Sequence record: AY753669.1
Source: Escherichia phage D6
Length of the DNA stretch: 7,644 nt
Strand: one strand, 5' to 3'
In this document: positions 1-7,644 of the stretch, piece by piece
Numbering within the stretch: position 1 is the stretch's first letter
How the letters are laid out: every line of letters begins with the position of its first letter
Notes under the pieces: model-generated
The model's database searches: none
Told to the model about the DNA's origin: nothing
The model's input: the letters and a program-made list of their open reading frames with translations, nothing else
Made by a program: the position numbers and the translations under genes

Positions 1-5
1 TAGTA

Positions 6-263
6 ATGACCACCAGGGGGATGAGGGTTAGATTTCGCTGGAAAGCAGAGCAAGTAACGCCATTCAGAGAGCCATCAATGCCGCTGCAGGTTGAGCAGGA
101 TTATCTATGTTTACCAGAAATAGATGGAGGAATGCTGGTGGAGTCTGATGGTAGTAAGGCTGATTTTGAAGCCAATTTGAAGCTGGCACAGGCCGTAATC
201 AATAGTTATCGCGGAAAGTGGATCGCAAAAGTGAAACATGTTGTTCGTTTGTCTCGCTGGTAG
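6..263 (+). CDS. hypothetical protein, probably the 3' end of a gene that starts upstream of the window
   Basis: 85-codon ORF in the supplied track; the frame stays open to the window edge (no in-frame stop upstream of the ATG at 6), so the true start may lie outside. No motif recognised. Confidence 0.35.
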   Translation: MTTRGMRVRFRWKAEQVTPFREPSMPLQVEQDYLCLPEIDGGMLVESDGSKADFEANLKLAQAVINSYRGKWIAKVKHVVRLSRW

Positions 264-279
264 CATTAGGTATTTAATA

Positions 280-295
280 TTAATTTTCTAATACA
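280..295 (+). promoter_or_regulatory. copy 1 of a recurring 16-bp AT-rich motif (TTAATTTTCTAATACA); candidate repressor operator upstream of the 130-aa ORF
   Basis: Seen in sequence: 14/16 identical to the copy at 6123..6138 and 13/16 to the copy at 4713..4728, all in the same orientation and all in intergenic DNA just outside gene ends. Operator function is inference. Confidence 0.4.
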
Positions 296-371
296 ATCAT
301 CTTTTTACCAGTCTATACAGTTTTAACATTCTCATTATCATCCCCTCGGTCATTTCCTGCCCGGGGGATTA

Positions 372-764
372 ATGGAACAAATCAGCAGCGCAGAAATTGC
401 GGATATCATGATCAGGGCTGACTGCTATCTGACAGTCACTGAAATTACCACTCTCGCCAAAGAAAAATACCCTCATCTCCATGTTTCACGAGTAAGTGTA
501 ACTAACATCATTCGTCATTTTGTTCGTTCAAGCAGGGCAATCTGTGAGCTGGATGATCGTGTGTATCCACGAAAATACTGGCTACATGGTCTGAACGGAT
601 ATCAGTTCAAGGTGCGCGGGCGCACGCCTGAATACGGTAGCTTACTGGTTAAAAACTGTAGCAGGAAATCAGTCGAACAGGCGCGAAAAGAGCAACGAGA
701 GCTGGTGGACATGGCGAATAAGCTGTGGAATGCCGCCGTTAAAAAGCGTGGTGTTGCTTTATGA
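372..764 (+). CDS. hypothetical small basic protein, translationally coupled to pacA; positional counterpart of the P1 late-promoter activator gene lpa (unverified)
   Basis: 130-codon ORF; GGGGGA Shine-Dalgarno-like sequence 5 nt upstream of the ATG; its TGA stop (762..764) overlaps the pacA ATG (761..763) as ATGA. The lpa suggestion rests only on my recollection of P1 gene order, not on sequence similarity. Confidence 0.6.
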   Translation: MEQISSAEIADIMIRADCYLTVTEITTLAKEKYPHLHVSRVSVTNIIRHFVRSSRAICELDDRVYPRKYWLHGLNGYQFKVRGRTPEYGSLLVKNCSRKSVEQARKEQRELVDMANKLWNAAVKKRGVAL

Positions 765-2125
765 GTCTGGTTAATTGGGAGGAGCACCGCGCCCGCTTTA
801 TAGCGTTGCGTGAAGAAAAAGGGATCACTGTAAAGGAATACTGTGAGGAGCATGGCCTTAGCTTCAATACAGCCAGAAAGCATCTCAATATGAAAAAAAA
901 TGAGGTGCGGTCGCAGGTAAAGACAACAAAAAAAAGCACCAAATCACCTGAAAAAAAACGGGCGGGAAGAGCAACAAAAAAGCTGGAAGAGGGTGCAGAA
1001 AAAACAAAATTTACAGAAATTGACAATTCGCAGGGTGCAGGTTCTTTCCGAAGTATGCCAAGAAAGAAAACTTCGGATCATGAAAGTAATACCAATAATA
1101 ACAATGAGATAAAAGAATCTGTCAGGAGATCATTGCGCGAAAAAATGGCGAAAATGATCCCCGAAGAAGATAAAAGCGCCCCAAAAATTGAGGGATCTTC
1201 AGCAATGATCCCTGGCGGTGCTGTGCAGCGTGCCACATTGCCCACTACGAATGTGGCTCGCGATATGATGAAGAACGGCGCAGAAGAACACCTGCGGTTA
1301 GCAATTCAAATGGCGCAAGAGCGCGCACTTCAGTATCAAAGCATTGTTGATCAGGAGGCCGAACGTCTACAGGCGGAAATAGACGCCTTGGGCGATAAAG
1401 AGCCAGAAGGAATGCACCCTGGGCAGCGCCTTCTCGGTCTAATCAGTGACGCGGCCTACTACATGAATGATTTTATCAGTAGGTTGGCAGCTATATATCA
1501 GTCCGAACAAAAGCTGCGACAGGGGGATGAAAAGCTTCGTCAGAGCGCTCGCCAGCAAGCATTCAAAGAGGCTGAGGCCAGAGAAAAACTCGAATTAGCA
1601 CGCCTACAGGCCGAACAGCGTGGCAAAGAGATTGAATATCGCATTGGCGCTGACGCACGCGCTGCCAGAGTTATCGCCGCCGCTATACGTATGCGTGAGC
1701 GCGAGGAACTGGATGATATCGGTGTTGCTGAATACATCGAGCGCCAGGGGGTCAGCGTCCCGGCTATCCTCGCGGCGCGCGCGGCGAAAGCTATCACTCT
1801 TCTCGAACCACCTGTTTCTGACGTCAATGATGTTGATGATGAACAGCTGGACAAAGAGGCGAGGGAGTTTGCGACGCTTCAGGCTAACCATCCGCAATGG
1901 CTGGCAGAGCGCCGGGCGGATGTGGCAACCATTGTTGAAGAATTGGGGTGCGGAGATTACGACCGCAATGGCGAGCGTAAAGCTGGAGAATTCGAGGCCA
2001 ACGACGAAGAGCTGGATATTGACCCTTCGGCAACGGCTGATATTTACGGTGATTATGATGCATCTGATGCAGGGTATGACGCCGGAGATGATGATATCGC
2101 GATAGAACCGCCGGAGGATGATTAA
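761..2125 (+). CDS. pacA: terminase small subunit / pac-site recognition protein (PacA-like)
   Basis: 454-codon ORF immediately upstream of and overlapping (TAATG) the large-terminase gene. N-terminus (MSLVNWEEHRARFIALREEKGITVKEYCEEHGLSFNTARKHL) looks like a helix-turn-helix DNA-binding domain, followed by a Lys-rich low-complexity linker and a strongly acidic C-terminal tail (..DDDIAIEPPEDD), as expected for a small terminase. Contains a GATC-hexamer cluster (see 1075..1211). The P1 pacA assignment is by synteny and domain logic. Confidence 0.7.
   Translation: MSLVNWEEHRARFIALREEKGITVKEYCEEHGLSFNTARKHLNMKKNEVRSQVKTTKKSTKSPEKKRAGRATKKLEEGAEKTKFTEIDNSQGAGSFRSMPRKKTSDHESNTNNNNEIKESVRRSLREKMAKMIPEEDKSAPKIEGSSAMIPGGAVQRATLPTTNVARDMMKNGAEEHLRLAIQMAQERALQYQSIVDQEAERLQAEIDALGDKEPEGMHPGQRLLGLISDAAYYMNDFISRLAAIYQSEQKLRQGDEKLRQSARQQAFKEAEAREKLELARLQAEQRGKEIEYRIGADARAARVIAAAIRMREREELDDIGVAEYIERQGVSVPAILAARAAKAITLLEPPVSDVNDVDDEQLDKEAREFATLQANHPQWLAERRADVATIVEELGCGDYDRNGERKAGEFEANDEELDIDPSATADIYGDYDASDAGYDAGDDDIAIEPPEDD
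1075..1211. other. candidate pac (packaging cleavage) site: cluster of five GATC-containing hexamers inside the 5' third of pacA
   Basis: Seen in sequence: GATC at 1076, 1128, 1156, 1194 and 1207, i.e. five in about 135 bp, where chance predicts well under one. Hexamers read TGATCC (1155..1160 and 1206..1211 on top; 1075..1080 on bottom), TGATCT (1127..1132 bottom) and AGATCC (1193..1198 bottom). Established knowledge: the P1 pac site lies inside pacA and consists of repeated Dam-methylatable TGATCA/G hexamers flanking the cleavage point. Assignment here is by analogy. Confidence 0.35.
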
Positions 2126-3633
2126 TGGCTGGAGGGCGCAAGATTAAATGCGTCACCAGCGATCCACGCTGGCGCGATATGGTAATCAAATACCGCTACA
2201 ACTTTACCCAAGCTGTTGTCGATATTTTTGGGATGTTCCCCTCCCACCAGCAGCAGCAGATCATTCAGTCCGTGCAGGAAACGGGGAGTAGGACGACCGT
2301 CACGTCCGGACACGGAACGGGGAAGTCGTCCCTTACCGCGATGTTGCTGTTGATTTTCATGATCCTGTTCCCCGATGCCCGTGTCATCATTGTTGCTAAC
2401 AAGATAGGCCAGGTAAAAACAGGCGTATTCAAATACGTTAAACAGTATTGGGCGAATGCAGTTAAGCGTCATGGGTGGTTGCAGACCTATTTTGTCCTCT
2501 CTGACACCATGTTTTATGAGCGCTCCCGTAAGGGGATTTGGGAAGTTCTCTGCAAAGGTTATCGACTCGGCAACGAAGAAGCGCTGGCGGGGGAACACGC
2601 GGCACATTTGCTTCTAATTCTGGATGAAGCATCTGGTATATCTGATAAGGCGATCGGCGTAATGACCGGTGCTCTTACTGAAGAAGATAACCGGATGTTG
2701 ATGCTATCCCAGCCAACAAGGCCAAGTGGTTATTTCTACGATTCGCACCATTCTCAAGCAAAAACCCCAGACAACCCGAAAGGGATCTGGACAGCAATTG
2801 TTCTTAACTCGGAAGAATCACCGTTCGTCACACCACAATTCATCAAGCAGAAGCTTCTGGAATATGGCGGGCGCGATTCTATTGAGTACATGGTCAAGGT
2901 GCTTGGTCAGTTCCCACGAGAAATTAACGGCTATTTGCTTGGTCGTGATGAATGCGATCGCGCTGCTCGCCGCAAGGTGTTGTTGGAGAAAAACTGGGGA
3001 TGGGTGGCAACGGCTGACGTTGGTAATGGGCGAGATAAGTCGGTCCTCAACATCTGCAAGGTATCAGGTCACAGGGATAAGCGGCGCGTTGTTAACTTTA
3101 AGGTAATGGAGATGTCTGGCACTATGGACCCATTGGCCTTTGCTGACTTCATATATAACGAATGTACGCCGGAAAAATACCCGAATATAACAATCGCGGT
3201 TGATGCTGATGGTTTTGGTTCTGATACGTGTGCGCAGTTGGTGCGTCGTGGTGCGAACCCGGTACGTATTCGGTGGGGAAAACCCATGTTTGCGAACAAA
3301 GACAGGGAGCGATTTGTTAATCAGCGTGCCTACGCAAATATTATGGCGCGTGATGCCATAAAGTCAGGGCGTATGCGGATAGACAGTGACCCTAAAACGG
3401 CAGAGCAAGCGTCAAAAATCCCCTTTTTACTGAATGAAGAAGGGAAAATGGCGATGATGCGCAAAGAGCACATGCGGCAAAAGCTAAACATCAAATCGCC
3501 TGACCGATGGGATACCTACTGCTTCACTATGCTGGTGGACTATGTGCCTGCTAATGAAGATATTGGTGCCGAAATGGCAACTTTCCGAGATCAGGTTCTG
3601 GCGGATATCGAAATGCCGGATCTGGATATATAA
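2125..3633 (+). CDS. pacB: terminase large subunit (PacB-like; ATPase plus nuclease)
   Basis: 502-codon ORF. Walker A-like P-loop (VTSGHGTGKSSL) and Walker B-like hydrophobic stretch ending in DE (LLLILDEASG) in the N-terminal half; acidic nuclease-type segments in the C-terminal half (IAVDADGFGSD). Start overlaps the pacA stop (TAATG). Confidence 0.85.
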   Translation: MAGGRKIKCVTSDPRWRDMVIKYRYNFTQAVVDIFGMFPSHQQQQIIQSVQETGSRTTVTSGHGTGKSSLTAMLLLIFMILFPDARVIIVANKIGQVKTGVFKYVKQYWANAVKRHGWLQTYFVLSDTMFYERSRKGIWEVLCKGYRLGNEEALAGEHAAHLLLILDEASGISDKAIGVMTGALTEEDNRMLMLSQPTRPSGYFYDSHHSQAKTPDNPKGIWTAIVLNSEESPFVTPQFIKQKLLEYGGRDSIEYMVKVLGQFPREINGYLLGRDECDRAARRKVLLEKNWGWVATADVGNGRDKSVLNICKVSGHRDKRRVVNFKVMEMSGTMDPLAFADFIYNECTPEKYPNITIAVDADGFGSDTCAQLVRRGANPVRIRWGKPMFANKDRERFVNQRAYANIMARDAIKSGRMRIDSDPKTAEQASKIPFLLNEEGKMAMMRKEHMRQKLNIKSPDRWDTYCFTMLVDYVPANEDIGAEMATFRDQVLADIEMPDLDI

Positions 3634-3634
3634 A

Positions 3635-3651
3635 GCCCCGCGATGCGGGGC
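3635..3651. terminator. hairpin between the convergent pacB and 345-aa genes; possible bidirectional intrinsic terminator
   Basis: Perfect 7-bp stem GCCCCGC / GCGGGGC with a 3-nt loop (GAT), directly after the pacB stop and directly after the stop of the - strand gene (3661). There is a T/A-rich run on the - strand side (TTATATAT) but no clean U-tract on the + side. Confidence 0.45.
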
Positions 3652-3660
3652 CGGTTGTGA

Positions 3661-4698
3661 TTACCAGAGCTTCGCGGCGTACTGCGTTTGGGGGAATGTG
3701 TATCCGTAACGTTCTTCGATTGCTTTGCCGTATTTTTTACGAGCTTCATTCAGTTTAATGCCGGTCAGGTCGTCTCCAGAGGCCATCATTACGTCTAACA
3801 ATTCCAGATCCATTTTATCCAGCCTTGCCATTGCTTCACGTGATGTACGTATCTTACGCTCAATGATATGGCGAATAGCCGGATCGGCATCCTCCAGCAT
3901 CTTAGCGGATTTCTGCTTAAGGCTTTCATTGCGAATATCGATGTTCCTTAAGATGTACGACTTCGCAACGTAGCTTGGCTGGTGTTTTTCCAGGTCACGA
4001 ACACGATATAAGTTAAAATCGCCGAGAAGGCTGCAAGGTACCGATTCGACGCCAGAATAAATTGTAATGCTCCGGCGTTCACCAACATTATTGACAACGG
4101 GGATCGTTGTCTTCGGTAGTCTTGCGAAAACCAATGCGCCATGTGCGCCAACTCTAAAGCGAGAAAGGGCATTGCTGCCTTCGATGTTTGTTGTCAGCAC
4201 AACATCTGTATATGCCTCTTTACGCGCCCGGTAGATCTCGCCTTCAGGCTCAGCTTCAAAGAAGCGCTGTTCTTCTTCAAGAGCACCTACGATTTGAGAA
4301 AAAACCCTATTTTTCAGGCTTTTCTTTATGATTTTGTCGTATTTTTTTAGCAATTGTTCACGTGTAAATGTACGTGTTGTTGTAGCGCTTTGCACAACGA
4401 CATGCGTGCTTTGATTGGTGTCCTCAATGATGAATGGGATCGGAGAATATACAGACTCAACAATGTTCGACGCTTTGCCGTCGGCATCGCGGCACATGTC
4501 AACGAAGGCTTTCCATTCAGCAAGACATTTTTCAGCTTCTTCTAATATGTTTTGGTCATGCGTTAATGCAACATGGCGGAATTCCTCGCCAGCATAACTG
4601 GTATCATGGAAAACAGAGTTTGCGACCACCAGCTCTTTCCACCGTTCAGCGGTTTGCAGGAACCGTTTGTACTCTTTCTCGATCGACTTCTTACTCAT
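3661..4698 (-). CDS. c1: 345-aa protein at the immC position; putative C1-type immunity repressor by synteny (function unverified)
   Basis: Long - strand ORF convergent with pacB and divergent from the recombinase; AGGA Shine-Dalgarno-like sequence a few nt upstream of the ATG. In P1 the gene between pacB and loxP-cre is c1. I see no motif that proves repressor function, so CDS existence is about 0.85 and the C1 identity about 0.4. Confidence 0.55.
   Translation of the reverse strand: MSKKSIEKEYKRFLQTAERWKELVVANSVFHDTSYAGEEFRHVALTHDQNILEEAEKCLAEWKAFVDMCRDADGKASNIVESVYSPIPFIIEDTNQSTHVVVQSATTTRTFTREQLLKKYDKIIKKSLKNRVFSQIVGALEEEQRFFEAEPEGEIYRARKEAYTDVVLTTNIEGSNALSRFRVGAHGALVFARLPKTTIPVVNNVGERRSITIYSGVESVPCSLLGDFNLYRVRDLEKHQPSYVAKSYILRNIDIRNESLKQKSAKMLEDADPAIRHIIERKIRTSREAMARLDKMDLELLDVMMASGDDLTGIKLNEARKKYGKAIEERYGYTFPQTQYAAKLW
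3807..3885. repeat. 79-bp GATC-bounded segment inside the 345-aa gene that recurs in inverted orientation at 7309..7387 and 7566..7644
   Basis: Seen in sequence: the reverse complement of 3807..3885 is identical, base for base, to 7309..7387. It begins and ends with GATC. Confidence 0.9.
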
Positions 4699-4712
4699 TA
4701 TTCCTACTCGAT

Positions 4713-4728
4713 TTAGTTTTCTAACATA
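4713..4728 (+). promoter_or_regulatory. copy 2 of the 16-bp motif (TTAGTTTTCTAACATA); candidate operator in the leader of the 345-aa gene
   Basis: 13/16 identical to the copies at 280..295 and 6123..6138; lies 15 to 30 bp upstream of the - strand gene start. Confidence 0.4.
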
Positions 4729-4797
4729 AAATTACTATGACAAATTTATGTCGAATAACAGAGTGAGTAAAGGATCGAACTGTGATTTTTTGTCATC

Positions 4798-4813
4798 AAT
4801 TTTAGAAAACCAA
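4798..4813 (-). promoter_or_regulatory. copy 3 of the 16-bp motif, weaker and inverted (reads TTGGTTTTCTAAAATT on the - strand)
   Basis: Shares the TTTTCTAA core; 13/16 to the degenerate consensus TTA[AG][TA]TTTCTAA[CT]A[CT]A; about 70 bp from copy 2 in the same intergenic region. Confidence 0.3.
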
Positions 4814-4908
4814 CCGTAGAAACCACACTTCGCTAATTAAAGACCATGAAGGCAACGTGTTACTGGTCATCATCAATCTATGATGGATTAAAAAAAATCG
4901 GCATTTTA

Positions 4909-4940
4909 TAACTTTAAATAATTGGCATTATTTAAAGTTA
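4909..4940. other. rox: rox site: 32-bp recombination target of Dre (14-bp perfect inverted arms around a 4-bp asymmetric spacer)
   Basis: Seen in sequence: TAACTTTAAATAAT-TGGC-ATTATTTAAAGTTA. This is the exact reverse complement of the rox site as I recall it (TAACTTTAAATAATGCCAATTATTTAAAGTTA). Including the flanking A at 4908, one arm matches the loxP arm ATAACTTCGTATA at 10/13 positions. It lies about 150 bp upstream of the recombinase gene. Confidence 0.85.
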
Positions 4941-4949
4941 GGCTATAAT
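4922..4949 (+). promoter_or_regulatory. candidate sigma70 promoter reading toward the recombinase gene, overlapping rox
   Basis: -35 TTGGCA (4922..4927, spanning the rox spacer), 16-bp spacer, perfect -10 TATAAT (4944..4949). Established knowledge: P1 cre has multiple promoters in the loxP-proximal region. Activity is not demonstrated. Confidence 0.4.
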
Positions 4950-5092
4950 CATGTGTAGATGAACAGTATTGACATCACTGAAAATACGTACCTCCAATCA
5001 AAGGCTTGTATTTTGAAAATTAACTTATAGCTACCCTGTCATTTTTATATTTTTCGCGTAGCGTCATCTGTATATAGAGGTGAAATGGTTTC

Positions 5093-6121
5093 ATGAGTGA
5101 ATTAATTATCTCTGGCAGTTCCGGTGGTTTTCTGCGCAACATTGGCAAAGAGTACCAGGAAGCCGCAGAAAACTTTATGCGGTTCATGAATGATCAGGGT
5201 GCTTATGCGCCGAATACTCTGCGCGACCTCCGGTTGGTGTTTCATTCCTGGGCGCGCTGGTGTCACGCTCGCCAGCTTGCCTGGTTTCCGATCTCACCAG
5301 AAATGGCCCGCGAGTATTTTCTTCAGTTGCATGATGCCGATCTGGCTTCGACCACCATTGATAAGCACTACGCCATGCTTAACATGCTGCTTTCTCATTG
5401 TGGCCTTCCGCCACTTTCGGATGATAAAAGTGTTTCTCTGGCTATGCGGCGTATCCGGCGCGAAGCGGCAACGGAAAAAGGCGAACGAACAGGCCAGGCT
5501 ATACCGCTGCGATGGGACGACCTGAAACTGCTCGACGTCCTGTTGTCCAGGTCAGAACGGCTGGTGGACCTGCGCAACCGGGCTTTTCTCTTTGTTGCAT
5601 ACAATACGCTGATGCGTATGTCGGAAATCTCGCGTATTCGTGTAGGAGATCTGGACCAAACAGGTGACACTGTCACGCTACATATTTCACACACGAAGAC
5701 AATAACGACCGCCGCCGGGCTTGATAAGGTGCTTTCCCGTCGCACTACTGCTGTGCTGAATGACTGGCTGGATGTTTCCGGGCTTCGTGAACATCCTGAC
5801 GCGGTGCTGTTCCCGCCGATACACCGTAGCAATAAGGCCAGGATTACGACAACGCCCCTTACTGCACCTGCAATGGAGAAAATATTCAGCGACGCCTGGG
5901 TGTTGCTGAATAAAAGGGATGCCACGCCAAACAAAGGGAGATACCGGACGTGGACCGGGCATAGTGCTCGTGTCGGGGCCGCTATCGATATGGCTGAAAA
6001 GCAGGTGTCTATGGTGGAGATTATGCAGGAAGGAACCTGGAAGAAACCGGAAACACTTATGCGGTATCTGCGCCGTGGCGGTGTGTCTGTGGGGGCTAAT
6101 AGCCGCTTGATGGATTCATAA
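5093..6121 (+). CDS. dre: Dre, a Cre-family tyrosine site-specific recombinase (rox-specific)
   Basis: 342-codon ORF, GAGGTG Shine-Dalgarno-like sequence about 9 nt upstream. Clear Cre-like sequence throughout (e.g. SVSLAMRRIRRE, RNRAFLFVAYNTLMRMSEISRIRVGDL, TGHSARVGAAIDMA, EIMQEGTWKKPETLMRYLRR), with the Cre catalytic Arg, His-x-x-Arg, Trp and Tyr positions conserved. The N-terminus MSELIISGSS and the adjacent exact rox site identify it as Dre rather than Cre. Confidence 0.9.
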   Translation: MSELIISGSSGGFLRNIGKEYQEAAENFMRFMNDQGAYAPNTLRDLRLVFHSWARWCHARQLAWFPISPEMAREYFLQLHDADLASTTIDKHYAMLNMLLSHCGLPPLSDDKSVSLAMRRIRREAATEKGERTGQAIPLRWDDLKLLDVLLSRSERLVDLRNRAFLFVAYNTLMRMSEISRIRVGDLDQTGDTVTLHISHTKTITTAAGLDKVLSRRTTAVLNDWLDVSGLREHPDAVLFPPIHRSNKARITTTPLTAPAMEKIFSDAWVLLNKRDATPNKGRYRTWTGHSARVGAAIDMAEKQVSMVEIMQEGTWKKPETLMRYLRRGGVSVGANSRLMDS

Positions 6122-6122
6122 A

Positions 6123-6138
6123 TTAAATTTCTAACACA
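6123..6138 (+). promoter_or_regulatory. copy 4 of the 16-bp motif (TTAAATTTCTAACACA); candidate operator between dre and the downstream operon
   Basis: Begins 2 bp after the dre stop codon, about 55 bp upstream of the next ORF; 14/16 identical to copy 1. Confidence 0.4.
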
Positions 6139-6194
6139 TCTTTTTAGATTGATATCTTTGCTGTAAAGTACCCTCGCCTATTTTGGAGGGTGCT

Positions 6195-6539
6195 TTGCAG
6201 AGTCAAATCACGGAATCAAGACGCTTCACGGTGGATGGTTACACCGTAACCTTCGCCGCTGGTGTTAAGAACAGTCATGCTGTCGTTGTATTCGGCATCA
6301 TGACCGGGCTTGAGGCCGTCCCTGTGTTTACCCTCGAAAAAAACTGGCGAAATCTGGAGGAAGCAGAAAGCTACGTCCGGAAAGTAACCATCATTGCCGC
6401 CGAAAAACTCCTGGCCCACTATCAGGAAAATTATCGCACTATGGTCGAGAAGATTAATCTCGCTTTCACTCGCCCCACTACCGGCTTTATTGCACCGGAT
6501 ACTAATGCAGGTCGATATCCGGCAAGGGGGCGTCGGTGA
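6195..6539 (+). CDS. hypothetical protein (about 114 to 118 aa), first gene of a small operon downstream of dre
   Basis: ORF in the track from 6183. There is no in-frame ATG near the 5' end; the TTG at 6195 is preceded by GGAGGG (6185..6190) at good spacing, so I place the start there (alternatives: TTG 6183, GTG 6231). Its stop overlaps the GTG start of the next ORF (GTGA at 6536..6539). No recognisable motif. Confidence 0.5.
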   Translation: MQSQITESRRFTVDGYTVTFAAGVKNSHAVVVFGIMTGLEAVPVFTLEKNWRNLEEAESYVRKVTIIAAEKLLAHYQENYRTMVEKINLAFTRPTTGFIAPDTNAGRYPARGRR

Positions 6540-7012
6540 AAACTTATTACCCATCTCTGAATTGTTACCCGTCTTCCTATCCAGGATTGTCCGGGAAGCT
6601 GTTAGCTCTATTAGCTAAAGCACCTACGGAATGGTTTAAGCCAGTCGTTATCAATCCACACTTCCTGGATTACGGATCTGTTCGCACTCGTAACGAACTC
6701 AAAAACCTACTGGCGCATGGATTCATTCGACACCGTGCCGGTAAAGGCTATCAGTTATCGATTGCGCCAGAAGAGGCCGTGCGGCTATTCGCATATCGTG
6801 ACAGCCAGACAAAAGCTCGGGTAATAGCTCAAATACTTCATAACGGCAGCACCTATGCCCGCCAGTTTGGCGGCGACACGTCGCAGTTCTTGCGGGCGGT
6901 GCGATCGCTGGAGGAGCAAGGAGTTATTGAAAGTTCCTGTCTTCCTGTTCCAACCGTTCCACATATCAAACGTCGGGTTTACACCTTCACGCAGAGAGCT
7001 AAAAAACAATGA
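6536..7012 (+). CDS. hypothetical protein (158 aa), GTG start, translationally coupled both upstream and downstream
   Basis: ORF in the track; GTGA overlap with the previous ORF and ATGA overlap (7009..7012) with the dUTPase-like gene. Composition is protein-like; no motif recognised with confidence. Confidence 0.55.
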   Translation: MKTYYPSLNCYPSSYPGLSGKLLALLAKAPTEWFKPVVINPHFLDYGSVRTRNELKNLLAHGFIRHRAGKGYQLSIAPEEAVRLFAYRDSQTKARVIAQILHNGSTYARQFGGDTSQFLRAVRSLEEQGVIESSCLPVPTVPHIKRRVYTFTQRAKKQ

Positions 7013-7455
7013 TTTACGTAAAAGTGAAACGCCTACATCCGGCAGCAAAACTTCCAGCTTATGCCACCTCCGGATCGGCGGCGATGGATTTTGAGGCTGT
7101 TGAAATAAAACCATGTGTCGATAGCAATGGTGCAATTTCCTCAAGCTGGTGGGTGTACACCGGATTGGCTATGGAGATCCCGCCCGGCTGGTGTCTGAAA
7201 CTCTATCCGCGATCCGGATTGGGCTGCAAAAAACATACTCGCCTGGCTAACTGCGTAGGAATTATCGACTCCGATTATCGCGGCGAAATCATGGCAAAAC
7301 TGATTACTGATCCGGCTATTCGCCATATCATTGAGCGTAAGATACGTACATCACGTGAAGCAATGGCAAGGCTGGATAAAATGGATCTGCAATTTCCTCA
7401 AGCTGGTGGGTGTACACCGGATTGGCTATGGAGATCCCGCCCGGCTGGTGTCTGA
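7009..7455 (+). CDS. dut: dUTPase-family gene (trimeric dUTPase motifs I-III) whose 3' part is replaced or disrupted after codon 100
   Basis: N-terminal 100 aa carry dUTPase hallmarks: ..LPAYATSGSAAMDF.. (motif I region), YPRSGLG (motif II), GIIDSDYRGE (motif III). Motifs IV and V are absent. From 7309 the reading frame runs into the inverted 79-bp copy of the 345-aa gene fragment (reading DPAIRHIIERKIRTSREAMARLDKMDL) and then into an out-of-frame second copy of dut sequence, ending at 7455. The 148-aa ORF as drawn is therefore chimeric; it may be a pseudogene or an artefact. Confidence 0.55.
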   Translation: MIYVKVKRLHPAAKLPAYATSGSAAMDFEAVEIKPCVDSNGAISSSWWVYTGLAMEIPPGWCLKLYPRSGLGCKKHTRLANCVGIIDSDYRGEIMAKLITDPAIRHIIERKIRTSREAMARLDKMDLQFPQAGGCTPDWLWRSRPAGV

Positions 7456-7644
7456 AACTCTATCCGCGATCCGGATTGGGCTGCAAAAAACATACTCGCC
7501 TGGCTAACTGCGTAGGAATTATCGACTCCGATTATCGCGGCGAAATCATGGCAAAACTGATTACTGATCCGGCTATTCGCCATATCATTGAGCGTAAGAT
7601 ACGTACATCACGTGAAGCAATGGCAAGGCTGGATAAAATGGATC
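7131..7644. repeat. perfect tandem direct duplication, 2 x 257 bp (7131..7387 and 7388..7644), ending exactly at the window edge
   Basis: Seen in sequence: the two copies are identical base for base. Each copy is 178 bp of dut coding sequence plus the 79-bp inverted fragment of the 345-aa gene. The identical antisense 61-aa ORFs at 7141..7326 and 7398..7583 in the track are a by-product. Confidence 0.9.
7309..7387. repeat. inverted copy of 3807..3885 (79 bp, GATC-bounded); a second identical copy lies at 7566..7644
   Basis: Exact reverse-complement identity to 3807..3885, verified by hand. Confidence 0.9.

Follow-up and report, generated by a model that had tools for sequence, protein, structure and literature searches.

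Genes and motif copies in the window

The window analyzed here is a 7,644-nucleotide stretch of DNA from Escherichia phage D6 (AY753669.1), the phage from which the Dre/rox recombination tool originates, and it spans the rox site. Along it lie the genes lpa-pacA-pacB, c1 with its leader, dre, and the orf117-orf116-dut-isaA operon. The original prediction, made from this stretch, was that a 16-bp AT-rich motif recurs there at four intergenic positions and is a candidate operator of the immunity repressor, taken to be the 345-aa protein encoded by c1. The features that bear on this proposal are collected in Table 1.

Table 1. Genes, motif copies, and putative promoters, in window coordinates.
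Feature	Position	Strand	Remarks
Weak left arm adjoining the lpa copy	259..278	-	3.3 bits, >99.9th percentile of genome background; exact offset 0
Strong operator copy (predicted), lpa side	279..298 (16-mer 280-295, TTAATTTTCTAATACA)	+	PWM 26.0 bits; kept in relatives L010 and L007
lpa, late-promoter activator, predicted target gene of the first copy	372..764	+	PF25716 BPP1_LPA, E = 5e-57
c1, 345-aa C1-family repressor, presumed binding protein	3661..4698	-	Annotated "prophage repressor, similar to P1 C1"
Strong operator copy (predicted), c1 leader	4712..4731 (16-mer 4713-4728, TTAGTTTTCTAACATA)	+	28.1 bits; invariant block in alignment A1
Putative c1 promoter, TTTACT-17 nt-TAAATT	4743..4771	-	Both hexamers invariant in four aligned leaders
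Weak distal operator copy (predicted), c1 leader	4795..4814 (16-mer 4798-4813, TTGGTTTTCTAAAATT)	-	9.3 bits; core TTTTCTAA at 4802-4809
Strong operator copy (predicted), gap between dre and orf117-orf116-dut-isaA	6122..6141 (16-mer 6123-6138, TTAAATTTCTAACACA)	+	26.9 bits; abuts conserved putative -35
Putative orf117-operon promoter, TTTTTA-17 nt-TAAAGT	6141..6169	+	TGTAAAGTAC and CTTTTT invariant in four sequences

The three strong 16-mers are 13-14/16 identical to one another and all lie on the plus strand, so that the coordinates, orientation, and identity originally given for them are correct. When the window was searched with the consensus of these three copies, allowing up to three mismatches, three matches were found against 0.11 expected, and none of 200 shuffles reached three. 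The weaker inverted copy that had been described with the same core is likewise present. All four copies were therefore recovered; a fifth, the weak minus-strand arm adjoining the lpa copy, had been overlooked. Together with the strong lpa-side copy, this arm forms a paired site of the form TTAG-N18-CTAA, with the same fixed geometry as the other pairs in the genome. Its orthologue in L010 scores 12.1 bits, and the TTAG is invariant in alignment A2.

The copies stand outside gene boundaries as had been proposed, one 5' of lpa-pacA-pacB, two in the c1 leader, and one after dre. The strong lpa-side copy lies 76 nt 5' of lpa-pacA-pacB and is oriented like lpa. In the c1 leader, the strong copy is antisense to c1 and ends 14 nt from the c1 ATG, just 3' of the putative c1 promoter, while the weak distal copy is in c1-sense orientation, 23 nt 5' of the putative -35. 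The last copy begins 2 nt past the dre stop codon and 56 nt ahead of the TTG start of the next operon.

In a consensus promoter scan, neither c1 nor orf117 received a promoter, and the promoters given for these two genes were assigned from alignment-conserved hexamers, not from that scan. Operators of P1-type C1 systems overlap sigma-70 promoters or lie against them. Relative to the D6 hexamers, the c1 site lies just 3' of the putative -10, and the orf117 site lies against the putative -35. For lpa, the best promoter-like match (314-341) lies 18 nt 3' of the operator copy. Since the two do not overlap, classical occlusion is not evident at lpa. We infer where the promoters lie and how repression would work at the individual sites. 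Separately, a late-promoter-like word occurs in the c1 leader at 4781-4788; relatives do not conserve it, and its presence there is probably due to chance.

The presumed binding protein was compared with P1 C1 at several levels. BLASTP aligns the two at 21% identity over 240 aa (E = 2e-8), D6 C1 and P1 C1 both match phrog_1678 (E = 3e-170 and 3e-140), and PF27008 (Phage_P7_repressor_C1) is recorded on homologues. On the NCBIfam C1 equivalog model, the D6 protein scores 25 bits against a cut-off of 500. Judged by these comparisons, the 345-aa protein is a distant homologue and a member of the C1 family, not an equivalog. A repressor of the D6 type is encoded by 149 plasmid records.

Genome-wide enrichment and conservation of the motif

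The motif search across the full phage genome, which had been proposed as a check, was run on the D6 genome MF356679 (91 kb, 89.5% coding, with ~9.5 kb intergenic and 81.6 kb coding), using as nulls composition-matched second-order Markov and dinucleotide-preserving sequences. The motif proved hugely enriched at intergenic sites relative to composition-matched sequence, and the outcome named beforehand as refuting, no excess over shuffled AT-rich sequence, did not occur. With up to two mismatches, the whole genome holds 12 matches, 11 of them intergenic, against 0.07 expected (0.03 in intergenic-like sequence). The position weight matrix (PWM) gave 13 hits of at least 20 bits (0.01 expected), 16 of at least 12 bits, and 22 of at least 8 bits, 18 of which are intergenic; within coding DNA there are a few weak hits and one 18.5-bit site inside pmgM. 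The commonest intergenic 10-mer is TTTTCTAACA, which occurs nine times in the 9.5 kb of intergenic DNA vs once in the 81.6 kb of coding DNA. As a positive control, an annotation-free word statistic recovered the experimentally known C1 operator of P1, ATTGCTCTAAT, at a rank just behind Chi. Applied to D6, the same statistic placed TTTCTAACA at a rank equal to that of ATTGCTCTAAT in P1.

The motif, with the consensus a-TTA(A/G)TTTTCTAACA(C/T)A-aat, is asymmetric, spans ~17-20 bp, and has no internal dyad symmetry when this is looked for. Counted against the direction of transcription, about 9 sites are sense and 6 antisense, a mixture that suits an element read as DNA, not as RNA. Across the genome, sites adjoin c1 (two), lpa, repL (on both sides), ref, hrdC-dmt, pmgR/S, mat/simB, and both icd-ant modules. 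Some stand singly, and others form inverted pairs of fixed geometry in which one arm is strong and the other weaker; in the D6 lineage every pair consists of abutting 20-mers with offset 0. The GenBank record of D6 carries no binding-site annotation, and a full-text literature search for the motif and for D6 operators, with the D6 genome paper outside its reach, returned nothing relevant.

In D6-like plasmids with C1 proteins 44-90% identical to that of D6 (including 80, 70, 68, 51, and 44%), the motif and its places are retained, and alignments of relatives show the site footprints preserved inside diverged intergenic DNA. The copy between dre and orf117 is kept in L010, L007, and L006. Each of the six lineages has the proximal c1-leader site, located 19-25 nt 5' of the ATG, and the spacing between it and the second site is 83-84 bp in five of them and 96 bp in the sixth. 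Taken alone, the weak distal copy of D6 is marginal, with 0.024 chance hits expected per 226-bp leader at its score. Its TTTTCTAA core is invariant across four leaders in a stretch that has otherwise diverged, the site is better in relatives (14.3 bits in L014), and the two-site layout is kept in six lineages. This weak inverted copy is a predicted second operator, and a conserved one.

Where the repressor diverges strongly, the motif changes with it. In Leclercia, whose C1 shares about 28% identity, the sequence GATTCTAAGG stands at ref, 5' of repL, and in the c1 leader. A Pantoea relative has its own variant, CACAnAnTTCTAAA, at the place equivalent to the D6 copy after dre, just 3' of the recombinase gene; this motif is tentative, with few sites in 27 kb. 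A TCTAA core is common to the motifs of D6, the ~28%-identity plasmids, and P1, which are otherwise different and all dispersed, and every lineage examined carries its motif in its own c1 leader.

Comparison with P1 and the predicted operator set

The premise of the original prediction, that P1 C1 binds asymmetric 17-bp operators scattered over the genome, including at lpa and c1, is correct according to the P1 record and PMC8546580. The record lists Oc1a-e, Olpa, OrepL, Orlf, Oref, Odmt, OpmgRa/b, OpmgT, Omat, and Oc4, and P1 lpa is under C1 control via Olpa (PMC8546580). D6 resembles P1 in having a homologous repressor and ~20 asymmetric sites dispersed over a ~90-kb plasmid-prophage genome, at c1, lpa, ref, repL (upstream and downstream), hrdC-dmt, pmgR/S, mat, and icd-ant. 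Both phages have single as well as paired sites, a TCTAA core, and the same site orientation relative to lpa; Olpa occupies a place equivalent to that of the D6 lpa copy, ending 70 nt before the lpa start.

The two systems differ in sequence and geometry. In the immC regulon of P1/P7, the operator consensus is ATTGCTCTAATAAATTT, with which the D6 motif agrees at only about 10/17 positions; what the two have in common is the TCTAA core and a few positions beside it. Allowing up to three mismatches, the P1 consensus finds no match in the D6 genome (17 in P1), and the D6 PWM finds none in P1. The two specificities are therefore distinct. P1 pairs are overlapping inverted 17-mers, CTAA-N8-TTAG (read from Obanab and Oc1ab), whereas the TTAG-N18-CTAA of D6 has the opposite polarity. 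D6 C1 is 62 aa longer, with a predicted C-terminal helical extension absent from P1 C1. With 226 bp to rox, the D6 c1 leader is short; it lacks annotated coi/imc genes and has two sites vs five in P1.

Altogether, these results suggest that the motif is very probably the operator of the D6 C1-type immunity repressor. The link to the 345-aa protein draws on homology, position, and co-divergence, from which we infer physical binding. The earlier idea of a dispersed operator for one repressor gains support from the genome-wide enrichment and the positional orthology with P1, along with the C1 homology and the co-divergence, all at the sequence level. Such a predicted operator set is what one would expect of a P1-like phage, and it is confirmatory rather than surprising.

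We propose that, when D6 is a prophage, its 345-aa C1 homologue would occupy about 16-20 sites across the 91-kb plasmid genome. It would silence the early and regulatory units, namely lpa-pacAB, repL, ref, hrdC-dcm-dmt, the two icd-antirepressor modules, pmgR/pmgS, pdcB, and orf117-dut-isaA. Since these proposed targets include lpa, the late genes would all be silenced indirectly. C1 would also regulate its own synthesis via two inverted sites flanking the c1 promoter, the strong one just 3' of the -10 and the weak one about 84 bp 5'.

The sites might instead be bound by another protein, such as a D6 Cro/Coi-like or HTH regulator, a co-repressor, or a host factor, which we consider unlikely. 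Besides C1, D6 does encode several small proteins predicted to bind DNA and many others without assigned function, and co-divergence with C1 would be expected for any other lineage-specific phage regulator too. However, the places of the sites equal those of experimentally defined P1 C1 operators, the P1 operator has the same TCTAA core, and the c1 leader always carries the motif; a host factor, in addition, leaves the lineage-specific, mutually exclusive motifs unexplained.

It is very improbable that the motif is a promoter element, either part of an Lpa-dependent late promoter or, in early promoters, a UP or core element. In favor of this stand its AT-richness and its position 5' of genes, as well as the -35-like TTGCTC that the P1 operator itself provides at several promoters. 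Lpa-dependent late promoters of P1-like phages combine a conserved -22 box with a -10 and stand in a fixed orientation ahead of late operons for morphogenesis and lysis. The D6 late genes prt, ddrB, R, pmgB/sit, g23, g7, mat, and lysozyme, however, have a different box, AAATCACA, located 42-62 bp 5' of their starts (149 bp for mat), which is the D6 counterpart of the P1 -22 box AAGTGACTT. The late-promoter version is therefore rejected. The genes next to TTTTCTAACA sites are early and regulatory ones, and the sites occur in either orientation. Several of the sites lie just 9-14 nt from a start codon or immediately 3' of a gene, so that a fixed promoter position does not fit. An RNA-level or terminator element was rejected as well, given the lack of dyad symmetry and the mixed gene-relative orientation. 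Finally, the probability that an AT-rich word simply recurs by chance in spacers that are themselves AT-rich is negligible: D6 intergenic DNA is somewhat AT-richer (56% AT) and the weak copy alone has the chance expectation given above, but the observed counts exceed expectation >100-fold under the Markov and dinucleotide nulls, diverged relatives keep the sites at orthologous places, and the shuffles and intergenic enrichment likewise refute it.

Other systems of dispersed sites and the fold of the repressor

For the operator reading preferred here, a second precedent is the repressor of mycobacteriophages L5/L1, which has about 30 asymmetric stoperators, some of them within or between the genes of operons and not at promoters (PMC1934351). 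D6 shares with it the use of one repressor with many dispersed asymmetric sites, and it too has sites of the non-promoter kind, located between pmgR and pmgS and following repL, pmgS, and dre. The repressors belong to unrelated protein families, and stoperators are oriented one way relative to transcription, whereas the D6 sites are mixed and many stand in inverted pairs.

The map provides a testable operator consensus and a set of sites for the D6-like phage-plasmids commonly found in E. coli, Salmonella, and Shigella. The likely immunity regulon can be drawn up from it, and D6 and P1 are predicted to be heteroimmune. Together, P1, D6, Leclercia, and Pantoea form a natural repressor-operator series in which to follow the specificity evolution of an asymmetric-site repressor.

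The sole unexpected element is a possible Tus-like fold. In a search with the predicted structure of D6 C1 (pLDDT 79, medium confidence, built on 8 sequences), only Tus was similar, with TM-scores of just 0.26-0.29. Sequence and profile comparisons of D6 C1 with Tus found no similarity, the profile being low-powered in that the homologues recovered for Tus were all at least 81% identical, and a viral structure library searched with the D6 C1 model gave no match, including none to a C1 model. Tus differs in function, arresting replication forks at Ter sites in E. coli, whereas C1 represses transcription. We offer as a tentative possibility, somewhat on the doubtful side, that P1/D6-like C1 repressors have the Tus fold and are monomeric two-domain clamps that read an asymmetric ~20-bp site, with the TCTAA core kept and the flanks setting the immunity specificity of each lineage. 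Such a clamp, if real, would explain why the operators are asymmetric and dispersed, and operator-bound C1 might then form a polar barrier to replication or transcription. The TTAG-N18-CTAA pairs of D6 and its c1 sites, about eight helical turns apart, are possibly served by the extra C-terminal helical domain.

A dispersed intergenic motif in the D6 genome

The window is the reverse complement of part of Escherichia phage D6 (MF356679.1, a 91,159-bp circular plasmid prophage) and spans the record origin within the rox site. No binding sites are annotated in the D6 GenBank record. The original prediction proposed a recurring 16-bp motif as the operator of the immunity repressor, and we found its three strong copies and one weak inverted copy exactly where it had placed them (table below). 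Allowing up to three mismatches to the strong-copy consensus, the window holds 3 matches (0.11 expected), a number reached by none of 200 shuffles. The genome-wide enrichment check proposed at the time, run here on the whole D6 genome, showed that the motif is real and concentrated between genes: at up to two mismatches, 11 of the 12 matches are intergenic, with intergenic DNA making up 10.5% of the genome and a second-order Markov null predicting 0.07 matches for the genome and 0.03 for an intergenic-like sequence. In a seed-free count, TTTTCTAACA is the top intergenic 10-mer (9 copies), with one copy in coding DNA although the coding fraction is 8.6-fold larger. A 20-position weight matrix (the D6 matrix; consensus aTTAaTTTTCTAACACAaat) finds 13 sites at 20 bits or more (0.01 expected) and 22 at 8 bits or more, 18 of them intergenic. 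As a positive control, we ran an annotation-free word over-representation statistic on P1 and D6. In P1, it ranks Chi first, followed by ATTGCTCTAAT, the C1 operator established by experiment; in D6, it ranks Chi, followed by TTTCTAACA.

Coordinates of features (window numbering unless the D6 record is named)
Feature	Position	Strand	Remark
Weak partner of lpa site	259-278
Motif, strong copy (lpa)	280-295	+
Best promoter-like match at lpa	314-341
GC-rich hairpin	342-368
lpa	372-764
pacA	761-2125
pacB	2125-3633
c1 (345-aa gene)	3661-4698	-	Record: "prophage repressor, similar to P1 C1"
C-terminal ~70 residues of C1	3661-3870	-
Motif, strong copy (c1 leader)	4713-4728	+
TTTACT-17-TAAATT	4771-4743	-
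AAATCACA, c1 leader	4781-4788
Motif, weak copy (c1 leader)	4798-4813	-
rox	4909-4940
TTGGCA-16-TATAAT	4922-4949
dre	5093-6121
Motif, strong copy (after dre)	6123-6138	+
orf117, orf116, dut			In this order after dre
Tandem duplication	7131-7387, 7388-7644		257-bp units
AAATCACA, D6 record (sections L001/L002)	19215, 25234, 27740, 38128, 45504, 54137, 54192, 67406, 72113
Iteron-like repeats, D6 record	45709-45817, 46593-46888		709-817 and 1593-1888 of section L002

Site places and change of the motif with the repressor

P1 C1 is reported to bind 22 scattered operators that share the asymmetric consensus ATTGCTCTAATAAATTT, and to control repL and lpa among other units (PMC8546580); 20 monovalent operators are annotated in the P1 record. 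The D6 sites adjoin orthologues of units that have C1 operators in P1: c1 (two sites), lpa (76 nt separate the end of the site from the ATG, compared with 70 nt for P1 Olpa), ref, repL (upstream, and also directly downstream), hrdC-dcm-dmt, pmgR/pmgS and downstream of pmgS, mat/simB, upstream of each of two icd-antirepressor modules, and upstream of the operon ending in isaA. When aligned on the common TCTAA core, the D6 and P1 sites agree at ~10 of 17 positions. Neither genome contains sites of the other's type, and therefore the two specificities are distinct.

D6-type repressors are encoded in 149 plasmid records. With the D6 matrix, sites are recovered at these same places in three related plasmids, L010, L007 and L006 (C1 80%, 70% and 68% identical), and in two metagenomic contigs, L013 and L014 (51% and 44%); in alignments of three window regions, the motif forms conserved blocks between diverging spacers. 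On the Leclercia plasmid NZ_CP042508 (C1 ~28% identical), the matrix finds no sites. There, ATTCTAAGG is the top over-represented word after Chi; its sites are found 24 nt before ref, within the c1 leader, and in the pro-repL interval. This plasmid's own dispersed motif, GATTCTAAGG, has a TCTAA core, with sites at ref, within the c1 leader, and before repL. On a Pantoea plasmid (CP009882), a tentative third variant, CACAnAnTTCTAAA, also with a TCTAA core, occurs in the c1 leader and again directly after the recombinase gene. Where the repressor has diverged strongly, the dispersed motif has thus changed too, with the TCTAA core and the places kept. This correlation is the best computational link available between protein and site; a protein other than the 345-aa C1 homologue is a less likely candidate to bind the sites. 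Altogether, these comparisons support the motif as the predicted operator of the immunity repressor, and the D6 sites as the predicted D6 equivalent of the well-known P1 C1 operator system, differing from it in sequence specificity and in the geometry of paired sites.

Paired sites and leader layout

Around half of the strong sites are abutted by an inverted partner at an exact offset of 0, giving TTAG-N18-CTAA, a polarity opposite to that of the overlapping bivalent operators of P1 (CTAA-N8-TTAG). Clear pairs occur at hrdC (25/28 bits) and pdcB (12.5/26.8 bits). The weak partner at lpa scores 3.3 bits (>99.9th percentile of background), and its orthologous arm in L010 scores 12.1 bits.

A two-site c1 leader layout is conserved in six lineages: the strong site, antisense to c1, precedes the ATG by 19-25 nt, and the weaker site lies upstream in the c1 sense; five of the lineages have 83-84 bp between the two sites and the sixth has 96 bp. 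By itself, the weak copy is only borderline (0.024 such hits expected in the leader). We nevertheless count it as a genuine secondary site, because its core TTTTCTAA is invariant and its L014 counterpart scores 14.3 bits. The invariant hexamers TTTACT-17-TAAATT between the two sites are the putative c1 promoter, in which case the strong site would span ~+5 to +24. The orf117 site abuts TTTTTA-17-TAAAGT, a putative promoter that is conserved; at lpa, the sequence that most resembles a promoter lies downstream of the site. An alternative reading of the motif as a core promoter or RNA element is disfavored by its mixed orientation and by sites placed within a few nucleotides of a start codon or directly behind a stop codon. 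A late-promoter element was rejected, since D6 late genes bear a different box, AAATCACA.

This second dispersed motif lies on the gene-sense strand, mostly 42-62 bp upstream of late-gene starts (lysozyme, prt, ddrB, R, pmgB/sit, g23, g7 and mat), and probably represents the Lpa-dependent late-promoter box of D6, equivalent to AAGTGACTT, the -22 box of P1. The c1-leader copy lacks conservation among relatives. A GC-rich hairpin (CCCCTCGG...CCGGGGG) immediately precedes the lpa start codon; its arms are both invariant in three lineages, and its 3' arm includes the lpa ribosome-binding site GGGGGA. The hairpin may exert translational control of lpa.

The 345-aa repressor and additional sequence features

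The 345-aa protein aligns with P1 C1 over 240 residues at 21% identity (E=2e-8) and shares a PHROG with it. No family in the local Pfam copy matched it; precomputed Pfam annotation assigns its homologues to PF27008 (Phage_P7_repressor_C1). It falls far under the NCBIfam C1 equivalog cut-off and is therefore a distant family member. D6-type C1 proteins, including those of Leclercia and Pantoea, have a C-terminal helical extension of ~60-70 aa that P1 C1 lacks and that may be related to the differing paired-site geometry.

No solved structures with sequence similarity to D6 or P1 C1 were found. Using an AlphaFold2 model of D6 C1 (8 sequences, mean pLDDT 79, pTM 0.54), the sole Foldseek match in the PDB was E. 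coli Tus bound to Ter DNA (four entries, E=4e-6 to 3e-4, probability 1.00, ~312 aligned columns), with TM-scores of only 0.26-0.29; the next match had E=0.08. Sequence and profile comparisons with Tus were negative, and the model had no match in the viral structure library. Tus clamps its asymmetric site as a monomer, a mode that would suit asymmetric C1 operators. We regard a Tus-like fold, to which we give a moderate, less than even probability, as a lead and not a result; if confirmed, it would add to the modest interest of the main finding.

Iteron-like repeats, TTGAGGGCAA(a/t)nTCTTACA, lie upstream (five) and downstream (four) of the repA-like gene, an arrangement resembling P1 incC/incA. 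The last 514 bases of the window are an exact tandem duplication, each unit fusing a dut piece (in agreement with the D6 record as far as 7313) to a ~80-bp piece that is the reverse complement of 3806-3880 within c1 (75 bp plus a short junction overlap). The D6 GenBank record contains neither the dut/c1 junction nor the duplication; this is suggestive of either an assembly chimera or a rearranged variant. Chi (GCTGGTGG) is the top over-represented word in D6, P1, L007, L010 and the Leclercia plasmid (86 copies in the latter, 7.3 expected). The Leclercia plasmid also repeats the word ACTGTATGAC (7 copies, 0.13 expected) and, in its section L008, has clustered GTGATCAC repeats near 17037-17081. 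Finally, a near-consensus sigma-70 promoter (11/12), TTGGCA-16-TATAAT, overlaps rox and is directed towards dre.

Follow-up and report, generated by a model that had tools for sequence, protein, structure and literature searches.

A cluster of five GATC-centred repeats inside the pacA gene of Escherichia phage D6 is probably the site at which the DNA of this phage is recognised for packaging. Judged from sequence comparison, positions 1072–1214 of the window (the whole stretch of 7,644 nucleotides that was analysed, record AY753669.1, 100% identical to MF356679), possibly with an upstream extension to about 1007, are likely to make up the D6 pac recognition region and to place it in the P1-type class. 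Such a site is an expected feature, and the D6 version is very probably a P1-type pac with a different repeat consensus and with the upstream arm absent. A preliminary description of this DNA had proposed a Dam-regulated pac here, and its pac reading came through every computational test that could have spoken against it: it is supported by conservation far above that of the surroundings, by GATC clusters in the same pacA segment of all lineages examined (P1 included), by selection at the DNA level, by a Dam gene, and by a P1-like synteny and distance to rox. In the full texts searched, no description of a D6 pac was found, and an earlier mention in print is possible.

The GATC cluster within pacA

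Five GATC sites lie within 135 bp, as first described, with starts at 1076, 1128, 1156, 1194 and 1207 in an exact site listing and spacings of 52, 28, 38 and 13 bp. All five fall at offsets 316–450 of the 1365 nucleotides of pacA, i.e., in its 5′ third. The three TGATCC hexamers noticed earlier were found again at 1155–1160 and 1206–1211 on the plus strand and at 1075–1080 on the minus strand (top strand GGATCA), the remaining two hexamers being AGATCA (1127–1132) and GGATCT (1193–1198). The arrangement on both strands around position 1143 proved to be an inverted pair, GGAGATCATT (1125–1134) and AATGATCCCC (1153–1162), with its centre at 1143.5. The elements of the region are listed here with scores from a PWM, a model derived from the sites of relatives with D6 left out.

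pacA, 761–2125, plus strand: open reading frame of 454 aa, annotated in MF356679 as a terminase "similar to P1 gene pacA"
Distal repeat-like site, 819–830, minus strand: GATC at 823–826, top strand AAGGGATCACTG, 12.7 bits, in the HTH-coding part of pacA
Conserved island, 1007–1026, plus strand: AATTTACAGAAATTGACAAT, upstream of the cluster
Repeat 1, 1072–1083, minus strand: GATC at 1076–1079, top strand TTCGGATCATGA, minus strand reading TGATCC, 6.3 bits
AT-rich spacer element, 1099–1111, plus strand: TAACAATGAGATA, a weak IHF-like candidate
Repeat 2, 1124–1135, minus strand: GATC at 1128–1131, top strand AGGAGATCATTG, left half of the conserved inverted pair, 11.4 bits
Repeat 3, 1152–1163, plus strand: GATC at 1156–1159, AAATGATCCCCG, the best copy, 18.2 bits
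Repeat 4, 1190–1201, minus strand: GATC at 1194–1197, top strand GAGGGATCTTCA, 10.7 bits
Repeat 5, 1203–1214, plus strand: GATC at 1207–1210, CAATGATCCCTG, 13.9 bits

Repeat 3 is the top PWM match across the entire D6 genome, and AATGATCCC occurs only twice in the 91 kb of that genome (both strands), both times inside the pacA cluster. The GATC sites of repeats 2 and 3 are 28 bp apart in D6, L008, L010, L011, L095, L096 and L099, and 27 bp apart in L100. Repeat 5 has as its orthologue in L011, L095, L096, L099 and L100 the ">" site 63 bp beyond the inverted pair; a 12-nt deletion shortens this distance to 51 bp in D6. At repeat 4 a GGA codon in D6 is AGA in the relatives (Gly to Arg) with the GATC retained, and repeat 1 is kept in the D6, L008 and L010 clades and missing in more distant lineages.

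Two further elements lie upstream of these repeats. The distal site at 819–830 is present in the D6, L008 and L010 clades, all of which are without the upstream arm described below; its membership in pac is uncertain, and it could merely mirror a conserved G-I-T peptide. The island at 1007–1026 is kept as AAYTTACAAA..YTGACA in the D6, L008, L010, L011, L095, L096, L099 and L100 lineages, synonymous third positions included, and in the relatives with two arms it sits between the arms. On this pattern of sequence conservation it is a possible further component of pac.

Conservation and selection at the DNA level

When pacA nt 190–470 of D6 was compared with L008, L009, L027 and L010, the GATC core bases were identical at 20 of 20 positions, against 56–58% over the remaining 261 nt (Fisher P = 2–3e-5), and the 9-mers of the cluster matched at 40–42 of 45 positions (P = 1e-5 to 5e-8). 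The GATC sites in the rest of pacA are unconserved within the D6 group. Single sites have been lost in the natural variants L018 and L030, so that individual sites of the cluster are dispensable.

The pattern extends to the whole family. All twelve PacA lineages, the most distant of which (P1) is 21% identical to D6 in protein sequence, carry 5–9 GATC sites in pacA nt 140–520, where 0.9–1.8 would be expected (Poisson P 0.04 to 1e-5), and few outside it. The mapped pac of P1 served as a positive control: with seven GATC sites in 160 bp, against at most three elsewhere, it outranks in density every other cluster in the 56.8 kb of P1 sequence that was analysed.

The earlier reading of the sites as P1-style hexamers holds for the GATC-centred repeats themselves, which are five in number and conserved, and fails for the unit. 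This is AAWGATCCCC, arranged in inverted pairs, and not TGATCA/G. The consensus, an asymmetric 10-mer, was drawn from 59 sites in 10 D6-type genes; the base after GATC is C in 54 of the 59 D6-type sites and A or G in 17 of 17 P1-type sites. D6-type sites are found in either orientation and in each of the three codon phases, and the peptides that they encode are DH, GS(F/L), GII, (M/K)IP, DP and RSP; because the same repeat appears in both orientations and in every reading frame, selection must be acting on the DNA rather than on the peptide. Among sequences with the frame AW-NNNN-CC, the core is GATC in 34, compared with 5 for all one-mismatch cores combined. The GATC is also what stays invariant across three repeat types, TGATCA/G in P1, GTGATCAC in the Serratia type and AAWGATCCCC in the D6 type. 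That these types have only the GATC core in common gives comparative support to the idea that pacases of the P1 family sense Dam methylation and not the sequence alone.

How far the number of sites by itself speaks against chance was assessed separately. Among 2000 dinucleotide shuffles of the window, 108 reached five GATC sites in 136 bp, and when the whole D6 genome was shuffled 300 times, 90 of the shuffles did so. Placing GATC at random gave P values of 0.13 (window) and 0.29 (genome); for the pre-specified target of 455 nt, the 5′ third of pacA, P was 0.0014. The site count alone distinguishes the cluster from chance weakly (P of about 0.05–0.13 for the window and about 0.3 for the genome), and its non-random nature is indicated by conservation and the family-wide pattern more than by the count. 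The weak count would fit an explanation without any DNA element, in which chance and conserved PacA peptides (MIP, DH, GS) have produced the GATC sites as a by-product; so would the ">" sites, most of which encode (M/K)-I-P in a single codon phase. Such a by-product is very improbable: one DNA motif recurs in both orientations and three phases across unrelated peptides, the enrichment is seen in all twelve lineages despite unrelated linker sequences, and the amino acids change while the GATC is kept. In the D6 group two codons switch between Gly and Arg in this way, and over the cluster segment, which encodes a predicted disordered linker, 34–36 of 94 residues are the same between D6 and L008, L009, L027 and L010.

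Packaging proteins, the Dam gene and the neighbourhood

The genes and sites around the cluster are consistent with a packaging signal, the two downstream features of interest being the following.

pacB, 2125–3633, plus strand: large pacase (terminase) subunit, presumed nuclease and motor
rox, 4909–4940, no strand assigned: Dre target, TAACTTTAAATAATTGGCATTATTTAAAGTTA, read directly, its half-sites annotated at the ends of MF356679

D6 PacB is 56% identical to P1 PacB over 488 aa and matches Terminase_6N weakly (E 7.8e-4, below the Pfam cut-off). PacA has diverged further, with 20–24% identity to P1 PacA (BLASTP E 2e-9), and in a tblastn search of the phage collection D6 was its sole match, P1 being too diverged. 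The AlphaFold model of PacA contains an N-terminal three-helix bundle (residues 6–42) and long helices from residue 163, with pLDDT below 50 at residues 47–118 and 132–160. With this model as query, Foldseek returned nothing significant, and its HTH-like local alignments were weak, all with E > 0.5; a homeobox match to PacA in a PDB profile search was spurious. Residues 106–150, encoded by the cluster, fall within or beside the stretches of low pLDDT, and the model suggests that the cluster-coding segment corresponds to a disordered PacA linker, a place that can accommodate a DNA element.

The gene order lpa-pacA-pacB-c1-rox-dre of D6 is collinear with lpa-pacA-pacB-c1-lox-cre of P1. The rox site lies 3.78 kb downstream of the cluster centre, and in P1 the distance from the pac cut at 90806 to the centre of lox at 94800 is 3.99 kb. 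The annotation of MF356679 gives rox and cix sites and no pac.

GATC clusters are also found at origins and at Dam-regulated promoters, and the P1 cre regulatory region has three annotated Dam sites. The D6 cluster might then be a conserved Dam- or SeqA-sensitive cis element with a non-packaging role, in the timing of pacA/pacB expression or as a replication or segregation signal, with the true pac elsewhere; two of its site pairs have spacings (13 and 28 bp) that would be suitable for binding by SeqA. This is quite improbable. The element always occupies the pacA segment that holds the mapped pac of P1, in twelve lineages, and travels with pacA/pacB. A promoter scan of window positions 700–1500 found no sigma-70-like promoter and only trivial terminator-like matches, and Rfam had no match for the element. 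The D6 replication genes lie away from the cluster (repL at record positions 21331–22293, a repA-like gene at 45841–46596). Nor does the D6 genome offer a second GATC cluster of like density as an alternative pac: the pacA cluster is the densest in its 91,159 bp at every width from 100 to 300 bp, and the runner-up has three sites in 136 bp.

With the cluster taken as pac, the role of methylation is a separate question. P1 needs Dam methylation at pac and carries its own Dam gene (PMC12707154). D6 likewise has a Dam-family methyltransferase, D6_63 (TIGR00571, 249 bits with a cut-off of 115; PF02086, E 2e-56), whose specificity for GATC is assumed from family membership. The cluster could still be the D6 pac with GATC forming only part of the sequence that PacA reads, methylation having no regulatory role or a sign opposite to that in P1. 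The D6-type repeat is a longer and asymmetric 10-mer whose flanks hold much of the information, so that recognition need not hinge on methyl groups, and the D6 sites are fewer and more widely spaced than those of P1. A pac without methylation control is nevertheless unlikely, given the phage-borne Dam-family gene, the rarity of near-miss cores and the invariance of GATC in three otherwise different repeat types; flanks that drifted while the GATC did not are what a requirement for Dam methylation predicts.

Candidate IHF and cleavage sequences

The AT-rich element TAACAATGAGATA (1099–1111) lies in a GC trough (26.7% GC at 1060–1119) and by direct reading agrees with the IHF site annotated in P1, AAACAAAGAGTTA, in 10 of its 13 positions; relatives of D6 have TAACAGTGAGTTA at this place. 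A search of D6 for the IHF consensus WATCAANNNNTTR with at most one mismatch found none, and TAACAATGAGATA was not reported at this threshold because it is two mismatches away from the consensus.

Two candidates for the cut itself were dropped. The P1 cleavage sequence GTTGTCAG has a match in reverse complement, CTGACAA, within the island of L008 and L011; the match was discarded as a probable coincidence because D6 has TTGACAA and L034 and Serratia are without it. A contig break at about 1080–1090, with a 10-bp overlap between two contigs of one IMG genome, was considered as a trace of cutting and is indistinguishable from an ordinary assembly break.

Proposed mechanism and significance

In the mechanism proposed here, the pacase would bind the five AAWGATCCCC-type repeats, with PacA, which has an N-terminal helix-turn-helix-like bundle, as the presumed DNA-recognition subunit and PacB as the nuclease and motor. 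Whether the pacase binds and cuts would depend on the GATC cores carrying N6-methyladenine, which host Dam and the Dam-family enzyme of the phage would supply, and because of this dependence freshly replicated, hemimethylated copies would be spared. A single cut would be made in or beside the cluster, and headfuls would then be filled in the direction of rox, by way of pacB and c1. The first headful would have a copy of rox at each terminally redundant end, on which Dre could act to circularise it. By analogy with P1, we infer that PacA binds, where the cut is made, that it depends on Dam, which way packaging runs, and that at least 3.8 kb are terminally redundant.

If the pac reading is true, D6 and the common D6-like phage-plasmids of E. 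coli, Salmonella and Shigella acquire a defined packaging signal, which is needed for building D6 phagemids or transducing vectors, for predicting cross-packaging with P1 and for judging generalised transduction of resistance genes. It opens no new kind of biology. A survey of phage-plasmids left the impression that the D6 subgroup (P1-g2) has pacB and no pacA (PMC7969092), and the pacA gene of D6 corrects this impression.

It may be suggested, as a tentative reading that we hold to be somewhat less than even in probability, that the pacases of the P1 family form packaging-specificity groups defined by the bases that flank the invariant GATC (those of the P1, Serratia and D6 repeat types), and that the D6 clade has a pac which is naturally one-armed, its upstream arm having been lost without an end to packaging. 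If so, the two-arm, IHF-bent architecture of P1 would not be obligatory, and D6-like phage-plasmids would be full headful packagers of the P1 style, with generalised transduction possible despite the survey report of an absent pacA.

Comparison with known systems

The pac of P1 extends over 161–162 bp and consists of four hexamers, an IHF site, staggered cuts spread over about 10 bp and then three hexamers; its cleavage requires Dam methylation, PacA, PacB and IHF/HU. The annotated IHF and cleavage sites of P1 occupy pacA offsets 256–285, between GATC hexamers at 195–229 and 325–376. Published work describes a 161-bp pac inside pacA that is under methylation control and contains an IHF site and seven TGATCA/G repeats; when the repeats were destroyed synonymously, the titre went down 9-fold (PMC10028697). 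P1 packs about 112% of its genome (PMC10999674).

Like the P1 pac, the D6 cluster lies in the 5′ third of a homologous pacA, immediately before pacB, and its repeats are short, with an invariant GATC core, within a poorly conserved linker-coding stretch. Both phages encode a Dam-family methylase, and both have a recombination site in the same orientation at a similar distance (3.8 kb to rox, 4.0 kb to lox). D6 differs from P1 in having five sites instead of seven or eight, in their pairing in inverted orientation, where a spacing of 28 bp is conserved for one pair, and in the lack of a clear IHF consensus. Whereas P1 is cut in a repeat-free centre of about 90 bp, with four hexamers on one side and three on the other (HEX4, gap, HEX3), the D6 sites form a single compound cluster, the upstream arm being absent.

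Further parallels are the D6-superfamily regions L011, L028 and L095–L100, from Enterobacter, Klebsiella and Raoultella phage-plasmids and from metagenomes, which have in common with D6 the 10-mer consensus, the downstream cluster (an inverted pair 28 bp apart, the next site 63 bp on in the relatives) and the AAYTTACAAA..YTGACA island. These relatives carry in addition an upstream arm of 2–3 repeats at offsets of about 157–240, which gives them a P1-like two-arm layout. At these offsets, where L011, L095, L096, L099 and L100 have their arm, no repeats were found in D6, and the D6, L008 and L010 clades, all without this arm, have extra sites at offsets 316 and 434 instead.

In P22 (gene 3) and SPP1 (gene 1), pac lies inside the gene for the DNA-recognition subunit of the terminase, and headful packaging is unidirectional. 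The D6 signal would be embedded in the same way in the gene of its presumed DNA-recognition subunit, whereas the pac sites of P22 and SPP1 are without GATC repeats or methylation control and their small subunits are unrelated in sequence to PacA. The GATC clusters of E. coli oriC and P1 oriR bind SeqA when hemimethylated. Like these origins, the D6 cluster is locally dense in Dam sites, and the methylation of such sites changes once they have been replicated; unlike the origins, the cluster lies inside pacA, is built from a longer, asymmetric repeat, and is inherited with pacA/pacB.

Gene Order and Expression Control

Over positions 1-4924 the window matches, at 100% identity, the reverse complement of the same positions of MF356679, the complete, circular genome of Escherichia phage D6 (91,159 bp), whose opposite end is matched by window 4925-7316. 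The genes and sites concerned are:

372-764, lpa
761-2125, pacA, 454 aa
2125-3633, pacB
minus strand, annotated C1-like prophage repressor gene (c1), 345 aa
4909-4940, rox, the Dre target
5093-6121, dre

This order is collinear with that of P1 (lpa-pacA-pacB-c1-lox-cre). The D6 record marks rox and the cix sites, and its annotation holds no pac feature. The 3′ end of the window (7309-7644) is not collinear with the complete genome: the segments 7309-7394 and 7566-7644 correspond to part of c1 in inverted orientation, flanked by GATC sites (record 1040-1125), and 7388-7644 is an exact second copy of 7131-7387. Since all of these junctions lie at GATC sites, this end looks like a Sau3AI cloning chimera, which truncates the dUTPase ORF and inflates the GATC count of the window with spurious sites.

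In P1 the late promoter LPpac sits in an 85-bp gap between lpa and pacA, whereas in D6 the pacA start overlaps the lpa stop (ATGA, 761-764), leaving no intergenic room for such a promoter. The motif TTTCTAAYAYA occurs exactly three times in the window (0.6 expected):

285-295, upstream of lpa
4718-4728, just upstream of the start of the c1-like gene
6128-6138, after dre

These positions parallel the P1 C1 operators Olpa and Oc1, which makes the motif a probable core of the D6 repressor operator.

The GATC Cluster

The candidate pac site, i.e., the packaging start of the P1 type, is a cluster of GATC sites in pacA:

1076, 1128, 1156, 1194 and 1207, GATC
1155-1160 and 1206-1211 (plus strand) and 1075-1080 (minus strand), TGATCC
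1125-1134 and 1153-1162, inverted pair GGAGATCATT and AATGATCCCC, centre 1143.5
1204-1212, recurrence of AATGATCCC

The preliminary description, which had five GATC sites, three of them as TGATCC, arranged on both strands around roughly 1143, proved exact, the inverted pair being centred at 1143.5. The number of sites alone hardly exceeds chance: of 2000 dinucleotide shuffles of the window, 108 contained at least five GATC within 136 bp, as did 90 of 300 shuffles of the whole genome, and random placement gave P = 0.13 (window) and 0.29 (genome). For the pre-specified target, the 5′ third of pacA, P was 0.0014. The cluster is the densest GATC group in the D6 genome at all widths from 100 to 300 bp (runner-up, 3 in 136 bp), and AATGATCCC occurs twice in 91 kb, both times within it. 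The same density criterion recovers the known site of P1, where pac is the densest GATC cluster in the 56.8 kb examined. That the D6 cluster is some other Dam-sensitive element is a reading with no positive support, as the scan found no promoter and no RNA family matched, and D6 would then be left without an alternative candidate cluster.

Elsewhere in the genome, three such hexamers lie this near to one another only in the hdf/lydB region (record ~30485-30603, in the genome part L003), with three TGATCC/GATCCC sites within 160 bp.

Distant PacA loci came from a pattern search and from protein searches whose hits were traced to their contigs. Each of twelve representative lineages (P1, a 395-aa P1 variant, the Serratia group, two D6 clades, Enterobacter L011/L028, Klebsiella L099, and the loci L095, L096, L100, L097 and L098) carries 5-9 GATC at offset 140-520 within pacA, against an expectation of 0.9-1.8 based on 4-8 kb of flanking sequence (Poisson P 0.04 to 1e-5). 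Protein identity to D6 PacA falls to 37-38% in the D6-type lineages and is 21% for P1, whose experimentally mapped pac occupies the same segment:

offsets 195-229 and 325-376, P1 hexamers
offsets 256-268, P1 IHF site
offsets 276-285, P1 cuts

Closer pacA genes came from D6-like plasmids and IMG/VR contigs, from 100% down to ~67% nucleotide identity. At offset 190-470, four of these loci (L008, L009, L027, L010), which form one clade and thus essentially one independent comparison, are 56-58% identical to D6 in nucleotides and share 34-36 of 94 amino acids with it; the 20 GATC bases are nevertheless identical throughout (Fisher P = 2-3e-5), as are 40-42 of the 45 positions in the 9-mers around them (P = 1e-5 to 5e-8), while pacA GATCs outside the cluster are not conserved in this comparison group. 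At two sites a Gly-Arg switch (GGA/AGA) retains the GATC, and rare natural variants (L018, L030) have lost a single site.

The Repeat Unit

From 59 sites in ten D6-type genes the consensus AAWGATCCCC was obtained, with A 44, A 47 and T 43 (A 15) before GATC and C 54, C 44 and C 38 after it. In P1-type sites, GATC is preceded by T and followed by A or G (17/17), never by C, in contrast to the C of 54/59 D6-type sites; the Serratia-type repeat is GTGATCAC. Among sequences sharing the fixed flanks AW....CC, 34 have GATC as their core, and all one-mismatch cores together number 5. A pac site whose GATCs are read merely as sequence is possible, but fits poorly, as GATC is the sole part common to three repeat types that have otherwise drifted apart.

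D6-type sites use both orientations and all three codon phases, encoding DH, GS(F/L), GII, (M/K)IP, DP and RSP, so the conserved entity is the DNA and not the peptide. This, together with the twelve-lineage pattern, contradicts the alternative that the cluster is a peptide or chance artefact. When D6 was left out of the weight matrix, the highest-scoring match anywhere in its genome was 1152-1163 (18.2 bits), and 4 of the genome's 15 top matches lie in the 5′ part of pacA:

1124-1135, 1152-1163 and 1203-1214, three of the five repeats
819-830, distal repeat-like GGGATCAC, in the D6, L008 and L010 clades

Arrangement of the Arms

The downstream cluster is orthologous throughout the D6 superfamily (lineages with the D6-type repeat): an inverted pair GGGATCATT-N19-AAWGATCCC with GATCs 28 bp apart is followed, 63 bp further, by an additional plus-orientation copy, the distance being 51 bp in D6 owing to a 12-nt deletion. 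In most lineages, 2-3 further repeats at offsets ~157-240 form an upstream arm, and in these two-arm lineages, whose layout is P1-like, an island AAYTTACAAA..YTGACA is conserved between the arms. The D6, L008 and L010 clades lack the upstream arm, keep the island, and carry additional sites at offsets 316 and 434 (window 1076 and 1194). The island (AATTTACAGAAATTGACAAT, 1007-1026) is conserved including synonymous positions within a linker otherwise unalignable across the superfamily, and may be where a host factor binds or where cleavage occurs. An AT-rich trough (26.7% GC) separates 1076 from 1128 and contains TAACAATGAGATA, which matches the annotated IHF site of P1 at 10/13 positions and has two mismatches from the IHF consensus.

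Two contigs of one IMG genome (2537562191), L031 with its 3′ end and L026 with its 5′ end, terminate inside the candidate pac at ~1080-1090, with 10 bp in common (ATGAAAATAA) immediately to the right of the first GATC. The break may be either an ordinary one of assembly within AT-rich sequence or the trace of a physical end.

PacA, PacB and the Methylase

D6 PacB is 56% identical to P1 PacB, and PacA 20-24% to P1 PacA, with common blocks at the N-terminus (W-(D/E)-(D/E)-H...NTAR) and the C-terminus (AE(Y/F)IE..G..VP). A phage-plasmid survey credited the D6-related subgroup P1-g2 with pacB homologues only (PMC7969092); a PacA homologue is clearly present in D6, contrary to the survey, and since it is highly diverged the statement is a sensitivity artefact. 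In the AlphaFold model of PacA (mean pLDDT 69, pTM 0.28), residues 6-42 form a three-helix bundle, and long helices come after two low-confidence stretches, 47-118 and 132-160; structure searches with PacA gave no significant match. As the repeats correspond to codons 106-150, within or beside these stretches, they probably encode a disordered linker.

Runs of 8 A lie in the 5′ part of pacA (893-900, 930-937, 953-960 and neighbours), two relatives (L006, L007) have frameshifts or split annotation in this region, and numerous "DNA pacase A subunit" entries in the databases are truncated to ~290-326 aa; errors in sequencing the homopolymers, or wrongly called starts, are the probable cause.

D6 orf63 is a stand-alone Dam-family adenine methyltransferase, located in L004, another part of the D6 genome:

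L004 11635-12540, minus strand, orf63
L004 12533-13213, minus strand, the adjacent orf64

The annotated cytosine methylase orf64 had zero Pfam or NCBIfam matches. According to the D6 record, orf63 resembles only the C-terminal half of P1 dmt, an indication that the single P1 gene spans functions separate in D6.

Proposed Packaging Model and Comparison with P1

P1 packages from pac towards lox, and in D6 packaging would run through pacB and c1 towards rox; we infer this direction, as we do the methylation dependence and the size of the redundancy. By analogy with P1, the D6 pacase would bind the methylated repeats and cut nearby, and hemimethylated copies from replication would be spared. P1 pac is cut only when its GATC repeats are methylated, with PacA, PacB and IHF/HU required (PMC10028697; PMC12707154; also Skorupski et al. 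1994, as cited in PMC7969092). P1 packs ~112% of its genome (PMC10999674), and if the D6 headful is similar, the first headful would have rox at both ends. The distance from the cluster to rox is 3.78 kb, and that from P1 pac to lox 3.99 kb. The cluster, which may have been described in print earlier, is what one would expect as the homologue of the classical P1 element in a related phage; modest novelty lies in its variant repeat, its inverted-pair logic and the absence of one arm.

Follow-up and report, generated by a model that had tools for sequence, protein, structure and literature searches.

The question raised by this locus is which protein keeps phage D6 in the lysogenic state, and in particular whether the single 345-codon gene found where phage P1 carries its repressor gene encodes a C1-type repressor and which DNA sites such a protein would read. 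In P1, c1 lies between pacB and lox with coi, imcB and imcA upstream of it, an arrangement that the first-pass annotation of the D6 sequence had described correctly; all three upstream genes are lacking in D6. The operators read by P1 C1 are 22 scattered, asymmetric sites of 17 bp, and the protein has RepL as well as Lpa under its control (PMC8546580). Coi and Lxc tune the activity of C1 in the lysis-lysogeny decision, and they are credited with the fact that this decision is independent of the multiplicity of infection (MOI) in P1 (PMC8546580).

The reading favoured here, to which we assign a probability of about 80%, is that the D6 gene codes for the master repressor of lysogeny (immC) in this plasmid-prophage, a protein of the P1/P7 C1 family which has diverged deeply.

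The repressor gene and its surroundings

The window, i.e. the whole stretch of 7,644 nucleotides which was analysed, is 100% identical to the Escherichia phage D6 record MF356679.1 over its positions 1-4924 and 4925-7311. In that record the 345-aa ORF, which is open from its ATG start and identical to the gene recognised at the immC position in the first-pass annotation, is annotated as 'prophage repressor; similar to P1 gene C1' (D6_1). The identity of the gene as D6 c1 is thus already known. Sauer and McDermott in 2004 and Gilcrease and Casjens in 2018 reportedly described the D6 c1 region, and part of the points made here about it may already be in print.

The gene is placed between pacB and rox with its recombinase, and rox marks the boundary of the immC-like interval in D6 (Table 1). 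It is convergent with pacB, and the 27-nt gap between the two contains a terminator-like hairpin located 9 nt past the c1 stop codon. A second fragment of the 3' part of c1, found at the end of the window, was considered as a biological duplication and rejected: the fragment is missing from the complete D6 genome, its junction falls on GATC sites, and it is an artefact of the window end.

Table 1. Position of the repressor gene, its domains and its predicted regulatory sites in the window
Feature	Coordinates	Strand	Description
Motif copy TTAATTTTCTAATACA	280..295	+	77 nt upstream of the lpa ATG (372); positional equivalent of P1 Olpa
Terminator-like hairpin TTATATAT	3634..3652	-	8 pairs, 7 of them G-C; T-rich tail
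c1 of phage D6 (D6_1, ASR76322.1)	3661..4698	-	ATG start, 345 codons plus stop
Helical extension, codons ~257-345 (about 256-345)	3664..3930	-	D6-clade-specific; secondary structure taken from the model
C1 core, codons 7-240	3979..4680	-	Predicted two-lobed alpha/beta fold, Tus-like
Shine-Dalgarno AGGA	4702..4705	-	3 nt from the c1 ATG; direct sequence reading
Proximal motif copy TTAGTTTTCTAACATA	4713..4728	+	15-30 nt upstream of the c1 ATG
Distal motif copy TTGGTTTTCTAAAATT	4798..4813	-	3 mismatches; inverted with respect to the proximal copy; abuts -35-like TTGATGACA
rox site	4909..4940	.	14-bp inverted arms, 4-nt centre; rox halves annotated in MF356679
Motif copy TTAAATTTCTAACACA	6123..6138	+	Just past the dre stop, upstream of the orf117-orf116-dut operon

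Homologues of D6 c1 were found in 149 plasmid records at 24-100% identity, and 147 of these cover at least 80% of the protein. The gene order recombinase, c1, pacB, pacA and lpa is conserved among relatives as far as 28% identity. The genome of D6 itself carries one C1-like locus, which is the 345-codon gene.

Remote homology to the P1 and P7 repressors

The first-pass annotation had rested the repressor identity on synteny only. The synteny is indeed kept, and the word 'only' has to be given up, as remote homology to P1 C1 is detectable. The two proteins share 21% identity in a colinear BLASTP alignment of 240 residues (E 2e-8), and both belong to phrog_1678, the D6 protein with an E-value of 2.8e-170 and P1 C1 with one of 2.6e-140. 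Comparison of the D6 clade with the P1 C1 clade by hhalign gave a probability of 99.8% (E 6e-30), aligning residues 7-240 of D6 with residues 8-245 of P1, so that the homology spans the entire structured core of P1 C1. Moreover, a profile of the D6 clade searched against 1.84 billion proteins retrieved a protein 53% identical to P1 C1 (E 3.9e-6), the intermediates being continuous, and the family PF27008 (Phage_P7_repressor_C1) is recorded in precomputed annotations on cluster representatives which are 99-43% identical to the D6 protein. By these comparisons, the relation between D6 and P1 C1 is one of true remote homology beyond synteny, and of the two options left at the outset, a divergent C1 or a different protein, they speak for the former.

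The distance between the two is large. The best NCBIfam match of the D6 protein is C1 (NF041318), with 25.4 bits (E 8.9e-6) against an equivalog cut-off of 500 bits; on this score the protein is a distant member of the C1 family and no equivalog of P1 C1, and the function of P1 C1 cannot be transferred to it by simple equivalence because of this gap. Profile methods are required to see the link at all, and a simple BLAST search is nearly blank: a tblastn search of D6 C1 against 50,697 phage records did not retrieve P1 even at E <= 10. The Pfam-A copy searched matched neither the D6 protein nor P1 C1, and a sequence search of the PDB returned no solved relative of either. Foldseek comparison with the BFVD viral models gave nothing significant for D6 C1, and PADLOC had no match for the gene.

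A conserved core with a helical extension

The D6 protein is, as had been suspected, longer than P1 C1, with 345 against 283 aa, i.e. 62 additional residues. An exhaustive search of the family revealed two length classes, a long one of 345-380 aa and a short one of 250-290 aa, and the residues W62, P88, R159 and G187 are invariant across the family. The D6 model has a pLDDT of 94.2, and its core includes two long beta-strands (residues 99-112 and 155-171). The secondary-structure elements follow in the same order in the model of a P1-type C1 (P0081), and D6 and P1/P7 are alike in their homologous core, in their predicted fold order and in the slot of the gene between pacB and lox or rox with its recombinase. 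They differ at the C-terminus. The P1-type model ends there in a short helix and a basic tail that is disordered; in D6 the helix starting at residue 233 runs on to residue 270, a second helix returns along residues 276-307, and residues 316-342 form three short helices. This extension of about 90 residues is modelled at a pLDDT above 90 and is kept, many of its residues being invariant, in long-form relatives as distant as 43% identity.

The only solved structures which resemble the D6 model are Tus-Ter complexes (PDB 1ECR, 4XR0-2), and the two alpha/beta domains with long interdomain beta-strands that characterise the Tus fold are found in the predicted model.

A 16-bp motif and the predicted operators

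The 16-bp motif noticed in the first-pass annotation, TTARTTTTCTAACAYA, proved genuine: allowing up to three mismatches, the window contains four copies against 0.20 expected, and none of 200 shuffles reached four. The D6 genome, with an annotated fraction of 89.8%, has at least 16 copies (17 sites scoring at least 13), all of them intergenic, compared with about one in shuffled genomes; the score matrix was derived from sites found with that same matrix, so that the top 11 matches are partly circular, and independent support is limited to the further sites, the exclusively intergenic placement and the conservation in relatives. The sites precede c1 (two copies), lpa, repL, both icd-ant operons, ref/orf88, hrdC-dmt, pdcB, simB and orf117. 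Scans with the sigma-70 consensus revealed no clear promoters over the motif sites, and none that was convincing for c1, lpa or orf117. The gene pmgS has a copy on either side, and others adjoin the major capsid gene, both in morphogenetic regions. Intergenic DNA is AT-rich, as is the motif.

The proximal copy upstream of c1 is a candidate autoregulatory operator, and its position is retained in three relatives, the repressors of which share 69%, 51% and 44% identity with that of D6. Equivalents of the inverted distal copy are present in two relatives (L006 and L092), the copy upstream of lpa is kept in L092 and L093, and the one past dre has equivalents in all three. In the copies found beside the 69%, 51% and 44% identical repressors the TTTTCTAACA core stays, the drift being in the 5' part. 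Beside the relatives in Leclercia and Pantoea, which are 28-30% identical, the D6 matrix finds no sites and the eye sees only repeats that contain TTCTAA; because the matrix is blank there, the co-variation of motif and repressor is only coarse.

The layout recalls the C1 regulon of P1, where dispersed asymmetric operators are likewise located before c1 and lpa. In D6 the asymmetric 16-bp sites are dispersed before c1, lpa, repL and ref, of which repL and ref are under C1 control in P1, and they would thus include the autoregulatory, lpa and repL operators typical of C1; the distance to the lpa ATG is also similar (71 nt for P1 Olpa, 77 nt in D6), and both systems have monovalent as well as bivalent sites. 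The operators themselves differ, being ATTGCTCTAATAAATTT in P1 and predicted to be TTARTTTTCTAACAYA in D6, with a TCTAA core in common. Up to three mismatches, the P1 consensus has no match anywhere in the D6 genome, and the D6 motif was not found in the 5.3-kb piece of P1 immC examined. Since both operator and repressor differ, D6 should be heteroimmune to P1. The spread of the motif over the genome and its retention in relatives strongly suggest that the 345-aa protein is its binder, as the first-pass annotation had proposed.

Alternative explanations

An unlikely alternative is that the motif belongs to another binder, for instance Lpa or a host protein, or is simply a promoter or terminator element that recurs, and that the 345-aa protein reads a different sequence. 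The copies around pmgS and beside the major capsid gene would suit such a role, as would the AT-richness which the motif shares with promoter DNA. However, a function as Lpa late-promoter box was considered and rejected, the LPpac elements of P1 (-22 box ATGTGACTT) bearing no likeness to the motif, while the copies upstream of lpa and c1 match the positions of Olpa and Oc1 and the TCTAA core is that of the P1 C1 operator. Furthermore, the motif drifts as the repressor diverges: it can still be recognised beside repressors of 69-44% identity, and at 28-30% the matrix no longer finds it. We consider it very improbable that the protein, related to C1 by fold and descent, is no immunity repressor at all and acts as a Tus-like clamp in replication or maintenance, as a fork barrier or in the control of copy number, with immunity supplied by another D6 protein. 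That Tus-Ter complexes are the sole solved lookalikes of the model, that the protein falls far under the C1 equivalog threshold, and that it has an extra domain and neither Coi nor Lxc beside it are all compatible with this idea. The motif copies before lpa, repL, ant and c1, on the other hand, outline a repressor regulon, and none lies around replication origins or termini; in addition, the gene keeps the immC slot, no further candidate for a repressor was noticed in the D6 annotation, and for P1 C1, which has this core too, repressor function is established by experiment (PMC8546580).

There is next to no likelihood that the gene is decaying or chimeric, for instance a c1 fused to downstream sequence with non-functional extra length. 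The 62 additional residues and the piece of the c1 3' part which recurs at the window end might be taken in this sense, but the extension is conserved to 43% identity with many invariant residues, is confidently modelled, and defines the whole class of long forms, and the repeated piece has no counterpart in the complete genome.

A predicted immunity circuit without Coi and Lxc

With the gene taken as the immC repressor, we infer DNA binding and immunity for D6 C1. Its core would bind each 16-bp site, most likely as a monomer which clamps the DNA with its interdomain beta-strands, as judged by analogy with P1 C1 and from the Tus-like fold of the model, and some sites, arranged as back-to-back pairs, would act as bivalent operators. 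Once bound, the sites would silence lpa (the late-gene activator), repL (lytic replication), ref, hrdC-dmt and the two C4-RNA/icd/ant operons, and the two inverted sites upstream of the c1 start would provide negative autoregulation.

The partners which modulate C1 in P1 have no detectable counterpart. In the 210-bp interval between c1 and rox, the longest ORFs on the minus strand start with GTG (26 codons) and TTG (24 codons), close to the 23 codons or so first estimated, and coi of P1 has 69 codons; no ORF of coi size is thus present on that strand. The 91-kb genome of D6, searched in full by tblastn with the Coi, ImcA and ImcB proteins of P1, yielded nothing, with all E-values at 1.0 or above, and the same search with P1 Lxc gave no match. 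The 86-aa product of orf13, which occupies the lxc slot, was examined as an Lxc homologue and discarded, having no BLASTP similarity and a different PHROG. Lxc has likewise gone undetected in D6-like plasmids (PMC6799933). What D6 does have, in keeping with the different anti-repressor arrangement proposed from the start, is two C4-RNA/icd/ant modules, each operon behind a motif copy, which resemble the ImmI-type circuit that P1 has behind an operator.

Since D6 is devoid of coi, the lysis-lysogeny switch and induction would have to operate through these two ImmI-type antirepressor modules only, each of them controlled in turn through a copy of the motif and by a C4 antisense RNA. The Coi/Lxc logic of P1, i.e. 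the tuning of C1 activity, should still apply in D6, though neither protein is detectable. The C-terminal extension most likely serves a protein-protein function, which is the weakest step of the scheme; candidate roles are self-association or operator looping, a substitute for the co-repressor Lxc, which D6 lacks, or a surface on which an antirepressor docks.

A C1-type immunity circuit predicted to work without Coi and Lxc is what this analysis adds, and for this reason D6 and about 150 D6-like plasmids of E. coli, Salmonella and Shigella form a natural comparison system. In turn, the predicted operator defines a testable regulon and would offer an orthogonal repressor-operator pair beside the Dre-rox tool.

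Possible kinship with Tus

As a monomer, Tus binds to asymmetric sites some 20 bp long, and P1 C1 is reported to bind its operators in monomeric form as well. To our knowledge, Tus has so far been regarded as an orphan fold confined to Enterobacterales and a few neighbours. The D6 protein has no match to the Tus families of Pfam or NCBIfam (PF05472, TIGR02648), and two of 65 C1 family members match PF05472 weakly, with a best E-value of 0.012. Profile comparison by hhalign gave a weak signal, with probabilities against Tus of 46% for the whole C1 family and 55% for the P1 clade and a colinear alignment, compared with at most 7.4% in 11 scrambled controls. Moreover, the D6 operator consensus TTAGTT..CTAACA agrees with the Ter core TTAGTTACAACA in 10 positions out of 12 when a single 2-nt gap is allowed, a post hoc match with P of about 0.005-0.008. 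A literature search found no link between Tus and C1, which is weak evidence of novelty only.

We put at roughly even odds the proposal that the whole P1/P7/D6 C1 family is evolutionarily related to Tus, its members being monomeric clamps whose interdomain beta-strands read an asymmetric site of 16-17 bp. The two would differ in their roles, Tus being a chromosomal fork barrier whereas D6 C1 is a predicted phage transcription repressor with promoter-proximal sites, and D6 C1 carries the additional C-terminal helical domain. If they are kin, the Ter-like operator of D6 would reflect shared descent, and Tus-Ter could have been domesticated from the repressor-operator pair of a phage-plasmid, or the reverse. 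A 'domestication' of Tus-Ter is postulated in the replication-termination literature, with the ancestor unnamed (PMC8707476). Real homology to Tus would provide a concrete candidate for this source, together with the first structural model of how monomeric C1 reads asymmetric operators.

A divergent C1 homologue in the c1 slot

As the first-pass annotation had read from the sequence, the slot held by c1 in P1 is filled in D6 by a single 345-codon gene, within the order lpa, pacA and pacB (+ strand), the ORF itself (- strand), then rox, dre, orf117, orf116 and dut. In P1, the equivalent slot carries c1 (283 aa), with coi (69 aa), imcB, imcA and five annotated C1 operators upstream, whereas in the 210 bp of D6 between the c1 ATG and rox (4909-4940) the - strand ORFs reach 26 codons at most. 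The greater length of the D6 gene and the lack of a coi-sized ORF upstream of it are thus both borne out, and the earlier observation is confirmed in every particular.

Coordinates of the repressor gene, its flanking signals and the paired motif sites (window numbering unless stated)
Feature	Position	Strand
345-codon ORF (c1), ATG start	3661-4698	-
AGGA just 5' of the ORF start	4702-4705	
GC-rich hairpin with T-rich tail, downstream of the ORF	3652-3634	
Back-to-back (divergent) motif pair, near-palindrome, upstream of hrdC-dcm-dmt / pdcB	L005 (D6 stretch outside the window) 18112-18149 = record 64112-64149	
Back-to-back (divergent) motif pair, near-palindrome, upstream of hrdC-dcm-dmt / pdcB	L005 34705-34742 = record 80705-80742	

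The C1-like identity was reportedly recognised in the original sequencing of the region for Dre/rox, and the protein is already annotated as the C1 counterpart in GenBank (D6_1, 'prophage repressor; similar to P1 gene C1'). The relationship is barely visible to plain searches: tblastn across 50,697 phage records yielded no link to P1, only D6 itself appearing at meaningful E-values, and a local Pfam-A copy matched neither protein. It becomes unambiguous in more sensitive comparisons. Direct BLASTP against P1 C1, suggested as a check by the first-pass annotation, returned a single colinear alignment of 240 residues (21% identity, E 2e-8). Both proteins fall in PHROG 1678 (D6 E 2.8e-170, P1 C1 E 2.6e-140), where D6 spans positions 2-347 of the 347-position profile and P1 C1 1-280, and alignment of the two clades by hhalign gave 99.8% probability (E 6e-30; D6 7-240 = P1 8-245). 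When the D6-clade profile was run exhaustively against 1.84 billion representatives with HMMER, 84 proteins were recovered, divided into a long class of 345-380 aa covering the full profile and a short class of 250-290 aa covering approximately 1-245; the latter contains a protein 53% identical to P1 C1 (E 3.9e-6). Precomputed annotations assign PF27008 (Phage_P7_repressor_C1) to relatives. The best match to the NCBIfam collection is the C1 equivalog model, at 25 bits against a 500-bit cut-off. Since sensitive comparisons match while the equivalog score is this low, the 345-aa protein is, on sequence grounds, a genuine but distant member of the C1 family and not an equivalog. It is also the only C1-like locus in D6.

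Anti-repressor arrangement

No homologue of Coi (the P1 antirepressor), ImcA or ImcB was found in the 91-kb D6 genome by tblastn of the P1 proteins, nor was a homologue of the co-repressor Lxc found in D6; Lxc has been reported missing from D6-like plasmids (PMC6799933). The exact lxc position in the darB-ulx-lxc order is filled by orf13 (86 aa; 11549-11809 of L004, a second stretch outside the window), which has no detectable similarity to Lxc (PHROG 6844 vs 2160) and is possibly a non-orthologous substitute, having evolved together with the divergent repressor. Rfam identifies two C4 antisense RNA genes (L004 20964-21170 and L005 29233-29443), each upstream of an icd-antirepressor pair in an operon preceded by a 16-bp motif copy; an a1b1 target element is present at one locus and an isrK-like element at the other. 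These loci are a duplicated ImmI-type circuit and, given the absence of Coi, ImcA, ImcB and Lxc, D6 appears to rely on such circuits alone.

The first-pass annotation had left two options, a divergent C1 with a different anti-repressor arrangement or a different protein. BLASTP, PHROG 1678 and hhalign decide for the former: as judged from sequence comparison, the ORF encodes a diverged repressor of the C1 family whose accessory arrangement differs from that of P1.

The 16-bp motif as candidate operator

Repeat finding in the window located TTRRTTTTCTAAYA at 280, 4713 and 6123 (+) and at 4799 (inverted). The informative core is a 16-bp asymmetric sequence, TTARTTTTCTAACAYA, with four matches in the window against 0.20 expected. 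A weight-matrix scan of the complete genome returned 17 sites scoring >=13, compared with about one in shuffled genomes, and all 17 are intergenic, though 89.8% of the genome is annotated. Two mutually inverted sites lie 15-30 and 100-115 nt from the c1 ATG; others precede lpa, repL, ref/orf88, hrdC-dcm-dmt, pdcB, simB, orf117 and both icd-ant operons, or lie around pmgS. Clear back-to-back pairs occur at two loci, and a degenerate inverted partner accompanies many apparently single sites, with TTAGA about 17 nt upstream of TCTAA, which suggests that bivalent operators are common in D6. Simple promoter scans placed no clear sigma-70 promoter over the motif sites.

This layout matches the architecture described for P1, where 22 dispersed, asymmetric operators of 17 bp (consensus ATTGCTCTAATAAATTT) are bound by C1, which has RepL and Lpa among the targets that it controls (PMC8546580). 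Annotated P1 operators stand upstream of lpa and of c1, one of them bivalent, and the distance to the lpa ATG is 77 nt for the D6 copy and 71 nt for P1 Olpa. The two consensus sequences share the TCTAA core alone; the P1 consensus is absent from D6 with up to three mismatches allowed, and the D6 motif is absent from the P1 immC piece, so D6 and P1 should be heteroimmune. In relatives with repressors 69%, 51% and 44% identical, the motif occupies the three kinds of position seen in D6, upstream of c1, upstream of lpa and just past the recombinase gene, its TTTTCTAACA core kept while the 5' part drifts; in relatives at 28-30% identity, sites are no longer found by the D6 matrix. A role as a P1-type late-promoter box was rejected, as those boxes are unrelated to the motif. 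Layout, P1 parallels, conservation in relatives and the unrelated late-promoter boxes together make the 345-aa protein very probably the binder, and by far the best candidate.

A weak additional matrix match (5006-5029, -, score 11.1, TATAAGTTAATTTTCAAAATACAA), located between rox and the start codon of dre, might be the counterpart of Oc1e, the P1 operator that faces cre.

Predicted structure and resemblance to Tus

The AlphaFold2 model of D6 C1, built on the 65-sequence family alignment, has a pLDDT of 94.2 and a pTM of 0.79. The model of a P1-type representative (pLDDT 90.7) matches it in the succession of helices and strands as far as helix 238-255, beyond which the tail is disordered. In D6 the counterpart of this helix spans 233-270, followed by a return helix (276-307) and three short helices (316-342). 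The extension of about 90 residues marks the long class, is well conserved across the D6 clade and is a real domain, not read-through; hypothetically, it could take an Lxc-like role, a looping role or that of an antirepressor docking site.

No solved structure is related by sequence to D6 C1 or P1 C1. Foldseek matched only four Tus-Ter entries at E <=1e-3 (1.8e-7 to 4.2e-6, probability 1.00), with TM-scores of 0.35-0.45. Of the Pfam families, PF05472 (Ter) was matched by the largest number of C1 alignment members, yet by only 2 of 65 (best E 0.012). Against an 80-sequence Tus alignment, hhalign gave a probability of 45.7% for the C1 family (D6 86-194 = Tus 146-266) and 55.3% for the P1 clade alone (157 colinear columns; P1 C1 13-175 = Tus 70-247), while one reversed and ten block-shuffled controls stayed at <=7.4%. 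Tus binds an asymmetric site of about 20 bp as a monomer, through interdomain beta-strands, and monomeric binding to an asymmetric operator is reported for P1 C1 as well, so the resemblance is functionally sensible. The operator consensus TTAGTTTTCTAACA resembles the reverse complement of the E. coli Ter core (TTAGTTACAACA), agreeing at 10 of 12 positions once a single 2-nt gap is allowed. This comparison was made post hoc (P about 0.005-0.008 in simple simulations) and deserves mention only in combination with the Tus-like fold. A literature search of incomplete coverage found no paper linking Tus and C1. The relationship is a lead from predicted structures and modest scores, not established homology. 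Beyond the existing annotation, the analysis contributes the long-form architecture, a D6 operator with its regulon (both predicted), a documented lack of Coi and Lxc, and the resemblance in fold to Tus; the locus itself is of moderate interest, and of more only if the Tus relationship is true.

Observations on the source records

The complete record of Escherichia phage D6 (MF356679.1 / NC_050154.1) matches the window at 100% identity by megablast: the reverse complement of record 1-4924 is window 1-4924, the record origin falls mid-rox, and window 4925-7311 runs on across it. Window 7312-7644 is out of genomic order: the dUTPase gene breaks off at about 7311-7316, GATC sites link it to 86 bp copied in inverted orientation from c1 (3800-3885), and the resulting 257-bp unit forms an exact repeat at the window end (7131-7387 repeated at 7388-7644). 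Since the complete genome is unbroken across the dUTPase region, the arrangement has the look of a chimera that entered the source record through cloning or inverse PCR; it gives rise to a spurious fusion ORF of 148 aa (7009-7455) and to duplicated 61-aa ORFs.

A near-consensus sigma-70 promoter (4922-4949, +; TTGGCA, 16-nt spacer, TATAAT; 11 of 12 positions) begins within rox and is directed at dre, recalling the promoters that P1 has near lox and cre. In L004, Rfam detects a tRNA-like gene at 6087-6159 (-) that is absent from the GenBank feature table, and places the annotated tRNA-Thr and tRNA-Asn (7700-7850) on the - strand, against + in the record.

Follow-up and report, generated by a model that had tools for sequence, protein, structure and literature searches.

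Results

Gene content of the window

The window, by which we mean the whole stretch of 7,644 nt that was analyzed, contains a 32-bp inverted repeat (4909..4940) and, 152 nt beyond it, the ATG of an open reading frame on the + strand (5093..6121, stop codon included) whose product is a Cre-like tyrosine recombinase of 342 aa. Positions 1..7313 are 100% identical to, and colinear with, the genome of Escherichia phage D6 across the origin of record MF356679.1, and no difference between the two occurs within 4909..6121; only the last 331 bases of the window depart from the phage genome. When 4800..6200 and the whole window were searched by megablast against 50,697 phage records, Escherichia phage D6 was the only match (MF356679.1, NC_050154.1; 100%), and the nucleotide comparison with this phage that the first-pass annotation had proposed thus came out as it had anticipated. 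The D6 records carry no classification below Caudoviricetes. Since the window is D6 sequence, the neighboring genes lpa, pacA, pacB, c1 and dut become interpretable as well.

The order of genes and features is that of the D6 genome, namely lpa, pacA, pacB, c1, rox, dre, orf117, orf116, dut. The late activator gene lpa (372-764, +; D6_4 in the phage annotation; Pfam BPP1_LPA, E 5e-57) is followed by the genes for the packaging (terminase) subunits, pacA (761-2125, +; D6_3) and pacB (2125-3633, +; D6_2), whose products fall into PHROG terminase families. The left neighbor of the inverted repeat lies on the opposite strand (3661..4698, -) and is the c1 analogue of D6; the prophage repressor of 345 aa that it encodes is annotated as D6_1, 'prophage repressor, similar to P1 gene C1', and gives a weak full-length match to the NCBIfam model phage_rep_C1 (E 9e-6) that falls far short of the cut-off of the model. 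To the right of dre, orf117 (6195-6539, +), orf116 (6536-7012, +) and the first 305 nt of dut (from 7009 to 7313, +) were placed by transferring their coordinates from MF356679.1.

The target site

On the + strand, the letters of 4909..4940 read TAACTTTAAATAATTGGCATTATTTAAAGTTA, which can be parsed as TAACTTTAAATAAT-TGGC-ATTATTTAAAGTTA. A repeat finder resolved this element into arms of 14 nt each (left, 4909-4922; right, 4927-4940) that are 100% complementary and stand 4 nt apart, the 4 bp between them (TGGC, 4923-4926) forming an asymmetric core. With the spacer left free, the window has a single occurrence of the arm pattern, even at 3 mismatches, and none of 200 dinucleotide-preserving shuffles has any. 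The reverse complement, TAACTTTAAATAATGCCAATTATTTAAAGTTA, is the other orientation in which rox is commonly printed.

The published site is the same. In PMC3082901, rox is given as (A)TAACTTTAAATAAT TGGC ATTATTTAAAGTTA(G), the bracketed letters being the boundary bases native to D6, and positions 4908..4941 of the + strand of the window agree with this letter for letter, the flanking A and G included; PMC4777119 prints the site in the opposite orientation, with ATGCCAAT as its spacer/central region. The first-pass annotation had recognized the 32-bp element as the reverse complement of rox, and both sources bear this out: the published sequence does not differ from the one it had named, and the coordinates assigned to the element and to the 342-aa reading frame proved exact. 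The architecture agrees likewise: PMC4777119 describes arms of 14 bp on either side of an asymmetric 4-bp spacer, and PMC12331466 gives 14-4-14; according to PMC4777119, the cleavage positions within rox lack experimental mapping.

In MF356679.1, rox half-sites are annotated at both ends, the record being linearized mid-rox, and the circular D6 genome (91,159 bp) contains a single full site and no further half-sites. The site lies upstream of, and adjacent to, its gene, and no T-run follows it. When a degenerate rox pattern was searched against one genome per species, the sole match fell in a Clostridia MAG; we rejected this match as a coincidence, as it consists of a perfect AT-rich palindrome with a T-run, is flanked by convergent housekeeping genes and has no recombinase nearby.

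The recombinase

The product of dre is 100% identical over 342 aa to D6_118 / ASR76376.1 (tblastn; MF356679.1, NC_050154.1), which the annotation of MF356679.1 lists as a tyrosine recombinase 'similar to P1 gene cre'. Against P1 Cre, translated from NC_005856.1, identity is 40.5% in a global alignment and 40.5-41.3% across comparisons, and PMC4777119 states the Dre-Cre homology as 40%. All seven active-site residues of Cre (R173, E176, K201, H289, R292, W315 and Y324) are kept in the global alignment, where they correspond to R175, E178, K202, H290, R293, W316 and Y325, and the positions R175, H290, R293, W316 and Y325 are the very ones listed for Dre in PMC4777119. The earlier description of a 342-aa protein that is Cre-like, with every catalytic position conserved, is upheld by these figures. 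The residues that characterize specificity of the Dre type, R44, P259 and K263 (Cre positions 43, 259 and 263), are present in the same alignment. As reported in PMC4957104, the corresponding K43, R259 and G263 of Cre face the three arm bases at which rox departs from loxP, and replacement of these residues by the R, P and K of Dre and of the recombinase Panto makes Cre act on rox.

With regard to domain structure, Cre crystal-structure sequences are matched over residues 22-341 versus 21-340 (phmmer, E 5e-69), that is, colinearly over the full length, and the solved structures that matched the dre product comprised only Cre and Tre variants, no Dre structure being among them. Pfam PF00589 covers residues 157-327 (E 5e-17), and the N-terminal SAM-like domain PF02899 scores just under the Pfam cut-off (21.6 vs 22.3 bits); the two-domain architecture of Cre is thus found through the phmmer colinearity with Cre together with PF00589, PF02899 being slightly sub-threshold. 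Generic libraries name the protein only 'integrase' or 'tyrosine recombinase', and a full-text literature search with the Dre N-terminal peptide returned no match. For the identity with Dre, we rely on the complete genome record of D6 and on what later papers quote of the residue numbering and the site sequences.

Comparison with P1 and with Panto/pox

A comparison of annotations reveals that P1 has the same order as D6, with lpa, pacA, pacB, c1 (on the opposite strand), lox and cre, so that P1 Cre/loxP occupies the same genomic slot as Dre/rox; the recombinases share family and fold, and their active-site residues are identical. Protein identity between D6 and P1 amounts to 31% for Lpa, 21% for PacA, 56% for PacB and 21% for C1, and judged by sequence D6 is a distant relative of P1 only, outside the close kinship of the genus Punavirus. 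Moreover, P1 has coi, imcB and imcA between c1 and lox, and cra between lox and cre, whereas D6 is without all four: tblastn of the P1 proteins detected no counterpart of coi, imcB, imcA or cra in the window, and neither the c1-rox gap (210 nt) nor the rox-dre gap (152 nt) has an open reading frame of at least 30 aa wholly inside it. Because coi, imcA/B and cra lack counterparts, the 'immC' of D6 is just c1 and operators. The initial proposal that the window is the pac-immC-recombinase region of a D6-like, P1-related phage consequently needs to be amended in part. It stands as far as the gene order is concerned, but the phage is D6 itself (100%, 1..7313), its immC is reduced to c1 plus operators and its kinship with P1 is distant. 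P1-type pac hexamers (TGATCA/G) do not cluster in D6 pacA.

Aligned centre to centre, the sites of the two phages have 21/34 positions identical, with TAACTT...ATA/TAT...AAGTTA in the arms of both loxP and rox; the mismatches lie in a 3-base block of each arm and in the core. They differ in their layout, which is 14-4-14 in rox and 13-8-13 in P1 loxP, and in the three arm bases by which rox is unlike loxP, for which Dre has R44, P259 and K263 and Cre has K43, R259 and G263. In E. coli, Dre recombines rox efficiently and displays no cross-reactivity with loxP, VloxP or SloxP (PMC3082901). Panto, the Cre-like recombinase of Pantoea sp. aB, is reported to be 52% identical to Dre; the arms of its site, pox, are one base off those of rox, and either enzyme recombines rox as well as pox (PMC4957104). 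Panto/pox is reported to differ from Dre/rox in its host, in its spacer and in its relaxed specificity.

Identification of the module

We consider it practically certain that 4909..6121 holds the module by which Escherichia phage D6 carries out site-specific recombination, Dre/rox, which corresponds in function to P1 Cre/loxP. All that was compared agrees with that phage: the site and its flanking bases, the protein of 342 aa, the residues for catalysis and for specificity, the slot that c1 and orf117 enclose, and the 7.3 kb around it. The Dre/rox system of Escherichia (Enterobacteria) phage D6, deposited as GenBank AY753669, with MF356679.1 as the genome, reportedly received its primary description from Sauer and McDermott in 2004. 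Characterized since that year, Dre/rox is routinely combined with Cre/loxP as an orthogonal system when the genomes of mice, cell lines, yeast and bacteria are engineered. The module found here is therefore already known and ordinary, and does not constitute a new system, in agreement with the first-pass annotation, which had called it known rather than new: the protein is 100% identical to D6_118 and the site is identical to published rox. The result is chiefly a negative one, in the sense that this region is not to be taken for an undescribed recombination or defense system.

Alternative readings and the right end of the window

It might be argued that the recombinase is not the Dre of D6 but a Dre-like variant from a D6-like plasmid prophage of E. 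coli, Salmonella or Shigella, and that its site specificity may be altered. Relatives of this kind do exist, with protein identities of 93.9%, 90.1% and 89.5% and with rox variants in which 1-4 bases are substituted, one of them, in a Shigella dysenteriae plasmid, having TAGT as its core; however, over 7313 bases the identity of the window to the D6 genome is 100%, protein and site match exactly, and the best plasmid match over window positions 4700..6200 reaches 99.8%, which is below 100%. No other Cre-family recombinase aligns better with the protein. We regard this reading as refuted and assign it a very low probability. Lower still is the likelihood that the protein is an integrase inserting its element at a chromosomal attachment site, the palindrome being an incidental terminator or regulatory hairpin. 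The library labels are compatible with such an enzyme, and the near-identical AT-rich palindrome of the Clostridia genome is indeed a plain terminator-like hairpin; yet the site in the window is a symmetric 14-4-14 target of the Cre type at the position of P1 lox, has no T-run after it and stands at a fixed distance of 152 nt from the ATG even in diverged relatives. Furthermore, rox has been recombined experimentally by Dre (PMC3082901, PMC4957104), and D6-like elements are plasmid-only in the 102 complete E. coli genomes that have them.

A different kind of alternative concerns the record as a whole, which we think is likely to be a cloned or assembled D6 fragment with a chimeric right end, in which the Dre/rox part is genuine and the tail (7314..7644) is an artefact of the source record. 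The tail, which lies outside the Dre/rox module and to which no strand applies, leaves the D6 sequence: 7309-7389 is the reverse complement of positions 3805-3885 in c1, and 7388-7644 (257 nt) is an exact second copy of 7131-7387, with the result that dut is truncated and a chimeric ORF of 148 aa is created. The first junction falls in a shared GATCC. The insert, which is inverted and joined to dut at a GATC, corresponds exactly to one piece of c1 running from GATC to GATC (3807-3885), and both the first repeat unit and the end of the window finish on GGATC; such a pattern is the mark that co-ligation of fragments leaves in cloning. Neither junction occurs in 5,426 E. coli genomes, in IMG/VR or in the JGI metagenomes, and a search of public contigs did not find the chimeric ORF. 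Against this account stands the second junction (7387/7389), which is not at a native GATC site; simple co-ligation fits the first junction and the terminus but not the exact duplication of 257 nt. In either case the chimeric tail leaves the Dre/rox identification unaffected, and because the last 331 bases are non-native, ORFs in the tail support no inference.

Proposed mechanism and role of Dre/rox in D6

By homology with Cre, one Dre monomer would bind to each 14-bp arm of rox, and two sites occupied in this manner would synapse to form a tetramer. Within it, Tyr325, aided by R175, E178, K202, H290, R293 and W316, would cleave the DNA to give a 3'-phosphotyrosyl link, and pairwise strand exchange would then proceed via a Holliday junction without the need for accessory proteins, cofactors or an energy source. 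Direction is conferred on the site by the asymmetric TGGC core, and R44, P259 and K263 read the three arm bases that separate rox from loxP, which accounts for the lack of cross-reaction between Dre and Cre.

By analogy with P1, Dre would circularize terminally redundant incoming D6 DNA at the single rox, located ~3-4 kb from the pac genes, and would also resolve dimers of the ~91-kb plasmid prophage. We infer these probable roles, cyclization and dimer resolution, from P1 and from the fact that rox in D6 is single-copy, plasmid-borne and pac-proximal. As to the basis of the overall picture, recombination at rox and heterospecificity are taken from the literature, and the identity of site and protein, the residues, the copy number, the synteny and the plasmid location were computed here.

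Candidate regulatory sequences

The natural rox variants described below, the probable C1 operator motif and the rox-overlapping promoter are of modest specialist interest. A candidate sigma-70 promoter directed toward dre (4922..4949, +) matches the consensus at 11/12 positions. Its -35 element, TTGGCA (4922-4927), sits on the rox core, its 16-nt spacer corresponds to the right rox arm, and its -10 element, TATAAT (4944-4949), lies just outside rox. It is the sole match of at least 11/12 on both strands of the window, against 0.16 expected per shuffled window. Close relatives retain the TATAAT, whereas two that have diverged show a weakened form of it. A second candidate dre promoter (4969..4998, +; 10/12 consensus match) is composed of TTGACA, 18 nt and TCCAAT; its TTGACA (4969-4974) is invariant in 6/6 aligned D6-like sequences, including those of ~79% nucleotide identity, and this second promoter could carry dre expression in the most diverged relatives. 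Reading of the sequence also points to a Shine-Dalgarno-like GAGG upstream of the dre ATG (5077..5080, +), within a block, TATAGAGGT, that is invariant in the alignment of six relatives.

In P1, the annotated cre promoters flank lox without overlapping it, whereas the candidate dre promoter of D6 overlaps rox. It is conceivable, albeit rather unlikely on our present estimate, that rox doubles as part of the dre promoter, in which case Dre bound to rox would block its own transcription and site and gene would form an autoregulatory unit, unlike what is annotated for P1 Cre/lox. A literature search, whose coverage did not extend to the primary D6 paper, produced no relevant report of rox promoter activity or of dre autoregulation.

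A further recurrent element is the 14-bp motif TTAnTTTTCTAAyA, of which the copy TTAGTTTTCTAACA (4713..4726, +) lies 15 nt upstream of the c1 start. A motif scan placed the other copies at 280-293 (+), 4800-4813 (-) and 6123-6136 (+), which makes 4 in the window vs 0.36 expected. The whole D6 genome has 14 copies vs 0.43 expected, and 13/14 are intergenic in a genome whose non-coding share is 10.5%. The sites adjoin c1, lpa, pmgS, icd/ant, ref, mat/simB and orf117, and the motif has the TCTAA core in common with the C1 operators of P1. Judging from these features, TTAnTTTTCTAAyA is probably the operator of the D6 C1 repressor. We also considered the motif as the mark of Lpa-dependent late promoters and rejected this, since the -22 boxes of P1 late promoters are unlike it and the core is shared with the P1 C1 operators.

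Distribution and natural variants

The module is widespread in nature. Clustering at 90% identity puts the exact dre product in a group of 845 members, and the protein occurs on at least 1000 contigs. In PLSDB, the module is found on 144 plasmids of Escherichia, Salmonella and Shigella, most of which are non-mobilizable and ~90 kb in size. The region adjoining dre/rox is present in 102 of 5,426 complete E. coli genomes, at 184 places, all of them on plasmids and 0 chromosomal. Dre/rox had earlier been noted in wild E. coli strains (PMC4957104).

In D6-like plasmid prophages, exemplified by the plasmid of S. dysenteriae 204/96 and by pCREC-TJ2-NDM, the recombinases have 342 aa and the same catalytic residues as Dre, to which they are 89.5-93.9% identical. 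The site is located 152 nt upstream of the ATG, the neighbors are those of D6 where the prophage is intact, and some of the sites carry 1-4 substitutions. A left rox arm reading TAACTTTAGATAAT, with core TGGC, occurs in a Salmonella Blockley plasmid and in E. coli LD93-1. The rox of a Shigella dysenteriae plasmid has four substitutions, including a TAGT core, and stands beside a Dre that is 89.5% identical. In pCREC-TJ2-NDM, an NDM plasmid, copies of IS26 enclose an exact rox and a Dre of 90% identity.

Repressor, probable operators and immunity region

The D6 genome carries 14 copies of a 14-bp motif, TTAnTTTTCTAAyA, where 0.43 would be expected by chance, and in 13 of these 14 cases the motif is intergenic, some of the copies forming inverted pairs. 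Four copies fall within the window, at 280..293 (+), 4713..4726 (+), 4800..4813 (-) and 6123..6136 (+). The motif occupies positions analogous to those of the C1 operators of phage P1 (c1, lpa, ref, mat, icd/ant and others), and probably serves the D6 repressor as its operator. The two repressors themselves are only 21% identical, P1 C1 having 283 aa and its D6 equivalent 345 aa. No D6 counterparts of P1 coi or imcA/imcB were found in the 210 nt between c1 and rox (4699..4908), nor was a counterpart of P1 cra found in the 152 nt between rox and dre (4941..5092).

Possible pac site and the right-hand tail

The pac site of P1 lies inside pacA and is regulated by Dam. GATC (Dam) sites are densest in the window at 1076..1207, 315-446 nt into pacA (five in 132 nt), and this cluster may be the pac site of D6; the P1-type TGATCA/G hexamers do not cluster in this stretch of D6 pacA.

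The final 331 bases of the window (7314..7644) differ from native D6. Here a GATC-to-GATC piece of c1 (3807-3885; matching stretch 3805..3885) is inverted and abuts dut in a common GATCC, and it is followed by an exact 257-nt repeat of preceding sequence (7131..7387), GGATC being the terminus both of the first repeat unit and of the window. Truncation of dut thereby yields a chimeric ORF of 148 aa (7009..7455). The tail junctions were found in none of 5,426 E. coli genomes, nor in IMG/VR or the JGI metagenomes, and the tail probably arose as an artefact of cloning or assembly, an explanation that leaves the second junction unaccounted for.

The rox site and its natural variants

The best match to a sigma-70 promoter in the window (4922..4949, +; 11/12 consensus positions) is directed toward dre, its candidate -35 element lying on the core of rox and its -10 element immediately beyond the site. 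Another candidate promoter, whose TTGACA is invariant, follows 47 nt further downstream (4969..4998, +). This arrangement suggests that dre could be autoregulated through Dre bound to rox; our literature search found no mention of a promoter at rox or of dre autoregulation.

Natural rox variants are carried by D6-like plasmid prophages (L006, 1504..1535; L008, 1701..1732; L009, 1701..1732). One has a substitution that destroys the symmetry of the arms (TAACTTTAGATAAT), and that of a Shigella dysenteriae plasmid has four substitutions, its core being TAGT, and an adjoining Dre of 89.5% identity; such variants and their neighboring recombinases could be natural heterospecific Dre/rox pairs. A perfect palindrome with arms identical to those of rox, TAACTTTAAATAATTAATATTATTTAAAGTTA, in an uncultured Clostridia MAG (OZ007016.1; L010, 6381..6412) was rejected as a rox site: convergent genes lie on either side, A and T runs flank it and no recombinase is found nearby. 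The palindrome is a terminator-like hairpin whose likeness to rox is one of chance in an AT-rich genome.

An exact rox with a 90% identical Dre is found in the conjugative IncX3/IncY NDM plasmid pCREC-TJ2-NDM (NZ_KX960110.1; L005, 1526..2738), where the module is separated from the remaining D6-like prophage and persists as an isolated remnant flanked by two copies of IS26, beside mph(A).

Follow-up and report, generated by a model that had tools for sequence, protein, structure and literature searches.

Gene content of the locus

The window is a stretch of 7644 nucleotides from the sequence record of Escherichia phage D6 (AY753669.1). D6 is a P1-related plasmid prophage, and the Dre/rox recombination system taken from this locus is a widely used genetic tool. 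In order, the window contains lpa, pacA, pacB, c1 (on the minus strand), rox, dre, orf117, orf116 and the start of dut. The genes of interest here are orf117 and orf116, which lie in an ordinary, poorly characterized early operon (table 1). The open reading frames (ORFs) of the window match the annotated genes D6_117 and D6_116 exactly. A sequence-only reading had described them as overlapping frames chained to each other and to dut, and both the coordinates and the overlaps are correct: orf117 and orf116 share GTGA at 6536–6539, and orf116 and dut share ATGA at 7009–7012. A sequence scan detected no terminator-like site between dre and dut, and the packing of orf117, orf116 and dut into one putative unit with no intervening terminator is supported. 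The operon continues past the window with a Tad2-like gene and an isaA-like gene.

Table 1. Features of the orf117–orf116 locus; positions are counted from the first base of the window.
Feature	Position	Strand	Description
Candidate C1-repressor operator, AATTTCTAACACATCT	6126..6141	+	54 bp 5' of orf117 start
Operator core, TTTCTAACACA	6128–6138	+	part of the 16-mer 6126–6141
Possible weak promoter, TTTAGA–15 nt–TAAAGT	6143..6169	+	directly 3' of operator; read from sequence
Shine–Dalgarno sequence of orf117, GGAGG	6185..6189	+	5 nt 5' of TTG at 6195
orf117 (D6_117)	6195..6539	+	114 aa; TTG start; hypothetical protein
orf116 (D6_116)	6536..7012	+	158 aa; GTG start; pI 10; PHROG 6669; hypothetical protein
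dut (dUTPase)	7009..7313	+	5' two-thirds of gene; Pfam dUTPase match

Bases 1–7313 of the window are 100% identical to the D6 genome (MF356679 / NC_050154). Identity to MF356679 ends there, and 7314–7644 is non-D6 sequence. Positions 7309–7394 repeat part of c1 (3800–3885) in reverse complement, and 7131–7387 is duplicated exactly as 7388–7644. The junctions fall at GATC sites, which suggests that a chimera arose at the end of the window by ligation or in assembly. It cuts off dut, the full-length gene of which encodes 164 aa; the dut start and the ATGA overlap are authentic D6 sequence despite the chimera.

Coding status and translation signals

The position of the orf117 Shine–Dalgarno sequence retains GGAGG or GGGGG among relatives. 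Homologues of orf117 start with TTG in eight of the nine relatives examined (relatives set L002–L004, L008, L015–L017); for orf116 the start codon was read in D6 and three relatives (L003, L008 and L009) and is GTG or TTG in each. These conserved non-ATG starts suggest that translation of both genes is held deliberately low. An alternative TTG start at 6183 was dismissed because the Shine–Dalgarno sequence and the homologues favour 6195.

Selection on the pair was estimated by the Nei–Gojobori method, comparing D6 with five relatives. The ratio dN/dS is 0.08–0.26 for orf117 and 0.06–0.13 for orf116. In the same five relatives dre gives 0.04–0.18 and dut 0.07–0.13. The sequence-only reading had allowed that the frames might lack codon-level constraint in relatives. 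With values of 0.06–0.26, similar to those of dre and dut, that objection fails; codon comparison shows orf117 and orf116 to be real genes, by this measure under purifying selection. An antisense ORF at 6216–6554 was also dismissed, as the homologues and the low dN/dS belong to the forward frame.

The upstream operator-like site

A copy of a 16-bp motif had been noted just upstream of the ORF pair, and the pair was proposed to sit behind a candidate operator. The copy is confirmed at 6126–6141, and the motif occurs far more often than chance allows. Three copies of its core, TTTCTAAYAYA, are present in the window (at 285, 4718 and 6128), all of them intergenic. The 91-kb D6 genome holds 12 exact copies versus 0.2 expected from Markov-1 simulations; 10 of the 12 are intergenic, in a genome with an intergenic share of 10.2% (binomial P approx. 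7e-9). Operator-like sites precede c1, lpa, pmgS, icd/ant, repL (with one mismatch), orf52, hrdC–dmt, ref, pdcB and orf117. Five D6-like plasmids keep the motif 5' of their orf117 homologues, and more distant relatives carry different TCTAA-containing sequences at the equivalent position. In these respects the site behaves like a dispersed repressor operator, as had been proposed. Its recurrence and placement mark it as a genuine operator-type site, one member of a dispersed set. It is most probably an operator for the D6 C1 repressor, which we infer to bind there.

The C1 operators of P1 are dispersed asymmetric 17-bp sites, for example Oref, ATTGCTCTAATTGATTG. Like them, the D6 motif is present in many scattered intergenic copies before c1, repL, ant/icd, ref and other early operons, and a TCTAA core is common to the operators of both phages. 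The D6 consensus, about ATTAnTTTTCTAACAYA, differs from that of P1. The C1 proteins differ as well (345 aa in D6 versus 283 aa in P1), in line with the divergence of their operators. The D6 consensus provides a map of the probable D6 C1 regulon.

No consensus sigma-70 promoter was called between the dre/operator region and orf117 in a consensus scan. The TTTAGA–15–TAAAGT sequence directly behind the operator may act as a weak orf117 promoter; D6-like relatives retain both TAAAGTAC and the 15-nt spacing. Alternatively, orf117 transcripts may stem from read-through that starts at the dre promoter.

Relationship of orf117 to P1 C8

The sequence-only reading recognized no motif in either protein. 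This holds for the family databases: searches of Pfam, NCBIfam and PADLOC gave no significant match, and no family name, for D6 orf117 or for orf116. It does not hold for orf117 at the level of PHROGs, where the protein belongs to PHROG 1968 together with P1 C8. That grouping and the annotation of both genes as hypothetical were already known. The D6 record itself carries no c8 note for orf117, though many other P1 homologues are so marked. Neither protein shows homology to the housekeeping or structural phage proteins that had been named as grounds for abandoning the pair.

Several comparisons bear on the C8 assignment. The match of orf117 to phrog_1968 is full-length (residues 1–105, E 7.7e-48), as is that of P1 C8 (E 6.4e-53); the orf117 homologue of L009 matches with E 7.2e-29. 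An initial comparison of profile to sequence hinted at a relation between orf117 and C8. Aligned with hhalign, enlarged profiles of the orf117 and C8 families give a probability of 91% (E 1.1e-6) and a score of 40.6 over 84 collinear columns. Control scores are far lower: 300 column shuffles average 10.9 and never exceed 20.5, and a reversed control gives 9.2. Reciprocal hmmsearch returns 15.9 and 13.6 bits (per-comparison P approx. 1e-6). The alignment with C8 spans the whole globular part of orf117. Because of the PHROG 1968 match, the hhalign result, the reciprocal HMM scores and the position after the recombinase gene, orf117 is shown, as far as sequence comparison goes, to be a distant D6 member and the positional equivalent of the P1 C8 family (PHROG 1968). 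Widening of the C8 family by database search gave only sequences at least 85% identical; one divergent member from Aeromonas was recovered by tblastn on plasmids.

P1 C8 has 103 aa, shares PHROG 1968 with orf117, is similar to it in size and pI, and is collinear with it over about 84 residues. The gene position is also common to both phages: c8 lies directly 3' of cre in P1 (cre ends at 1467, c8 starts at 1518), and orf117 directly 3' of dre in D6 (dre ends at 6121, orf117 starts at 6195). Presence of a C8-type gene behind the recombinase gene is an ancient and conserved trait of the P1 supergroup. The two proteins nevertheless differ in several ways. Their identity is only about 15–20%, and C8 has no counterpart of the conserved C-terminal TGFIAP...RGR tail of orf117. 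In D6 the gene is translationally coupled to a second one, orf116, which is absent from P1. Finally, orf117 is preceded by an operator-like site, whereas P1 c8 has no annotated operator. The function annotated for P1 c8 is ‘establishment of lysogeny, putative’, and the NCBI name is ‘lysogeny establishment protein’; the link to c8 suggests a testable role for the D6 gene.

In the AlphaFold2 model of orf117 (pLDDT 75), a four-strand beta meander leads into two helices and then a disordered basic tail, which carries the conserved TGFIAP motif. Structure searches with this model found no informative neighbours, and a BFVD search did not return C8. PDB sequence searches with the orf117 profile and with a combined C8/orf117 profile were likewise uninformative.

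The sequence-only reading had also compared the slot with P1, placing cra and ref after cre. The first placement is wrong. The P1 record (AF234172) has cra upstream of cre; downstream of cre come first c8 and then ref, the latter with an annotated C1 operator. With cra upstream of cre and a ref homologue of D6 (orf87) elsewhere in its own genome, a relation of the D6 pair to P1 Cra or Ref was dismissed. A likeness to P1 ref and Oref does exist, in that each locus presents, just after a recombinase gene, a gene that is repressor-controlled and non-essential in P1 and putatively so in D6; ref is two genes after cre in P1, in contrast to the remote position of orf87 in D6.

orf116 as a winged-helix protein

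The N-terminal half of orf116 is shown by its AlphaFold2 model (pLDDT 70–80) to have a winged-helix fold. The model of the C-terminal half is unreliable (pLDDT<50), and this half is better approached through sequence matches, all of them weak, which cover residues 88–153. A family profile aligns it with the winged helix of SlyA, including the wing (E 0.07). Among distant homologues, the C-terminal half of P0029 matches Pfam TrmB with E 2.5e-5 and 24.5 bits, below the cut-off of 25.6, and P0027 matches MarR_2 with E 0.017. The two halves of orf116 resemble each other weakly in hhalign (P 0.0012). The protein therefore appears to comprise two tandem winged-helix domains, the second resting on these weak matches. 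All members of the family are strongly basic (pI 9.4–10.1), and orf116 is predicted most likely to bind DNA. Compared with the winged-helix regulators of the ArsR/SmtB, MarR/SlyA, TrmB and Rrf2 groups, orf116 differs in apparently packing two units into 158 aa, and the dimerization helices of MarR or ArsR are not present.

The family is narrowly distributed. A search of 5.8 billion proteins recovered eight clusters, from close D6-like relatives only, and seven of 1.84 billion representatives matched in an exhaustive HMM search. In tblastn against 50 697 phage records D6 is the sole match; plasmid matches number about 130. orf116 has no relation to P1 C8. By these searches it is a lineage-restricted member of the winged-helix superfamily with no apparent P1 counterpart, and a concrete candidate for a lineage-specific regulator. 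It is also the most divergent gene of the operon: amino acid identity between D6 and L002 is 69% for orf116, versus 89% for dre, 80% for orf117 and 96% for dut. The corresponding value for C1 is 70%, so that orf116 seems to diverge about as fast as the repressor. At synonymous sites it is saturated, a sign that alleles may have been exchanged.

A model for the operon

The preferred explanation, which we give roughly an even chance, is that operator, orf117, orf116 and dut form an early regulatory operon under C1 control, and that both proteins act in the lysis–lysogeny or immunity circuit, a function that we infer. (i) In the lysogen, C1 would silence the operon through the operator upstream of orf117. 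(ii) Upon infection or induction, orf117 and orf116 would be made together and, given their non-ATG starts, at a low level. (iii) Coupling through GTGA would keep the two products in fixed proportion. (iv) The proteins would then regulate the lysis–lysogeny or immunity circuit, with orf116 as the DNA-binding component. Counting against a regulatory reading, the downstream genes, dut and the Tad2-like gene, are accessory or anti-defence genes rather than regulators. The findings on orf117 and orf116 do not overturn current views.

Lysogeny establishment is a poorly understood step in the P1 family. A more specific proposal is that orf117 and orf116 together constitute a lysogeny-establishment switch, in which orf116 would bind the c1–rox–dre region and set c1 expression, acting like lambda CII or as an equivalent of P1 Coi. 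For such a switch, orf116 could be a rapidly diversifying double winged-helix protein that is made only while C1 is absent. P1 carries coi at a place where D6, in the interval from c1 to rox, is without an annotated gene. As a whole the proposal is doubtful. More remote is the idea that orf116 mimics the tandem winged-helix subunits of SMC complexes and thereby protects the incoming plasmid from a plasmid-restricting SMC defence.

Distribution, synteny and competing explanations

D6-like plasmid prophages are common. The orf117–orf116 pair is plasmid-borne in 103 of 5426 complete Escherichia coli genomes (1.9%) and never chromosomal, and it is found in about 130 D6-like plasmids of Escherichia, Salmonella, Shigella and Enterobacter. 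All contexts inspected are D6-like or P1-like phage-plasmids with the order pacA–pacB–c1–recombinase–orf117–orf116. Whether the slot is variable across P1-family genomes had been raised by the sequence-only reading. The answer depends on the segment: the order recombinase–orf117–orf116 is conserved even at 25–55% identity, including distant metagenomic relatives, whereas the genes further downstream (dut and the Tad2-like gene) are variable.

The constant position behind the recombinase gene invites the explanation that orf117 and orf116 are accessory factors of Dre/rox, affecting for example dre expression, the direction or timing of cyclization, or dimer resolution. The order is strictly maintained over recombinase identities ranging from 100% to 55%, c8 is likewise next to cre in P1, and a strong promoter-like site over rox makes DNA-binding regulators there conceivable. 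Against this, Dre needs no accessory protein in heterologous cells: it recombines rox sites alone in such cells, including mammalian ones (e.g. PMC9127367, PMC4777119). The C8-like gene of an Aeromonas phage-plasmid does not adjoin a recombinase gene, and orf116 is missing from P1. A Dre-accessory role is improbable.

The composition of the operon further downstream supports the main rival to the lysis–lysogeny reading, namely that the unit is an early accessory or anti-defence cassette that supplies proteins for host takeover and counter-defence, these being the dUTPase, a Tad2-like sponge and perhaps orf117, with orf116 as its own DNA-binding autoregulator in the manner of anti-CRISPR-associated (Aca) repressors. 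The D6 gene after dut, orf114 (L001 2594–3034, beyond the window), encodes a domain that matches Pfam Tad2-like (Thoeris anti-defence 2) with E 7.7e-23, so the operon probably also contains an anti-defence gene; the variation of the downstream genes between relatives fits a cassette as well. On the other hand, orf117 is homologous to P1 C8, the reported phenotype of which concerns lysogeny, and PADLOC matches neither protein. Moreover, what is conserved in the operon is orf117–orf116, and what varies is the set of anti-defence-like genes. On balance a cassette of this kind is possible, if rather unlikely. Longer DUF2829/Tad2-like versions occur in relatives.

The adjacency of orf117 and orf116 is itself not universal, as another gene splits their homologues in L009–L012. 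Since P1 has c8 alone and the pair is split in these relatives, orf117 and orf116 need not act together. The same facts weigh against a two-gene toxin–antitoxin or abortive-infection module, with orf116 as winged-helix antitoxin or repressor and orf117 as its partner. Such a module would suit two small, overlapping genes, one of them DNA-binding-like, on plasmids of a kind that carry several addiction modules, and one distant homologue weakly matches AbiEi_4 (E 0.015). Yet PADLOC finds no match, no toxin-like fold or motif was found in orf117, P1 c8 lacks an orf116 partner and both genes are embedded in a longer operon. Membership of a toxin–antitoxin or known defence system was dismissed on the PADLOC result, the solitary c8 of P1 and the split pair; as an explanation of the locus it is very improbable.

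The gene inserted in L009–L012 (7436–7894) encodes 152 aa, belongs to PHROG 8101 and has a C-terminal CHG..C motif. A related gene is located two genes after the C8-like ORF on the Aeromonas hydrophila phage-plasmid (L014 5719–6159).

Other regulatory elements

The remaining copies of the operator core in the window are at 285–295, 5' of lpa, and at 4718–4728, directly before the c1 start. About 85 bp beyond the latter is an inverted partial copy, TTTTAGAAAA (4800–4809), which is conserved in five of six relatives. Together the two sites look like an autoregulatory arrangement for c1.

In P1 (AF234172, L013), the sequence ATTGCTATAATTATTTG at 1485–1501 precedes c8. It matches the -10/operator region of P2ref/Oref almost exactly and is similar to the C1 operator consensus, and it has no operator annotation. 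C1 control may extend to P1 c8 as well.

The rox palindrome, TAACTTTAAATAAT–TGGC–ATTATTTAAAGTTA (4909–4949), is overlapped by TTGGCA–16–TATAAT pointing to dre, the best sigma-70-like promoter in the region. Site and promoter overlap and are both conserved in six relatives, so that Dre, by binding rox, could regulate its own gene and those that follow.

A GTAAAG-containing element occurs 5' of orf117 (TGTAAAGTAC, 6164–6173) and again in the c1 upstream region (GAGTAAAGGA, 4764–4773). It is conserved across D6-like relatives and may represent a promoter element or a further site of protein binding.

Follow-up and report, generated by a model that had tools for sequence, protein, structure and literature searches.

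Introduction

Inserts assembled from Sau3AI partial digests and cloned in BamHI-type sites can be chimeric: a complete GATC-to-GATC piece of the same DNA, in an arbitrary orientation, is joined to the main fragment at one of the native GATC sites of the latter, the sequence breaks off at the following GATC, and an independent sequencing of the genome does not show the resulting structure. Compilation errors at contig ends have other characteristics, namely perfect identity between the copies, a repeat unit whose start does not correspond to any site and a repeat that runs to the very last base. Tandem duplications mediated by microhomology (FoSTeS/MMBIR, slipped misalignment) present homologies at their junctions and can include a short inverted segment originating from a few kilobases away; such short inverted templated insertions, at the junctions of tandem duplications, are a signature of template switching.

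The sequence record AY753669 of Escherichia phage D6, which was named in two papers as an incomplete D6 record bearing dre, ends with a structure that can be compared with all of these. We analyzed the whole stretch of 7644 nt (hereafter the window). As in co-ligated Sau3AI inserts, the end of the record contains a complete GATC-to-GATC piece of the same DNA, here inverted, which is joined at a native GATC, is followed by the end of the sequence at the next GATC and is missing from the independently determined D6 genome; unlike a simple co-ligation, which would leave one copy, the terminal 257 bp are present twice and the junction between the repeats is not GATC-GATC. As in contig-end compilation errors, the copies are perfectly identical, the unit starts at a position without a site and the repeat extends to the last base, but a blind paste does not predict the similarity (6 of 7 nucleotides) observed at the repeat junction. 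A short inverted segment from a few kilobases away is also found, as in microhomology-mediated duplications, with short homologies at both junctions that may be of the same kind; nevertheless, in contrast to FoSTeS/MMBIR products, the insert is bounded by restriction sites and follows both copies, the native sequence never resumes and no independent genome has the structure. In comparison with the native D6-type dut gene, which codes for a trimeric dUTPase (PF00692), codons 1-102 are identical, and codons 103-164 give way to a fusion of Dut with C1 and, after it, to dut sequence out of frame.

Relationship between the record and the complete D6 genome

The P1-like phage-plasmid D6 (MF356679/NC_050154) was identified by megablast as the source of the window. 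Positions 1-4924 are the reverse complement of MF356679 1-4924, with 100% identity, and positions 4925-7313 correspond, also as reverse complement and with 0 mismatches, to the adjoining end of the circular MF356679 sequence. String comparison with MF356679 showed that the first base departing from native D6 is 7314, and the 331-nt tail that starts there stands in place of the last 186 nt of dut and of everything downstream. The gene order in the window is pacA-pacB-c1-rox-dre-dut (Table 1), and we take the record to be the pac-c1 region record of Sauer and McDermott (NAR, 2004).

The left end of the window begins with TAGTAATGA (positions 1-9), which corresponds to three consecutive stop codons. 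This end does not have a GATC, the nearest upstream one in the D6 genome being located approximately 60 nt before position 1, and it is not a Sau3AI clone end; the record does not, therefore, correspond simply to a single Sau3AI insert.

The rox site has perfect 14-bp inverted arms (TAACTTTAAATAAT and ATTATTTAAAGTTA) separated by the spacer TGGC, and is located approximately 150 bp upstream of the gene coding for the Cre-like recombinase. In MF356679, the two rox halves (1-16 and 91144-91159) are both labelled "right half of rox site"; one of these labels should name the left half instead. The D6 prophage repressor, encoded by c1, is composed of 345 amino acid residues and has no Pfam match at E <= 0.01. 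Inside pacA, we noticed five GATC sequences within 135 bp (1076, 1128, 1156, 1194 and 1207), mostly in NGATCN hexamers, such as GGATCA, AGATCA and TGATCC. This cluster resembles the clusters of Dam-methylated hexamers of the P1 pac site, and the region 1076-1210 may constitute a candidate D6 pac site.

Table 1. Positions of the annotated genes, of the repeat and of the c1-derived segments in the 7644-nt window.
Feature	Position	Strand	Basis or composition
lpa	372-764		MF356679 annotation
pacA	761-2125		MF356679 annotation
pacB	2125-3633		MF356679 annotation
c1 prophage repressor	3661-4698	minus	MF356679: "prophage repressor, similar to P1 C1"
Insert source	3807-3885	minus	One GATC-to-GATC fragment inside c1; encodes DPAIRHIIERKIRTSREAMARLDKMD
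rox site	4909-4940		14-bp inverted arms and 4-bp spacer
Cre-like tyrosine recombinase (dre)	5093-6121		Pfam PF00589
orf117 and orf116	Listed between dre and dut		MF356679 annotation
dut start	7009		MF356679 annotation
Native 5' part of dut	7009-7313	+	Codons 1-102 of 164; last stretch that agrees with MF356679
Repeat copy 1	7131-7387	+	dut 7131-7308 and inverted c1 fragment 7309-7387
Inverted c1 fragment, copy 1	7309-7387	+	GATC at both ends; exact reverse complement of 3807-3885
Non-native tail, 331 nt	7314-7644	+	Alignment and string comparison with native D6
Junction J2	7384-7394	+	GATC/TGCAATT, end of the c1 fragment to dut 7131
Repeat copy 2	7388-7644	+	Identical to copy 1; final base at a GATC
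Inverted c1 fragment, copy 2	7566-7644	+	Arms with 3807-3885: 79 nt, 100% complementary

The terminal repeat and its c1-derived segment

Tandem Repeats Finder identified at 7131-7644 a repeat with a period of 257, 2.0 copies, 100% matches, 0 indels and a score of 1028, and both the repeat search and a direct string comparison gave 0 mismatches between the two 257-bp copies; such a repeat cannot have a chance origin. These results agree with a previous sequence-only reading of the window, in which a perfect tandem duplication was described, with a second copy that runs to the last of the 7644 bases and a unit composed of 178 nt of dut and a 79-nt insert that has GATC ends; in copy 1, we located these ends at 7309-7312 and 7384-7387. 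The same reading considered the 79-bp insert as foreign, which it is not, since its sequence is the exact reverse complement of a segment of c1 located 3.4 kb upstream. In the list of sites of the window, 3807 and 3882 are consecutive GATC positions, and the c1 piece thus corresponds to an entire Sau3AI/MboI-type fragment, from one GATC to the next.

At the first novel junction (J1), the c1 piece joins dut at the native dut GATC. The breakpoint can be placed only to within 7309-7313, because GATCC is common to dut and to the c1 piece. In an alignment with D6, the Salmonella plasmid pYU39_89 and two Escherichia coli plasmids, all four sequences run on as ...ACTGATCC/CGGCGGGGAAGG, and the window alone turns into c1 sequence directly after ACTGATCC. 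After the dut segment of copy 2, the native dut continuation CGGCGGGG does not resume; it is again the c1 piece that follows, and the record stops at its far GATC (...TGGATC). We roughly estimated that the coincidence of both ends of the c1 piece and of the dut breakpoint with GATC sites would otherwise have a probability of about 1e-4 or less.

The second novel junction (J2, 7387/7388), between the two copies, is different. It reads GGATC/TGCAATTTCC, while native dut before 7131 reads ATGG (ATGG/TGCAATT), and GATCTGCAATT is absent from both strands of the entire 91-kb D6 genome. J2 did not, therefore, arise from the sticky-end joining of native fragments, and the possibility that some other native piece of D6 was ligated there, GATC to GATC, was also ruled out, since GATCTGCAATT is nowhere in D6. 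The native continuation of c1 past the GATC is TGGAATT, which matches the dut sequence TGCAATT at J2 in six of seven nucleotides, and positions that match TGGAATT at 6/7 or better are rare in the window (only 9 of 7253, approximately 0.1%). This similarity is either fortuitous, with a chance of about 1 in 1000, or the trace of a microhomology-guided join, and it hints at a physical join of the latter type rather than at a purely in-silico paste. When a wider gapped context was scored, position 7131 ranked 270 of 7253, notable similarity being present only in the 7 nt directly downstream. In addition, the TG(C/G)AATT homology is relevant only if the c1 piece extended beyond its GATC, and it is at that GATC that the record ends.

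Two other sources of a terminal repeat were considered. A terminal overlap of a circular contig was ruled out, as the start and the end of the window do not have a common sequence. Sau3AI fragments closed into a circle of 257 bp and read twice, as in inverse PCR or rolling circle, were rejected because 7131 is not a GATC and no fragment combination sums to 257 bp: the fragments that run from site 7176 or site 7073 up to 7309 give, with 75 bp added, 208 or 311 bp, respectively.

The dut gene and its chimeric product

The complete D6 genome contains a single intact dut gene, whose product (MF356679 orf115/WP_001557737.1) has 164 amino acid residues and aligns with the dUTPase family of Pfam (PF00692) over profile positions 4-128 of 129, with 55.5 bits. 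The corresponding ORF of the window, 7009-7455, is not full-length with respect to this family, as it aligns only over profile positions 4-81 of 129, with 27.5 bits. It codes for 148 amino acid residues, of which 1-102 are identical to native Dut; codons 103-164 and the stop codon of dut are missing from the window. The c1 piece is read in the own frame of the C1 protein within this ORF and contributes 24 residues (DPAIRHIIERKIRTSREAMARLDKMD). In the window, a genuine dut gene is present in truncated, chimeric form. It had been proposed from the sequence that the out-of-frame second copy truncates dut. The stop codon, at 7453-7455, is indeed located in that copy, but the c1 piece has by then already disrupted the gene, at codon 102.

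The chimeric ORF is present in NCBI nr as AAV84952.1, "probable dUTPase [Escherichia phage D6]", composed of Dut residues 1-102, the 24 C1-repressor residues and a frameshifted tail. This 148-residue protein forms a singleton cluster, being known only as AAV84952.1, and is on no assembled contig. The native 164-residue Dut is on at least 1000 contigs, and its cluster has 506 members, with 164 amino acid residues in every member listed.

Search for the junctions in other genomes

The junctions were searched with a 201-nt query that spans J1 and J2, for which a coverage of at least 80% was required. No record reached this coverage among the 101 matching E. coli plasmids (from 5426 complete genomes) or among the 125 matching PLSDB plasmids of Escherichia, Salmonella and Shigella; all of these approximately 226 related plasmids match the separate dut and c1 pieces only. 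Neither J1 nor J2 is present in the complete D6 genome, MF356679. The junction-spanning 30-mers (GGATAAAATGGATCTGCAATTTCCTCAAGC and CTGATTACTGATCCGGCTATTCGCCATATC) were not found in IMG/VR, and a 20-mer of J2 was not found in the GTDB genome set. The J2 20-mer has four matches in JGI metagenomes, all with unrelated flanks.

A 23-mer of J1 gave one match in GTDB, in a Saccharibacteria MAG (CAYGIW010000011.1, 5923-5947), where the identity extends exactly over 25 nt (GATTACTGATCCGGCTATTCGCCAT). Comparison of CAYGIW010000011.1 with the window by blastn showed, beyond these 25 nt, only short matches at chance level, with unrelated flanks. We consider this match a coincidence, approximately 1e-3 such matches being expected by chance in 596 Gb, according to our estimate. 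The tandem structure was, thus, not seen in independent isolates, as no record spans the junctions and the chimeric protein is on no contig.

Origin of the last 331 bases

We propose, with a probability of about 0.9, that the last 331 bases of the record are an artefact of the cloning and compiling of a partial D6 record and do not belong to the D6 genome, because a single, intact dUTPase gene occupies this position in the complete genome of D6 as well as in more than 200 related plasmids. A cloning or assembly artefact was also the leading explanation in the sequence-only reading, and the c1 piece bounded by GATC, the native D6 genome, the relatives free of the junctions and the singleton protein all speak for it. 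That reading gave as an example a ligation chimera from a partial digest with a GATC-cutting enzyme, which accounts for the dut-c1 chimera but not for the duplication, as J2 is not a GATC-GATC join. Restriction and ligation are consistent with the location of both ends of the insert at GATC sites of its source, with the dut breakpoint at a native GATC and with the absence of the junctions from the independent D6 genome and its relatives; a site-to-site join was found at J1, and J2 is the novel junction that departs from this pattern. Since J2 is not of the ligation type, the duplication requires a second step beyond co-ligation.

In the first step, D6 DNA would have been cut by a Sau3AI-type enzyme that recognizes GATC (a Sau3AI library being suggested by the sequence), and a genomic fragment ending at the GATC of dut codon 101 (7309) would have been co-ligated with the inverted 79-bp c1 fragment. 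The far GATC of this small fragment would abut the vector (a BamHI-type arm), whose sequence would have been trimmed at that point, and the end of the record at ...GGATC would be explained by this proposed adjacency. A chimeric insert of the Sau3AI type is well supported by the sites found at the ends of the pieces. In the second step, we infer that the stretch between 7131 and the junction with the vector, which makes up the last 257 bases, was included twice in the deposited sequence. The likeliest route would be the appending of a read to a contig that already contained that read; the alternative route would be the formation of a head-to-tail amplicon dimer, or slippage, in the recombinant plasmid. 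A length of 257 nt is approximately that of one walking read after trimming of the vector, or of one amplicon, and the start of the unit at 7131 follows no site logic.

The alternative route implies that the duplication is still an artefact, one physically present in the recombinant DNA and not created in silico, which is possible, although we give it less than an even chance. It could have arisen as a blunt head-to-tail dimer of a PCR product of 257 bp, with one primer at 7131 and the other at the GATC end, or by slipped misalignment or template switch in an E. coli plasmid clone, through the TG(C/G)AATT similarity. The rarity of the six-of-seven match at J2, the perfect identity of the copies and the fact that each end of the unit could be the end of a primer are compatible with a physical origin. 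Nevertheless, the use of the microhomology would require that the c1 piece passed the GATC at 3807, and the end of the record exactly at that GATC would then be unexpected; moreover, a physical duplication and an in-silico paste leave the same picture in the sequence.

The possibility that the D6 stock of 2004 truly carried an array of the dut segment and the inverted c1 segment, generated very recently by FoSTeS/MMBIR-like template switching between dut and c1, seems very unlikely to us, as does its corollary, that a real array was later lost, or was absent in the lineage behind the complete genome of 2017. The short inverted templated insertion fits the known signature of such a rearrangement, and short homology is seen at both junctions (GATCC and TG.AATT), but the ends of the piece fall exactly on two neighbouring GATC sites and dut is also broken at a GATC, the insert recurs after the dut segment of copy 2 and the record ends without a return to native dut. 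The structure is also missing from a complete D6 genome that is 100% identical over 7313 nt, as well as from the relatives searched and from assembled contigs. The insertion of a small mobile or foreign element of 79 bp in dut, followed by duplication, has a negligible probability: the 5-nt inverted termini (GATCC...GGATC) recall those of an element, but they reflect merely the palindromic GATC, and the piece is an exact inverted copy of c1 coding sequence, read in the C1 frame. No target-site duplication was found, nor copies of the 79-bp piece besides the c1 coding sequence itself, and dut is free of the insertion in the D6 genome and in the related plasmids searched. A rearrangement mediated by Dre and rox was rejected as well. 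Good rox half-sites are confined to the two arms of the rox site, a weak match with three mismatches being present at 6923-6936, and there is no rox-like half-site near 3807, 3885, 7131, 7309 or 7387; Dre is, therefore, not implicated.

Implications for the use of the record

The importance of the cloning and compilation artefact is one of database hygiene only. Dre and rox, a recombinase and target site in wide use, have this record as their source sequence, and both are identical to their counterparts in the complete D6 genome and, therefore, unaffected. The spurious last 331 bases have already given rise to a deposited chimeric protein, AAV84952.1; the record is best trimmed at 7313, and the dut sequence should come from MF356679/NC_050154. 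The 257-bp repeat is not a genuine phage feature and is without function in D6, and phage biology should not be inferred from it.
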